From assembly GCA_023898645.1 (NCBI GenBank), contig CP060232.1:270001-302000 (forward strand): a stretch of 32,000 nt of DNA, in the 5' to 3' direction. The stretch is from Candidatus Saccharimonadota bacterium (lineage in GTDB: Bacteria > Patescibacteriota > Saccharimonadia > Saccharimonadales > Saccharimonadaceae). Below the pieces are notes generated by a model. The model was not told the DNA's origin. It ran no database searches and was given only the letters and a program-made list of their open reading frames with translations. Both the position numbers and the translations under genes were made by a program. This document shows positions 1-32,000 of the stretch, in pieces; positions within the stretch are counted from its first letter, which is position 1, and each line of letters opens with the position of its first letter.

Positions 1-772
1 GTTCAACTTTTTCAGGAGTAGATACCCCTTTGTCCTTTGATGAAATCGGCGCTAGCAGACCCATGACGACACCTACGATACTGGCATGGACACCGCTCAG
101 GTGTGTCGTGAGCCACAGTAATATACCGAGACCTATCACCATCAGTAGTCGTGTTGAAAGGAAAGAGCGGAAAAGGTACGTCATTATAATGATAAAGATC
201 GAGCAGCCAACGAAAAGCAGGTTAACTCCCCCTGTGTAGAACAGACTGATGACGAGTATGGCCAACATGTCATCTGCAACTGCGAGTGCGAGTAGGAAGA
301 TTTTTAACTGGATTGGAACTCGGTCCCCAAGTAGTGAGAGTATGGCGACAGCGATAGCGGTGTCTGTTGCGATGGGTATCCCCCACCCCTGCAGTGCGTT
401 CGTGTGCGCCGTAAAATCTAAATACAAGATTGCAGGAAGTAGCACGCCGCCGATTGCAGCACCGATAGGCAGGATGGCGGTTTTGTGGTCACGCAACTCA
501 CCACGCATAAACTCTCGTTTAATTTCCAACCCGACGACTAGAAAGAACAATGCCATCAAGCCTTCGTTGAGCCATTCTTTGAGCGAAAGATCTAGTCTCC
601 ATGTGTCAAAACCGATTGAAAGTGACTGATGCCAGAAATCTAAAAAGAGGTTTTGCAGCGGAGAGTTGACGACGAGTAGCGACAATAGTGCAGCGACGAT
701 TACTAGTTTGCCGCCAATTGTTTCGTCGCGCAGGAAAAGGCTAAGCGATGCGCTCACTCTGAGCGGGTGCAT
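1..772 (-). CDS. nhaA: Na+/H+ antiporter NhaA, N-terminal ~257 codons (gene runs off the left edge)
   Basis: Missing from the ORF track because its stop lies outside the window. Hand translation of the reverse strand from ATG (770-772) gives MHPLRVSASLSLFLRDETIGGK...ALFFLVVGLEIKREFMRGEL...GWGIPIATDTAIAVAILSLLGDRVP...LLALAVADDMLAILVISLFY. These are the NhaA hallmark segments (GLEIKRE, ATD, DD pair). Track ORFs 30..239(+) and 249..629(+) are antisense shadows. Confidence 0.85.
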   Translation of the reverse strand, partial: MHPLRVSASLSLFLRDETIGGKLVIVAALLSLLVVNSPLQNLFLDFWHQSLSIGFDTWRLDLSLKEWLNEGLMALFFLVVGLEIKREFMRGELRDHKTAILPIGAAIGGVLLPAILYLDFTAHTNALQGWGIPIATDTAIAVAILSLLGDRVPIQLKIFLLALAVADDMLAILVISLFYTGGVNLLFVGCSIFIIIMTYLFRSFLSTRLLMVIGLGILLWLTTHLSGVHASIVGVVMGLLAPISSKDKGVSTPEKVE

Positions 773-804
773 TCTGTAAATAAGGTGTCGAACCGCTTCC
801 ATTG

Positions 805-1524
805 TTATCTTGGCCTCCTTAGAGCATGCTTACGGGCGAGTTTTGCTAAACGGTCATCTATGTCTGCCGCTACAAAGTCACCGAACTTTTTTATTGCCGC
901 TTGTTCGATTAGCCAGTCAGCAATGGTTGGGTTTTTCGGAAGAAGTGAGCCGTGCATATATGAACCTATCACATTATACTGTCGAGCGCCTTCTATGCCG
1001 TCGCGGCTGTTGTTGCCGGCCCCCTGGATGACGGTGCCTAGGGGCTGAACTCCTTCGCCCAAAAAAGTCTGGCCACTATGATTTTCGTAGCCGATGATAT
1101 CTCCAAATTGTTCACTGTGCGTCACGATGTTTCCGATTAAGCGTTCCGGGCCCGCGACGGTCGATATATCAAGTAGGCCTATGCCGTCGATTGTGTGTCC
1201 ATCTTGTGTCTTGAAGTATTTTCCAAATAATTGATACAAACCACAAATCATGAGCATTGGCGTGCCGTCTTTGGCGAGTTCTCTGAGTTTACTGCCAATT
1301 TTCATCAGGTCGTCTTTGATTTTGTCTTGGCCGCTGTCTTGGCCGCCGCCCCCAACGATAATATCGACATCGTCCGGGAATGTGTCGCCAGGGTTGTAGT
1401 TGATTACTTTAGGTTCGTAACTATGCCATTTAATACGCTTTTCGAGTACGAGTGTATTGCCGTGGTCCCCGTATATATTCATGTCGCGCGGGTAAAGCTG
1501 TAGGATAACGAGCTGTTTTTTCAT
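805..1524 (-). CDS. gatD: Lipid II isoglutaminyl synthase, glutaminase subunit GatD (CobB/CobQ-like glutamine amidotransferase)
   Basis: 239 aa. Amidotransferase-like motifs are present: PMLMICGLYQLFG (nucleophile Cys) and GYENHSG. Its start overlaps the murT stop in ATGA (1521-1524), the known murT-gatD arrangement. Confidence 0.85.
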   Translation of the reverse strand: MKKQLVILQLYPRDMNIYGDHGNTLVLEKRIKWHSYEPKVINYNPGDTFPDDVDIIVGGGGQDSGQDKIKDDLMKIGSKLRELAKDGTPMLMICGLYQLFGKYFKTQDGHTIDGIGLLDISTVAGPERLIGNIVTHSEQFGDIIGYENHSGQTFLGEGVQPLGTVIQGAGNNSRDGIEGARQYNVIGSYMHGSLLPKNPTIADWLIEQAAIKKFGDFVAADIDDRLAKLARKHALRRPR

Positions 1525-2786
1525 CGTATATCCTCCACGTGCGTTAGTTTGCCGAGCTCACGTCGCAGCGCTAGCATGGCGGTATATGTGCAATAGATTC
1601 GCTTGGGCGAAGATACGTTTTTAGAAAGGAAGTTTTTCAGTCCACCCGCTAAGTCGACGTCGATGCCGTCGACGGGAACTTCGTCGTATTGTAAACGCAA
1701 CGCCATGTCATGGGCACGAATACCGCTAACTTGAGTGACACCGCCTTGACGCAAACTGTCGAAATTAACGTCCCAGAGCCAGCTCATGTCGCGACCGTCC
1801 GCATAATTATCATTGATTGCAATCATAGTTGCTACATTAGTAGGGTCAAATGAGCTTAGGCTTAGTCGGAAACCACTCGGGTTTTTTACAAGAATCAATT
1901 CGCACGGTTGGCCACCCACGATGAGACGTTCGCCACGGCCAAATGCTGGCGTAACTTCTGAAAGACGCTTAATAAGTTTGTCTTGTTTGACGCTATTTCC
2001 CATAACCGCTCGAGCAAGCGCTAGGGCCGCCGCGGCGTTATAGACGTTATAGACGCCCTGTAGTTTGAGCGGAGTTTTGATCGATGCGCCGTCAATGGTG
2101 AAGACTGCTTCTTCGTTCAGCTCAGTCAAGACCACATCGGCAACTGGTATTTCGGTTTGTTTGGTGGCGGGTCCGTGCATATCGTCATCGTTAGGAAAAG
2201 TGTGTCGGAGCGAGTCTGCTAATCCGAAAAAGTGGACATTAGTTTGTAGTGTTGAGGCGATTGCACGTAATCGTGGATCTTCACGATTTATGACAACTGT
2301 GTCTGTTGTTGCGTTCGCGATGTGCGCTAGCATGCTGGCAGTCGTGTCTATTTCGCCAAATCGGTCTAACTGGTCGCGCATGACATTGAGAAGAAGTGTG
2401 TATCGTGGAGGAATTTGATTAACGAAATGAACGGCATGCGCTTCGTCTAGTTCTAAAACGGCAATGTCGGCGTGTAGCCGACCTCGTCGATCTACGTCGC
2501 CAAGCAGGGCGGCTGCTACGCCGCGACTAAAATTGCTGCCAGTTCGGTTCGTAAAGACTTTCAAACCCTGACTTTCCAATAGCTCGACAACCATTTTTGT
2601 TGTCGTCGTTTTGCCGTTCGTACCACTGACGAGTACGACGCCGCGGGGTAGCTGCGCTAATGTATCGCTTACGAAATTACGATCAATCTTTTCGACAAAC
2701 AATCCGGGCAGGGCAGAGCCACCGCCGCGCAGTCGGGCGATGTAACGGACGACCTTGCCGGCGAAAACACTATAGGGCTTTGTCAT
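1521..2786 (-). CDS. murT: Lipid II isoglutaminyl synthase, Mur-ligase-like subunit MurT
   Basis: Track ORF 1521..2897 trimmed to ATG 2786 (MTKPYSVFAGK...), because TGCTATAAT sits 9 nt upstream of that ATG. Mur ligase P-loop VSGTNGKTTT is present and the gene is translationally coupled to gatD. Confidence 0.85.
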   Translation of the reverse strand: MTKPYSVFAGKVVRYIARLRGGGSALPGLFVEKIDRNFVSDTLAQLPRGVVLVSGTNGKTTTTKMVVELLESQGLKVFTNRTGSNFSRGVAAALLGDVDRRGRLHADIAVLELDEAHAVHFVNQIPPRYTLLLNVMRDQLDRFGEIDTTASMLAHIANATTDTVVINREDPRLRAIASTLQTNVHFFGLADSLRHTFPNDDDMHGPATKQTEIPVADVVLTELNEEAVFTIDGASIKTPLKLQGVYNVYNAAAALALARAVMGNSVKQDKLIKRLSEVTPAFGRGERLIVGGQPCELILVKNPSGFRLSLSSFDPTNVATMIAINDNYADGRDMSWLWDVNFDSLRQGGVTQVSGIRAHDMALRLQYDEVPVDGIDVDLAGGLKNFLSKNVSSPKRIYCTYTAMLALRRELGKLTHVEDIR

Positions 2787-2795
2787 ATCGTCTCT

Positions 2796-2823
2796 ATTAT
2801 AGCAGGGGCCCTGATGATATAAT
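2796..2823. promoter_or_regulatory. Back-to-back divergent extended -10 promoters in a 43-bp spacer
   Basis: TGCTATAAT on the reverse strand (2796-2804) lies 9 nt from the murT ATG. TGATATAAT on the forward strand (2815-2823) lies 6 nt from ATG 2830. There is no Shine-Dalgarno in either direction. Confidence 0.6.
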
Positions 2824-2829
2824 ACGGTT

Positions 2830-3207
2830 ATGCTTTTGGTTACAGAGCTGCTCCGCTGGTGGTATACAGCCGGCTGGCGTGGGCGGGCGAAACTCATCGC
2901 CGTACAACTCGATGGTACAATCGATTATTTTTCGATGGACCTTCTCATAAAAACGCTTTTTGCGCCGTATAGGCAAATATCCGCCGGAGGTGTCGATGGA
3001 TCCCTCGAGGTAAAGATGCGAGCCCTCGTTGACAAGCTTTTTTCACGAATCATTGGCGCAGCTATACGACTTGTCATCCTTATCATCGGCGCGATTACTA
3101 TTATGTTGCAGGCTTTGATGGGCGGACTGATTTTGCTGGTATGGGGTTTAGCACCGCTGTTTCCCGTAGTGGGATTCATACTGAGCGTGAAAGGGCCGGT
3201 GCTTTAA
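2830..3207 (+). CDS. Small hypothetical membrane protein (two C-terminal hydrophobic helices)
   Basis: 125 aa with a leaderless-type promoter. The hydrophobic stretch is IIGAAIRLVILIIGAITIMLQALMGGLILLVWGLAPLFPVVGFIL. Its stop TAA (3205-3207) overlaps the next ATG (3207-3209) as TAATG. No family recognised. Confidence 0.55.
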   Translation: MLLVTELLRWWYTAGWRGRAKLIAVQLDGTIDYFSMDLLIKTLFAPYRQISAGGVDGSLEVKMRALVDKLFSRIIGAAIRLVILIIGAITIMLQALMGGLILLVWGLAPLFPVVGFILSVKGPVL

Positions 3208-5597
3208 TGCAGTCGACGTTTTACAAATACACCAGTATACGAGCGGCAAAGGCTCGATTAGGCGTAAGGCTTGGTAAACCATTGTTGGTGGTGTTATTGC
3301 TCCTGGCATTTTTGTTTGTGGCGGGCGGGGTGTTAGCTCTTTATGTGCATAGTACATGGGGGTGGTTGGCGATTGGTTTGGCCGCTTTTCCAATTATGTT
3401 ATATATGTGGCATCGCGGCGATTTGGAACATCCGACCGCAACGACCAATTCAATAGACGGTTTACTCGATGGCGACATACTTGGCCGACTGAGCAAGGAT
3501 CCGACACCTAAAGAAATAGCGAGTGTTGCAACTTCAGTGCGTGGCGGACAATTTTTTGCTGTTCGTTTCGGCATCACTGGCAGCTTCTTAAATGACATTA
3601 CTAGCGAAAAGCCCGAAGATACTGAAACGGTTTGGCAACACGCTCTTGATGTTCGCCAACAATCTGGCAGTGAGTATATATCTGGCGCCGTATTGGCAGT
3701 GGCGCTTCTTCAAAGCTTCCCTGATCACGAAAAACTACTCGCTCACATGCATCTAGACATGGGAGACATGATTGCAGGTGTACGTTGGTATGAACATTTA
3801 CGACTTCTCATTAGCAAAATCAAGGAACCACGACGGTCTGGTGGTATAGCTCGCGACTTTTCGTTTGGTTACACACCGTTATTGAAGCGTTTCGGGATTA
3901 ATTTATCTGAACAAGCGAGCGGGCGCATAACGGTCGAAGTGGCGTCGCATATGAAAGCACTAGATCAGCTAATCGACACCTTTGGGAGTGGCGGTAGGCA
4001 AAATGCGGCACTCGTGGGCGCCGAGGGTACGGGCAAAACAACGATTGTTCATGCGTTTGCTGACAGGATTCTTGATGCAAAAGCAAAAATACCGTCGAGT
4101 CTAAAATTTCGCCAGGTATTCATGCTGGACTCTGCGGCACTTATTGCAGCTGCGCCCGGCAGAGGCGAGCTGGAGGGGCTGATTATGCAGGTGCTGGGCG
4201 AGGCCTATAGCGCCAAAAACATTATCATCTGCCTAGACAACGCCCAGCTGTTTTTTGAGGAGGGAATTGGATCAGTCGATCTCACGAACGTACTGTTGCC
4301 TATTTTAGAAGCAGGTAATCTTCGCGTTATTTTAACTATGGATGAGCAGCGATTGCTGCAGATCGGTCAGCGTAATCCTGCGCTCGTGAATGCTTTAAAC
4401 CGCATTAGTGTCTCGCCGGCAAACCGCGAAGAAACGATAGCCGTCATGCAGGATCAGCTGATATATACCGAATATCAACGCAAAGTCACCTATATGTATC
4501 AATCGTTGGCCGAGGCGTATCGATTAAGCGAAAGGTACGTGCATGATCTTTCTATGCCTGGACGTGCAATGAAACTGCTTGAATCGGGTGCTAGTTATGC
4601 GGAGGGTGGATTAGTGACAGGCAACTCCATCCAACAAGCGATTGAGCAGACGATGGACATCAAGGTTGGAGTGGCTAGCGGTGAAGACGAGCGTGAAAAA
4701 TTATTAAATCTTGAGGATTTGATTCACAAGCGCATGATAAATCAGACTCGTGCCGTGCAGGTGGTGAGCGATGCGCTGAGACGAGCGCGAGCGGGCGTGC
4801 GCAACGAGAACCGGCCAATTGGTACGTTTTTATTCTTGGGTCCAACTGGCGTCGGTAAGACAGAACTTGCTAAGGCCTTGGCTGACGTCTATTTCGGAGG
4901 AGAAGACCGCATGATTCGTCTTGATTTAAATGAATACGTACGCGATGAAGACGTGTCGCGTTTGATTGCCGATGGTGCCGACGATCCGACCAGCCTCACG
5001 GCGCAGGCTATGAAGCAGCCGTTTAGCGTAGTGTTGCTAGACGAAATCGAAAAAGCAAATCCGAAAGTACTGACGACGTTGCTTCAGCTACTCGACGAAG
5101 GCATCTTGCGCGATATTAAAAACCGTGAAGTTAGTTTCCGTGACGCCATCGTGATTGCAACGAGCAATGCCGGCGCCGATCGAATCCGCGAATATATTGA
5201 GCGTGGCTATAAGCTGCAAGATTTCGAGCAAAAATTTACGGACGAACTCATTAGTAGTAATCAATTCAAGCCGGAATTTTTGAACCGTTTTGACGAAATT
5301 GTCATATTCCGGCCGCTTGAAAAGCCGGAGCTCGTACAGGTTATCGATTTGATATTGGCTGGCGTTAACAAGCAAATGGCTTTACAAAAAGTCAGCGTTA
5401 ATGTGGCTCAAGATGCCAAGGAGTTGCTGGTCGACAAGGGCTACGATCCACGACTTGGTGCGCGGCCAATGCGTCGTGTCGTTCAGCGGGCAGTAGAAAA
5501 TCTCGTCGCCAAGCAAATGCTCACCGGCAGCGTGGAGCCGGGCACCGTTATAGAGATTACGCGCGACGAAGTACAAAAAATGCTTGAAAACCAATGA
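3207..5597 (+). CDS. Membrane-anchored Clp/Hsp100-family double AAA+ ATPase (ClpA/B/C-like)
   Basis: Track ORF 3141..5597 trimmed to ATG 3207 (MQSTFYKY...), which is coupled to the upstream stop. Two N-terminal hydrophobic helices (PLLVVLLLLAFLFVAGGVLALYV; WGWLAIGLAAFPIMLYMW). D1 Walker A GAEGTGKTT (4017-4043) and D1 Walker B IIICLDN (4221-4241). D2 Walker A GPTGVGKTE (from 4839) and D2 Walker B VVLLDEIEKA. Also the Clp-type segment INQTRAVQVVSDALRRARAG and GARPMRR near the C-terminus. Confidence 0.8.
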   Translation: MQSTFYKYTSIRAAKARLGVRLGKPLLVVLLLLAFLFVAGGVLALYVHSTWGWLAIGLAAFPIMLYMWHRGDLEHPTATTNSIDGLLDGDILGRLSKDPTPKEIASVATSVRGGQFFAVRFGITGSFLNDITSEKPEDTETVWQHALDVRQQSGSEYISGAVLAVALLQSFPDHEKLLAHMHLDMGDMIAGVRWYEHLRLLISKIKEPRRSGGIARDFSFGYTPLLKRFGINLSEQASGRITVEVASHMKALDQLIDTFGSGGRQNAALVGAEGTGKTTIVHAFADRILDAKAKIPSSLKFRQVFMLDSAALIAAAPGRGELEGLIMQVLGEAYSAKNIIICLDNAQLFFEEGIGSVDLTNVLLPILEAGNLRVILTMDEQRLLQIGQRNPALVNALNRISVSPANREETIAVMQDQLIYTEYQRKVTYMYQSLAEAYRLSERYVHDLSMPGRAMKLLESGASYAEGGLVTGNSIQQAIEQTMDIKVGVASGEDEREKLLNLEDLIHKRMINQTRAVQVVSDALRRARAGVRNENRPIGTFLFLGPTGVGKTELAKALADVYFGGEDRMIRLDLNEYVRDEDVSRLIADGADDPTSLTAQAMKQPFSVVLLDEIEKANPKVLTTLLQLLDEGILRDIKNREVSFRDAIVIATSNAGADRIREYIERGYKLQDFEQKFTDELISSNQFKPEFLNRFDEIVIFRPLEKPELVQVIDLILAGVNKQMALQKVSVNVAQDAKELLVDKGYDPRLGARPMRRVVQRAVENLVAKQMLTGSVEPGTVIEITRDEVQKMLENQ

Positions 5598-5734
5598 GAT
5601 TTTGCCAGAGTGCACCTAACAGAAACAGTACTTAATACTTACGTTTTTTAGCTTTAGCTTAGTATAACCTGCTATAATTAAATGACACTCCCCTTGATTA
5701 CTGAAGGGGTAAAAGGAATATAGGTGAGCGCATT

Positions 5735-6112
5735 ATGTCAAATATACTACTTGTAGAAGATGAAAAGGTGTTGCGTGACGCATATACTATATTGCTTAAT
5801 TCTCAGGGTGGTTATAATGTTCAAACTGCCAGTAACGGCAAAGAAGCGCTTGAGTATCTCGAGCACAACTCGTACGATTTGATATTGCTAGATATTATGA
5901 TGCCTGTTTTGGACGGCATAGGATTTTTAAAGGAAGGAATGCTTTCCGAAAAATCACCGAATACTCGGGTAGTAGTGCTGAGCAATCTATCTGGTGGTCA
6001 GGAAGTCAAGGAAGCCATGAGACTCGGCGCCCATAGGAGCGCCGTAAAGTCCGATCTTGGTCCCGGCGACGTGATGACAATTGTCCAAGAAGAACTTGCT
6101 AAATTGAAATAA
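5735..6112 (+). CDS. Single-domain response regulator (CheY-like receiver only)
   Basis: 125 aa. LLVEDE...DLILLDIMMP (phospho-acceptor Asp)...VVVLSNLS...AVKSDL (conserved Lys). No output domain. TGCTATAAT at 5670-5678, a leader hairpin at 5690-5709 and GGTGA 8 nt before the ATG. Confidence 0.85.
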   Translation: MSNILLVEDEKVLRDAYTILLNSQGGYNVQTASNGKEALEYLEHNSYDLILLDIMMPVLDGIGFLKEGMLSEKSPNTRVVVLSNLSGGQEVKEAMRLGAHRSAVKSDLGPGDVMTIVQEELAKLK

Positions 6113-6117
6113 CTAAG

Positions 6118-7260
6118 TTATCGGGCTGCCATGCCTTTTTGTGGAATTTGTACGTAAAACGTCGTACCTTTGTGTTCGGTACTTTCAAACCAGATTTTAC
6201 AACTTGAAGCATCGAGCATCATTTTTATGAGGTAAAGTCCGATTCCTGTACCTACCTCGCCACTTTTGACTGCGTTATTTGCACGAAAGAAGCGATTAAA
6301 AACATATTCTTTAGCTTCTTCTGGTACGCCGATTCCGTTGTCTTTTACAGCCAGTAAGTAGCCTTTGTTGTTTTTAATAAATGCCACATCGATGACTCCT
6401 TCATCGTGTTTTGTATATCGTATGGCGTTTGTGAGTAGATTGTGAATGACCTGATCAAAAATAGTAACATCTACCGGCACGTCTTCTATAAGCGCATCGG
6501 GCGTGAACTTTATTGTGATGTTTTTTTCTTTTGCAAGCGGGCTAATTTCATTTATATGTTTTGCCAAAAGATCATTGATGTTCATCGGCGTAGGTTTAGT
6601 GGCGAAATTTCCAAGCTCAACCTTAGAAATATTGAGGATGTCGTCTACGAGTTTGATTAATCGAATACTGGAATCCGTTATCTGATTCATGGGAGCCGAC
6701 TGCTTTTGCTTAACAGGACCGAACGTGCCGCCTGTGAGCATTTCGCTATAGACTCGTATAGCAGTCAGAGGAGTGCGTAATTGATGCGATACGAGCGATA
6801 TAAATTCATCTTTTGCGTTGATTAGTTGTATCTGTTTGGTGACATCTTGAAGGGAACCTATGACCCTTTGCGGCGTGCCGTCGTGCGCGCGCTGTATGAT
6901 TGATCGGCTGTGGACGAATATGTAATTTCCGTCAGCTTTTCGGAATCTATAGTCTGATTCCCATGTATTTTGCCTACTCTCTAGCCATTTACTGATTTCA
7001 ATTTCGAAAAGCAAAGAGTCTTCGGGGTGGACGCGACTTATCCACCAGTCTAGTGTGTTTACACGCTTAGTTCTGCGGTAGCCGCAGTGTTTATATAGTG
7101 CATCGTTCCATGAGACGGTTCCATGCTGCAGGTCGATGTCGTACAGTACGTCATTAGTTGCCTCGAAAAGTAGTCGGTATCGATGGACTGTCTCACGAAG
7201 TTGTTTCTCAAGTTCGTTCGCACGCTTTTTGTGCTTCGGGCGGATTGAACTTAAATCCAT
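6118..7260 (-). CDS. Soluble PAS-domain sensor histidine kinase
   Basis: Track ORF starts at TTG 7284. I prefer ATG 7260 (MDLSSIRPK...) because TGGTATCAT (7267-7275, reverse) lies 6 nt upstream. H-box SHQLRTPLTAI, N-box HNLLTNAIRYT, G-boxes DNGIGVP and GTGIGLYL. PAS-like VSWNDALYKHCGY...YRFRKADGNYIFV. No TM helix. Confidence 0.85.
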   Translation of the reverse strand: MDLSSIRPKHKKRANELEKQLRETVHRYRLLFEATNDVLYDIDLQHGTVSWNDALYKHCGYRRTKRVNTLDWWISRVHPEDSLLFEIEISKWLESRQNTWESDYRFRKADGNYIFVHSRSIIQRAHDGTPQRVIGSLQDVTKQIQLINAKDEFISLVSHQLRTPLTAIRVYSEMLTGGTFGPVKQKQSAPMNQITDSSIRLIKLVDDILNISKVELGNFATKPTPMNINDLLAKHINEISPLAKEKNITIKFTPDALIEDVPVDVTIFDQVIHNLLTNAIRYTKHDEGVIDVAFIKNNKGYLLAVKDNGIGVPEEAKEYVFNRFFRANNAVKSGEVGTGIGLYLIKMMLDASSCKIWFESTEHKGTTFYVQIPQKGMAAR

Positions 7261-7378
7261 ATGAAAATGATACCATAAATACAACTTTCTGTAAAAAAAT
7301 TATTATGATATGGAATTGGTAGAAGATACGTATTAAGGTGTCGGGTGGCTACTGTGGTTACTCGAAATAAGTACAAAG

Positions 7379-7972
7379 TTAACTAGCTGCATCAAATTTG
7401 ATTGCTTGTAGTGCCGTGACGGTAGCCAGCATGTTTTTAGTTGCATCGCAGTATCCCTGGGCCTTTACGTAGCCGTCCGTCAGTTGGATGTAGCCGAATT
7501 CATGAGCTATATATAACTTCCCGCCGCTTCCGTTGCCGGACACGGTGTACTGGTGTAGCTCGAATTGTTTCTTGCCAGTACTAGTCTGTAACGTAGCTGA
7601 CACGACAGCACCTGGTTTGCTTGTGTAGCCGTCACTTGATAGTCCGTTTTGATCCTTTTGAAGTTCAGTCGCCACGTTTAGAGTTCCGGCTTTGTGTTCA
7701 ACTGATATAAAACAGTCGGAAGGGCTATAGAATGCCGCGAGTGACACTTTGTCTGCCGGCCCTTGGCGCCAGTCTGATGCGGCCGTAGTATCAAAGGAGA
7801 ATTGTGATTTGCCAGGAGTTTTTTGGGGTAGGTTAGATGTTGACGAGGCACTAGTTGATGCTTTGATATGATCGAGGTTCATTACTACGGCGACGGACGC
7901 CACTCCTAGAGCAATAAGAACAACGAGCGGAATTATTACACGACGTTTTGATCTTTGGCGAGGTAGTATCAT
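7379..7972 (-). CDS. Hypothetical membrane-anchored extracytoplasmic protein
   Basis: 197 aa. Basic N-terminus followed by one hydrophobic helix (RRVIIPLVVLIALGVASVAVVM), then a Ser/Thr-rich linker and two Cys. No family recognised. Confidence 0.55.
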   Translation of the reverse strand: MILPRQRSKRRVIIPLVVLIALGVASVAVVMNLDHIKASTSASSTSNLPQKTPGKSQFSFDTTAASDWRQGPADKVSLAAFYSPSDCFISVEHKAGTLNVATELQKDQNGLSSDGYTSKPGAVVSATLQTSTGKKQFELHQYTVSGNGSGGKLYIAHEFGYIQLTDGYVKAQGYCDATKNMLATVTALQAIKFDAAS

Positions 7973-8109
7973 GTAGGCAGGTTAGCATAGGCATGAGCAA
8001 AATGATAGCAAAGTCGTCTTAGATTGCTTAGCTAAACGACATGGTGATAATTTCTCTTTAAATTCGTGGATAGCACCGTCGACAAAGTCGTAATCAAACT
8101 GATATCAGT

Positions 8110-8361
8110 TTAGCCAATTTGTTGCTCAAGCGAATTGAGGTCAACTTCTATGTCGGCTAGCTTTGCGCTAATTATTTTTTTTGCGTCTGTTAGCCCTTTG
8201 TTGTATATCTCTGGCGCGAGATTTTCGGTGACAATATCGATTATGTCTTGTGCGGCGATGACGCCAACGCCAATATCCGTCGACTCGTCTATGCGCGTAA
8301 TAATTTCGTTTACACACTTTCTTTGAAGCGCCTCATCTTCTGAGTCCCATTTTCTTTTCAT
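8110..8361 (-). CDS. DUF2164-like small protein
   Basis: 83 aa. The pattern ...GVGVIAAQDIIDIVTENLAPEIYNKGLTDAKKIISAKLADIEVDL matches my recollection of the DUF2164 consensus (LLLDFF..ELGP.IYNQ.L.DA...L..RL.DL). TGCTACTAT lies 6 nt upstream of the ATG. Confidence 0.55.
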   Translation of the reverse strand: MKRKWDSEDEALQRKCVNEIITRIDESTDIGVGVIAAQDIIDIVTENLAPEIYNKGLTDAKKIISAKLADIEVDLNSLEQQIG

Positions 8362-8432
8362 AGTATTATAGTAGCAATTTTGATGGCGAACTTAAATTGG
8401 CATATCGATAAGATTATCGGCTAAAGTCTCCT

Positions 8433-8488
8433 TCGTTCATTCGCTCAGAAAAATACTTCGTGCTTTTCTTCGCTTCATTCACTACGCG
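8433..8488 (-). repeat. tRNA-terminator-associated conserved element, copy A (core)
   Basis: 51/56 nt identical to 9677..9732 by hand alignment. Read on the reverse strand it is purine-rich: CGCGTAGTGAATGAAGCGAAGAAAAGCACGAAGTATTTTTCTGAGCGAATGAACGA. Confidence 0.8.
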
Positions 8489-8540
8489 ACTCTTGCGGCC
8501 TTAGGCTTTGCAAAAGCGCAGGTTCAAGTCAGCGCCGAGA

Positions 8541-8579
8541 CCAAATAAATAAGGCCACGCTGTGACCATATTTATTTGG
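8541..8579. terminator. Hairpin terminator downstream of tRNA-Arg(TCT); stem includes the tRNA CCA
   Basis: CCAAATAAATA (8541-8551) pairs perfectly with TATTTATTTGG (8569-8579). The inner part extends with one mismatch. The right arm overlaps the tRNA 3' end at 8577-8579. Confidence 0.7.
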
Positions 8580-8653
8580 TACCCCGAGCAGGATTTGAAC
8601 CTGCGACCTTAGGCTTAGAAGTCCTCTGCTCTATCCAGCTGAGCTATCGGGGC
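8577..8653 (-). tRNA. tRNA-Arg (anticodon TCT), CCA encoded
   Basis: Reverse complement: GCCCCGATAGCTCAGCTGGATAGAGCAGAGGACTTCTAAGCCTAAGGTCGCAGGTTCAAATCCTGCTCGGGGTACCA. Good acceptor, D and T arms and loop CTTCTAA. The anticodon stem has only 3 Watson-Crick pairs (see findings). Confidence 0.75.
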
Positions 8654-8711
8654 GTAATTTTGATTTGAATATTCGGGTAACAACAAGAGTTACAAGAGTG
8701 ATTATACTTTA

Positions 8712-9200
8712 TTAATTACCAGATTGACCAATCGGTATTTCACGGATTTCGCAAAAACTCATAATGAACGGGTCGTCTGCGTCTTGATATATGTCGAGAA
8801 TTTTAAATATACACGCAGCTCTGAGGCCGTGTGTATGCCATATTTTTTCTTGTGGCGGATTATTAAGCAGGGCTTCTGTTTGTTGCAGACTTTCTAGGGG
8901 TAGCCGATGTGAGTACTTGGCCGCCATCTTTTCTGCTGGAGTTAGGTCGAGCTCGTTAAGCAGTCGGTAAGGTTTTAATATGTGAAACCCGGCAGCTAGT
9001 GCAGTTTGCTGACTGCGCTTCATGTACGAAACTGCGACGGGAGTTTCAGGACGGTCAAATCCTAGATGCTCAAATTTTTCACCCATAGAAACGGCCTGAT
9101 CAACACCTGCTTTTAAAAGATCTGCGTTGGGAGTGCCAAATGCCGGATCGTTGTGATCGTTTGCTCTGGACACCCCGTGTCGTGCTATGTAGAGAGGCAT
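8712..9200 (-). CDS. Histidine phosphatase family protein (phosphoglycerate-mutase-like)
   Basis: 162 aa. N-terminal catalytic RHG motif (YIARHGVSRAN). Follows the upstream gene with a 3-nt gap. Confidence 0.7.
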   Translation of the reverse strand: MPLYIARHGVSRANDHNDPAFGTPNADLLKAGVDQAVSMGEKFEHLGFDRPETPVAVSYMKRSQQTALAAGFHILKPYRLLNELDLTPAEKMAAKYSHRLPLESLQQTEALLNNPPQEKIWHTHGLRAACIFKILDIYQDADDPFIMSFCEIREIPIGQSGN

Positions 9201-9203
9201 GCG

Positions 9204-9587
9204 TTATCGCTTTTTTGAAGATTTGCCAATCGAGCCTAGATGTGTGTGATGAAATCCGTTTGCATGTTTGAGACCGAAGCCCAGCGCGCGATCAACGAAA
9301 ACGTGAAATAGCCATAGCGTAGCGATAAATAGTGCGATTTCGTTGCTCGTGAGGATGTAGCTTGTGATGAGCACACCCGGGCCAGCAAGACTATGACCAA
9401 TGTTATAGGTGATTGCTCCGACTCCGTTATTAATCAGGTAGCCGACCATGGAGACGTCAAATAGTAAAAACCCGACGAGTAGCCACCACCAGTCGAACCG
9501 GCCTATTACAACGAAAAATAATGCTGTAAGCACGGCAGCAAAAAGGTACTCGAAACTGATGATTGCTTTCATGGTTTTGGAATGCAT
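9204..9587 (-). CDS. DUF4260-like small integral membrane protein
   Basis: 127 aa with 3-4 hydrophobic helices. The C-terminal HVFVDRALGFGLKHANGFHHTHLG matches my recollection of the DUF4260 signature. TGCTATAAT (9595-9603, reverse) lies 7 nt upstream of the ATG. Confidence 0.6.
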   Translation of the reverse strand: MHSKTMKAIISFEYLFAAVLTALFFVVIGRFDWWWLLVGFLLFDVSMVGYLINNGVGAITYNIGHSLAGPGVLITSYILTSNEIALFIATLWLFHVFVDRALGFGLKHANGFHHTHLGSIGKSSKKR

Positions 9588-9676
9588 AAGAAGTATTATA
9601 GCAGATGGCGGCGAGACGATTAGAGGTTGGGGCGGCGAGACAGCGCTCTATCCGCTTGATAGCGTATTTCACTTCT

Positions 9677-9732
9677 CCGTTCATTCGTTCAGAAAAATAC
9701 TTCGTGCTTTTCTTCACTTCATTCACTGCGCC
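9677..9732 (-). repeat. tRNA-terminator-associated conserved element, copy B (core)
   Basis: Reverse strand reads GGCGCAGTGAATGAAGTGAAGAAAAGCACGAAGTATTTTTCTGAACGAATGAACGG. An adjacent hairpin at 9732-9764 is CGAACTC-CTTTTGC-ttt-GCAAAAG-cc-GAGTTCG. Confidence 0.8.
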
Positions 9733-9780
9733 GAACTCCTTTTGCTTTGCAAAAGCCGAGTTCGATCTCGTCCGGCCAAA

Positions 9781-9823
9781 CCAAAGAAAAAATCCATGAA
9801 TTGATCATGGATTTTTTCTTTGG
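9781..9823. terminator. Hairpin terminator downstream of tRNA-Gly; stem includes the tRNA CCA
   Basis: CCAAAGAAAAAATCCATGA (9781-9799) pairs perfectly with TCATGGATTTTTTCTTTGG (9805-9823). That is a 19-bp stem with a 5-nt loop. A/T runs on both sides suggest bidirectional function. Confidence 0.8.
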
Positions 9824-9895
9824 TGCGGGCGGCGAGAATCGAACTCGCATCGTTTGCTTGGAAGGCAGACATATTAGCCATTATACGACGCCCGC
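9821..9895 (-). tRNA. tRNA-Gly (anticodon TCC), CCA encoded
   Basis: Reverse complement: GCGGGCGTCGTATAATGGCTAATATGTCTGCCTTCCAAGCAAACGATGCGAGTTCGATTCTCGCCGCCCGCACCA. Cloverleaf is good and the anticodon loop is CTTCCAA. Confidence 0.85.
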
Positions 9896-9951
9896 AGGAC
9901 TCATATGATTATAGCAAAATTTGCTATACTACTAAGCATAACGATAATTAT

Positions 9952-10338
9952 ATGGCAGATTTAAACCAATTTCTCAACAAAGACCTGACGGCAGGTGACG
10001 TCATGCACAGTAGTGGCATGGGCTCTGTAGCGGGTGGTGGCGGTGCTGGCGGTTTGTCTATGGATCAACGTCGTAAACTATTAAACCAGCCACGGGTTGT
10101 CAGCGCATATCATTATTCCAGACTCGGCCGCCAAGGTTCGGCCTCCAAAGCCCGCACTGCCGATCAAGAAGGCACCAGGGTGTATGATGCCAGCGCTGAT
10201 ACCTTTAATGACAAGGCTTCGTACAGTAATCGTCAGCAGGGAAGTATCAAAAATAAACGCCAAATCGACACTAAATCAGTCGAGCGTCGTCAGCATTATA
10301 TGGAACCAACACCGCGCAACTACGACAAATTTTCATAG
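9952..10338 (+). CDS. Hypothetical low-complexity (Gly/Ser/Gln/Arg-rich) protein
   Basis: Track ORF 9820..10338 trimmed to ATG 9952 (MADLNQFLNK...), because its 5' part overlaps tRNA-Gly on the other strand. TGCTATACT at 9922-9930. A terminator-like hairpin CCGCAA-tcg-TTGCGG followed by a T-run lies at about 10374-10397. No family recognised. Confidence 0.5.
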   Translation: MADLNQFLNKDLTAGDVMHSSGMGSVAGGGGAGGLSMDQRRKLLNQPRVVSAYHYSRLGRQGSASKARTADQEGTRVYDASADTFNDKASYSNRQQGSIKNKRQIDTKSVERRQHYMEPTPRNYDKFS

Positions 10339-10477
10339 CATCTGTGTAATCACGCATTTATGTAAACAATCTCACCGCAATCGTTGCGGATGTTTTGCAT
10401 AATAATGATTGAAAAGTGTGCTCGGTGCGCACGGGCATACCAAACATAAGAGCATAAGTTTAAGGAGGGTAAAAACT

Positions 10478-10849
10478 ATGGGCTATTATTATGGTCACTT
10501 TAATAACTACAACCACTATCCACACTACGGTGGCTACAACAACTACAGGTATTACGGAAACTACAATCGCTACGCTTGGGGCAACCCTTATACGGCGTAT
10601 TCGTATGCGAATCGGTGGTACCCAGGCTGGAATGCTTACAACTACGGTTTCTACAATAACTGCTACTACGTCTATATGAGGAGTGGCTACAATTACCGTA
10701 CGGTTGTGATTGGACCAAACTACGGCCTACGCAACTACTACAACGGTTATTACGCAACACCATATAACTACGGCTATGGTAATGGGTACTATGGAAACGC
10801 CAGTTACAACGCCAACTACAATCTTAACGCCAATTATAACTACAATTAG
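10478..10849 (+). CDS. Tyr/Asn/Gly-rich small protein (paralogue 1), unknown function
   Basis: Track ORF 10409..10849 trimmed to ATG 10478, which is preceded by AAGGAGGG (10462-10469). 123 aa with 38 Tyr by hand count. The core NRWYPGW...YRTV...NYG is shared with 11009..11530 and differs only by synonymous changes. Its own terminator is at 10943-10978. Confidence 0.75.
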   Translation: MGYYYGHFNNYNHYPHYGGYNNYRYYGNYNRYAWGNPYTAYSYANRWYPGWNAYNYGFYNNCYYVYMRSGYNYRTVVIGPNYGLRNYYNGYYATPYNYGYGNGYYGNASYNANYNLNANYNYN

Positions 10850-10942
10850 TGAGTAGGCTATAGCATATTCTAGCTAGCGACATTAGAAGTTGCACCAAGT
10901 AGTCTAGATGGCAGATAAATACGAGAGTTTTAAACAAAATAT

Positions 10943-10978
10943 ACAAGTAAAACCCTGCGTTCGTGGGGTTTTACTTGT
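10943..10978 (+). terminator. Rho-independent-type terminator after the Tyr-rich gene
   Basis: ACAAGTAAAACCC (10943-10955) pairs with GGGTTTTACTTGT (10966-10978), a 13-bp stem. Confidence 0.7.
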
Positions 10979-11008
10979 CAGGAAGCTATATATAGCCAGG
11001 AGGGCATC

Positions 11009-11530
11009 ATGATCGATCATAATCAGTTAAATTCATATCCACAGTATTCGCATAACAACTATGCGCAATATGCACAGGCGCCAAATCACGGCAACAATCC
11101 GAACGGAAATCACAACAACGGTCAGAATTGGAACCAGGGACATAACCAAAACGGCAACCACAACAACGGTCAGAATTGGAACCAGGGACATAACCAAAAC
11201 GGCAACCACAACAATGGCCAGAATTGGAACCGCGGACACAATCAAAACAGGAACCATGGATATTGGCCGGGGTGGCATGGGCCACACGGCTGGCGTAACC
11301 CGGGTGGCTATCATGGCGGTGGTTACTATCATGGCGGTTGGCAGACTGGCAACAATACCGTTGTGGTTTGGGTTAATCGTTGGTATCCGGGCTGGCAGGT
11401 CTACAGATGGCGCTGGGACGGTTACAACAACCGCTGGGTAGTCTGGATCAGGAACGGACCGGTATATAGGACTGTGTATGTCGGTAACAATTACGGTTGG
11501 CATAACTATCGTAGTGGGTATGTCTGGTAA
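11009..11530 (+). CDS. His/Asn/Gly/Trp-rich small protein with tandem repeats (paralogue 2), unknown function
   Basis: 173 aa. AGGAGGG (10998-11004) lies 4 nt before the ATG. Three 16-aa repeats NGNHNNGQNWNQGHNQ. The C-terminal aromatic domain VNRWYPGWQVYRWRWDGYNNRWVVWIRNGPVYRTVYVGNNYGWHNYRSGY is homologous to paralogue 1. Confidence 0.75.
   Translation: MIDHNQLNSYPQYSHNNYAQYAQAPNHGNNPNGNHNNGQNWNQGHNQNGNHNNGQNWNQGHNQNGNHNNGQNWNRGHNQNRNHGYWPGWHGPHGWRNPGGYHGGGYYHGGWQTGNNTVVVWVNRWYPGWQVYRWRWDGYNNRWVVWIRNGPVYRTVYVGNNYGWHNYRSGYVW
11102..11245 (+). repeat. 3 x 48-nt in-frame tandem repeat inside CDS 11009..11530
   Basis: The units are 11102-11149, 11150-11197 and 11198-11245. Units 1 and 2 differ at 2 nt and unit 3 is more diverged. 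Confidence 0.9.
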
Positions 11531-11544
11531 TTACTCTCTGCAGT

Positions 11545-11583
11545 AAAAAGAATAGAACCGGCACAAGACCGGTTCTATTTTTT
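11545..11583. terminator. Bidirectional hairpin terminator shared by CDS 11009..11530 (+) and tRNA-His (-)
   Basis: AAAAAGAATAGAACCGG-cacaaga-CCGGTTCTATTTTTT. It has A-run and T-run flanks and abuts the tRNA-His CCA. Confidence 0.75.
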
Positions 11584-11661
11584 TGGGGCGAATGATGGGG
11601 ATCGAACCCACTACCTTCGGAACCACAACCCGACGCTCTAACCAAATGAGCTACATTCGCC
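11584..11661 (-). tRNA. tRNA-His (anticodon GTG) with encoded G-1 and CCA
   Basis: Reverse complement: G-GCGAATGTAGCTCATTTGGTTAGAGCGTCGGGTTGTGGTTCCGAAGGTAGTGGGTTCGATCCCCATCATTCGCCCCA. The anticodon loop is TTGTGGT. The extra 5' G opposite discriminator C73 is the tRNA-His hallmark. Confidence 0.85.
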
Positions 11662-11726
11662 GCATTAACGTGCATAGTCACCCGTAGGGTGAACGTAACA
11701 ACTATACCACAAATAACAGAGATAAT

Positions 11727-13256
11727 CTATATCTCGCGGATGGTTTCTATGTGCGCACCAAGACTGTTGAGCCGGTTGGCAAAATCCTCATATCCACGGT
11801 TGATCGAGTAAACGTCGCGTAATATAGAATCTCCAGGAGCCGCTAGCATGGCTAGCAATACAACGACAGACGGTCGTAATGCTGGAGGTGCCGTGACATC
11901 CGCAGGCTTCCATTTGGTAGGTCCGGTTACATACACGCGGTGCGGGTCGAGAAGTTCCACGGAGGCATTGAGCTTTGTCAGTTCGGTAAAGTAAATTGCG
12001 CGATTTTCGTAAGACCAGTCGTGAATCATCGTACGGCCATTCGCGGTTGTGGCAATAAGGCCCATGAAGGGCAGGTTGTCCATATTGATACCCGGAAAGG
12101 GCAGGGCGTGCAACTTGTCCTTGGCGGCTTTCAGTTTAGAGTGTTTCAAGTGAATGTCTACTAAGCGGGTGTGGCTGTTTTTTGCTAGGTACTCATCACT
12201 CAGCTCGTACTGCAGCCCCATTTCAGCTAGTGTTGCCAGTTCAATTTCCAGGAATTCAATCGGTGAACGCTCTATGGTGATTTCACTTCCAGTAACTACA
12301 CCGGCGGCGATGAAGCTCATAGCTTCAATAGGGTCTTCGCTTGGGTAATATTCGACATCTTTGTTTATGTATGATACGCCGGTGATGTGGAGCGTTGTCG
12401 TGCCGATGCCTTCAATTTTGACGCCAAGTTTTTTCAGAAATACGCACAGGTCCTGAACTGCATAGTTAGCGCTGGCGTTTCTAATTGTCACGGTACCTTC
12501 GTGAAGCGATGCTGCCATGATGACGTTTTCGGTCACGGTGTCACCGCGTTCTGTGAGAACGATTGTGTGATCAACTTTTTTCGGCGAAGACGTTGCGCTG
12601 TAGTAATTAGTGGTCGCTTCTACCTCTAGACCGAAAGGACGCAAGCCAGTCATGTGCGGCTCTACCGTACGAGTGCCTAAGTTGCAGCCACCGGCAAAGG
12701 GTAGGTGAAAGTTGCGGTATTGGTGCAGAAGTGGGCCCAGGAACATGATAATCGTTCGTGTGCGTTTTGCAGCAGCGACGTCCATGTCTTCAAGCTTTAG
12801 TTTCTTAGGCGGGATGATTTCTAGGTCGCCGTCATCGTTGAGCCAGCGGACTTTGACGCCGATACTTTGTAGCACTTCGACGATGCGGTTTACTTCTTCT
12901 ATTTTGGCAACGTGGCGTAGTACTGTTTTGCCATGGTTAAGGAGGCTGGCGCAAAGCAGAGCAACTGCGGCGTTTTTGCTAGTCTTAACCGTGATGTTCC
13001 CCGACAGCTTAGAGCCGCCATGCACGCGAAAGTTAATCTTGCCCGTTTGATTGAGTGTCATGATATCGTGAGACAACACATCGCTGATGCGGGCAATCAT
13101 CTCAAGACTAATGTTTTGGCCGCCTTTTTCGATACGGTTAATTGCGCTCTGGCTAGTACCAAGCGCCTCTGCTAATTGTGCTTGTGTAAAGCCACGATTC
13201 TGTCGACTTTCTTGAATGAGATTGCCGATTTTAAGTTTGTAATCTTGAGGGGTCAT
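11727..13256 (-). CDS. murA: XRE-type HTH domain fused to UDP-N-acetylglucosamine 1-carboxyvinyltransferase (MurA)
   Basis: 509 aa. Residues 10-62 form an HTH (RGFTQAQLAEALGTSQSAINRIEKGGQNISLEMIARISDVL). From about residue 73 the sequence is MurA-like (INFRVHGGSKLSGNITVKTSKNAAVALLCASLL; LPFAGGCNLGTRTVEPHMTGL). The catalytic Cys is at residue 191, which is E. coli Cys115 plus about 76. Confidence 0.85.
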   Translation of the reverse strand: MTPQDYKLKIGNLIQESRQNRGFTQAQLAEALGTSQSAINRIEKGGQNISLEMIARISDVLSHDIMTLNQTGKINFRVHGGSKLSGNITVKTSKNAAVALLCASLLNHGKTVLRHVAKIEEVNRIVEVLQSIGVKVRWLNDDGDLEIIPPKKLKLEDMDVAAAKRTRTIIMFLGPLLHQYRNFHLPFAGGCNLGTRTVEPHMTGLRPFGLEVEATTNYYSATSSPKKVDHTIVLTERGDTVTENVIMAASLHEGTVTIRNASANYAVQDLCVFLKKLGVKIEGIGTTTLHITGVSYINKDVEYYPSEDPIEAMSFIAAGVVTGSEITIERSPIEFLEIELATLAEMGLQYELSDEYLAKNSHTRLVDIHLKHSKLKAAKDKLHALPFPGINMDNLPFMGLIATTANGRTMIHDWSYENRAIYFTELTKLNASVELLDPHRVYVTGPTKWKPADVTAPPALRPSVVVLLAMLAAPGDSILRDVYSINRGYEDFANRLNSLGAHIETIREI

Positions 13257-13464
13257 TGCTTAGATTTTATATCATTTATGATATATATACAATATGAATG
13301 GGTCGGACGGCGTATCGCGTTGTTGTCAGCTGTAGTACTCATTCACCGTACCTAATTGTACGGCTCATTCCGTGCTTCGCTGTCGCCTAGCGCTACATCC
13401 GTCGGCCACATTCATGGTTCAAATAAGCGGATTCTGAAGGGCGATGGTATAATAATCATCAGTT

Positions 13465-14742
13465 ATGAATGATACACAGGTTGCTGATTTGATTGCAGGA
13501 GAAGAGCGTCGCGAACGAGACGGACTCGAGCTTATTCCTAGTGAGAACTATGTATCTGCTGACGTGCTGAAGGCGCTTGGTAGTGTGTTTACGAACAAAT
13601 ATTCCGAAGGCTACCCAGGTAAGCGGTATTACGGGGGTCAGGAATTTACTGATCAAATTGAACAATTGGCGATTGACCGTGCAAAACAGCTTTTTGGTTC
13701 CGATCACGCAAATGTACAGCCGCATTCCGGTGCTCAGGCGAACGAAGCGGTTTATCATGCCTGGTGCGAACCAGGCGACACGATTTTGGCCATGGATCTT
13801 AGTCATGGCGGTCATCTGACACACGGCGCACCTGTGACGGTATTGGCTCGTAGCTTCAACTTTGTCCGCTATAAGATGAAAGACCCGTCAACCGGTGAAA
13901 TCGACTACGACGAACTACGTCGTCTTGCGCTGGAGCACAAACCGAAGATTATACTGGCCGGCTTTAGCGCGTATCCACGTGAACTAGACTATGCTAAATT
14001 TGCCGAAATCGGTAATGAGATTGGCGCGTTGCTCGTAGCGGATATGGCACATATTGCCGGGCTTATTGCCGGCGGCGTAGCAAAGAATCCGTTTGACTAT
14101 GGTTTCCATGTCGTTACGACTACTACGCACAAAACATTACGTGGTCCGCGTGGTGGTTTGATCTTGAGCAAGGGCGTGGTGAGTAATCCTCTGAAGGCCC
14201 CGGAGAAGACAATAGAAAACATCCCCACGCTGATTGACCGTACAGTGTTTCCTGGAGTACAGGGTGGCCCGCATATGCATGCTGTTGCGGCAAAGGCTGT
14301 GGCATTCGGCGAAGCACTCAAGCCAGAGTTTAAGGCGTATGCTGAACAAATCGTCAAAAACGCCGCTGTACTAGCCGACGAGTTGCAAAAACACGGTTTC
14401 CAACTCGTTACCGGCGGCACGAGCAATCACCTTATACTTGCTGACGTGCAGAAATCATTTGGCATCGATGGTAAGGTAGTCGAGCAGGCACTCGACAAGA
14501 TCGGTCTGACGCTCAATGCCAACGCAGTGCCAGACGATACGCTGCCTCCGTTTAGGCCAAGCGGTATACGATTGGGCACGCCAGCCATCACTACTCGTGG
14601 CTTGCGCGAGCAGCATATGGTTCAGCTGGCGGAGTGGATGAAACGGGCGGTTGACGCACATGATGACGACATTACGCTGGCGAATCTTGGCGAAGAAGTC
14701 AAAGAATTTGTACAGACGTTTCCTTTGCCCAGCGATAAGTGA
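13465..14742 (+). CDS. glyA: Serine hydroxymethyltransferase
   Basis: 425 aa. LELIPSENYVS, KYSEGYPGKRYYGG, SHGGHLTHG and the PLP-lysine motif TTTTHKTLRGPRGG. Confidence 0.95.
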   Translation: MNDTQVADLIAGEERRERDGLELIPSENYVSADVLKALGSVFTNKYSEGYPGKRYYGGQEFTDQIEQLAIDRAKQLFGSDHANVQPHSGAQANEAVYHAWCEPGDTILAMDLSHGGHLTHGAPVTVLARSFNFVRYKMKDPSTGEIDYDELRRLALEHKPKIILAGFSAYPRELDYAKFAEIGNEIGALLVADMAHIAGLIAGGVAKNPFDYGFHVVTTTTHKTLRGPRGGLILSKGVVSNPLKAPEKTIENIPTLIDRTVFPGVQGGPHMHAVAAKAVAFGEALKPEFKAYAEQIVKNAAVLADELQKHGFQLVTGGTSNHLILADVQKSFGIDGKVVEQALDKIGLTLNANAVPDDTLPPFRPSGIRLGTPAITTRGLREQHMVQLAEWMKRAVDAHDDDITLANLGEEVKEFVQTFPLPSDK

Positions 14743-14765
14743 TCGTAAAATATGAACAGTATTTA

Positions 14766-14793
14766 ATACGAGCCCCCTTTCGGAGGCTCGTAT
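14766..14793. terminator. Bidirectional hairpin between convergent glyA and the pilin gene
   Basis: ATACGAGCC (14766-14774) pairs with GGCTCGTAT (14785-14793). Confidence 0.7.
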
Positions 14794-14814
14794 CTATTTG
14801 CTAGGTAAGAGGTT

Positions 14815-15300
14815 CTAATTACAACCTGTACCGGCTTTGATGACCTGTACTGAGCTGTCAGATCGCTTCGGGTAGTAGACGTTAAGTCCGGTGCTGTTTG
14901 GTGCCGCAGCTGAACAAACCTTGACGTAGTAGTTTTTGCTGGCTGCTGCAGTATTTGCGCTGGCGTAAGAAGGTGCTGCTCCAGTTGATGCAATGTAAAT
15001 AACGCCAAGACCCTGAGGAATTGATGTTGTTGTGGAGTCAGCGTTAAACGCAGTTTTTAGTGTTGCGTCTGAGTTGCCCCATGGGTAACCAGTTGAGAGG
15101 TCAGCATTGACCGCTTCGGCAACTTTGTCGAGAGATTGTGCGTTTGCAGCGTCGGCGCTGTCGTTTGCTTTGGTGGTGACACCGTTGTAGGCCACAATCA
15201 CGATTGCTGCCAAGATGCCGATGACGACGATGACAATCAAGAGCTCAACGATAGTGAAACCGCCTTGCGCTCGCTTGGTTTTAAGATTTGCTAAATTCAT
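14815..15300 (-). CDS. pilA: Type IV (major-type) pilin
   Basis: 161 aa. Prepilin leader MNLANLKTKRAQGG then FTIVELLIVIVVIGILAAI (cleavage G|F, Glu5). C-terminal Cys pair (VKVCS...GTGCN). AAGGGG SD 11 nt upstream. Confidence 0.85.
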   Translation of the reverse strand: MNLANLKTKRAQGGFTIVELLIVIVVIGILAAIVIVAYNGVTTKANDSADAANAQSLDKVAEAVNADLSTGYPWGNSDATLKTAFNADSTTTSIPQGLGVIYIASTGAAPSYASANTAAASKNYYVKVCSAAAPNSTGLNVYYPKRSDSSVQVIKAGTGCN

Positions 15301-15385
15301 ATTAATTGATGCCCCTTATTAATATATTATGTTCCTATGGTGTATAGTGTACTATAAGCAAAAGCGCTATGCAAGGGTTTTTGCC

Positions 15386-16456
15386 TTAATTATCAACAGT
15401 ATTTTCTATGATTGCCGACGATTGTTCCAGAGGAAGCAGCTCAAGGGGTTCTTGCTCAAGTATGATGTTAAATCTTCCGTTGACGGTTTCGATGATTTCC
15501 TTTTTTGCTTCTTGAAGGTCTGAGTAACCTGTAGCAGACTCGTTTATTAGTACGACGGCGTTTTTGTCGTGGATTTTCATGCCATGTAACACCTCGCCCT
15601 TGAGGTCGCTTTGGTCTATGAGCCATCCGGCGGGAATTTTTTGATACGTCTCGTCGACGGCGTATGTTGGCAGGTCGGAGTAGCCGTTGTTTTTTAGTTC
15701 TTCCGCTTTCCAAGATTCCACAACAGCATTTTTGAAAAACGAACCAGCGTTAGGCATAACTGCTGGATCGGGCAATTTTTCAGCGCGTATGGCGAGTACG
15801 TTGTCGCGGATGATTTGCGGTGAATACTGGGTGATACCCGCAGTCTCTAAACGTTTTTGCAGACTGTCATATAGCGGCGGTTGCAACGGGATTTTAGGTA
15901 GCTGCAGAGTGACGCTGTAAATAGCGTAATGCCCCACTTCGGAAGTACGAAATATGCTACTGCGGTACGAAAAATTGCAATCCGTATGATCGAGGACGAC
16001 GAATTTGTCTTGAAGGATGTCGTAAGCTTCAAGCGATACGAACGTGCTAGAGAGTTCTTGGCCGTAGGCTCCGATGTTTTGTACTGGGGCGGCTCCGACA
16101 GTTCCGGGTATGCCAGACATGCACGCTATGCTATATAGGCCGTGCTCGACGGTCAGTTTGACCAGATCGTCCCATAATATCCCACTACCGACTTTGATGA
16201 CGGTTGACTGTTGATCGTCAGTTATGACTTCTATACCGCCGATTTTGTTGTGGATGATGACACCCTGGAAGCCTTCATCATGGGCAATCAAGTTGCTACC
16301 GCCACCGATGATATACGTTGGTAATGTAAGTTTTTTGGCATTGAGGTATGCTTGGCGCAACTCGTCGGGAGACGTAACGTCTACTACATAATCAGCGTTG
16401 CCGCCGATTTTCATGGTAGTTAGTGTGCTTAGTGGTATGTTTGTTTGTACATTCAT
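15386..16456 (-). CDS. murB: UDP-N-acetylenolpyruvoylglucosamine reductase
   Basis: Track ORF starts at TTG 16465. I prefer ATG 16456 (MNVQTNIPL...), which has TATACT 10 nt upstream. FAD-binding type MurB motifs LSTLTTMKIGGNADY and IIGGGSNL. Confidence 0.9.
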   Translation of the reverse strand: MNVQTNIPLSTLTTMKIGGNADYVVDVTSPDELRQAYLNAKKLTLPTYIIGGGSNLIAHDEGFQGVIIHNKIGGIEVITDDQQSTVIKVGSGILWDDLVKLTVEHGLYSIACMSGIPGTVGAAPVQNIGAYGQELSSTFVSLEAYDILQDKFVVLDHTDCNFSYRSSIFRTSEVGHYAIYSVTLQLPKIPLQPPLYDSLQKRLETAGITQYSPQIIRDNVLAIRAEKLPDPAVMPNAGSFFKNAVVESWKAEELKNNGYSDLPTYAVDETYQKIPAGWLIDQSDLKGEVLHGMKIHDKNAVVLINESATGYSDLQEAKKEIIETVNGRFNIILEQEPLELLPLEQSSAIIENTVDN

Positions 16457-16529
16457 GATTGGCAATAGTATAGCTTAAAAGGCATAAGAATGGTACAATA
16501 ACAGATACGCAGTGTACTGCGCCAAGTGC

Positions 16530-16606
16530 GCACCCGTAGCTCAGTGGATTAGAGCATCTGTCTTCGGAACAGAGGGTCGTAGGTTCGAATCCTTCCGGGT
16601 GTACCA
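16530..16606 (+). tRNA. tRNA-Arg (anticodon TCG), CCA encoded
   Basis: GCACCCGTAGCTCAGTGGATTAGAGCATCTGTCTTCGGAACAGAGGGTCGTAGGTTCGAATCCTTCCGGGTGTACCA. The anticodon stem TCTGT/ACAGA is perfect and the loop is CTTCGGA. TGGTACAAT promoter at 16491-16499. Confidence 0.85.
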
Positions 16607-16643
16607 AGTAAATCGCCTCACGTCAGTGGGGCGTTTTACTTGG
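16604..16643 (+). terminator. Hairpin terminator after tRNA-Arg(TCG); stem starts at the CCA
   Basis: CCAAGTAAA-CGCC-CAC...GTG-GGCG-TTTTACTTGG, imperfect with 2 bulges. Confidence 0.65.
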
Positions 16644-16679
16644 TAGATTCGCGTAGCGAATCTGAACCGTTAAGGTTCG

Positions 16680-16750
16680 GCGTAGTGAGAAAAGGAAACG
16701 AAAAGTTCTTTTCGTCCCTTTTTGAGCGGAGGAGCGGAACGAAGTGGAGC
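16680..16750 (+). repeat. Divergent putative copy D of the tRNA-associated element
   Basis: It starts GCGTAGTGA like copies A-C and is purine-rich with GAACGAAG. Two hairpins precede it (16646-16662 and 16662-16680). An internal hairpin ACGAAAAG/CTTTTCGT (16698-16715) is followed by CCCTTTTT. Similarity to A-C is weak. Confidence 0.35.
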
Positions 16751-16811
16751 GATATCCATCCGAGTTTACCGGTAATTTTGCAAGATGCGGCTTTGGTGCT
16801 TTACTGCTTTT

Positions 16812-17699
16812 TTAATTACCTAGACTGATACGGATAGTCGCCGTATTTAGTACGTGCTTGCCGTTGATAAAATCGTCTGTACCTACGGTTATTTTGATTG
16901 CTTTGGCCGCTTTTATGAGGTTTTTTGTTGCCGTAGTGCCGTTGTATTCATTGACGATGGGGGTAGAGGTTTCCGGAGACGTATAGTAATCAACCGTGAA
17001 CGAGTCGATGTCTCTCAGTAGGTCGGCGTCAGCGAGTTTGCAGGTTCCGGAGTATGTTCCCGATTTCAAAGCTGCGTTGGAACAAGTCTCGCTTTGGTAG
17101 GGTGTTTTGCACCCCGAGGGATTTGGATTGAGGGTGGCGCAATTACATAAAGTGCCGCCAGTGTAATTAGTGATTGTGCGTCGGTACAGGTCGTACTTTC
17201 CGGTAGTGGTGTTTTTGGCAACGAAATAAACCAGGAGATTCTGGGCAATCGGGCTTACGGAAAAGTCGCATCCACTACCGCTGTCGATAAAGACAGGTAA
17301 GCGTTTGTCGTCCGTGGCGGCTTTATCGGTAGCCGTTGTGGTTGCCATGAGTACGCGATTTGTTTTTTGTCCAGCGTCATAACCTGGCAGTGACGGATCG
17401 TTACCTCGGTATGACCACGATGTGCCGTCGTCTCTACCGAGTGGTTTTGCTACAGCCGCGTCAGTTACAAACCCGCCTGAGTCCATGATTTCTTTTTCGA
17501 TAGACCTTAGCACGCCTCTGGTATTGGTGTCTTGTGATGTTTTGCCTAAGGAGATGACATTGTCGTTATAAAAACCACCAAGTGTTTGCAGCACTACGCC
17601 CGTCAATAGACTGATTACTGTAACGACGACGGCAATTTCGACAATCGTGAAGCCGCTCGATTTATCGTATGAAGTTTGCATGAGTGATGAATTCTCCAT
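16812..17699 (-). CDS. Minor pilin, PilW-like, Cys-rich
   Basis: Prepilin motif ...DKSSG|FTIVEIAVVVTVISLL. Seven Cys in the C-terminal half. The start is ambiguous (TTG 17705, ATG 17699 or ATG 17681) and the gene overlaps the end of the upstream gene. Confidence 0.7.
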   Translation of the reverse strand: MENSSLMQTSYDKSSGFTIVEIAVVVTVISLLTGVVLQTLGGFYNDNVISLGKTSQDTNTRGVLRSIEKEIMDSGGFVTDAAVAKPLGRDDGTSWSYRGNDPSLPGYDAGQKTNRVLMATTTATDKAATDDKRLPVFIDSGSGCDFSVSPIAQNLLVYFVAKNTTTGKYDLYRRTITNYTGGTLCNCATLNPNPSGCKTPYQSETCSNAALKSGTYSGTCKLADADLLRDIDSFTVDYYTSPETSTPIVNEYNGTTATKNLIKAAKAIKITVGTDDFINGKHVLNTATIRISLGN

Positions 17700-18165
17700 T
17701 TCCAAAATTAACGGTTGATACTAATTTGACAATGCCGTCTGTAAAGCTTGTACCTGTGCAGCCATTTGGCGCAAAAGCCGTGACAGTTTGCACCAGTGAG
17801 CTACCCATATTAGCTATAGTACTTCCACTTTCGGCAGCATATCCGTAGTGACCAAATACAGCAGGGTCTGAAGTGTCGATAATATTTTCCCCCCTTTTCG
17901 AGCTTGCATTATTGGCAGTGAGGTCCATCTTGCCAGGGTTGCATAGTAAGTTCGATGGAGGAGATGGGAATTTTGCCAGGTTGGAAAAGGCTATATCGCT
18001 TGCGCGTGCTCGTCTGGCGACGTCGACGCGCTGAGACTCAAGCAGAAGATATGATTGAAAAACGCCAAGGAGAAAGATTGCCAACACAATAATGGTTATG
18101 ATCATCTCGATAACCGTGAAACCTTCTGTGTTGGGTGTGGCAGGGAAAAAATGTCGTTTGTTCAT
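17662..18165 (-). CDS. Minor pilin, PilV-like
   Basis: 167 aa. MNKRHFFPATPNTEG|FTVIEMIITIIVLAIFLLG. AGGAA lies 5 nt before the ATG and 8 nt after the upstream stop. Confidence 0.75.
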   Translation of the reverse strand: MNKRHFFPATPNTEGFTVIEMIITIIVLAIFLLGVFQSYLLLESQRVDVARRARASDIAFSNLAKFPSPPSNLLCNPGKMDLTANNASSKRGENIIDTSDPAVFGHYGYAAESGSTIANMGSSLVQTVTAFAPNGCTGTSFTDGIVKLVSTVNFGNGEFITHANFIR

Positions 18166-18173
18166 ATGTGTTC

Positions 18174-20249
18174 CTAGAATGATAGCGGGTAGTTAAACCC
18201 CGTCTCCGATGTTACGGTGCTGCCTATGTCGCTCGAATTCGTCACGTCGACAGGTGCAGGTACGTTCGTAGCGGTCGTGTTTCCGGTACCGAGCTGACCG
18301 ACGGTATTTTCTCCCCAGCAACCTGTGGCATTATCTGCCACTACGCAAGTTACGTTACCTGCGCTGTCGATGTCAGTAATCGTTTTTCCGCTGAGCCAAC
18401 CAATTGTGGTCGAGTCTTTTACGAATACAGGCACTGGACTAGACGGTGTTGTGCAGAGTTGATTACAGCCAATTCCCTGATAGGAACTATGTTTGCTGTG
18501 GCCGTCGCAATATGTGACTCCTCCGGTGAGGGCGCAAAACAAATCATCGTGCGCATTTCCTGAGGCGAGTGTATACGGATTTCCAAGACTTGTTCCTCCA
18601 TAAAGCGGGCCAGCAGGAGGATTCGAAGTATAAGTTGTCGTTGTATCTGTCGACAATACACGGCACCATTGGTTAGGGTGGCCATTTGATCGACAGTGAA
18701 TTACCGTACATGTCCGTTTTGTGTTTATCGTTGCCGTTCCTCCGCCCCACCAAAAAGCACGACTTGCTGGGCTGGCATTAGTAGCACTGATTGCCGTGAC
18801 GCTGTCTTTGAAAGTGGTTATGGATTGGTAGTATAAAGCACTCGAAACTGCCGCGGGGCGAACGCTCCACAATGCACCCGTCGTGCTAGTCGGCGTAGTG
18901 TTATTTGTGTTCGGGTAGCTGTTGCACGCTGTTGTACGTTGTCCACCCCCTATGGTTTGTTCAACTGTTGAATTGGTCGTGCCGCCTAGTGCGTGAGAAT
19001 TGTTGCCTATCTGACCGACGGTGTTGTCGCCCCAGCAGTATGCTTTGTGATTGTCGCCGATGGCGCACATTGTATCGCTATCTCGTATCTGTGCTAACTT
19101 TTCTACTTTTCTACCCATAAGCGCGCTTGAAGAATCGTATGCGATGGATACAGGAACATTTTTGTCAAAGGTGAAGCCATTACCTAGCTGTCCGTGATTG
19201 CCTTGGCCCCAGCAAGAAACCAGCCCGTCGGTCGTCAGTGCACAGGTGAAATTATTGCCGGCAACTATATCAGTAACGGTTTTATTGTAGAGTGAGCTTC
19301 TTGGTATGCTGGGAGAGCTTTGGCCCGGGCCGTTATAGACTTGCCGCGGTATAGCCGTGGAGCCGGTATTTCCTATGCCTAGCTGTCCGTGACTATTGTC
19401 CCCCCAACAGTAGGCTTTTCGTGTGGCACCAGTTGCGTCGCTGGCGCTGTCTTTTGCAACGGCACAGACGTGAGTCGAACCTACGCTAACCTTTAGGACG
19501 ACTTTCTGGGTACCATCTGAATTTACAAGATACCCAGAGAACGGCAAGAGATTGTAAGACGCCGAATTTTTATGTGCTGTATCGATTGCCTTCGGAAAAA
19601 CACTCTTGTTACCGGGGACGGCGCCGTTTCCTTGGCCTAGCTGTTTATTACTATTGCTTCCCCAGCAGTAGACCCAACCTTCGGCGACGGCACAAGTTGT
19701 CGATCCATTAGTCGATACTTGAGTGACGTTTTTGCTTACTCGTCCTGTCGTGGTAGTTGAAGTCCTGATAATCGTTCTGATGGTTTTACTTACGGATTTA
19801 AATGAAATGCCGTTGGTGCTTATACTGACCGACCCGATTGACGTGATAACGGGTGTACTTGCATTGAGCATCTGAAGCCCCTTAACTTCATAGGTACTTG
19901 AAAACGTCGAATCGTCCGCAACGTTCGACAATTTTTTTACGGATTGGCCCGCGCAGTTTGTCTTTGGTGTGAGCGGCGAGGTGTTTGACCATGATTTTTG
20001 ATTCGCTTTGATACAAGCCTTTGCAGCCGCAACGCCTGCTTGTGCCGCCTCGCGTGCCAGTACGTCAAAGTATTGGTTATTAAGTATCGTACTGCTGTTC
20101 GTAACAGTTTGTAGTGCAACGATACTGACGGTTGAAATAGCCATACCAAGTGTAATGACAATCGGTAGCAAAAAACCGGTACTAGAGTTGCCGTTCTTGT
20201 CAGTTGATTCGGTATGTCGCTTATAGTATGCAATTAACACCTTAAACAT
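18174..20249 (-). CDS. PilX-like pseudopilin N-terminus fused to an RCC1-repeat (beta-propeller-like) domain; putative pilus-tip protein
   Basis: 691 aa. The N-terminus ...NSSTG|FLLPIVITLGMAISTVSIVAL lacks Glu5. Five clear RCC1-type repeats: YCWGSNSNKQLGQGN, YCWGDNSHGQLGIGN, SCWGQGNHGQLGNG, YCWGDNTVGQIGNN, GCWGENTVGQLGTGN. Two degenerate repeats: FWWGGG and YCDGHS. Confidence 0.8.
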   Translation of the reverse strand: MFKVLIAYYKRHTESTDKNGNSSTGFLLPIVITLGMAISTVSIVALQTVTNSSTILNNQYFDVLAREAAQAGVAAAKACIKANQKSWSNTSPLTPKTNCAGQSVKKLSNVADDSTFSSTYEVKGLQMLNASTPVITSIGSVSISTNGISFKSVSKTIRTIIRTSTTTTGRVSKNVTQVSTNGSTTCAVAEGWVYCWGSNSNKQLGQGNGAVPGNKSVFPKAIDTAHKNSASYNLLPFSGYLVNSDGTQKVVLKVSVGSTHVCAVAKDSASDATGATRKAYCWGDNSHGQLGIGNTGSTAIPRQVYNGPGQSSPSIPRSSLYNKTVTDIVAGNNFTCALTTDGLVSCWGQGNHGQLGNGFTFDKNVPVSIAYDSSSALMGRKVEKLAQIRDSDTMCAIGDNHKAYCWGDNTVGQIGNNSHALGGTTNSTVEQTIGGGQRTTACNSYPNTNNTTPTSTTGALWSVRPAAVSSALYYQSITTFKDSVTAISATNASPASRAFWWGGGTATINTKRTCTVIHCRSNGHPNQWCRVLSTDTTTTYTSNPPAGPLYGGTSLGNPYTLASGNAHDDLFCALTGGVTYCDGHSKHSSYQGIGCNQLCTTPSSPVPVFVKDSTTIGWLSGKTITDIDSAGNVTCVVADNATGCWGENTVGQLGTGNTTATNVPAPVDVTNSSDIGSTVTSETGFNYPLSF

Positions 20250-20325
20250 AACTAGTTTAAGTATAACTCATTACAAGTGTTTTGCATGCTATTAATTATG
20301 AAAATTGAAAAAAATGAAAAACCGG

Positions 20326-20700
20326 TTACTGAAGCGATGCGGCTGCTTTGCTTGGTAGCTGTGCTTTAAGACGCTGTATGTCGACATCTGTGATGATTGA
20401 TTTAAGTGTTTCCCATGCGGTGATTACTTGTTTTGACGCCTCAATCTCTTCTATACCTTCTTTGTCCATGAATTCATGCACGAAATCCTGTTCTAGCTCC
20501 TCTGTTGTCGAAGTTTCGGCACTATAAACGGCCTCCTGAAGTTCGATGGGCAGCAGTCTGGCAAAATCTTCTCGTTCGTATTCACCTAGGCGTTCAGAGA
20601 TACTTTCAACCATGAGATCGAGCACCTCTTCTGCTTCCGTGTACGTAAAACCAGCTTTACGTTGCATAAAATCAATTAATTCTTGGTAGCCCATAGGCAC
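20326..20700 (-). CDS. DUF2267-like protein
   Basis: 124 aa. YQELIDFMQRKAGFTYTEAEEVLDLMVESISERLGEYEREDFARLLPIEL fits my recollection of the DUF2267 pattern (F..V....G.....A...VL..L..RL......L...LP.EL). Strong SD AAAGGAGG. Confidence 0.55.
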   Translation of the reverse strand: MPMGYQELIDFMQRKAGFTYTEAEEVLDLMVESISERLGEYEREDFARLLPIELQEAVYSAETSTTEELEQDFVHEFMDKEGIEEIEASKQVITAWETLKSIITDVDIQRLKAQLPSKAAASLQ

Positions 20701-20826
20701 CTCCTTTTACAATTGCGTGTATTCTTATCGTAATCCGGTCGTGGTTTTGTAGCAGTCACATATTTAACATCTTGCGTGGCGATTAAGGCGCGTAACGTAA
20801 TGTCGCGAATTGAATGCTTGTGACAG

Positions 20827-22017
20827 ATGCCAGATTTGTTTTATCATAGAGATGTGATTATCGATGCGCTAACACGCGCCCTTACGACTTCTTTTGCTAT
20901 GGGCTGGATGATATTGTGGCCACTCATACTTGGTTTTACTATATCTGGTGCTATTCAGGCGGTTGTTAGCAAGCGGCAGATGAGTCAGTTGTTGCCTGAC
21001 GATAAGCCAAAAACGTTGGCGCTCGCAAGCTTGCTCGGTGCTGCGTCGTCGTCTTGTTCATACGCTGCGGTCGCTCTGGCCCGTTCACTTGTCAAAAAAG
21101 GCGCCAATTTTACGGCGGCCATGGCTTTTGAAATCGCAAGTACGAATTTGGTTATCGAACTGGGTATAATTTTGGCAGTTTTATTAGGCTGGCAGTTTAC
21201 CGCGGCCGAGTTCGTAGGTGGACCAATCATGATTATTATATTGGCGCTGTTGTTCCGTCGTTTTCTGACACCTAAATTGCTTGATGCGGCGACCAGGCAA
21301 GCGCAAAAAGGTCTTGCCGGTAAGATGGAGGGGCATGCTGGCATGGGTGACATGTCCGTCACTGGTAGTAAGTCTGTGATGCAAAAACTCTTATCAAGCC
21401 AAGGTCGGACCGCGACCAGCCACTACTTTGTAATGGATTGGGCCAGTGTATGGACAGACATTGTGCTTGGGTTATTGATCGCAGGCACTGTAGCCGCATG
21501 GGTGCCGATGTCATTTTTCCAGAGCTTTTTCATTACATCAGATCCAGTTTTGTCGTTCATCTGGGGGCCACTAGTGGGTCCACTGATAGCGGTTGTTTCG
21601 TTTGTTTGTAGTGTAGGCAACGTGCCACTTGCAGCTGTTTTATGGAATGGCGGCATTAGTTTCGGTGGCTTGGTTAGTTTTATTTTTGCCGACTTGATTG
21701 TCTATCCAATTTTACGAATATACAAAAAGTATTACGGTATGAAAATGGCAGCTTTTCTATTTGCGACATTTTACCTAGCTATGGTTGCAGCGGGATATTT
21801 GGTTGAAATTATATTCTGGCTATTGAACTTAACTCCGACGGTACGCGCTGCTATCGTGCCTGAATCAGGAATTACATTTAATTATACGACCGTTCTTAAT
21901 ATCTTTTTCCTTGTTATTGGCGCTGCACTTGTATGGCGATTTCTACGTACGGGTGGTCCGGCTATGCTTAAAATGATGGACGGTAAAACTTCCATGCAGC
22001 ACAAACACGACATGTGA
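20827..22017 (+). CDS. Polytopic permease, DUF318/ArsP-like family
   Basis: 396 aa with about 8-10 hydrophobic helices. The two half-motifs GAASSSCSYAAV and FVCSVGNVPLAAVLW resemble the duplicated Cys-containing motifs of this permease family. The start is uncertain (no SD or -10 recognised). Confidence 0.65.
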   Translation: MPDLFYHRDVIIDALTRALTTSFAMGWMILWPLILGFTISGAIQAVVSKRQMSQLLPDDKPKTLALASLLGAASSSCSYAAVALARSLVKKGANFTAAMAFEIASTNLVIELGIILAVLLGWQFTAAEFVGGPIMIIILALLFRRFLTPKLLDAATRQAQKGLAGKMEGHAGMGDMSVTGSKSVMQKLLSSQGRTATSHYFVMDWASVWTDIVLGLLIAGTVAAWVPMSFFQSFFITSDPVLSFIWGPLVGPLIAVVSFVCSVGNVPLAAVLWNGGISFGGLVSFIFADLIVYPILRIYKKYYGMKMAAFLFATFYLAMVAAGYLVEIIFWLLNLTPTVRAAIVPESGITFNYTTVLNIFFLVIGAALVWRFLRTGGPAMLKMMDGKTSMQHKHDM

Positions 22018-22142
22018 TTGCAAATGAACGTCAGTTAAGATTGAAATAAAATGAGTAGCATTAAGAGAGGAAGAAAGATTCGAGCAGCTAAGACTTGAGT
22101 TTTTCTCTGTTATTCAGTATAATTTGTGTCTGTAGCAGACAT

Positions 22143-22219
22143 GGGCCAGTAGCTCAGTTGGTTAGAGCACCTGCCTCTTAAGCAGGGTGTCGTGGGTTCA
22201 AGCCCCACCTGGCCCTCCA
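22143..22219 (+). tRNA. tRNA-Lys (anticodon CTT), CCA encoded
   Basis: GGGCCAGTAGCTCAGTTGGTTAGAGCACCTGCCTCTTAAGCAGGGTGTCGTGGGTTCAAGCCCCACCTGGCCCTCCA. All four stems are perfect. TATAAT lies about 20 nt upstream. Confidence 0.9.
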
Positions 22220-22253
22220 AGAAAATAGACCCCGCTGGGGTCTATTTTCTTGG
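22217..22253 (+). terminator. Hairpin terminator after tRNA-Lys; stem starts at the CCA
   Basis: CCAAGAAAATAGACCCC-gc-TGGGGTCTATTTTCTTGG, near-perfect. Confidence 0.8.
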
Positions 22254-22310
22254 AGAACCGGCGGGACTCGAAATCACGACTTTTTGCGAAGCAAAAATAG
22301 TCGTGGGGTC

Positions 22311-22349
22311 GCGCAGTGAACGAAGAGAAAGAAAGCACGAAGTATTTTT
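22311..22349 (+). repeat. tRNA-terminator-associated conserved element, copy C (core)
   Basis: GCGCAGTGAACGAAGAGAAAGAAAGCACGAAGTATTTTT is 35/39 identical to the reverse complement of copy B. It is preceded by the hairpin 22275-22305, CACGAC-tTTTTGC-gaa-GCAAAAa-ta-GTCGTG. Confidence 0.8.
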
Positions 22350-22366
22350 TTGCTATCATATAGCTT

Positions 22367-23455
22367 ATGGATCCGATACAAAACATACCACAACCAGACA
22401 AAGACGAAAGGCCGCAGGCCGACCTAAGCGAAGGATTTTGGCAAAAATATCGCCCAGTTATCATCACTGCCGCACTTGTACTCGTGGCTATGATAGGGGG
22501 CGCATTAACGCTGTTTGTTTTGGGAAGTCAGCCGAGTGCTCGGAAAAACTCGTACACTTCTACTCCGCGGACGTCTATCAGCCCGACCAACACGACAAGT
22601 CCGTCTGTAGCCCCACAACAAACTGTCGCGGCTAGTGATAGCTGGAAATCATCTGTTAATTCCAAGGCATTACCATTAGGAGACGGTAAAGTTTCGTCTG
22701 TGCCGAAAGCTGGTTATGTAGATTCATGTATGACCAACTTTCGTGGTGGCGGCGCTCGTCATGCTGGGAGTTGGATCAATGATGCTGCCGGTACATGGAA
22801 CTCCGATTCGAAAGTTGCCGTACAGGGTAGTATAGATTGGCCTTCTGCCCAATACTCTGTGGTGACGTCTGGCGCGAGTCGAATTATTACGACAGATGAC
22901 CTACCGCAAAATGATCCAACTGGAACATTTCCTATTTCGTATAGCGACCCAGCGTATCAGTACGATACCAACCCGAATCGAATCCAGGGGCAGACAGTAA
23001 CGCTCACTTTGCCACTTGCTCCAACCGCCGCTACTACGCCGTATTGCGTTGACTTGGGCTACATCGGCGTGATGAACAACGGCGTCTTGCTTTTCAATGC
23101 GCTTGACGATGCCGGTCGTGATGCCGTTGCTCATGAAACTCAGGACAAATGCGATGGTCATCCGGACGGCAAAGAGCGGTATCACTATCATGACGTTGCG
23201 TCTTGTGTGCGAAATCGCGCGACGGGTAGTTCAACATTAGTAGGCTATGCACTAGACGGCTACGGTATATACGTAGAGCGTGACAGCGAGGGTAATCTTC
23301 CGACGAATGCTGATCTCGACGTGTGTCATGGGCGTACAAGCGAGGTACTTTGGAATGGCAAAAAGACGTCTATATATCACTACGACGCAACACTTGAGTA
23401 TCCATATACTATTGGCTGCTTTCATGGCAAGCCAGTTTCAATCCATCGCCCTTAG
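22367..23455 (+). CDS. Membrane-anchored YHYH-domain protein
   Basis: 362 aa. One TM helix (VIITAALVLVAMIGGALTLFVLG) and a Ser/Thr/Pro linker. C-terminal motifs KERYHYHDVASC, GYALDGYGIY and SIYHYDATLEYPYTIGCFHG are typical of the YHYH family. TGCTATCAT lies 7 nt before the ATG. Confidence 0.7.
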   Translation: MDPIQNIPQPDKDERPQADLSEGFWQKYRPVIITAALVLVAMIGGALTLFVLGSQPSARKNSYTSTPRTSISPTNTTSPSVAPQQTVAASDSWKSSVNSKALPLGDGKVSSVPKAGYVDSCMTNFRGGGARHAGSWINDAAGTWNSDSKVAVQGSIDWPSAQYSVVTSGASRIITTDDLPQNDPTGTFPISYSDPAYQYDTNPNRIQGQTVTLTLPLAPTAATTPYCVDLGYIGVMNNGVLLFNALDDAGRDAVAHETQDKCDGHPDGKERYHYHDVASCVRNRATGSSTLVGYALDGYGIYVERDSEGNLPTNADLDVCHGRTSEVLWNGKKTSIYHYDATLEYPYTIGCFHGKPVSIHRP

Positions 23456-23489
23456 GCGAATCAATGCAACATCAACATAGAACTGGCCA

Positions 23490-24371
23490 TTATTGCACGG
23501 GTTGAGTATTTGGTGCCGGCGTGGTCAGAGGCTGTTGTGTGTGCGAGCCGGACATATTATTTATAGTTCTTCCTGACAAAAACTGATAATCGCTGTCGAC
23601 TGGTTGCGCATTGAAATCGCATGCGTGGTTGTCTCGATACTGTTTACTGATTGTCATGTTGTCTAGATTGAAGCCCGCGGCTTTATACTCGGCAGCTACT
23701 TTAGGTGACAGGAAATTCGTAAATGGCATTAAATAATCGTATTTCGGCAGGGGCAGGAACGGCATTCCAAATAGTCCGCCGATATCCTGTACTAGCACGC
23801 CGCTGTCTAGGCGATGAAAAGCTATGTCAAAATCAGCAGCCCCACGCACATGAGCATAGGCGAGTAGCTGTCCGGCGTTTACCTTATTGCCAATTTTGGT
23901 GCCAGGTAGCGGATCCGTGTGAAAGAAGTTTAGAGCGTAGTCGGGCTGTTTAGCAGATTGTACATAAATCTGGTAAGAAGGCTGTCTGTCGGCGCCACCT
24001 TCTTGAAACATAAAAGCAATTTTTCCATCGAATGGTGCATAGATTTTGATTACATGCAGCTTATCTTTTAGGCTATCATCAGGAATTACATACATTTTCA
24101 TCGATCGTCCGCTTTCGATAATGCCCTGATCGTTTTTACCAGAAAAATCATGTCCACTGCAACTACGAAATTTACTGAAACCAATGATTTGACTGAGATC
24201 GACGGGATTTGCGGTGATGATTTTGGGTGGTTTTGGAAGAGCGGGTGAGTTTACGTAATATAGTTTTACAAACGATTCTGCAATTACGATGAGCAATAAA
24301 ATGATAAGTACGAGAAGTGATTTTAAAATAAATTTTCGTTTGCGATGTCGCTGTTCGATTCGTTTAGCCAT
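23490..24371 (-). CDS. Hypothetical membrane-anchored protein (weak LytM/M23-like motifs)
   Basis: 293 aa. Basic N-terminus plus a TM helix (LKSLLVLIILLLIVIA). IYAPFDGKIAF and IGNKVNAGQLLAYA resemble M23 barrel motifs, but I could not see the metal ligands (HxxxD, HxH) convincingly. Confidence 0.5.
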   Translation of the reverse strand: MAKRIEQRHRKRKFILKSLLVLIILLLIVIAESFVKLYYVNSPALPKPPKIITANPVDLSQIIGFSKFRSCSGHDFSGKNDQGIIESGRSMKMYVIPDDSLKDKLHVIKIYAPFDGKIAFMFQEGGADRQPSYQIYVQSAKQPDYALNFFHTDPLPGTKIGNKVNAGQLLAYAHVRGAADFDIAFHRLDSGVLVQDIGGLFGMPFLPLPKYDYLMPFTNFLSPKVAAEYKAAGFNLDNMTISKQYRDNHACDFNAQPVDSDYQFLSGRTINNMSGSHTQQPLTTPAPNTQPVQ

Positions 24372-24542
24372 GTTGCAAGTAGTATACTATTTATGCTTTG
24401 AGAAGTACTAGTATGGTGGCCTTCGCAGGTAAATTATATACGGTATGACTTCTCTATTTGCCCGCTCCGTCTTACTAGATAAAATCTCTCTTTTGTATTA
24501 ATCTGGCTGTAGAGTATAAACATAAACGAAAAGGCGTGTCTC

Positions 24543-25040
24543 ATAACTAAAAAATTTCTACATTATACGGGTCGATCAGGCTTTAGTATTTTAGAGCTCA
24601 TTATTGTGGTGACAGTTATAGGCGTACTCGCCGGAATTTTTATAGTTTCATATAGCGGCATCCAAGAACGCGGGCGTGATACACAACGTGAATCAGACAT
24701 GCTTGCCGTAAAGAGCCAACTTGAAGTGTATTTTAATGAAAACGGATCGTACCCTACTGCTCAAACAATGACAAGTTCTAACGGGTCTACGATAGCAGGC
24801 GGAAGTGGCATATTAAAGGGACTCAGTGCCGATGCGCTTGTAAACCCACTGGCATCAAGCGGGACGACAAATTCATTGATGGCAATATCAACGGGCAATC
24901 CTCCGAATGATGTCTATTGGTATCAGTCGTACGATAGCGACGGTTATACTATTTGCGGAACAGCACCGTGTGCAAAATTCAAACTTATGTATACAAAAGA
25001 AACTGACGGATCGACCGTTACGTTGTCGAGCATCAATTAA
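24543..25040 (+). CDS. Type IV pilin-like protein whose expected start position reads ATA (non-canonical start or pseudogene)
   Basis: The track starts at GTG 24606, which is inside the pilin helix. Upstream in frame (open from 24513) the sequence reads ITKKFLHYTGRSG|FSILELIIVVTVIGVLAGI, a complete prepilin leader and cleavage site. There is no ATG/GTG/TTG in that stretch. AAAGG lies 8 nt before ATA 24543. C-terminal Cys pair ICGTAPC. Confidence 0.55.
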   Translation: MTKKFLHYTGRSGFSILELIIVVTVIGVLAGIFIVSYSGIQERGRDTQRESDMLAVKSQLEVYFNENGSYPTAQTMTSSNGSTIAGGSGILKGLSADALVNPLASSGTTNSLMAISTGNPPNDVYWYQSYDSDGYTICGTAPCAKFKLMYTKETDGSTVTLSSIN

Positions 25041-26452
25041 TAGGAACGCTTGTACGAACTAACTGTCCATGAGAGAGTGCCGGGTTGGCTTGGGTCAATT
25101 TCGACACCCGAATGGATTTCGGCTGTACCGGTTAATTCCACAGTCTGCCCAATAAGAGCTCCGACATCGGCGGAGTTGTCGAGATTAACCTTTGTCCAGC
25201 GAGCGTAATATTGGGTTTTTAGCGAAGAAGTCGAACCATTTATCAATATAGTACGAAGCGACTTACTGTTGAAGAGGGCTGAGCCTGAAACATCACAACC
25301 ACTGGCAGTCACCGAGCAGGGGTCGGTACTGTAATAGGTAATGACCCTGAAACCAGTTCCGCTTGCATTGGGCGTCAGCTGACCGCTATTGAGAATTTGA
25401 AAACCTGTGCTGCCATCGATGAGAATATGCGGAGGTGTTGTCAGGCCGGCCTGTACGCGTAAGTGTGTCGCTCCAGAGACCGTCAGGTTACCGGTAATCC
25501 ATACATCTCCTGATACTGTGATAGAGCAACTGTTTTGAAGCGTTACATTGCCGATAATTTTTAAATCCGCAGGCCATGTTTTTGTAGTGGAGCCACTACA
25601 ACTAGCCGTGGCGCCTGTTTGGATTTGCCCTGGATTATTGATTGTTTGAGTTCTTGTGGCGCGGTCATCGGTCGGCAGGCTAGACGCTGCGACGGTCCCG
25701 GGGACAAGACCTGGGTTGGCCATGCCGGTGCCGCTTACTTGGTTATTAGCCTTCACCTGACCATAAATGTGTGTGCCCCACGAAGGAATATTAATTGGGT
25801 TTTCATTTTCTCCTGAGTTGCATATGCGCGGGAAGTCACTTCCGCCACTGACGGGGCAGGCTAAATTTGAAACATACGTATCAACGGGATTGCTGGCAGA
25901 GCCTATTTGTGACGTACCTGTCATGGTGATGGGACCATTCGAAAACGCGACTCCGCCACTAACTTTTGATGATCCAGACATATTAAGGCCGCCAACGCCA
26001 ATATATGCAGAAATTGTACCGTCGACTACCGAAGCGCCACTGCCTTTCATGCCGACTTGTACTTTGCTTGTTGATTTAGCGGTCGTACTTGTTGCCGGAA
26101 CGTATGTTCGTCCGTATGCTGTGATTGTTTTTGTCTGGCCGTCAACAGGCGTGGTGACGTCGATTTCATACGTCGTACGGGTTGTCGTGTCGTTGCTTAG
26201 CTCAACTTCACCCACTGGGGCCGTCCAGTCACTATTTGCAATCAGTTGCGTTACTGCGTAGTCCGCGCCTGAGTCGGCGGCTAGTTGTGACTGCAGTTTG
26301 TATGTATTGTGTTGCGTTAGGTTATTGTTTTGAACGACAATCTGCATAGTTGCCACCATGAGAAGTATGATAAACACCGAAGCAATCATCAGTGATAAAA
26401 CCAAAAAGCCCGATTCAGCAGAACGATAAGTAGAGCGTATGTGCCGGTTCAC
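25037..26452 (-). CDS. PilX-like pseudopilin N-terminus fused to a large Gly/Ser/Thr-rich (beta-solenoid-like) domain; putative pilus-tip protein
   Basis: 471 aa with a GTG start 1 nt after the upstream stop. N-terminus RSAESG|FLVLSLMIASVFIILLMVA (no Glu5). Repetitive strands such as IIGNVTLQNSCSITVSGDVWITGNLTVSGATHLRV. Confidence 0.7.
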   Translation of the reverse strand: MNRHIRSTYRSAESGFLVLSLMIASVFIILLMVATMQIVVQNNNLTQHNTYKLQSQLAADSGADYAVTQLIANSDWTAPVGEVELSNDTTTRTTYEIDVTTPVDGQTKTITAYGRTYVPATSTTAKSTSKVQVGMKGSGASVVDGTISAYIGVGGLNMSGSSKVSGGVAFSNGPITMTGTSQIGSASNPVDTYVSNLACPVSGGSDFPRICNSGENENPINIPSWGTHIYGQVKANNQVSGTGMANPGLVPGTVAASSLPTDDRATRTQTINNPGQIQTGATASCSGSTTKTWPADLKIIGNVTLQNSCSITVSGDVWITGNLTVSGATHLRVQAGLTTPPHILIDGSTGFQILNSGQLTPNASGTGFRVITYYSTDPCSVTASGCDVSGSALFNSKSLRTILINGSTSSLKTQYYARWTKVNLDNSADVGALIGQTVELTGTAEIHSGVEIDPSQPGTLSWTVSSYKRSY

Positions 26453-26453
26453 G

Positions 26454-27116
26454 TCAGGTGTTCCTCATCGATACACGAATGAAGTTAGAGATAACAGTGG
26501 GTTTGACGACGGAAGTGTCAGTCATGCTAAGTACGATTTTAACAGACCGAACTTTCGCAATGTCGGCGGTTTGGGTGCCGGTGTTGTCATAAAAAGTATA
26601 TGACACGGAATTGAAGTTATCGGTCAGTTTAACGTCGGCAGGACAATCGGGCGTTGTCGCCGCAGAGGGGCAACTTTGAACTATTACATTGCCTGGCGCT
26701 GATGTGTTCTTTAAAGTTCGTCTGTAAAGCTGCTGGCCGCTACTGTAGTAGATAATCTCATTTCTATAAGGTTCCCCGCTATTTGGATCAATGATGAAGT
26801 CACCGCTGCTATCTTGAGCGGGGATTGATAGTATCAAAACGTTTTCGGAGCCACCGCTTGTCCAGCCACTGGGCTGACTGGAGTCGTTAATGAGGTTGAT
26901 TGGATCAAGGCCGGACGCCATGCGGATATCTTCGGTGTATTTAGCAAGAGCTGCTTGAGAATCTAAGGACAAAGTAGCCTTGTGGTTATTTGAAGAAACA
27001 TCGACGTAAAATCGTAATGAACTAAATACTACAGGCGCAACTAATATACCGATTAGTGTGATGGTAATGACTAATTCGACGACGGTGAAGCCTCGCTCTG
27101 AAAAAGGTGCTATCAT
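26454..27116 (-). CDS. Minor pilin, PilW-like
   Basis: 220 aa. MIAPFSERG|FTVVELVITITLIGILV. ATGA overlap with the upstream gene (27113-27116). Confidence 0.75.
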   Translation of the reverse strand: MIAPFSERGFTVVELVITITLIGILVAPVVFSSLRFYVDVSSNNHKATLSLDSQAALAKYTEDIRMASGLDPINLINDSSQPSGWTSGGSENVLILSIPAQDSSGDFIIDPNSGEPYRNEIIYYSSGQQLYRRTLKNTSAPGNVIVQSCPSAATTPDCPADVKLTDNFNSVSYTFYDNTGTQTADIAKVRSVKIVLSMTDTSVVKPTVISNFIRVSMRNT

Positions 27117-27508
27117 TGCTGGCCAAGCCCATTTTTACTAATTAATGTAGTGTAATGAAATGTTTTTTGTTGCCCTTGCAGTGTATAGGCTATACTCACG
27201 ACAACTTTTTTTATGTCGGTACTCTCTGGGGTTATCGTTATGTCTGCTGAGCTTGGGGTCGATAACGTACTGGGAAGTTCATTAGAAAAATCAGTAGTGC
27301 CGTCTGAAAGGCTGGCGAAACCTTTGCTGCGTAAACTTTCTATTTTTTCCTCAGCGATGTTGTTTATAAGGGTGTGGTCAATGCTGGTTTTATTGACAAA
27401 TCCGGCCGTTGAAATCATGCCGACAATCGAAGGAATGATAATGGCAAATAGAGTAATCGCAATGACTATTTCTACAATCGTAAATCCTGTTTGTTGTTTT
27501 TTTGACAT
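27113..27508 (-). CDS. Minor pilin, PilV-like
   Basis: 131 aa. MSKKQQTG|FTIVEIVIAITLFAIIIPS. Confidence 0.8.
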   Translation of the reverse strand: MSKKQQTGFTIVEIVIAITLFAIIIPSIVGMISTAGFVNKTSIDHTLINNIAEEKIESLRSKGFASLSDGTTDFSNELPSTLSTPSSADITITPESTDIKKVVVSIAYTLQGQQKTFHYTTLISKNGLGQQ

Positions 27509-27579
27509 AGCACTATAGCAATAAGTTCTACTTATGCTTATATTGTACCATTTTTTATGAGGTAATTACTTGGAAGCTT

Positions 27580-27996
27580 TTATTTTTTTGCTCGCCATTT
27601 GGAATTGTCAAGCGCAAGCCATAGTAGCCACACGACAGGGACGAAAATAGCGAGTAGAACAAACCAGTCTTCCTTGCCAAGTTTTTTGCCTATGCGGTAT
27701 GCGGCTATGTATATAAAGACAGTCGAAACGATGTTAATAAACGGTAGTAGCCCAAGAATTGCCCAGAGTCCCCGCTGGTCTCCGATGACTAGAAATTTCC
27801 ATAGATTGTACATCGGCACCCACGCCGCCCATTGTGGTACTTTGGCTTTTTTGAAAATCTGACCAAGAAGGATTGAGGTTAGTATATAGCCCGCCGCGAA
27901 AATCATGAGCAGAAACAGAAACAGGACGCCCGTAAGTGCGACGGCTGCTGTCGTTTCGTATGACGTATGGATGTGATATTGATCTATGTTATGCAT
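27580..27996 (-). CDS. DUF5684-like small membrane protein
   Basis: 138 aa. IFKKAKVPQWAAWVPMYNLWKFLVIGDQRGLWAILGLLPFIN matches my recollection of the DUF5684 core (IF.KAG.P.W.A.IP.YN...L..I.G.P.WW). Confidence 0.55.
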   Translation of the reverse strand: MHNIDQYHIHTSYETTAAVALTGVLFLFLLMIFAAGYILTSILLGQIFKKAKVPQWAAWVPMYNLWKFLVIGDQRGLWAILGLLPFINIVSTVFIYIAAYRIGKKLGKEDWFVLLAIFVPVVWLLWLALDNSKWRAKK

Positions 27997-28064
27997 GAAT
28001 TCTCTATATTTTCCTTAAATTGCTTCGCTTTATTGTAGCATGTGCTTTATGGTACGCTAGACGC

Positions 28065-28877
28065 ATGGCAAGATCACTTAATGGACGCGAACTCGCAGAA
28101 TACGTACAAGAGCGTCAGGCACGTCAAGTACGTGCGCTGCGTCAGGCGCATAATATATTTCCGAAACTAGCGATTGCTCAAACAATTGATGACCCGGTAA
28201 TTGATTCTTATGTGCGTTTAAAACAGAATTATGGAACCGAGATTTTGATTGACGTAGAAGTCTACAAAGTTGACCAGTCGCAGCTTGCAGGAGTGATTGA
28301 TCGATTAAACAATGATCCATCCGTTCACGGCATTATCATCCAGCTACCACTCGCCGATCCATCGGCAACCCAAGAAGCTGTCGATTCGATTGTGCCCGAA
28401 AAGGACGTCGACGGCCTGGGCTCCAATGCGACACTGGACCCAGCCACGCCGACAGCGATCACATGGCTGCTAGCTGGGTACAATGTTGATTTGGCGAATA
28501 AAAAAATCGCCATAGTCGGCAATGGTCGTCTAGTTGGAAAGCCACTTAACAAGATGTGGCAAACAAGCGGTTACGACGTAACGGTTTTTGACGAAAATAG
28601 TGAAAACATGAATGAGCAGTTACCAGAGTTCGACGTGATAGTTACGGCGACGGGAGTGCCTGGACTTATCAAATCTGGCGTCATCAAACACGGCGCTGTC
28701 GTAGTTGACGCTGGTACGGCGAGCGAACACGGCAAGATTGTCGGTGATGTTGCGGCTGACGTACGAGAACGCGACGACGTGTCGATTACACCCATAAAGG
28801 GCGGTGTCGGTCCGTTAACCGTCACGGCATTGTTCGACAATGTCATCCGAGCTGCACAGGCTACGGAAGATTCATAA
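28065..28877 (+). CDS. folD: Bifunctional methylenetetrahydrofolate dehydrogenase/methenyl-THF cyclohydrolase
   Basis: Track ORF 28020 trimmed to ATG 28065 (MARSLNGRELAEY...), which has TGGTACGCT 6 nt upstream. Motifs SYVRLKQ, HGIIIQLPL, PEKDVDGL, IVGNGRLVGKPL and PIKGGVGPLTV. Confidence 0.9.
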   Translation: MARSLNGRELAEYVQERQARQVRALRQAHNIFPKLAIAQTIDDPVIDSYVRLKQNYGTEILIDVEVYKVDQSQLAGVIDRLNNDPSVHGIIIQLPLADPSATQEAVDSIVPEKDVDGLGSNATLDPATPTAITWLLAGYNVDLANKKIAIVGNGRLVGKPLNKMWQTSGYDVTVFDENSENMNEQLPEFDVIVTATGVPGLIKSGVIKHGAVVVDAGTASEHGKIVGDVAADVRERDDVSITPIKGGVGPLTVTALFDNVIRAAQATEDS

Positions 28878-28897
28878 AGTAAGCAACTTTTCGACTG

Positions 28898-29266
28898 CTA
28901 TAGTTCGAGTGCTTCTTTGACGCGAGCAACGACCTGGCTAGGCGTTAGCTCGGCTTTCACGATATAGCTATGAATTCCTAGCTCTTTGAGTTCTTTTGGA
29001 GACTCCTCGATACCGAGGTTTGTCAAAATGATGACGGGGATTTTAGCGCCCCAAGGCTGCGCACGTATATGGGCGAGTGCTTCATTGCCGGTCATTTCTG
29101 GCATCTGCAAATCAAGCAATACCATATCTGGCATAAATGATTTCACTAAGTCGACTCCAGACCTGCCGTTGTCGGCAAGTGAGACGTCGAAGCCGTCAGC
29201 CTCGAACTTCATACGGTACATTTGGCTGATTACAGGGTCGTCTTCAATGATTGCAATTTTGGTCAT
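28898..29266 (-). CDS. Single-domain response regulator (CheY-like receiver only)
   Basis: 122 aa. IIEDDP...DMVLLDLQMPEMTG...VIILTNLG...YIVKAELTP. It lies 40 nt downstream of the ABC ATPase on the same strand. Confidence 0.85.
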   Translation of the reverse strand: MTKIAIIEDDPVISQMYRMKFEADGFDVSLADNGRSGVDLVKSFMPDMVLLDLQMPEMTGNEALAHIRAQPWGAKIPVIILTNLGIEESPKELKELGIHSYIVKAELTPSQVVARVKEALEL

Positions 29267-29306
29267 GACCTAATTGTATCATCAATCTAACGTGTCGTCG
29301 CTAGTC

Positions 29307-30149
29307 TTATTGCTGAGGGTATCGGTCGAGTCTGTCGGTGTAATCCGTGTCGGCTACGATGCGCCCTTGATCCATCTCTATGATACGGGTTGCCAAAGAG
29401 TCTTCGTGTGTAACAGATATAACGGTCATACCGAAACGACGATTCAGTCGTTCAAGCATCTGGTTGGTTTCGTCTTTGAGTTTAGGGTTCAGGTTAGCAG
29501 TTGGCTCGTCGAGTACGACTGCATTTGGAATGCCGGTCAGAGCGCGAGCTATAGAAACGCGTTGTTTTTGCCCGCCAGATAGATCGCCAGTCTTTTTGTC
29601 TAGCATCATGTCGTCTAAACCGATTTGATAGTACACTTCATCAAGTGTTTCAAAATCAATCGGGATTTGTTTGAGTCGGGCAGGGATAAGGATGTTGTCT
29701 CGAGCTGTCATTTTGCCGTCGAGAAGCGGTTCTTGTGGCACGAATCCGATGTGCTGACGGAGGATATTATAGTCGTGGGGCAAAGAGACGCCGCCGTCAC
29801 CGCCTAGTTGCGGAGACAAGCTATAACTGACGTCACCGGTGTATCGAACTGGATTTTTCTTTTCAGAGAAGTGAAGACCTACGAGTGCTGCAGCCCCTGC
29901 GATTTTGTCGCGAATCGATTTTTCTAGGCGTCGCGGTTCGCGCTTTTCTTGAAAACGTATGCCACAAAGTGCCGTAGCTAGTAGTGATTTACCTGCGCCT
30001 GACTGCCCGTGGATGGCGACGAATTCACCTTGTCGGATGTTCAGAGTGATGTCGTCGAGCAAAGTTTCGCCCGCAGTTGTCGTTACTGATAGGTTTTTGG
30101 CATGTATGCCTAGTTTGTGAGTATTAGGGCTGTAGTCGGGATTTGTCAT
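29307..30149 (-). CDS. ABC transporter ATP-binding protein (MacB/LolD/FtsE-like) with an insertion after Walker A
   Basis: 280 aa. Walker A GQSGAGKS, Q-loop IGFVPQEP, signature LSGGQKQRVSIARAL, Walker B AVVLDEPT and H-loop VTHE. ATGA overlap with the permease gene (30146-30149). Confidence 0.9.
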   Translation of the reverse strand: MTNPDYSPNTHKLGIHAKNLSVTTTAGETLLDDITLNIRQGEFVAIHGQSGAGKSLLATALCGIRFQEKREPRRLEKSIRDKIAGAAALVGLHFSEKKNPVRYTGDVSYSLSPQLGGDGGVSLPHDYNILRQHIGFVPQEPLLDGKMTARDNILIPARLKQIPIDFETLDEVYYQIGLDDMMLDKKTGDLSGGQKQRVSIARALTGIPNAVVLDEPTANLNPKLKDETNQMLERLNRRFGMTVISVTHEDSLATRIIEMDQGRIVADTDYTDRLDRYPQQ

Positions 30150-31606
30150 ACGCCACTCCTCAGTTCTGCGGCACGGTCAATCTTGTCAATCATGCGATTT
30201 CTAAACACCGACGTTGCGGCAGTAGAAAGTGCAAGTGCGAAATAGCCGGCACCGACCGCCGAAACGTTGACCGCTTCAGCGATGCCAAACTGTGACGAGT
30301 TGTACACTTCTGCCAAAACGGCAGCGGCCGCGAGCGAAGGACCTGTTGCTACGAGAGTGTCTTTGTGAGCGGCGATGTTGTAGGATCGCTTGATTTGCTT
30401 TTTATCTACACCCTGACTTAGGAGCATGCCTATGTTTTTACGTCGCATCAAAATTTCAGACGTCTGCATGCCGGCGATTGCCGATGAGCCAAGTGCGAGA
30501 CTGGATAGGATGAGAATCATTTGAGGCGGCTTTACGCTATGATCCCAGAAATCTTTATAACGTTGCTCAAAACCAGCAAATGAATCGGCTTTGTAGACGG
30601 GGCTAATCTGCTCACGAACTTGAGCTTGTAGCTCAGCTTGCTTGCCGTCTAGACCGAGGGCCAACGCGCCAGAAATAGGTAGGCCAGGGTATAGGCATTT
30701 TTCAACCTGTTCGAGCGAACTGATTACCCCGACGCGATCAAGTCCTGGCTTTTGGTTAACCGTGCCAACGACGGTTGCTGAACGGTCATTTATTAGTGCT
30801 TTGTTTCCAACTTTGACGCCAAGCTGATCACCAACGATGATCGACATGTCGTCGCAGTTTTCAATTGCTGGCATAGAGACGCCAAGACTTTTCTCTATGA
30901 CTGCGTTCGGAACGGCGATAATTGGTGCGCTTGATGGATTGCTTTTTGCGTCAGGATTCTTAATGTCGCCAAGCGCAGCGATGAAAGGAACTGGAGTGCC
31001 ACCGTCTTTTATGATGATGTCACTTACGGCTGCGTAATCGATAGTTGTCGTATTAAGAGGAAGAACTTCCGAACCCATTATTAATGGCGTGTTGTTCATG
31101 TCGGCGCCCATCATTTCGGCCATACCTTTAATAGGCTCATTTGCGCCTTCGCTGGCCGCAAAGCCCAGCCCAGAAGCGCCCACGACGAGGCCCATTACAC
31201 CGGCAGTAAAGAGTCTTCGTCCGCGGCGACTTGTCTGATGAGTGATGTCGTGCATGGCTGCCAGTTGGCCGTCAGGATTGCGACGACGATTTAACCAAAG
31301 TGCACCACCGCCTACTAGACCGAGAGCGAGAACTGACGGACCATAATCACGTAGATCATCGGTCGCCGTAATAAGGGCTTCGGTGCCAGCTGAACTGACA
31401 CTTGGAGTCGGCGTGAAACCGGTGTCATTAAAGAAATCATGCGCTTGATGCGTATTTGCGCCTGCTAATACTCCTCCAGCTATCGCTACTCCGGCCATGA
31501 TTTTGGCCGTACGCGAAAAGCGGTGCTTTTCATTATTACGAGACTGCGTAGAATTTGCTTCAACTTTCGGAGCACGCTTCTCGGTAGATATTACTGCTTT
31601 TGACAT
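30146..31606 (-). CDS. ABC transporter permease, FtsX/MacB-type C-terminal domain with extended N-terminal region
   Basis: 486 aa. The C-terminal TM bundle has the FtsX-like loop ILMRRKNIGMLLSQGVDKKQIKRSYNIAAHKDTLV. There is a large central soluble domain and extra N-terminal hydrophobic segments. Confidence 0.7.
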   Translation of the reverse strand: MSKAVISTEKRAPKVEANSTQSRNNEKHRFSRTAKIMAGVAIAGGVLAGANTHQAHDFFNDTGFTPTPSVSSAGTEALITATDDLRDYGPSVLALGLVGGGALWLNRRRNPDGQLAAMHDITHQTSRRGRRLFTAGVMGLVVGASGLGFAASEGANEPIKGMAEMMGADMNNTPLIMGSEVLPLNTTTIDYAAVSDIIIKDGGTPVPFIAALGDIKNPDAKSNPSSAPIIAVPNAVIEKSLGVSMPAIENCDDMSIIVGDQLGVKVGNKALINDRSATVVGTVNQKPGLDRVGVISSLEQVEKCLYPGLPISGALALGLDGKQAELQAQVREQISPVYKADSFAGFEQRYKDFWDHSVKPPQMILILSSLALGSSAIAGMQTSEILMRRKNIGMLLSQGVDKKQIKRSYNIAAHKDTLVATGPSLAAAAVLAEVYNSSQFGIAEAVNVSAVGAGYFALALSTAATSVFRNRMIDKIDRAAELRSGV

Positions 31607-31781
31607 AATTAATAAGCTCCTAATTAAAGTAAATTATAATACTATATACACAAAAAAGCAAGCACTTTAAATACATATAACTATTGATTTTGTAAGTAAA
31701 AGTTGTATAATAATTAAAGTAAGCCTTTGCTTGCAAAGCAGATTGGGCGGTTTGCCCATGTACTTTGAAAGGACTCCACCT

Positions 31782-31949
31782 ATGGTACCGCATGTAGGTC
31801 TAGAAGCGTACCTCGTAGAGCGCTATATGGCGTTTTTGCGAATCGTTGGCAATGTCAGCGAAGCGATTACGACCGTTCAGATTCGAATGGATGAGCGACC
31901 ACGTGCAGCGAAGTCACTGATGAAGCGAATCACAAGGAGGAACAAATGA
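31782..31949 (+). CDS. Small hypothetical protein (55 aa)
   Basis: ATG 31782 is preceded by GAAAGGA 8 nt upstream. Its stop overlaps the next ATG as ATGA (31946-31949). No family recognised and the start could be further upstream (31758 or 31731). Confidence 0.35.
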   Translation: MVPHVGLEAYLVERYMAFLRIVGNVSEAITTVQIRMDERPRAAKSLMKRITRRNK

Positions 31950-32000
31950 GAAAGTGTGCAGGATTCATGTTCAATGGCGTGATGATCATCGGGTCGATTA
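31946..32000 (+). CDS. 5' end of an unidentified CDS (runs off the right edge)
   Basis: AGGAGG lies 7 nt upstream of ATG 31946. The frame reads MRKCAGFMFNGVMIIGSI... and stays open to the window end. Confidence 0.4.
   Translation, partial: MRKCAGFMFNGVMIIGSI

Follow-up and report, generated by a model that had tools for sequence, protein, structure and literature searches.

A Small Aromatic Core Domain Encoded in a Variable Slot between tRNA-Gly and tRNA-His Genes of a Candidatus Saccharimonadota Bacterium

The spore coat of Bacillus subtilis contains CotC and CotU, small Tyr-rich paralogues that lack a signal peptide, are abundant, and are assembled into a matrix. These proteins are rich in Tyr, Lys, and Asp, and are part of the sporulation programme. 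A different kind of assembly is exemplified by prion-like "sticker-spacer" segments, such as the N domain of yeast Sup35, the low-complexity (LC) domain of FUS, and the candidate prion domain of Clostridium botulinum Rho. Hpn and Hpn-like proteins of Helicobacter are His-rich metal-storage proteins. Finally, PepSY/BLIP-like proteins (Pfam DUF2874-type; 4fr9, 4k61, 4hbr, and 3db7) are periplasmic or secreted tandem repeats with signal peptides.

Patescibacteria, including Saccharibacteria, have tiny genomes in which many genes are unassigned, and our literature search found nothing relevant that links Saccharibacteria to tyrosine-rich or prion-like proteins. The window analysed here is a stretch of 32,000 nucleotides from contig CP060232.1 of a Candidatus Saccharimonadota bacterium. 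An earlier note on this window described three small proteins of extreme composition, P0, P1, and P2, encoded between two tRNA genes, and could not assign the aromatic core shared by P1 and P2 to any family. We report herein that all three are genuine genes, with frames kept in relatives despite saturation at synonymous sites, and that P1 and P2 are tandem paralogues that diverged long ago. Core-domain genes occupy a variable slot that extends from P0 to tRNA-His. The core is explained by no known family or fold, and the core family does not extend beyond a narrow set of Saccharibacteria-like genomes within the Patescibacteria.

A conserved backbone with a variable slot

The open reading frames of P0, P1, and P2 are present at the coordinates listed in Table 1, as the earlier note had it, and all three are conserved in relatives. 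Starts, stops, and frames are retained in L005, L007, and L010, where dS is saturated, dN is 0.05-0.30, and dN/dS, where computable, is 0.04-0.16. These values are not near 1, and they bear out the purifying selection proposed earlier from the codon pattern. Long antisense open reading frames, for example 11033-11503 (-), arise because of the periodic codon composition and were rejected as genes, since it is the + frame that has a Shine-Dalgarno (SD) site, a conserved start and stop, and a low dN/dS.

Table 1. Features of the locus, in window coordinates
Feature	Position	Strand	Description and basis
tRNA-Gly(tcc)	9821..9895	-	ARAGORN; Rfam tRNA, 59.6 bits
Promoter-like TTGCTA-16-GATAAT	9921..9948	+	Consensus scan; 3 nt ahead of P0 ATG
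P0	9952..10338	+	128 aa, polar, basic, with a Gly run
Dedicated promoter architecture	10361..10403	+	Box TGTAAACAATCTCAC 10361-10375; -10-like CATAAT 10398-10403; conserved in 11 lineages
P0 terminator hairpin	10375..10389	+	CCGCAA-TCG-TTGCGG, then T-run; scan
5' leader block AAGTGTGCTCGGTGCGCACGGGCATA	10414..10441	+	Conserved; imperfect palindrome/hairpin TATGYYCG...CGGGCATA
P1 Shine-Dalgarno AAGGAGG	10462..10468	+	Sequence; GGAGG-type SD in all orthologues
P1	10478..10849	+	123 aa; N-arm aa 1-36, core aa 37-91 (nt 10586-10750), tail aa 92-123
P1 terminator-like hairpin	10949..10976	+	AAAACCC...GGGGTTTT and T-rich tail; sequence (not called by terminator scan)
P2 Shine-Dalgarno AGGAGG	10998..11003	+	Sequence
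P2	11009..11530	+	173 aa; low-complexity arm aa 1 to ~114, C-terminal core aa 117-173 (nt 11357-11527)
Tandem repeat in P2 arm	11102..11256		48 nt x 3.2; TRF
Bidirectional terminator hairpin, P2 to tRNA-His	11551..11579		AATAGAACCGG-CACAAGA-CCGGTTCTATT; scan and direct reading
tRNA-His(gtg)	11584..11660	-	ARAGORN; Rfam, 62.7 bits

The gene order tRNA-Gly / P0 / ... / tRNA-His / HTH-MurA is a constant backbone, with tRNA-Gly(tcc) at its left edge in every relative and tRNA-His(gtg) at its right edge. P0 is found in all related loci, while the number of core-domain genes ranges from 0 to 3: none in L015, L018, and L022-L027; one in L011, L012, L016, L017, and L021; two in the window, L005, L007, L010, and L019; and three in L013. 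It is more apt to speak of a conserved gene, P0, with a variable cassette next to it. The notion of a three-protein locus stands only in part; P0 is real, but it represents another family, more widely conserved than P1/P2. The possible tie between the two tRNAs and the over-used Gly and His residues is rejected because the same two tRNAs border empty sites (L015, L018, and L023-L027); moreover, single-copy members are not His-rich.

P0 is not a member of the core family and merely happens to adjoin the core-domain genes upstream; it is retained with or without P1/P2-type genes at the locus and also occurs at 17 further loci. An alignment from seven lineages contains 47 invariant columns, with a dN/dS of 0.08-0.16. 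The protein is probably disordered. It has no family in Pfam, NCBIfam, PHROG, PADLOC, or the PDB, a scan with the P0 family gave one chance match, and NCBI annotates it as a hypothetical protein. No SD site lies upstream of P0. The promoter-like element ends 3 nt ahead of its ATG, which suggests a leaderless-type start, and a similar A/T-rich sequence precedes P0 in relatives. Its terminator hairpin is retained in L010 with compensating changes.

A tRNA-targeted mobile island was considered and rejected. A repeat scan found no direct repeats involving the flanking tRNAs (no att repeats), no integrase occurs in the neighbourhood, the GC content of the locus (0.45-0.49) is the same as that of the remaining window, and the backbone is the same in all relatives. 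A megablast search of a plasmid collection with the region gave no match, and no viral contig matched the core-family profile. The contigs of L001-L004 stop where P2 begins, probably because of the 48-nt repeats of P2.

The core domain and its arms

P1 has a Tyr/Asn/Gly-rich N-terminal arm and an Asn/Tyr C-terminal tail. The earlier hand count was right as to 123 residues, 38 Tyr (31%), and 16 Gly, but Asn residues number 27 (22%) and not about 30; Tyr, Asn, and Gly together make up 66% of the protein, and Asp and Glu are absent. In P2, an arm rich in Asn, Gly, His, Gln, and Trp precedes the canonical core, which forms the very C-terminus. The whole protein contains 40 Asn (23%), 28 Gly, 16 Tyr, 16 Trp (9%), 15 His (9%), and 14 Gln; among the 114 residues of the arm are 31 Asn, 22 Gly, 14 His, 13 Gln, and 8 Tyr. 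The maximal 15-residue Kyte-Doolittle mean of P0, P1, and P2 is at most 0.73, so none has a hydrophobic segment and, by implication, none has a signal peptide or transmembrane (TM) helix, as had been noted for P1.

Over a core of about 57 residues, P1 and P2 are identical at 27 of 55 positions (49%; E = 9e-13 in composition-adjusted BLASTP), which upholds the paralogy suggested earlier. The synonymous codon blocks on which that suggestion was based lie exactly where the note placed them (10610-10630 with 11375-11395, and 10694-10705 with 11465-11476), and over the 53-codon core as a whole, 15 of the 27 identical residues use different codons, with pS at 0.93 (saturated) and pN at 0.36. P1 belongs to a derived "P1-type" subfamily. 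Because this subfamily forms a separate clade in the tree that takes in L019a and P0004, the P1/P2 duplication must be old.

Selection acts unevenly along these proteins. P1 orthologues are 71-88% identical, with dN at 0.05-0.25 and dS saturated. An identical P1 occurs in the samples SRR28385526, SRR12358676, SRR14234111, and ERZ28655178. P2 orthologues are 146-175 residues long and have a conserved core (dN ~0.10; dN/dS 0.05-0.08) and a variable arm (dN 0.14-0.58). The low-complexity arms keep their composition but not their sequence.

An exhaustive profile search of 1.84 billion (1.84e9) representatives returned just 12 clusters at E <= 1e-3, all of 68-175 residues. Word-indexed searches gave three and eight matches, all named "hypothetical protein"; the same kind of search with the P2 core alone gave no candidates, and a look-up of the exact P2 sequence gave no record. 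The family was found in two GTDB species genomes, under the labels Candidatus Saccharibacteria and Patescibacteria. Trp, Tyr, and Phe account for 19-37% of the core, in which W-x-P-x-W, Y-x-T-V, and G-Y are invariant. Low-complexity arms, one or two per protein, evolve fast and abound in Asn, Gly, Tyr, His, Gln, Pro, or Trp, with hardly any acidic or aliphatic residues. In single-copy members, the arms are dominated by N/Y, N/P/Y, or N/W, with little His; in L005 and L010, they are G/P-rich. An N-terminal motif, M-x-Y-Y...P-Q-T-Y, recurs in many members, and the N-termini of 25 of 25 members are polar.

The search for a known relative agreed with the earlier failure to place the core: Pfam, NCBIfam, PHROG, PADLOC, PDB-sequence, and Foldseek searches all fail to explain it. 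P0, P1, and P2 matched no family in Pfam-A, NCBIfam, PHROGs, or PADLOC at E <= 1-10. At E <= 10, 21 core-family members gave only three unrelated single chance matches in Pfam. Single-copy members and the Trp-rich open reading frames described below matched nothing in NCBIfam, and PDB sequence searches with the core-family and P0 profiles gave chance matches only (E 0.08-1.7). The faint resemblance to WxxGxW/YXWGXW-type repeats that had been remarked on was not borne out, since Pfam, which should include this repeat family, gave 0/21 members at E <= 10.

The His content of P2 had suggested a metal-binding or metal-storage protein. There are 15 His residues in P2, mostly within the repeat NHNNGQNWNQGHNQNG, and P2 orthologues keep 11-13 (for the arm, the range is 9-14). 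However, these residues make up only 9% of P2 and are isolated, not in HH or HxH clusters, and they lie in an arm that evolves fast (dN up to 0.58). Most family members have only 1-5 His (range among the others, 0-13), and neither metal-related neighbour genes nor metal-related family matches were found. At the family level the idea fails, as the arms of single-copy members have few His, and even for P2 it is extremely unlikely.

Two independent AlphaFold2 (AF2) runs concur in predicting that a single helix packs against an antiparallel sheet of 3-4 strands, flanked by disordered arms (core pLDDT 76-88, arms <50). In P1, the helix spans residues 37-47 and the strands residues 52-59, 62-69, 72-78, and 84-88 (core pLDDT 76-80, flanks <50); in P2, the helix spans residues 117-125 and the strands residues 130-137, 142-149, and 152-159 (pLDDT 80-88). 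These models are based on 13 sequences and are only moderately confident. Foldseek searches with both models against the PDB, and with the P2 model against BFVD, gave nothing at E < 0.2. The best, non-significant neighbours of the P1 model are BLIP-like/DUF2874 structures (4fr9, 4hbr, 3db7, and 4k61; E 1.4-2.8), with 4fr9 aligned over 50 columns (E 1.4, prob 0.77, rmsd 2.3).

Perhaps, then, the core belongs with the PepSY/BLIP-like alpha+beta units as a divergent member that binds and modulates one specific partner protein (e.g. a wall enzyme or a protease), with the arms as mere linkers. The predicted helix-on-sheet topology, these neighbours, and the strong conservation of the core would all fit. 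On the other hand, every Foldseek E value exceeds 0.2, and none of the four structures appears in the search with the P2 model. PepSY-type Pfam families gave 0/21 members at E <= 10, no conserved partner gene lies nearby, and PepSY/BLIP-like proteins are extracytoplasmic, whereas core-family proteins have neither an export signal nor a hydrophobic N-terminus. We consider this relationship unlikely.

Other weak neighbours (E > 1, non-significant) include alpha-beta-beta-beta RNA/DNA-binding units, namely SRP9/14, dsRBD, and AP2. Together with cores that are rich in Arg and aromatics and mostly basic (+3 to +7), and with proteins that appear cytoplasmic and highly translated, they evoke small nucleic-acid-binding proteins (RNA chaperone, nucleoid- or ribosome-associated) with an Arg/aromatic binding sheet and arms that would be prion-like, as in RNA-binding proteins. 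But the core net charge spans -3 to +7, being neutral or acidic in L011 (-1), L013c (-3), L019b (-2), and P0018 (-3). No known RNA-binding motif or family is matched, and close relatives dispense with these genes. A role of this kind is very unlikely.

Expression signals

A dedicated promoter and leader precede P1. The box has the consensus TGTAAG-N4-CTYAC, and the -10-like CATAAT is invariant. TGTAA-N29-33-CATAAT occurs once in the window against 0.10 expected; at the fetched loci, what follows it is a core-domain gene or a Trp-rich open reading frame, the sole other match being antisense, within P1 of L007, L008, and L009. Downstream, the leader block is recognisable in 11 lineages, and a 24-mer within it does not vary among the contigs of the four lineages that have P1 (window/L001-L004, L005/L006, L007-L009, and L010) despite saturated dS. 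The leader hairpin is weak in RNAalifold (-4.5 kcal/mol, one covarying pair), for which reason no RNA structure is claimed; in Rfam, positions 9500-12000 contain two tRNAs only, with all other matches far under the gathering scores. The first or only core gene bears the motif in 11 lineages, as do some later core genes, though not the window's P2, which lacks the shared box. The motif also precedes two Trp-rich open reading frames, in L012 and L016, which are among the tiny Trp/Gly/Asn/Cys-rich open reading frames of these relatives. At the fetched loci, the TGTAAG-N~30-CATAAT box and TATGYYCG leader are essentially specific to core-domain genes and Trp-rich open reading frames.

The claim that P1 and P2 have strong SD sites, rare in this window, was confirmed. 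Theirs are the window's strongest ribosome-binding sites; among the other 28 long open reading frames, a 6-nt anti-SD match is found in only three (one of them AGGTGA) and a 7-nt match in none, and most have no match. A GGAGG-type SD is present in 18/18 core-domain genes at the fetched loci and in 4/4 Trp-rich open reading frames. Such an SD in a genome mostly without SD sites suggests that the core proteins are abundant under some condition. Each gene also has its own terminator, as previously proposed (Table 1). The P1 terminator block AAAACCCTGC..GTAGGGTTTTGCTT is conserved in four lineages, and the P2 terminator forms a palindrome whose + strand carries a T-run.

Strong translation signals, a dedicated and apparently regulated promoter shared with the L012/L016 Trp-rich mini-proteins, and a variable copy number might also be expected of an arylphorin-like reserve, in which an auxotrophic symbiont would store costly aromatic and nitrogen-rich residues (Tyr, Trp, Asn, His, and Arg); the Tyr and Asn contents of P1 and the Asn, Trp, and His contents of P2 point the same way. 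On the contrary, storage needs no conserved folded core under strong purifying selection, and arm composition depends on lineage (the arms of L005 and L010, for instance, are G/P-rich), which leaves no set of residues that would be stored consistently. We know of no bacterial precedent for such proteins, and a reserve function seems highly improbable.

Self-assembly and comparison with described systems

The reading that we tentatively favour, while giving it somewhat less than an even chance, is that core-domain proteins are abundant, regulated, cytoplasmic, and self-associating, as suggested by their composition, predicted disorder, and translation signals. They would be produced abundantly, and in the cytoplasm, whenever a specific regulatory condition holds, and would act by multivalent self-association, in which the folded domain may oligomerise via exposed Trp/Tyr/Arg faces and the arms may serve as prion-like "sticker-spacer" segments. 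Self-association would yield a condensate, a gel, or a solid matrix with a protective, dormancy-related, scaffold, or reserve role, rather than an enzyme. The earlier idea of self-assembly, phase separation, or amyloid formation is compatible with the composition and predicted disorder. The range of core net charge makes a single electrostatic assembly mode unlikely, and a strongly conserved, specific core in which the W-x-P-x-W, Y-x-T-V, and G-Y motifs never vary points to one particular ligand or partner and not generic stickiness.

A surface protein was also proposed earlier; export of such a protein by the Sec route is disfavoured, given that signal peptides are absent from all members. 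Non-Sec export is rather unlikely as well, although it has several points in its favour. An epibiont might place such proteins outside the cell, where they would form a layer of adhesive or matrix or mediate interaction with the host, with the aromatic domain binding polysaccharide or peptidoglycan. A copy number of 0-3 and fast arm diversification are typical of interaction or surface genes, the aromatic-rich exposed sheet of the AF2 models would resemble carbohydrate-binding surfaces, the Trp/Cys-rich mini-proteins of L012 and L016 look peptide-like and have the same promoter motif, and the M-x-Y-Y...P-Q-T-Y N-terminus recurs. Against it, about 25 members lack a signal peptide, lipobox, TM segment, and sortase motif, no locus has a linked transporter, secretion, or processing gene, and no carbohydrate-binding, cell-wall-binding, or bacteriocin family is matched.

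To return to self-association, a more specific version of it is possible but doubtful, namely that the core-domain proteins and the co-regulated Trp-rich mini-proteins form a lineage-specific, inducible, aromatic-based self-assembling material on an unseen small alpha/beta fold. Just as doubtfully, this material could remain inside the cell as a condensate or dormancy matrix, or it could leave by a non-classical route and act as an adhesive, with the dedicated promoter/operator as its switch. If true, ultra-small symbionts would possess structural or phase-separating proteins of a class new to bacteria.

This locus is among the few in such genomes that permit an exact definition of an orphan family. 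The definition comprises a domain, its invariant residues, a division into two subfamilies, a slot that varies in copy number but keeps one chromosomal address, and a dedicated promoter/leader that recurs at two or more of the Trp-rich mini-proteins, which form a second set. Should the proteins self-assemble, they would offer a compact and tractable model, in bacteria, of assembly driven by aromatic residues; should they instead bind a partner or the host envelope, they would be candidates for a part in the poorly understood physiology of ultra-small epibionts. In both cases, the family merits a Pfam entry.

Among described systems, WXXGXW/YXWGXW proteins share the short Trp-x-x-Gly-Trp-like spacing (W-Y-P-G-W), but here the motif is single, once per protein, with no repeat. 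As in Hpn and Hpn-like proteins, His, Gln, Asn, and Gly abound in the P2 arm; the His residues, however, are only 9% of P2 and unclustered, and the arm is particular to P2 orthologues, not family-wide. PepSY/BLIP-like proteins resemble the core in size (~50-60 residues) and in the predicted helix on a 3-4-stranded antiparallel sheet, but the structural E values are non-significant, and there is no sequence-profile match; the core is moreover a single unit without an export signal, with extreme aromatic content and low-complexity arms. CotC and CotU are likewise small, paralogous, very Tyr-rich proteins without a signal peptide, a likeness by general description, as no sequence search detected any similarity to them; to our knowledge, Patescibacteria do not sporulate. 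With prion-like proteins the likeness is one of composition and predicted disorder; there is no homology, and the core proteins are very small (68-175 residues) and far more aromatic, as P1 illustrates. As in prion-like proteins, the arms are Asn/Gln/Gly/Tyr-rich, poor in charged and aliphatic residues, predicted to be disordered, and joined to a folded domain, and their composition is conserved while the sequence drifts, with Tyr and Arg as the likely stickers.

Paralogy, selection and family membership

P1 and P2, neighbouring small-protein genes between tRNA-Gly and tRNA-His, arose by an ancient tandem duplication and represent a new, narrowly distributed family of small proteins with a conserved aromatic alpha/beta core (~57 aa) and disordered low-complexity flanking arms. 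In composition-adjusted BLASTP, residues 39-91 of P1 and 117-171 of P2 are identical at 27 of 55 positions (E = 9e-13), which bears out the paralogy proposed in an earlier note; the matching codon blocks it had listed were found at precisely the coordinates quoted. Over 53 aligned codons, 15 of the 27 identical residues are specified by different codons, and pS (0.93) is saturated, with a pN of 0.36; the duplication is old.

A P1 identical to that of the window is present in several metagenome assemblies (the contigs of four independent ones, L001-L004, stop at the start of P2). Orthologues with 71-88% identity occur in three more lineages (L005, L007 and L010), where P0 (a gene of a different family), P1 and P2 are all present in unchanged order. 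Between these lineages and the window dS is saturated, and dN is 0.05-0.25 for P1, 0.19-0.30 for P0 and, for P2, ~0.10 in the core and 0.14-0.58 in the arm (frameshifted in L008), which evolves several times faster. Wherever computable, dN/dS is 0.04-0.16 for P0, P1 and P2; all three genes therefore encode proteins and are subject to purifying selection, as had been claimed for P1 and P2. P2 also contains a tandem repeat (48-nt unit, 3.2 copies, 90% match) encoding NHNNGQNWNQGHNQNG. Such repeats are likely to interrupt or garble short-read assembly, or else to differ within a population, which is probably why the exact P2 sequence is not on record.

A core profile searched against all 1.84 billion representative proteins recovered 12 proteins at E <= 1e-3, all of 68-175 aa; word-indexed searches gave 3 and 8 matches, annotated at most 'hypothetical protein', and a scan of GTDB species genomes gave two loci, L011 and L012 (the latter labelled Patescibacteria). 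No member matched a curated family in Pfam, NCBIfam, PHROGs, PADLOC or PDB sequences. The family is undescribed to date, appearing in its sources only as 'hypothetical protein'; orphan families are common in Patescibacteria. A canonical member is P2-like, with a polar N-terminus (often M-x-Y-Y...P-Q-T-Y), an arm of 29-116 aa whose low-complexity composition varies by lineage (N/Y, G/P/N/H, N/P/Y or N/W), and the core as the C-terminal end (...G-Y-x-W/Y). P1 falls into a derived subfamily that has an additional Asn/Tyr/Gly tail and forms its own clade with L019a and P0004, two other members. W-x-P-x-W, Y-x-T and the C-terminal G are invariant across the family; the resemblance to WxxGxW repeats noticed earlier is not supported.

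Locus backbone and accessory cassette

With the better-conserved P0 as a probe, 17 more metagenome loci were found. All loci have the backbone tRNA-Gly(-), P0(+), ..., tRNA-His(-), HTH-MurA(-), SHMT(+), and the slot between P0 and tRNA-His holds no core-domain gene in L015, L018 and L022-L027 (P0 ending ~35-170 nt before tRNA-His), one in L011, L012, L016, L017 and L021, two in the window, L005, L007, L010 and L019, and three in L013. Thus, P0 is independent and more widely conserved, and the P1/P2-type genes form an accessory cassette with a fixed address. The flanking tRNAs are a feature of this backbone; a tie between them and protein composition, once suggested, finds no support.

In every locus P0 directly follows either tRNA-Gly or a Cupin_2 gene, and it is kept where P1/P2-type genes are absent. 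Across the window and 23 related loci it is 63-87% identical, 127-133 aa long, polar and basic, with a GGGGAGG run; family scans detected no family for it. The window P0 is identical to NCBI USN96828.1 ('hypothetical protein'), whose source MAG is labelled Candidatus Nomurabacteria; L011 (CAYZPD010000004.1) carries the label Candidatus Saccharibacteria, and one of these two labels is probably imprecise. Because gene order around the locus, five tRNAs included, is the same in the window and the Saccharibacteria-labelled MAG, the host is described here as Saccharibacteria-like Patescibacteria.

The HTH-MurA fusion adjoins tRNA-His in all relatives; it may serve as a regulator that senses a ligand or as a MurA under regulation. 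A receiver-domain protein and a histidine kinase a few kb upstream are kept in L001, L005 and L007. The antisense or off-frame ORFs over P1 and P2 are not genes; they are by-products of periodic low-complexity codon composition.

Features of the locus and its relatives (window positions unless prefixed)
Feature	Position	Strand	Remarks
Receiver-domain stand-alone protein	5735-6112	+	
PAS-HisKA-HATPase histidine kinase	6118-7284	-	
DUF4260 and histidine-phosphatase genes			upstream of locus
tRNA-Gly(tcc)	9821-9895	-	
P0	9952-10338	+	128 aa
Box TGTAAG-N4-CTYAC	10361-10375		P0-P1 spacer
CATAAT	10398-10403		invariant; ~22 nt after box
Leader block	10414-10441		palindromic; TATGYYCG...GCGCACGGGCATA (= TATGYYCG...CGGGCATA)
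P1	10478-10849	+	123 aa
Rejected ORF	10500-10763	-	
Rejected ORF	11007-11285	-	
P2	11009-11530	+	173 aa
Rejected ORF	11033-11503	-	
P2 tandem repeat	11102-11256		
tRNA-His(gtg)	11584-11660	-	
HTH-MurA-type fusion	11727-13256	-	downstream; 509 aa, XRE-type HTH (aa 11-61), complete MurA/EPSP-synthase-fold domain
SHMT	13465-14742	+	downstream
Trp-rich ORF	L012:10327-10497	+	
Trp-rich ORF	L013:6442-6552	+	
Trp-rich ORF	L016:1981-2133	+	
Trp-rich ORF	L019:3979-4119	+	

Promoter, leader and translation signals

Core-domain genes have a dedicated promoter/leader and strong translation signals. The best SD matches in the window are those of P1 (AAGGAGG) and P2 (AGGAGG), and the majority of the other 28 long ORFs lack one, so the rarity of strong SDs was read correctly at the outset; in every relative, all core-domain genes carry a GGAGG-type SD. 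Several window ORFs, including P0, SHMT and 9204-9587(-), have a (TGn)TATAAT-like box close upstream of the start codon, within ~10-15 nt. Absence of an SD together with such a box indicates leaderless or short-leader mRNAs; translation of this kind appears to be usual across the genome, with P1 and P2 as exceptions.

The P0-P1 spacer is conserved far beyond synonymous sites. Its three elements (box, CATAAT and leader block) are all discernible in 11 lineages, and the same architecture lies upstream of core-domain genes in L011, L012, L013, L016, L017, L019 and L021. A consensus hairpin can be drawn for the leader with little covariation; a DNA operator is an equally plausible reading of the block. 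The window contains a single TGTAA-N29-33-CATAAT (0.10 expected), and in all fetched loci this pattern lies only upstream of core-domain genes or Trp-rich ORFs, barring one antisense chance match. Within the window P1-P2 spacer, conservation is confined to the P1 terminator and the P2 SD; P2 transcription may therefore depend on read-through or on a weak promoter belonging to P2 itself.

The Trp-rich ORFs, found in four relatives inside or beside the slot and sought in the window with none found, encode 36-56 aa with extreme Trp and Gly contents (e.g. MWGWNNNNWWNWNVGWGTGNTGWGGGWNNACNLWNTGWNACNTGWNNCWNTWRRWW; MWWNSCWSWCTSWCGGWSNSWNNCWNNSWNSWCRWW; MWGGWNNNWWNWNAGWGTGNVGWGGGWNTACNWWNTGWNNCWNTCRRWWW). 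Three are also rich in Asn and Cys along their whole length, with W(R/C)RWW(W) at the C-terminus; the L019 product (MWGLGMGLGW...) is rich in Gly and Leu and has a different C-terminus (...CRWGGCW). All four ORFs possess a strong terminator and an SD of the AAGGAGG type, and none matched a family in NCBIfam or PADLOC. Those of L012 and L016 are preceded by the core-gene promoter architecture, which suggests a small regulon under an unnamed regulator or sigma factor.

Core fold and possible function

AlphaFold2 models were built for the C-terminal 90 aa of P2 and for P1 at full length, from 13-sequence alignments in both cases. The predicted P2 core has a helix (aa 117-125) and strands at 130-137, 142-149 and 152-159 (pLDDT 80-88); that of P1 has a helix (37-47) and strands at 52-59, 62-69, 72-78 and 84-88 (pLDDT 76-80). 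The models agree on the core, and all arms have pLDDT < 50. Foldseek gave no match at E < 0.2 in PDB or BFVD. Closest to the P1 model, though short of significance, were BLIP-like/DUF2874 (PepSY-like) units (4fr9, 4k61, 4hbr and 3db7; ~50 aligned columns, rmsd ~2.3 Å), a resemblance that serves as a lead only; a PepSY/BLIP-like partner-binding module is quite unlikely.

P1 contains 38 Tyr (31%), 27 Asn, 16 Gly, 6 Arg and no acidic residues, and P2 contains 40 Asn, 28 Gly, 16 Tyr, 16 Trp, 15 His and 14 Gln. Nucleic-acid binding seems improbable, storage of aromatic or nitrogen amino acids slightly more so, and His-based metal binding by P2 the most doubtful of all. Core-domain proteins are without an export signal. 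A hydrophobic stretch fit for a signal peptide or membrane helix was sought in P0, P1 and P2 and was absent in all three. An adhesive or host-interaction factor leaving the cell by non-classical export is unlikely, if worth bearing in mind.

Tentatively, we favor self-association. The core-domain proteins would be abundant and cytoplasmic and would act by multivalent assembly, with the core oligomerising via Trp/Tyr/Arg residues exposed at its surface and the arms serving as prion-like segments of the sticker-spacer kind; under a regulated condition, a condensate, gel or matrix would be formed. The family is striking in composition, and the comparison across relatives is clean. If P1/P2-type proteins do self-associate, their closest known class would be the low-complexity prion-like self-assembling proteins. 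There is a minor chance that the family is something more unusual.

Follow-up and report, generated by a model that had tools for sequence, protein, structure and literature searches.

The 32,000-nucleotide stretch of DNA analysed here (the window) encodes a protein of 691 aa in which, as sequence searches and structure prediction confirm, a pilin-like stalk is fused to a seven-bladed RCC1 propeller. Sequence and gene position confirm it as the counterpart of PilX2 of Nanosynbacter lyticus TM7x, and the locus is best explained as a PilX2-type minor-pilin module of the Saccharibacterial type IV pilus, a reading that we hold to be probable. The preliminary description of this DNA had proposed the protein as a host-recognition candidate. 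The description is correct, but the idea of a propeller-pilin adhesin at this locus has already been published and is not new: deletion of the TM7x counterpart halves host binding (PMC12206443).

A pilin-like stalk with an RCC1-type propeller head

The three co-directional, tightly packed genes lie at the coordinates given in the preliminary description, on the minus strand, which that description did not name (Table 1). A gap of 8 nt separates the genes of the 691-aa and the 167-aa protein, and the latter overlaps by 38-44 nt with the third pilin gene, which encodes 297 aa from a TTG at 17705 (16812-17705) or 295 aa from the ATG at 17699 used by public gene callers. About 95 nt past the end of the third gene, a terminator-like hairpin marks the probable end of the operon, judging from the sequence pattern; a consensus scan of the 76-nt gap that precedes the 691-aa gene found no promoter. 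Pilus assembly genes are absent from the window, and Pfam scans of 27 ORFs, including every ORF >300 aa, gave no match to the PilY1/PilC family, so that the earlier remark that no pilY1 is visible holds for the window. Outside the region covered by that description, yet part of the same conserved locus, is a major-pilin-like gene. Its 161-aa product matches N_methyl (E 2e-7) and, at its N terminus, GspG and PilA-type models, and is 45% identical over 67 aa to the 141-aa PilA2 of contig L085 (see below).

Table 1. Features of the locus: feature, position in the window, strand and basis of the assignment
pilX2-type gene, 691-aa modular minor pilin-like protein (stalk + RCC1 propeller)	18174..20249	-	ORF; Pfam RCC1 and RCC1_2; alignment to TM7x-type pilX2
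Leader, residues 1-25, basic, ending in Gly25; putative prepilin-peptidase-type site G|F	20175..20249	-	Homolog alignment
Pilin-like stalk module, residues 26-168	19746..20174	-	AlphaFold2, conservation, profile search
Seven-bladed RCC1-type beta-propeller head, residues 169-691	18177..19745	-	Pfam, repeat positions, Foldseek
Minor pilin, 167 aa, G|FTVIEM, Glu5 present, TM7x PilV2 counterpart	17662..18165	-	Pfam N_methyl, neighbours, BLAST
Minor pilin, 295 aa, G|FTIVEI, Glu5 present, five-Cys cluster	16812..17699	-	N_methyl near cut-off, neighbours, PDB profile
Terminator-like hairpin, 10-pair stem followed by T-rich tail	16695..16718	-	Consensus scan, pattern match only
Major-pilin-like gene, 161 aa, at the TM7x pilA2 position next to glyA	14815..15300	-	N_methyl, GspG/PilA-type matches, synteny

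The N terminus of the 691-aa protein (...NSSTG|FLLPIVITLGMAISTVSIVALQTV) is hydrophobic and lacks Glu at +5, as had been noted and as an alignment of 20 full-length homologs bears out. Gly25, Leu28 and Pro29 are invariant in this alignment, and the motif G[FYW]xxP is present in 132 of the 150 best representatives of the stalk family; the leader may be cleaved at Gly25. In the AlphaFold2 model of the whole protein (pLDDT 77.5), an N-terminal helix is followed by a small sheet and an all-beta domain, the stalk being predicted as a 54-residue alpha1 helix (residues 28-81) and a small antiparallel sheet with strands at 116-163. The stretch of residues 31-80 is conserved as strongly as the blade cores and ranks with the best-conserved parts of the protein. 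Of the marks of type IV pilins (class III signal peptide, PF07963/TIGR02532), the protein has G(-1) but neither Glu5 nor a model match. The stalk did not match Pfam N_methyl, Pfam PilX_N or the NCBIfam GspK models, and for 15 family members the PilX and GspK models of Pfam and NCBIfam gave no match even at E <= 10. No pilin was found when the stalk profile was compared with PDB sequences, nor did Foldseek on the stalk model find a pilin fold (best E 0.37), although with a model pLDDT of only 69.7 this is a weak test of fold. What the protein shares with PilX and GspK is that it lacks Glu5 and, as the largest subunit of a minor-pilin set, bears an extra domain; "PilX-like" is a name by position and analogy.

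The head contains seven repeats, which start at residues 192, 278, 343, 402, 497, 578 and 641. Five of the seven follow the canonical pattern ([YSG]CWG...GQ[LI]G), whereas those at 497 (FWWGGG) and 578 (YCDGHS) are degenerate, as had been counted before. The repeats far exceed what chance would give: both Pfam RCC1 (E 1.9e-28) and RCC1_2 (E 4e-21) are over their gathering scores, and WD40_RLD reaches 123.9 bits, under its 150-bit cut-off. Among solved folds, UVR8 comes closest (Foldseek E 7e-24, TM 0.80-0.84), followed by RPGR, HERC2 and RCC1. Pfam, AlphaFold2 and Foldseek agree on the fusion of a propeller to a pilin-like stalk that the preliminary description had claimed, and with seven RCC1 repeats in a closed seven-bladed propeller, two blades of which are degenerate, the head is an RCC1-like domain (RLD).

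A parallel to PilY1 had been drawn as well. It stands as a functional analogy, which is also made in PMC12206443, but homology of the head to PilY1 is rejected because the propeller is RCC1-type according to both Pfam and Foldseek. The PilY1-type propeller model (PF05567/IPR008707) had no Pfam match in the head, and the top 50 Foldseek matches listed comprise RCC1-like domains and other propellers only, with neither PilY1 nor BLIP-II among them. Members of the family of the 691-aa protein vary mainly in insertions between the blades. The head was not seen to diverge faster than the stalk: identities to the nearest homologs are 64%, 58% and ~45% for the stalk and 60%, 59% and ~43% for the full length.

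Accompanying pilins and the TM7x counterpart

The 167-aa protein passes the Pfam N_methyl cut-off (22.5 versus 21.2 bits), and the 295/297-aa protein falls just under it (20.4 bits, E 3.8e-4). The latter is indeed Cys-rich, with 6 Cys in the 297-aa form, five of them within residues 187-222. The 167-aa pilin is 25% identical to PilV2 of L085 (E 9e-13); between the 295/297-aa pilin and TM7x PilW2, BLAST revealed no similarity past the N terminus. Searches of the PDB with the two family profiles gave matches confined to the alpha1 helices of pilins (best E 7e-6 for the 295/297-aa pilin), and NCBIfam matches to PilV, PilW, GspI and GspJ models span only the N-terminal 30-45 residues, far under the cut-offs. 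A specific PilV/PilW or GspI/GspJ identity of the small pilins is unsupported, their globular domains being without specific model or structure match, and "PilV-like" and "PilW-like" are positional labels by analogy. Hence, of the PilX-, PilV- and PilW-like labels given earlier, the Glu5-less large protein and the generic pilin N termini of the two small ones stand, but no PilX, GspK, PilV or PilW model or structure was matched.

Homologs of the 167-aa pilin adjoin RCC1-bearing X genes in L001, L015, L006, L007 and L045, and homologs of the 295/297-aa pilin do so in L015 (44% identity), L006, L007 and L045; gene order varies among these five divergent Saccharibacteria loci. Comparison of the loci confirms that divergent Saccharibacteria retain the association of the propeller protein with two minor pilins, and the 691-aa protein may form a trimeric complex with its two adjacent pilins.

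The PilX2 sequence was obtained by way of the primer table of PMC12206443. One TM7x primer retrieved contig L085, which represents TM7x or a close relative (6 of 10 primer strings match exactly) and on which the primers PilX2_Up_R and PilX2_Dwn_F bracket a 576-aa RCC1 ORF exactly. A second primer match was to L084 (contig Ga0210390_10011479). Word-index protein searches with the stalk profile (3 matches) and with residues 1-300 (mostly generic RCC1 proteins of ~280-525 aa, apparently owing to a length filter) did not retrieve TM7x PilX2. The 691-aa protein aligns end to end with the 576-aa ORF (27% identity, E 2e-38), from Gly25/Gly7 through the last blade (window residues 25-662). A murA-glyA-pilA...murB neighbourhood, rearranged, is common to the window and L085, and GlyA and MurA of the window are 78% and 76% identical to the L085 proteins; the source organism is confirmed by these sequences as a Saccharibacterium.

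Like PilX2 (TM7x_02980, T4P locus three), the homologous window protein has a hydrophobic lollipop stalk helix without canonical prepilin motif or PilD signal peptide, followed by a propeller of seven RCC1 blades, and both are encoded together with minor pilins in a neighbourhood that also includes a major pilin of pilA2 type, murA, glyA and murB. There are several differences. The window protein is 115 aa longer, and its leader has 25 residues versus 6. Its blades 5 and 6 have degenerated and contain insertions and additional Cys, whereas TM7x PilX2 has seven clean CWG blades, and Pro at +4, invariant in the window subfamily, is absent from TM7x PilX2 (G|YSLVL). The gene order is X-V-W in the window and Z-V-W-X in TM7x, the window lacks a counterpart of pilZ2, and its third pilin is not recognisably TM7x PilW2. 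Furthermore, unlike in TM7x, murB and a tRNA-Arg gene sit between pilA and the minor pilins.

TM7x PilX2 was proposed as a PilY1-like host-binding adhesin (Grossman et al., ISME J 2025, PMC12206443). When pilX2 is deleted, host binding falls from 10.6% to 4.6%, the level also reached on deletion of pilA2, pilB2 or pilC2, and the competitive advantage over strain BB004 is lost; competence and motility are normal (PMC12206443). Because host binding is only halved, other adhesins must exist. The mutant still makes thin pili, and its thick pili are altered in diameter and length (PMC12206443), observations that misfit a simple tip-subunit role in the thin pilus. By analogy, the 691-aa protein may be required for efficient host binding and competition, a requirement known only for TM7x PilX2.

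A model of pilus assembly and its alternatives

A Glu5-less largest subunit with an extra domain would fit the topmost place in a GspI-J-K-like initiation complex (T2SS, T4P). In our model, the 691-aa protein would enter the membrane by its long hydrophobic alpha1 helix. Like GspK and PilX, which are assembled first, it has no Glu5, and for this reason its most likely role is to nucleate a small initiation complex together with the two minor pilins encoded downstream, both of which have Glu5. The major pilin would then polymerise beneath and carry the complex to the distal end of the filament, by which the ~520-residue RCC1 propeller would be exposed as the pilus head. There it may bind a ligand on the surface of the host bacterium, allowing long-range tethering before close contact. 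We infer both this ligand and the tip location of PilX2-type proteins, the latter in TM7x too. Ricin-B lectin inserts in the heads of some family members fit a ligand-binding head.

Alternatively, the protein might be anchored in the membrane as a surface protein outside the filament, held by an uncleaved signal-anchor. Its propeller, at the cell surface or pilus base, would then serve either in adhesion at short range or, like PilY1, in priming or regulating pilus assembly. Such an arrangement would accord with the missing Glu5, with the lack of N_methyl and PilX_N matches and with the failure of the stalk searches to find a pilin fold. In TM7x, too, PilX2 has no predicted PilD cleavage site, its deletion affects the thick pili while thin pili persist, and a PilY1-like priming role was raised by the authors (PMC12206443). 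We nevertheless regard a location outside the filament as unlikely: the predicted helix, ~54 residues long and packed against a beta-sheet, has the lollipop topology of pilins and is not a 20-residue anchor, the Gly-aromatic junction after the basic leader is invariant, co-location with Glu5-bearing minor pilins is conserved, and the pilX2 mutant is impaired in binding to the same degree as the pilA2 and pilB2 mutants (PMC12206443).

It is also imaginable that the propeller is displayed on the pilus but does not serve host recognition, binding instead abiotic or matrix glycans, other epibionts or DNA, or inhibiting an enzyme of the host envelope in the manner of BLIP-II. RCC1-like propellers, of which BLIP-II is one, are generic interaction platforms, the ligands of UVR8, RPGR, HERC2 and RCC1 being unrelated, and the ricin-B inserts mentioned above suggest glycan binding. 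Glycan binding and host recognition are compatible with each other, however, BLIP-II is missing from the top 50 structural matches listed, and the defect of the TM7x pilX2 mutant is specific to host binding and competition (PMC12206443), all of which makes a ligand unrelated to the host quite improbable. That the protein is a cytoplasmic or secreted RCC1 protein unrelated to pili, as database names of its homologs would have it ("chromosome condensation regulator", "alpha-tubulin suppressor-like RCC1 family protein"), is effectively refuted, since these names were transferred from the repeat alone, the conserved leader and hydrophobic helix exclude a cytoplasmic protein, the operon linkage with pilins is conserved and the TM7x counterpart has a pilus-related phenotype (PMC12206443).

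The stalk family and known pilus systems

The profile of the stalk module matched 825 clusters at 50% identity (E <= 1e-3), and in all of the 150 best matches listed the match begins within the first 30 residues. The module nearly always bears a propeller head. Among the heads seen are single and double RCC1 propellers, RCC1 propellers with an inserted ricin-B lectin, lactonase/YncE-type propellers and TIG repeats. It is conceivable, and we put it forward only tentatively, that the G-[FY]-x-x-P stalk is a Saccharibacteria-wide display scaffold with swapped heads that relocates from one genomic site to another, the host range being set by head type and loop insertions; this claim is absent from the TM7x paper (PMC12206443). 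If true, the heads would act much as phage receptor-binding proteins do in setting host range, and the two degenerate, Cys-bearing blades of the window subfamily would indicate a ligand specificity of its own.

How episymbiotic Patescibacteria recognise their hosts is the central open question about them, and the best candidates at present are PilX2-type propeller pilins. The window adds a divergent PilX2 counterpart, 27% identical, with blades 5 and 6 remodelled and the locus rearranged, which leaves the current view of the mechanism unchanged. With its interchangeable heads, the large stalk family can serve for comparisons between head type and host range.

Like the 691-aa protein, members of the GspK/PilX/ComGG class are Glu5-less, the largest of a three-gene minor-pilin set and equipped with an extra domain. 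GspK and PilX are without sequence or fold match to it, however, and the extra domain of GspK, an alpha-domain, interrupts the pilin fold, whereas here a propeller follows at the C terminus. The propellers described in the preprint PMC13622651 are host-side sensors and irrelevant to the 691-aa protein. PilY1/PilC, the tip adhesin of type IVa pili, is likewise large, has a seven-bladed propeller and acts together with a complex of minor pilins, which primes the pilus and remains at its tip. In contrast to the 691-aa protein, in which an RCC1-type propeller is fused to the stalk, PilY1 is not a pilin, has no alpha1 stalk and carries a propeller of the PF05567/IPR008707 family.

The modular type IV pilins PilB and PilC of S. 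sanguinis also carry a binding module on the C terminus of a small pilin module, and the filament displays the grafted module, probably at its tip (Raynaud et al., PNAS 2021, PMC8179133). They are defined by the N-methyl motif IPR012902 with Glu5, which the 691-aa protein lacks, and their heads are vWA or lectin domains instead of RCC1. Among the Saccharibacteria relatives, L024, L026 and L035 combine a true N_methyl motif with RCC1.

A propeller head on a pilin-like stalk

The minor-pilin module consists of three minus-strand open reading frames (ORFs), which were confirmed at the positions assigned to them in the preliminary description. The gene of a 691-aa protein, with a stalk (residues 26 to 168) and a head (residues 169 to 691), is followed after 8 nt by the gene of a 167-aa pilin, which in turn overlaps the third gene by 38 to 44 nt. 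Public gene callers start the third gene at the ATG at 17699, giving a protein of 295 aa. On the same strand, 76 nt separate the 691-aa gene from a DUF2267 gene upstream of it, which was also found on two independent contigs (L081 and L083).

Features of the minor-pilin module and its surroundings
Feature	Position	Strand	Remark
691-aa gene (X)	18174-20249	minus	ORF
167-aa pilin gene (V)	17662-18165	minus	ORF
Third pilin gene (W)	16812-17705	minus	ORF, 297 aa from TTG start
Terminator-like hairpin	16718-16695		3' of third gene
tRNA-Arg gene	16530-16606	plus	between module and murB
DUF2267 gene	20326-20700	minus	
Second minor-pilin module	25037-27508	minus	
DUF5684 protein gene	27580-27996		
murA (EPSP_synthase fold)	11727-13256	minus	N-terminal XRE-type HTH domain

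The head had been described as a propeller with five canonical and two degenerate RCC1-type repeats, and both the count and the fold were borne out. Pfam RCC1 (E 1.9e-28) and RCC1_2 (E 4e-21) exceed their gathering scores, and the seven repeats begin at residues 192, 278, 343, 402, 497, 578, and 641. Twenty full-length homologs served to build an AlphaFold2 model (mean pLDDT 77.5, pTM 0.66, leader of low confidence), in which residues 169 to 691 form an all-beta domain whose best Foldseek match in the PDB is UVR8 (E 7e-24, TM on target 0.80 to 0.84), followed by RPGR, HERC2 RLDs, and RCC1. Since these matches are RCC1-like folds and PilY1 is not among the 50 PDB matches listed, the head is an RCC1-type seven-bladed propeller, not one of the PilY1 type. 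The claim that no pilY1 is visible also holds within the 32-kb window: none of 27 scanned ORFs, including all above 300 aa, matched a PilY1 family.

The same model predicts one unbroken helix (residues 28 to 81) and then a small antiparallel sheet (residues 116 to 163), that is, the lollipop topology of pilins. Gly25, Leu28, and Pro29 do not vary across an alignment of 20 sequences, in which the alpha1 helix ranks with the blade cores among the best-conserved stretches and insertions are concentrated between the blades. The absence of Glu5 is in line with the label PilX-like, but the stalk matched no pilin model or fold. Even at E <= 10, no stalk among 15 family members hit a pilin model of Pfam or NCBIfam, the stalk profile found nothing meaningful among PDB sequences, and Foldseek with a separate stalk model (pLDDT 69.7) found no pilin. 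The labels PilV-like and PilW-like stand as far as the pilin N-terminus is concerned, but not as specific families: both small proteins have the G|FTxxE motif, the 167-aa protein is above and the 297-aa protein just below the Pfam N_methyl cut-off, and the PDB hits of their profiles are alpha1 helices of solved pilins, with no more specific match. Therefore, all three names are analogies from position, size, and absence of Glu5, not demonstrated family memberships.

Relatives and their heads

All loci encoding full-length relatives of the 691-aa protein come from Saccharibacteria MAGs. In five loci (L001, L015, L006, L007, and L045), homologs of both small pilins adjoin an RCC1-bearing X gene, in the order X-V-W or V-W-X, and the linkage is therefore conserved and no coincidence of the window. 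A stalk profile search of 1.84 billion representatives retrieved 825 clusters at E <= 1e-3 (650 at E <= 1e-10). Among the 150 best hits of the 825, the match always begins within the first 30 residues, 132 carry the signature G[FYW]xxP, 60 have four to nine CWG blades, and 26 have at least ten, which indicates a double propeller. When ten family members without the CWG motif were scanned against Pfam, RCC1 repeats were nonetheless present in seven, of which three also have a ricin-B lectin domain as an insert; two others have a lactonase/YncE-type propeller, and one has TIG repeats. The ricin-B domain sits inside the RCC1 head in the stalk-family members P0159, P0163, and P0211, a hint of glycan ligands.

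Double-propeller versions (909 to 966 aa, 13 to 14 CWG blades, same Glu5-less stalk) are encoded in L004, L005 (e.g., 9998-12874), L008, and L019, downstream of a conserved ORF of ~544 to 620 aa that resembles an ABC-type ATPase in sequence alone; no minor pilins adjoin these four genes. Other Saccharibacteria encode direct fusions in which a canonical N_methyl pilin N-terminus (GFTxxE) leads into a single or double RCC1 propeller (L024 9671-11236, L026 9479-11167, L035 9632-12286, and L050 9605-11143; N_methyl confirmed by Pfam in the first three), and RCC1 heads are therefore found on at least two kinds of pilin anchor. P0124, P0127, and similar entries are publicly named "chromosome condensation regulator" or "alpha-tubulin suppressor-like RCC1 family protein"; for such pilus proteins, these names are misleading, having been transferred from the repeat alone.

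Second module and neighbouring genes

The second module encodes N_methyl pilins of 131 and 220 aa and then a 471-aa protein, whose Glu5-less stalk (G|FLVLSLMI) is 25% identical to that of the 691-aa protein (E 2.6e-4). Its Gly/Ser/Thr-rich head is not RCC1 and had zero Pfam matches. The protein may be the counterpart of PilX1 of Nanosynbacter lyticus TM7x, whose head is a beta-jelly-roll. In L001 (9087-12404) and L006 (568-5510), the RCC1-bearing X module is placed after an ORF whose N-terminus resembles, judged by sequence only, that of the DUF5684 protein; L001 also has a response-regulator-like ORF upstream. The matching position in the window is occupied by the non-RCC1 second module, and the site taken by head-bearing modules thus seems to vary from genome to genome. 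The HTH-MurA protein, an unusual enzyme-regulator fusion, is also encoded (507 aa, 76% identity) on L085 (1252-2775), a metagenome contig from TM7x or a close relative, and an ORF of L007 (13105-14622) has a similar HTH-like N-terminus.

Relation to PilX2 of TM7x

Locus three of TM7x comprises pilA2, pilX2, pilW2, pilV2, and pilZ2 (Grossman et al., ISME J 2025, PMC12206443). In a pilX2 deletion mutant, host binding fell from 10.6% to 4.6% and the advantage in competition with another strain was lost, with competence and motility unaltered; PilX2 was proposed to be the thin-pilus (T4P-2) adhesin and an analogue of PilY1 (PMC12206443). The general concept of modular pilins had been set earlier by Raynaud et al. 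(PNAS 2021, PMC8179133). The supplements of Grossman et al. contain primers and no protein sequences (PMC12206443), and metagenome contigs were scanned for an exact match to primer PilA2_Down_R, which returned ODKC01002892.1 (L085). On this contig, the genomic parts of PilX2_Up_R and PilX2_Dwn_F exactly bracket a 576-aa ORF, and the adjoining pilin has 141 aa, the same length as TM7x_02975 in Table S3; therefore, the ORF is pilX2 of TM7x or a very close relative.

The 691-aa protein aligns with this PilX2 from Gly25/Gly7 through the last blade (27% identity, E 2e-38), the 167-aa pilin matches PilV2 (E 9e-13), and the third pilin has no similarity to PilW2 past the N-terminus. Identities are 78% for GlyA, 76% for MurA, and 53% for MurB. 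The order is murA, glyA, pilA2, pilX2, pilW2, pilV2, pilZ2, murB on L085 and murA, glyA, pilA-like, murB, tRNA-Arg, W, V, X in the window; this is one locus in two arrangements, with no counterpart of pilZ2 in the window.

In sum, the best-supported reading is that of a PilX2-type modular minor pilin. We infer cleavage at Gly25, a complex with the two small pilins, a tip position, and a ligand on the host surface: the stalk, which has no Glu5, would start an initiation complex together with both small pilins, which do have Glu5, and the RCC1 propeller, displayed at the end of the pilus, would bind the ligand. The main rival, a membrane-anchored protein that is never part of the filament, stays alive because the stalk is without any pilin signature and the pilX2 mutant of TM7x has an odd thick-pilus phenotype. 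A PilX2-type pilin agrees with the preliminary description, whose pilus-linked propeller in host recognition is supported and has a published precedent in the TM7x counterpart. Observation and interpretation thus re-derive what is already known of this counterpart from TM7x, a related species.
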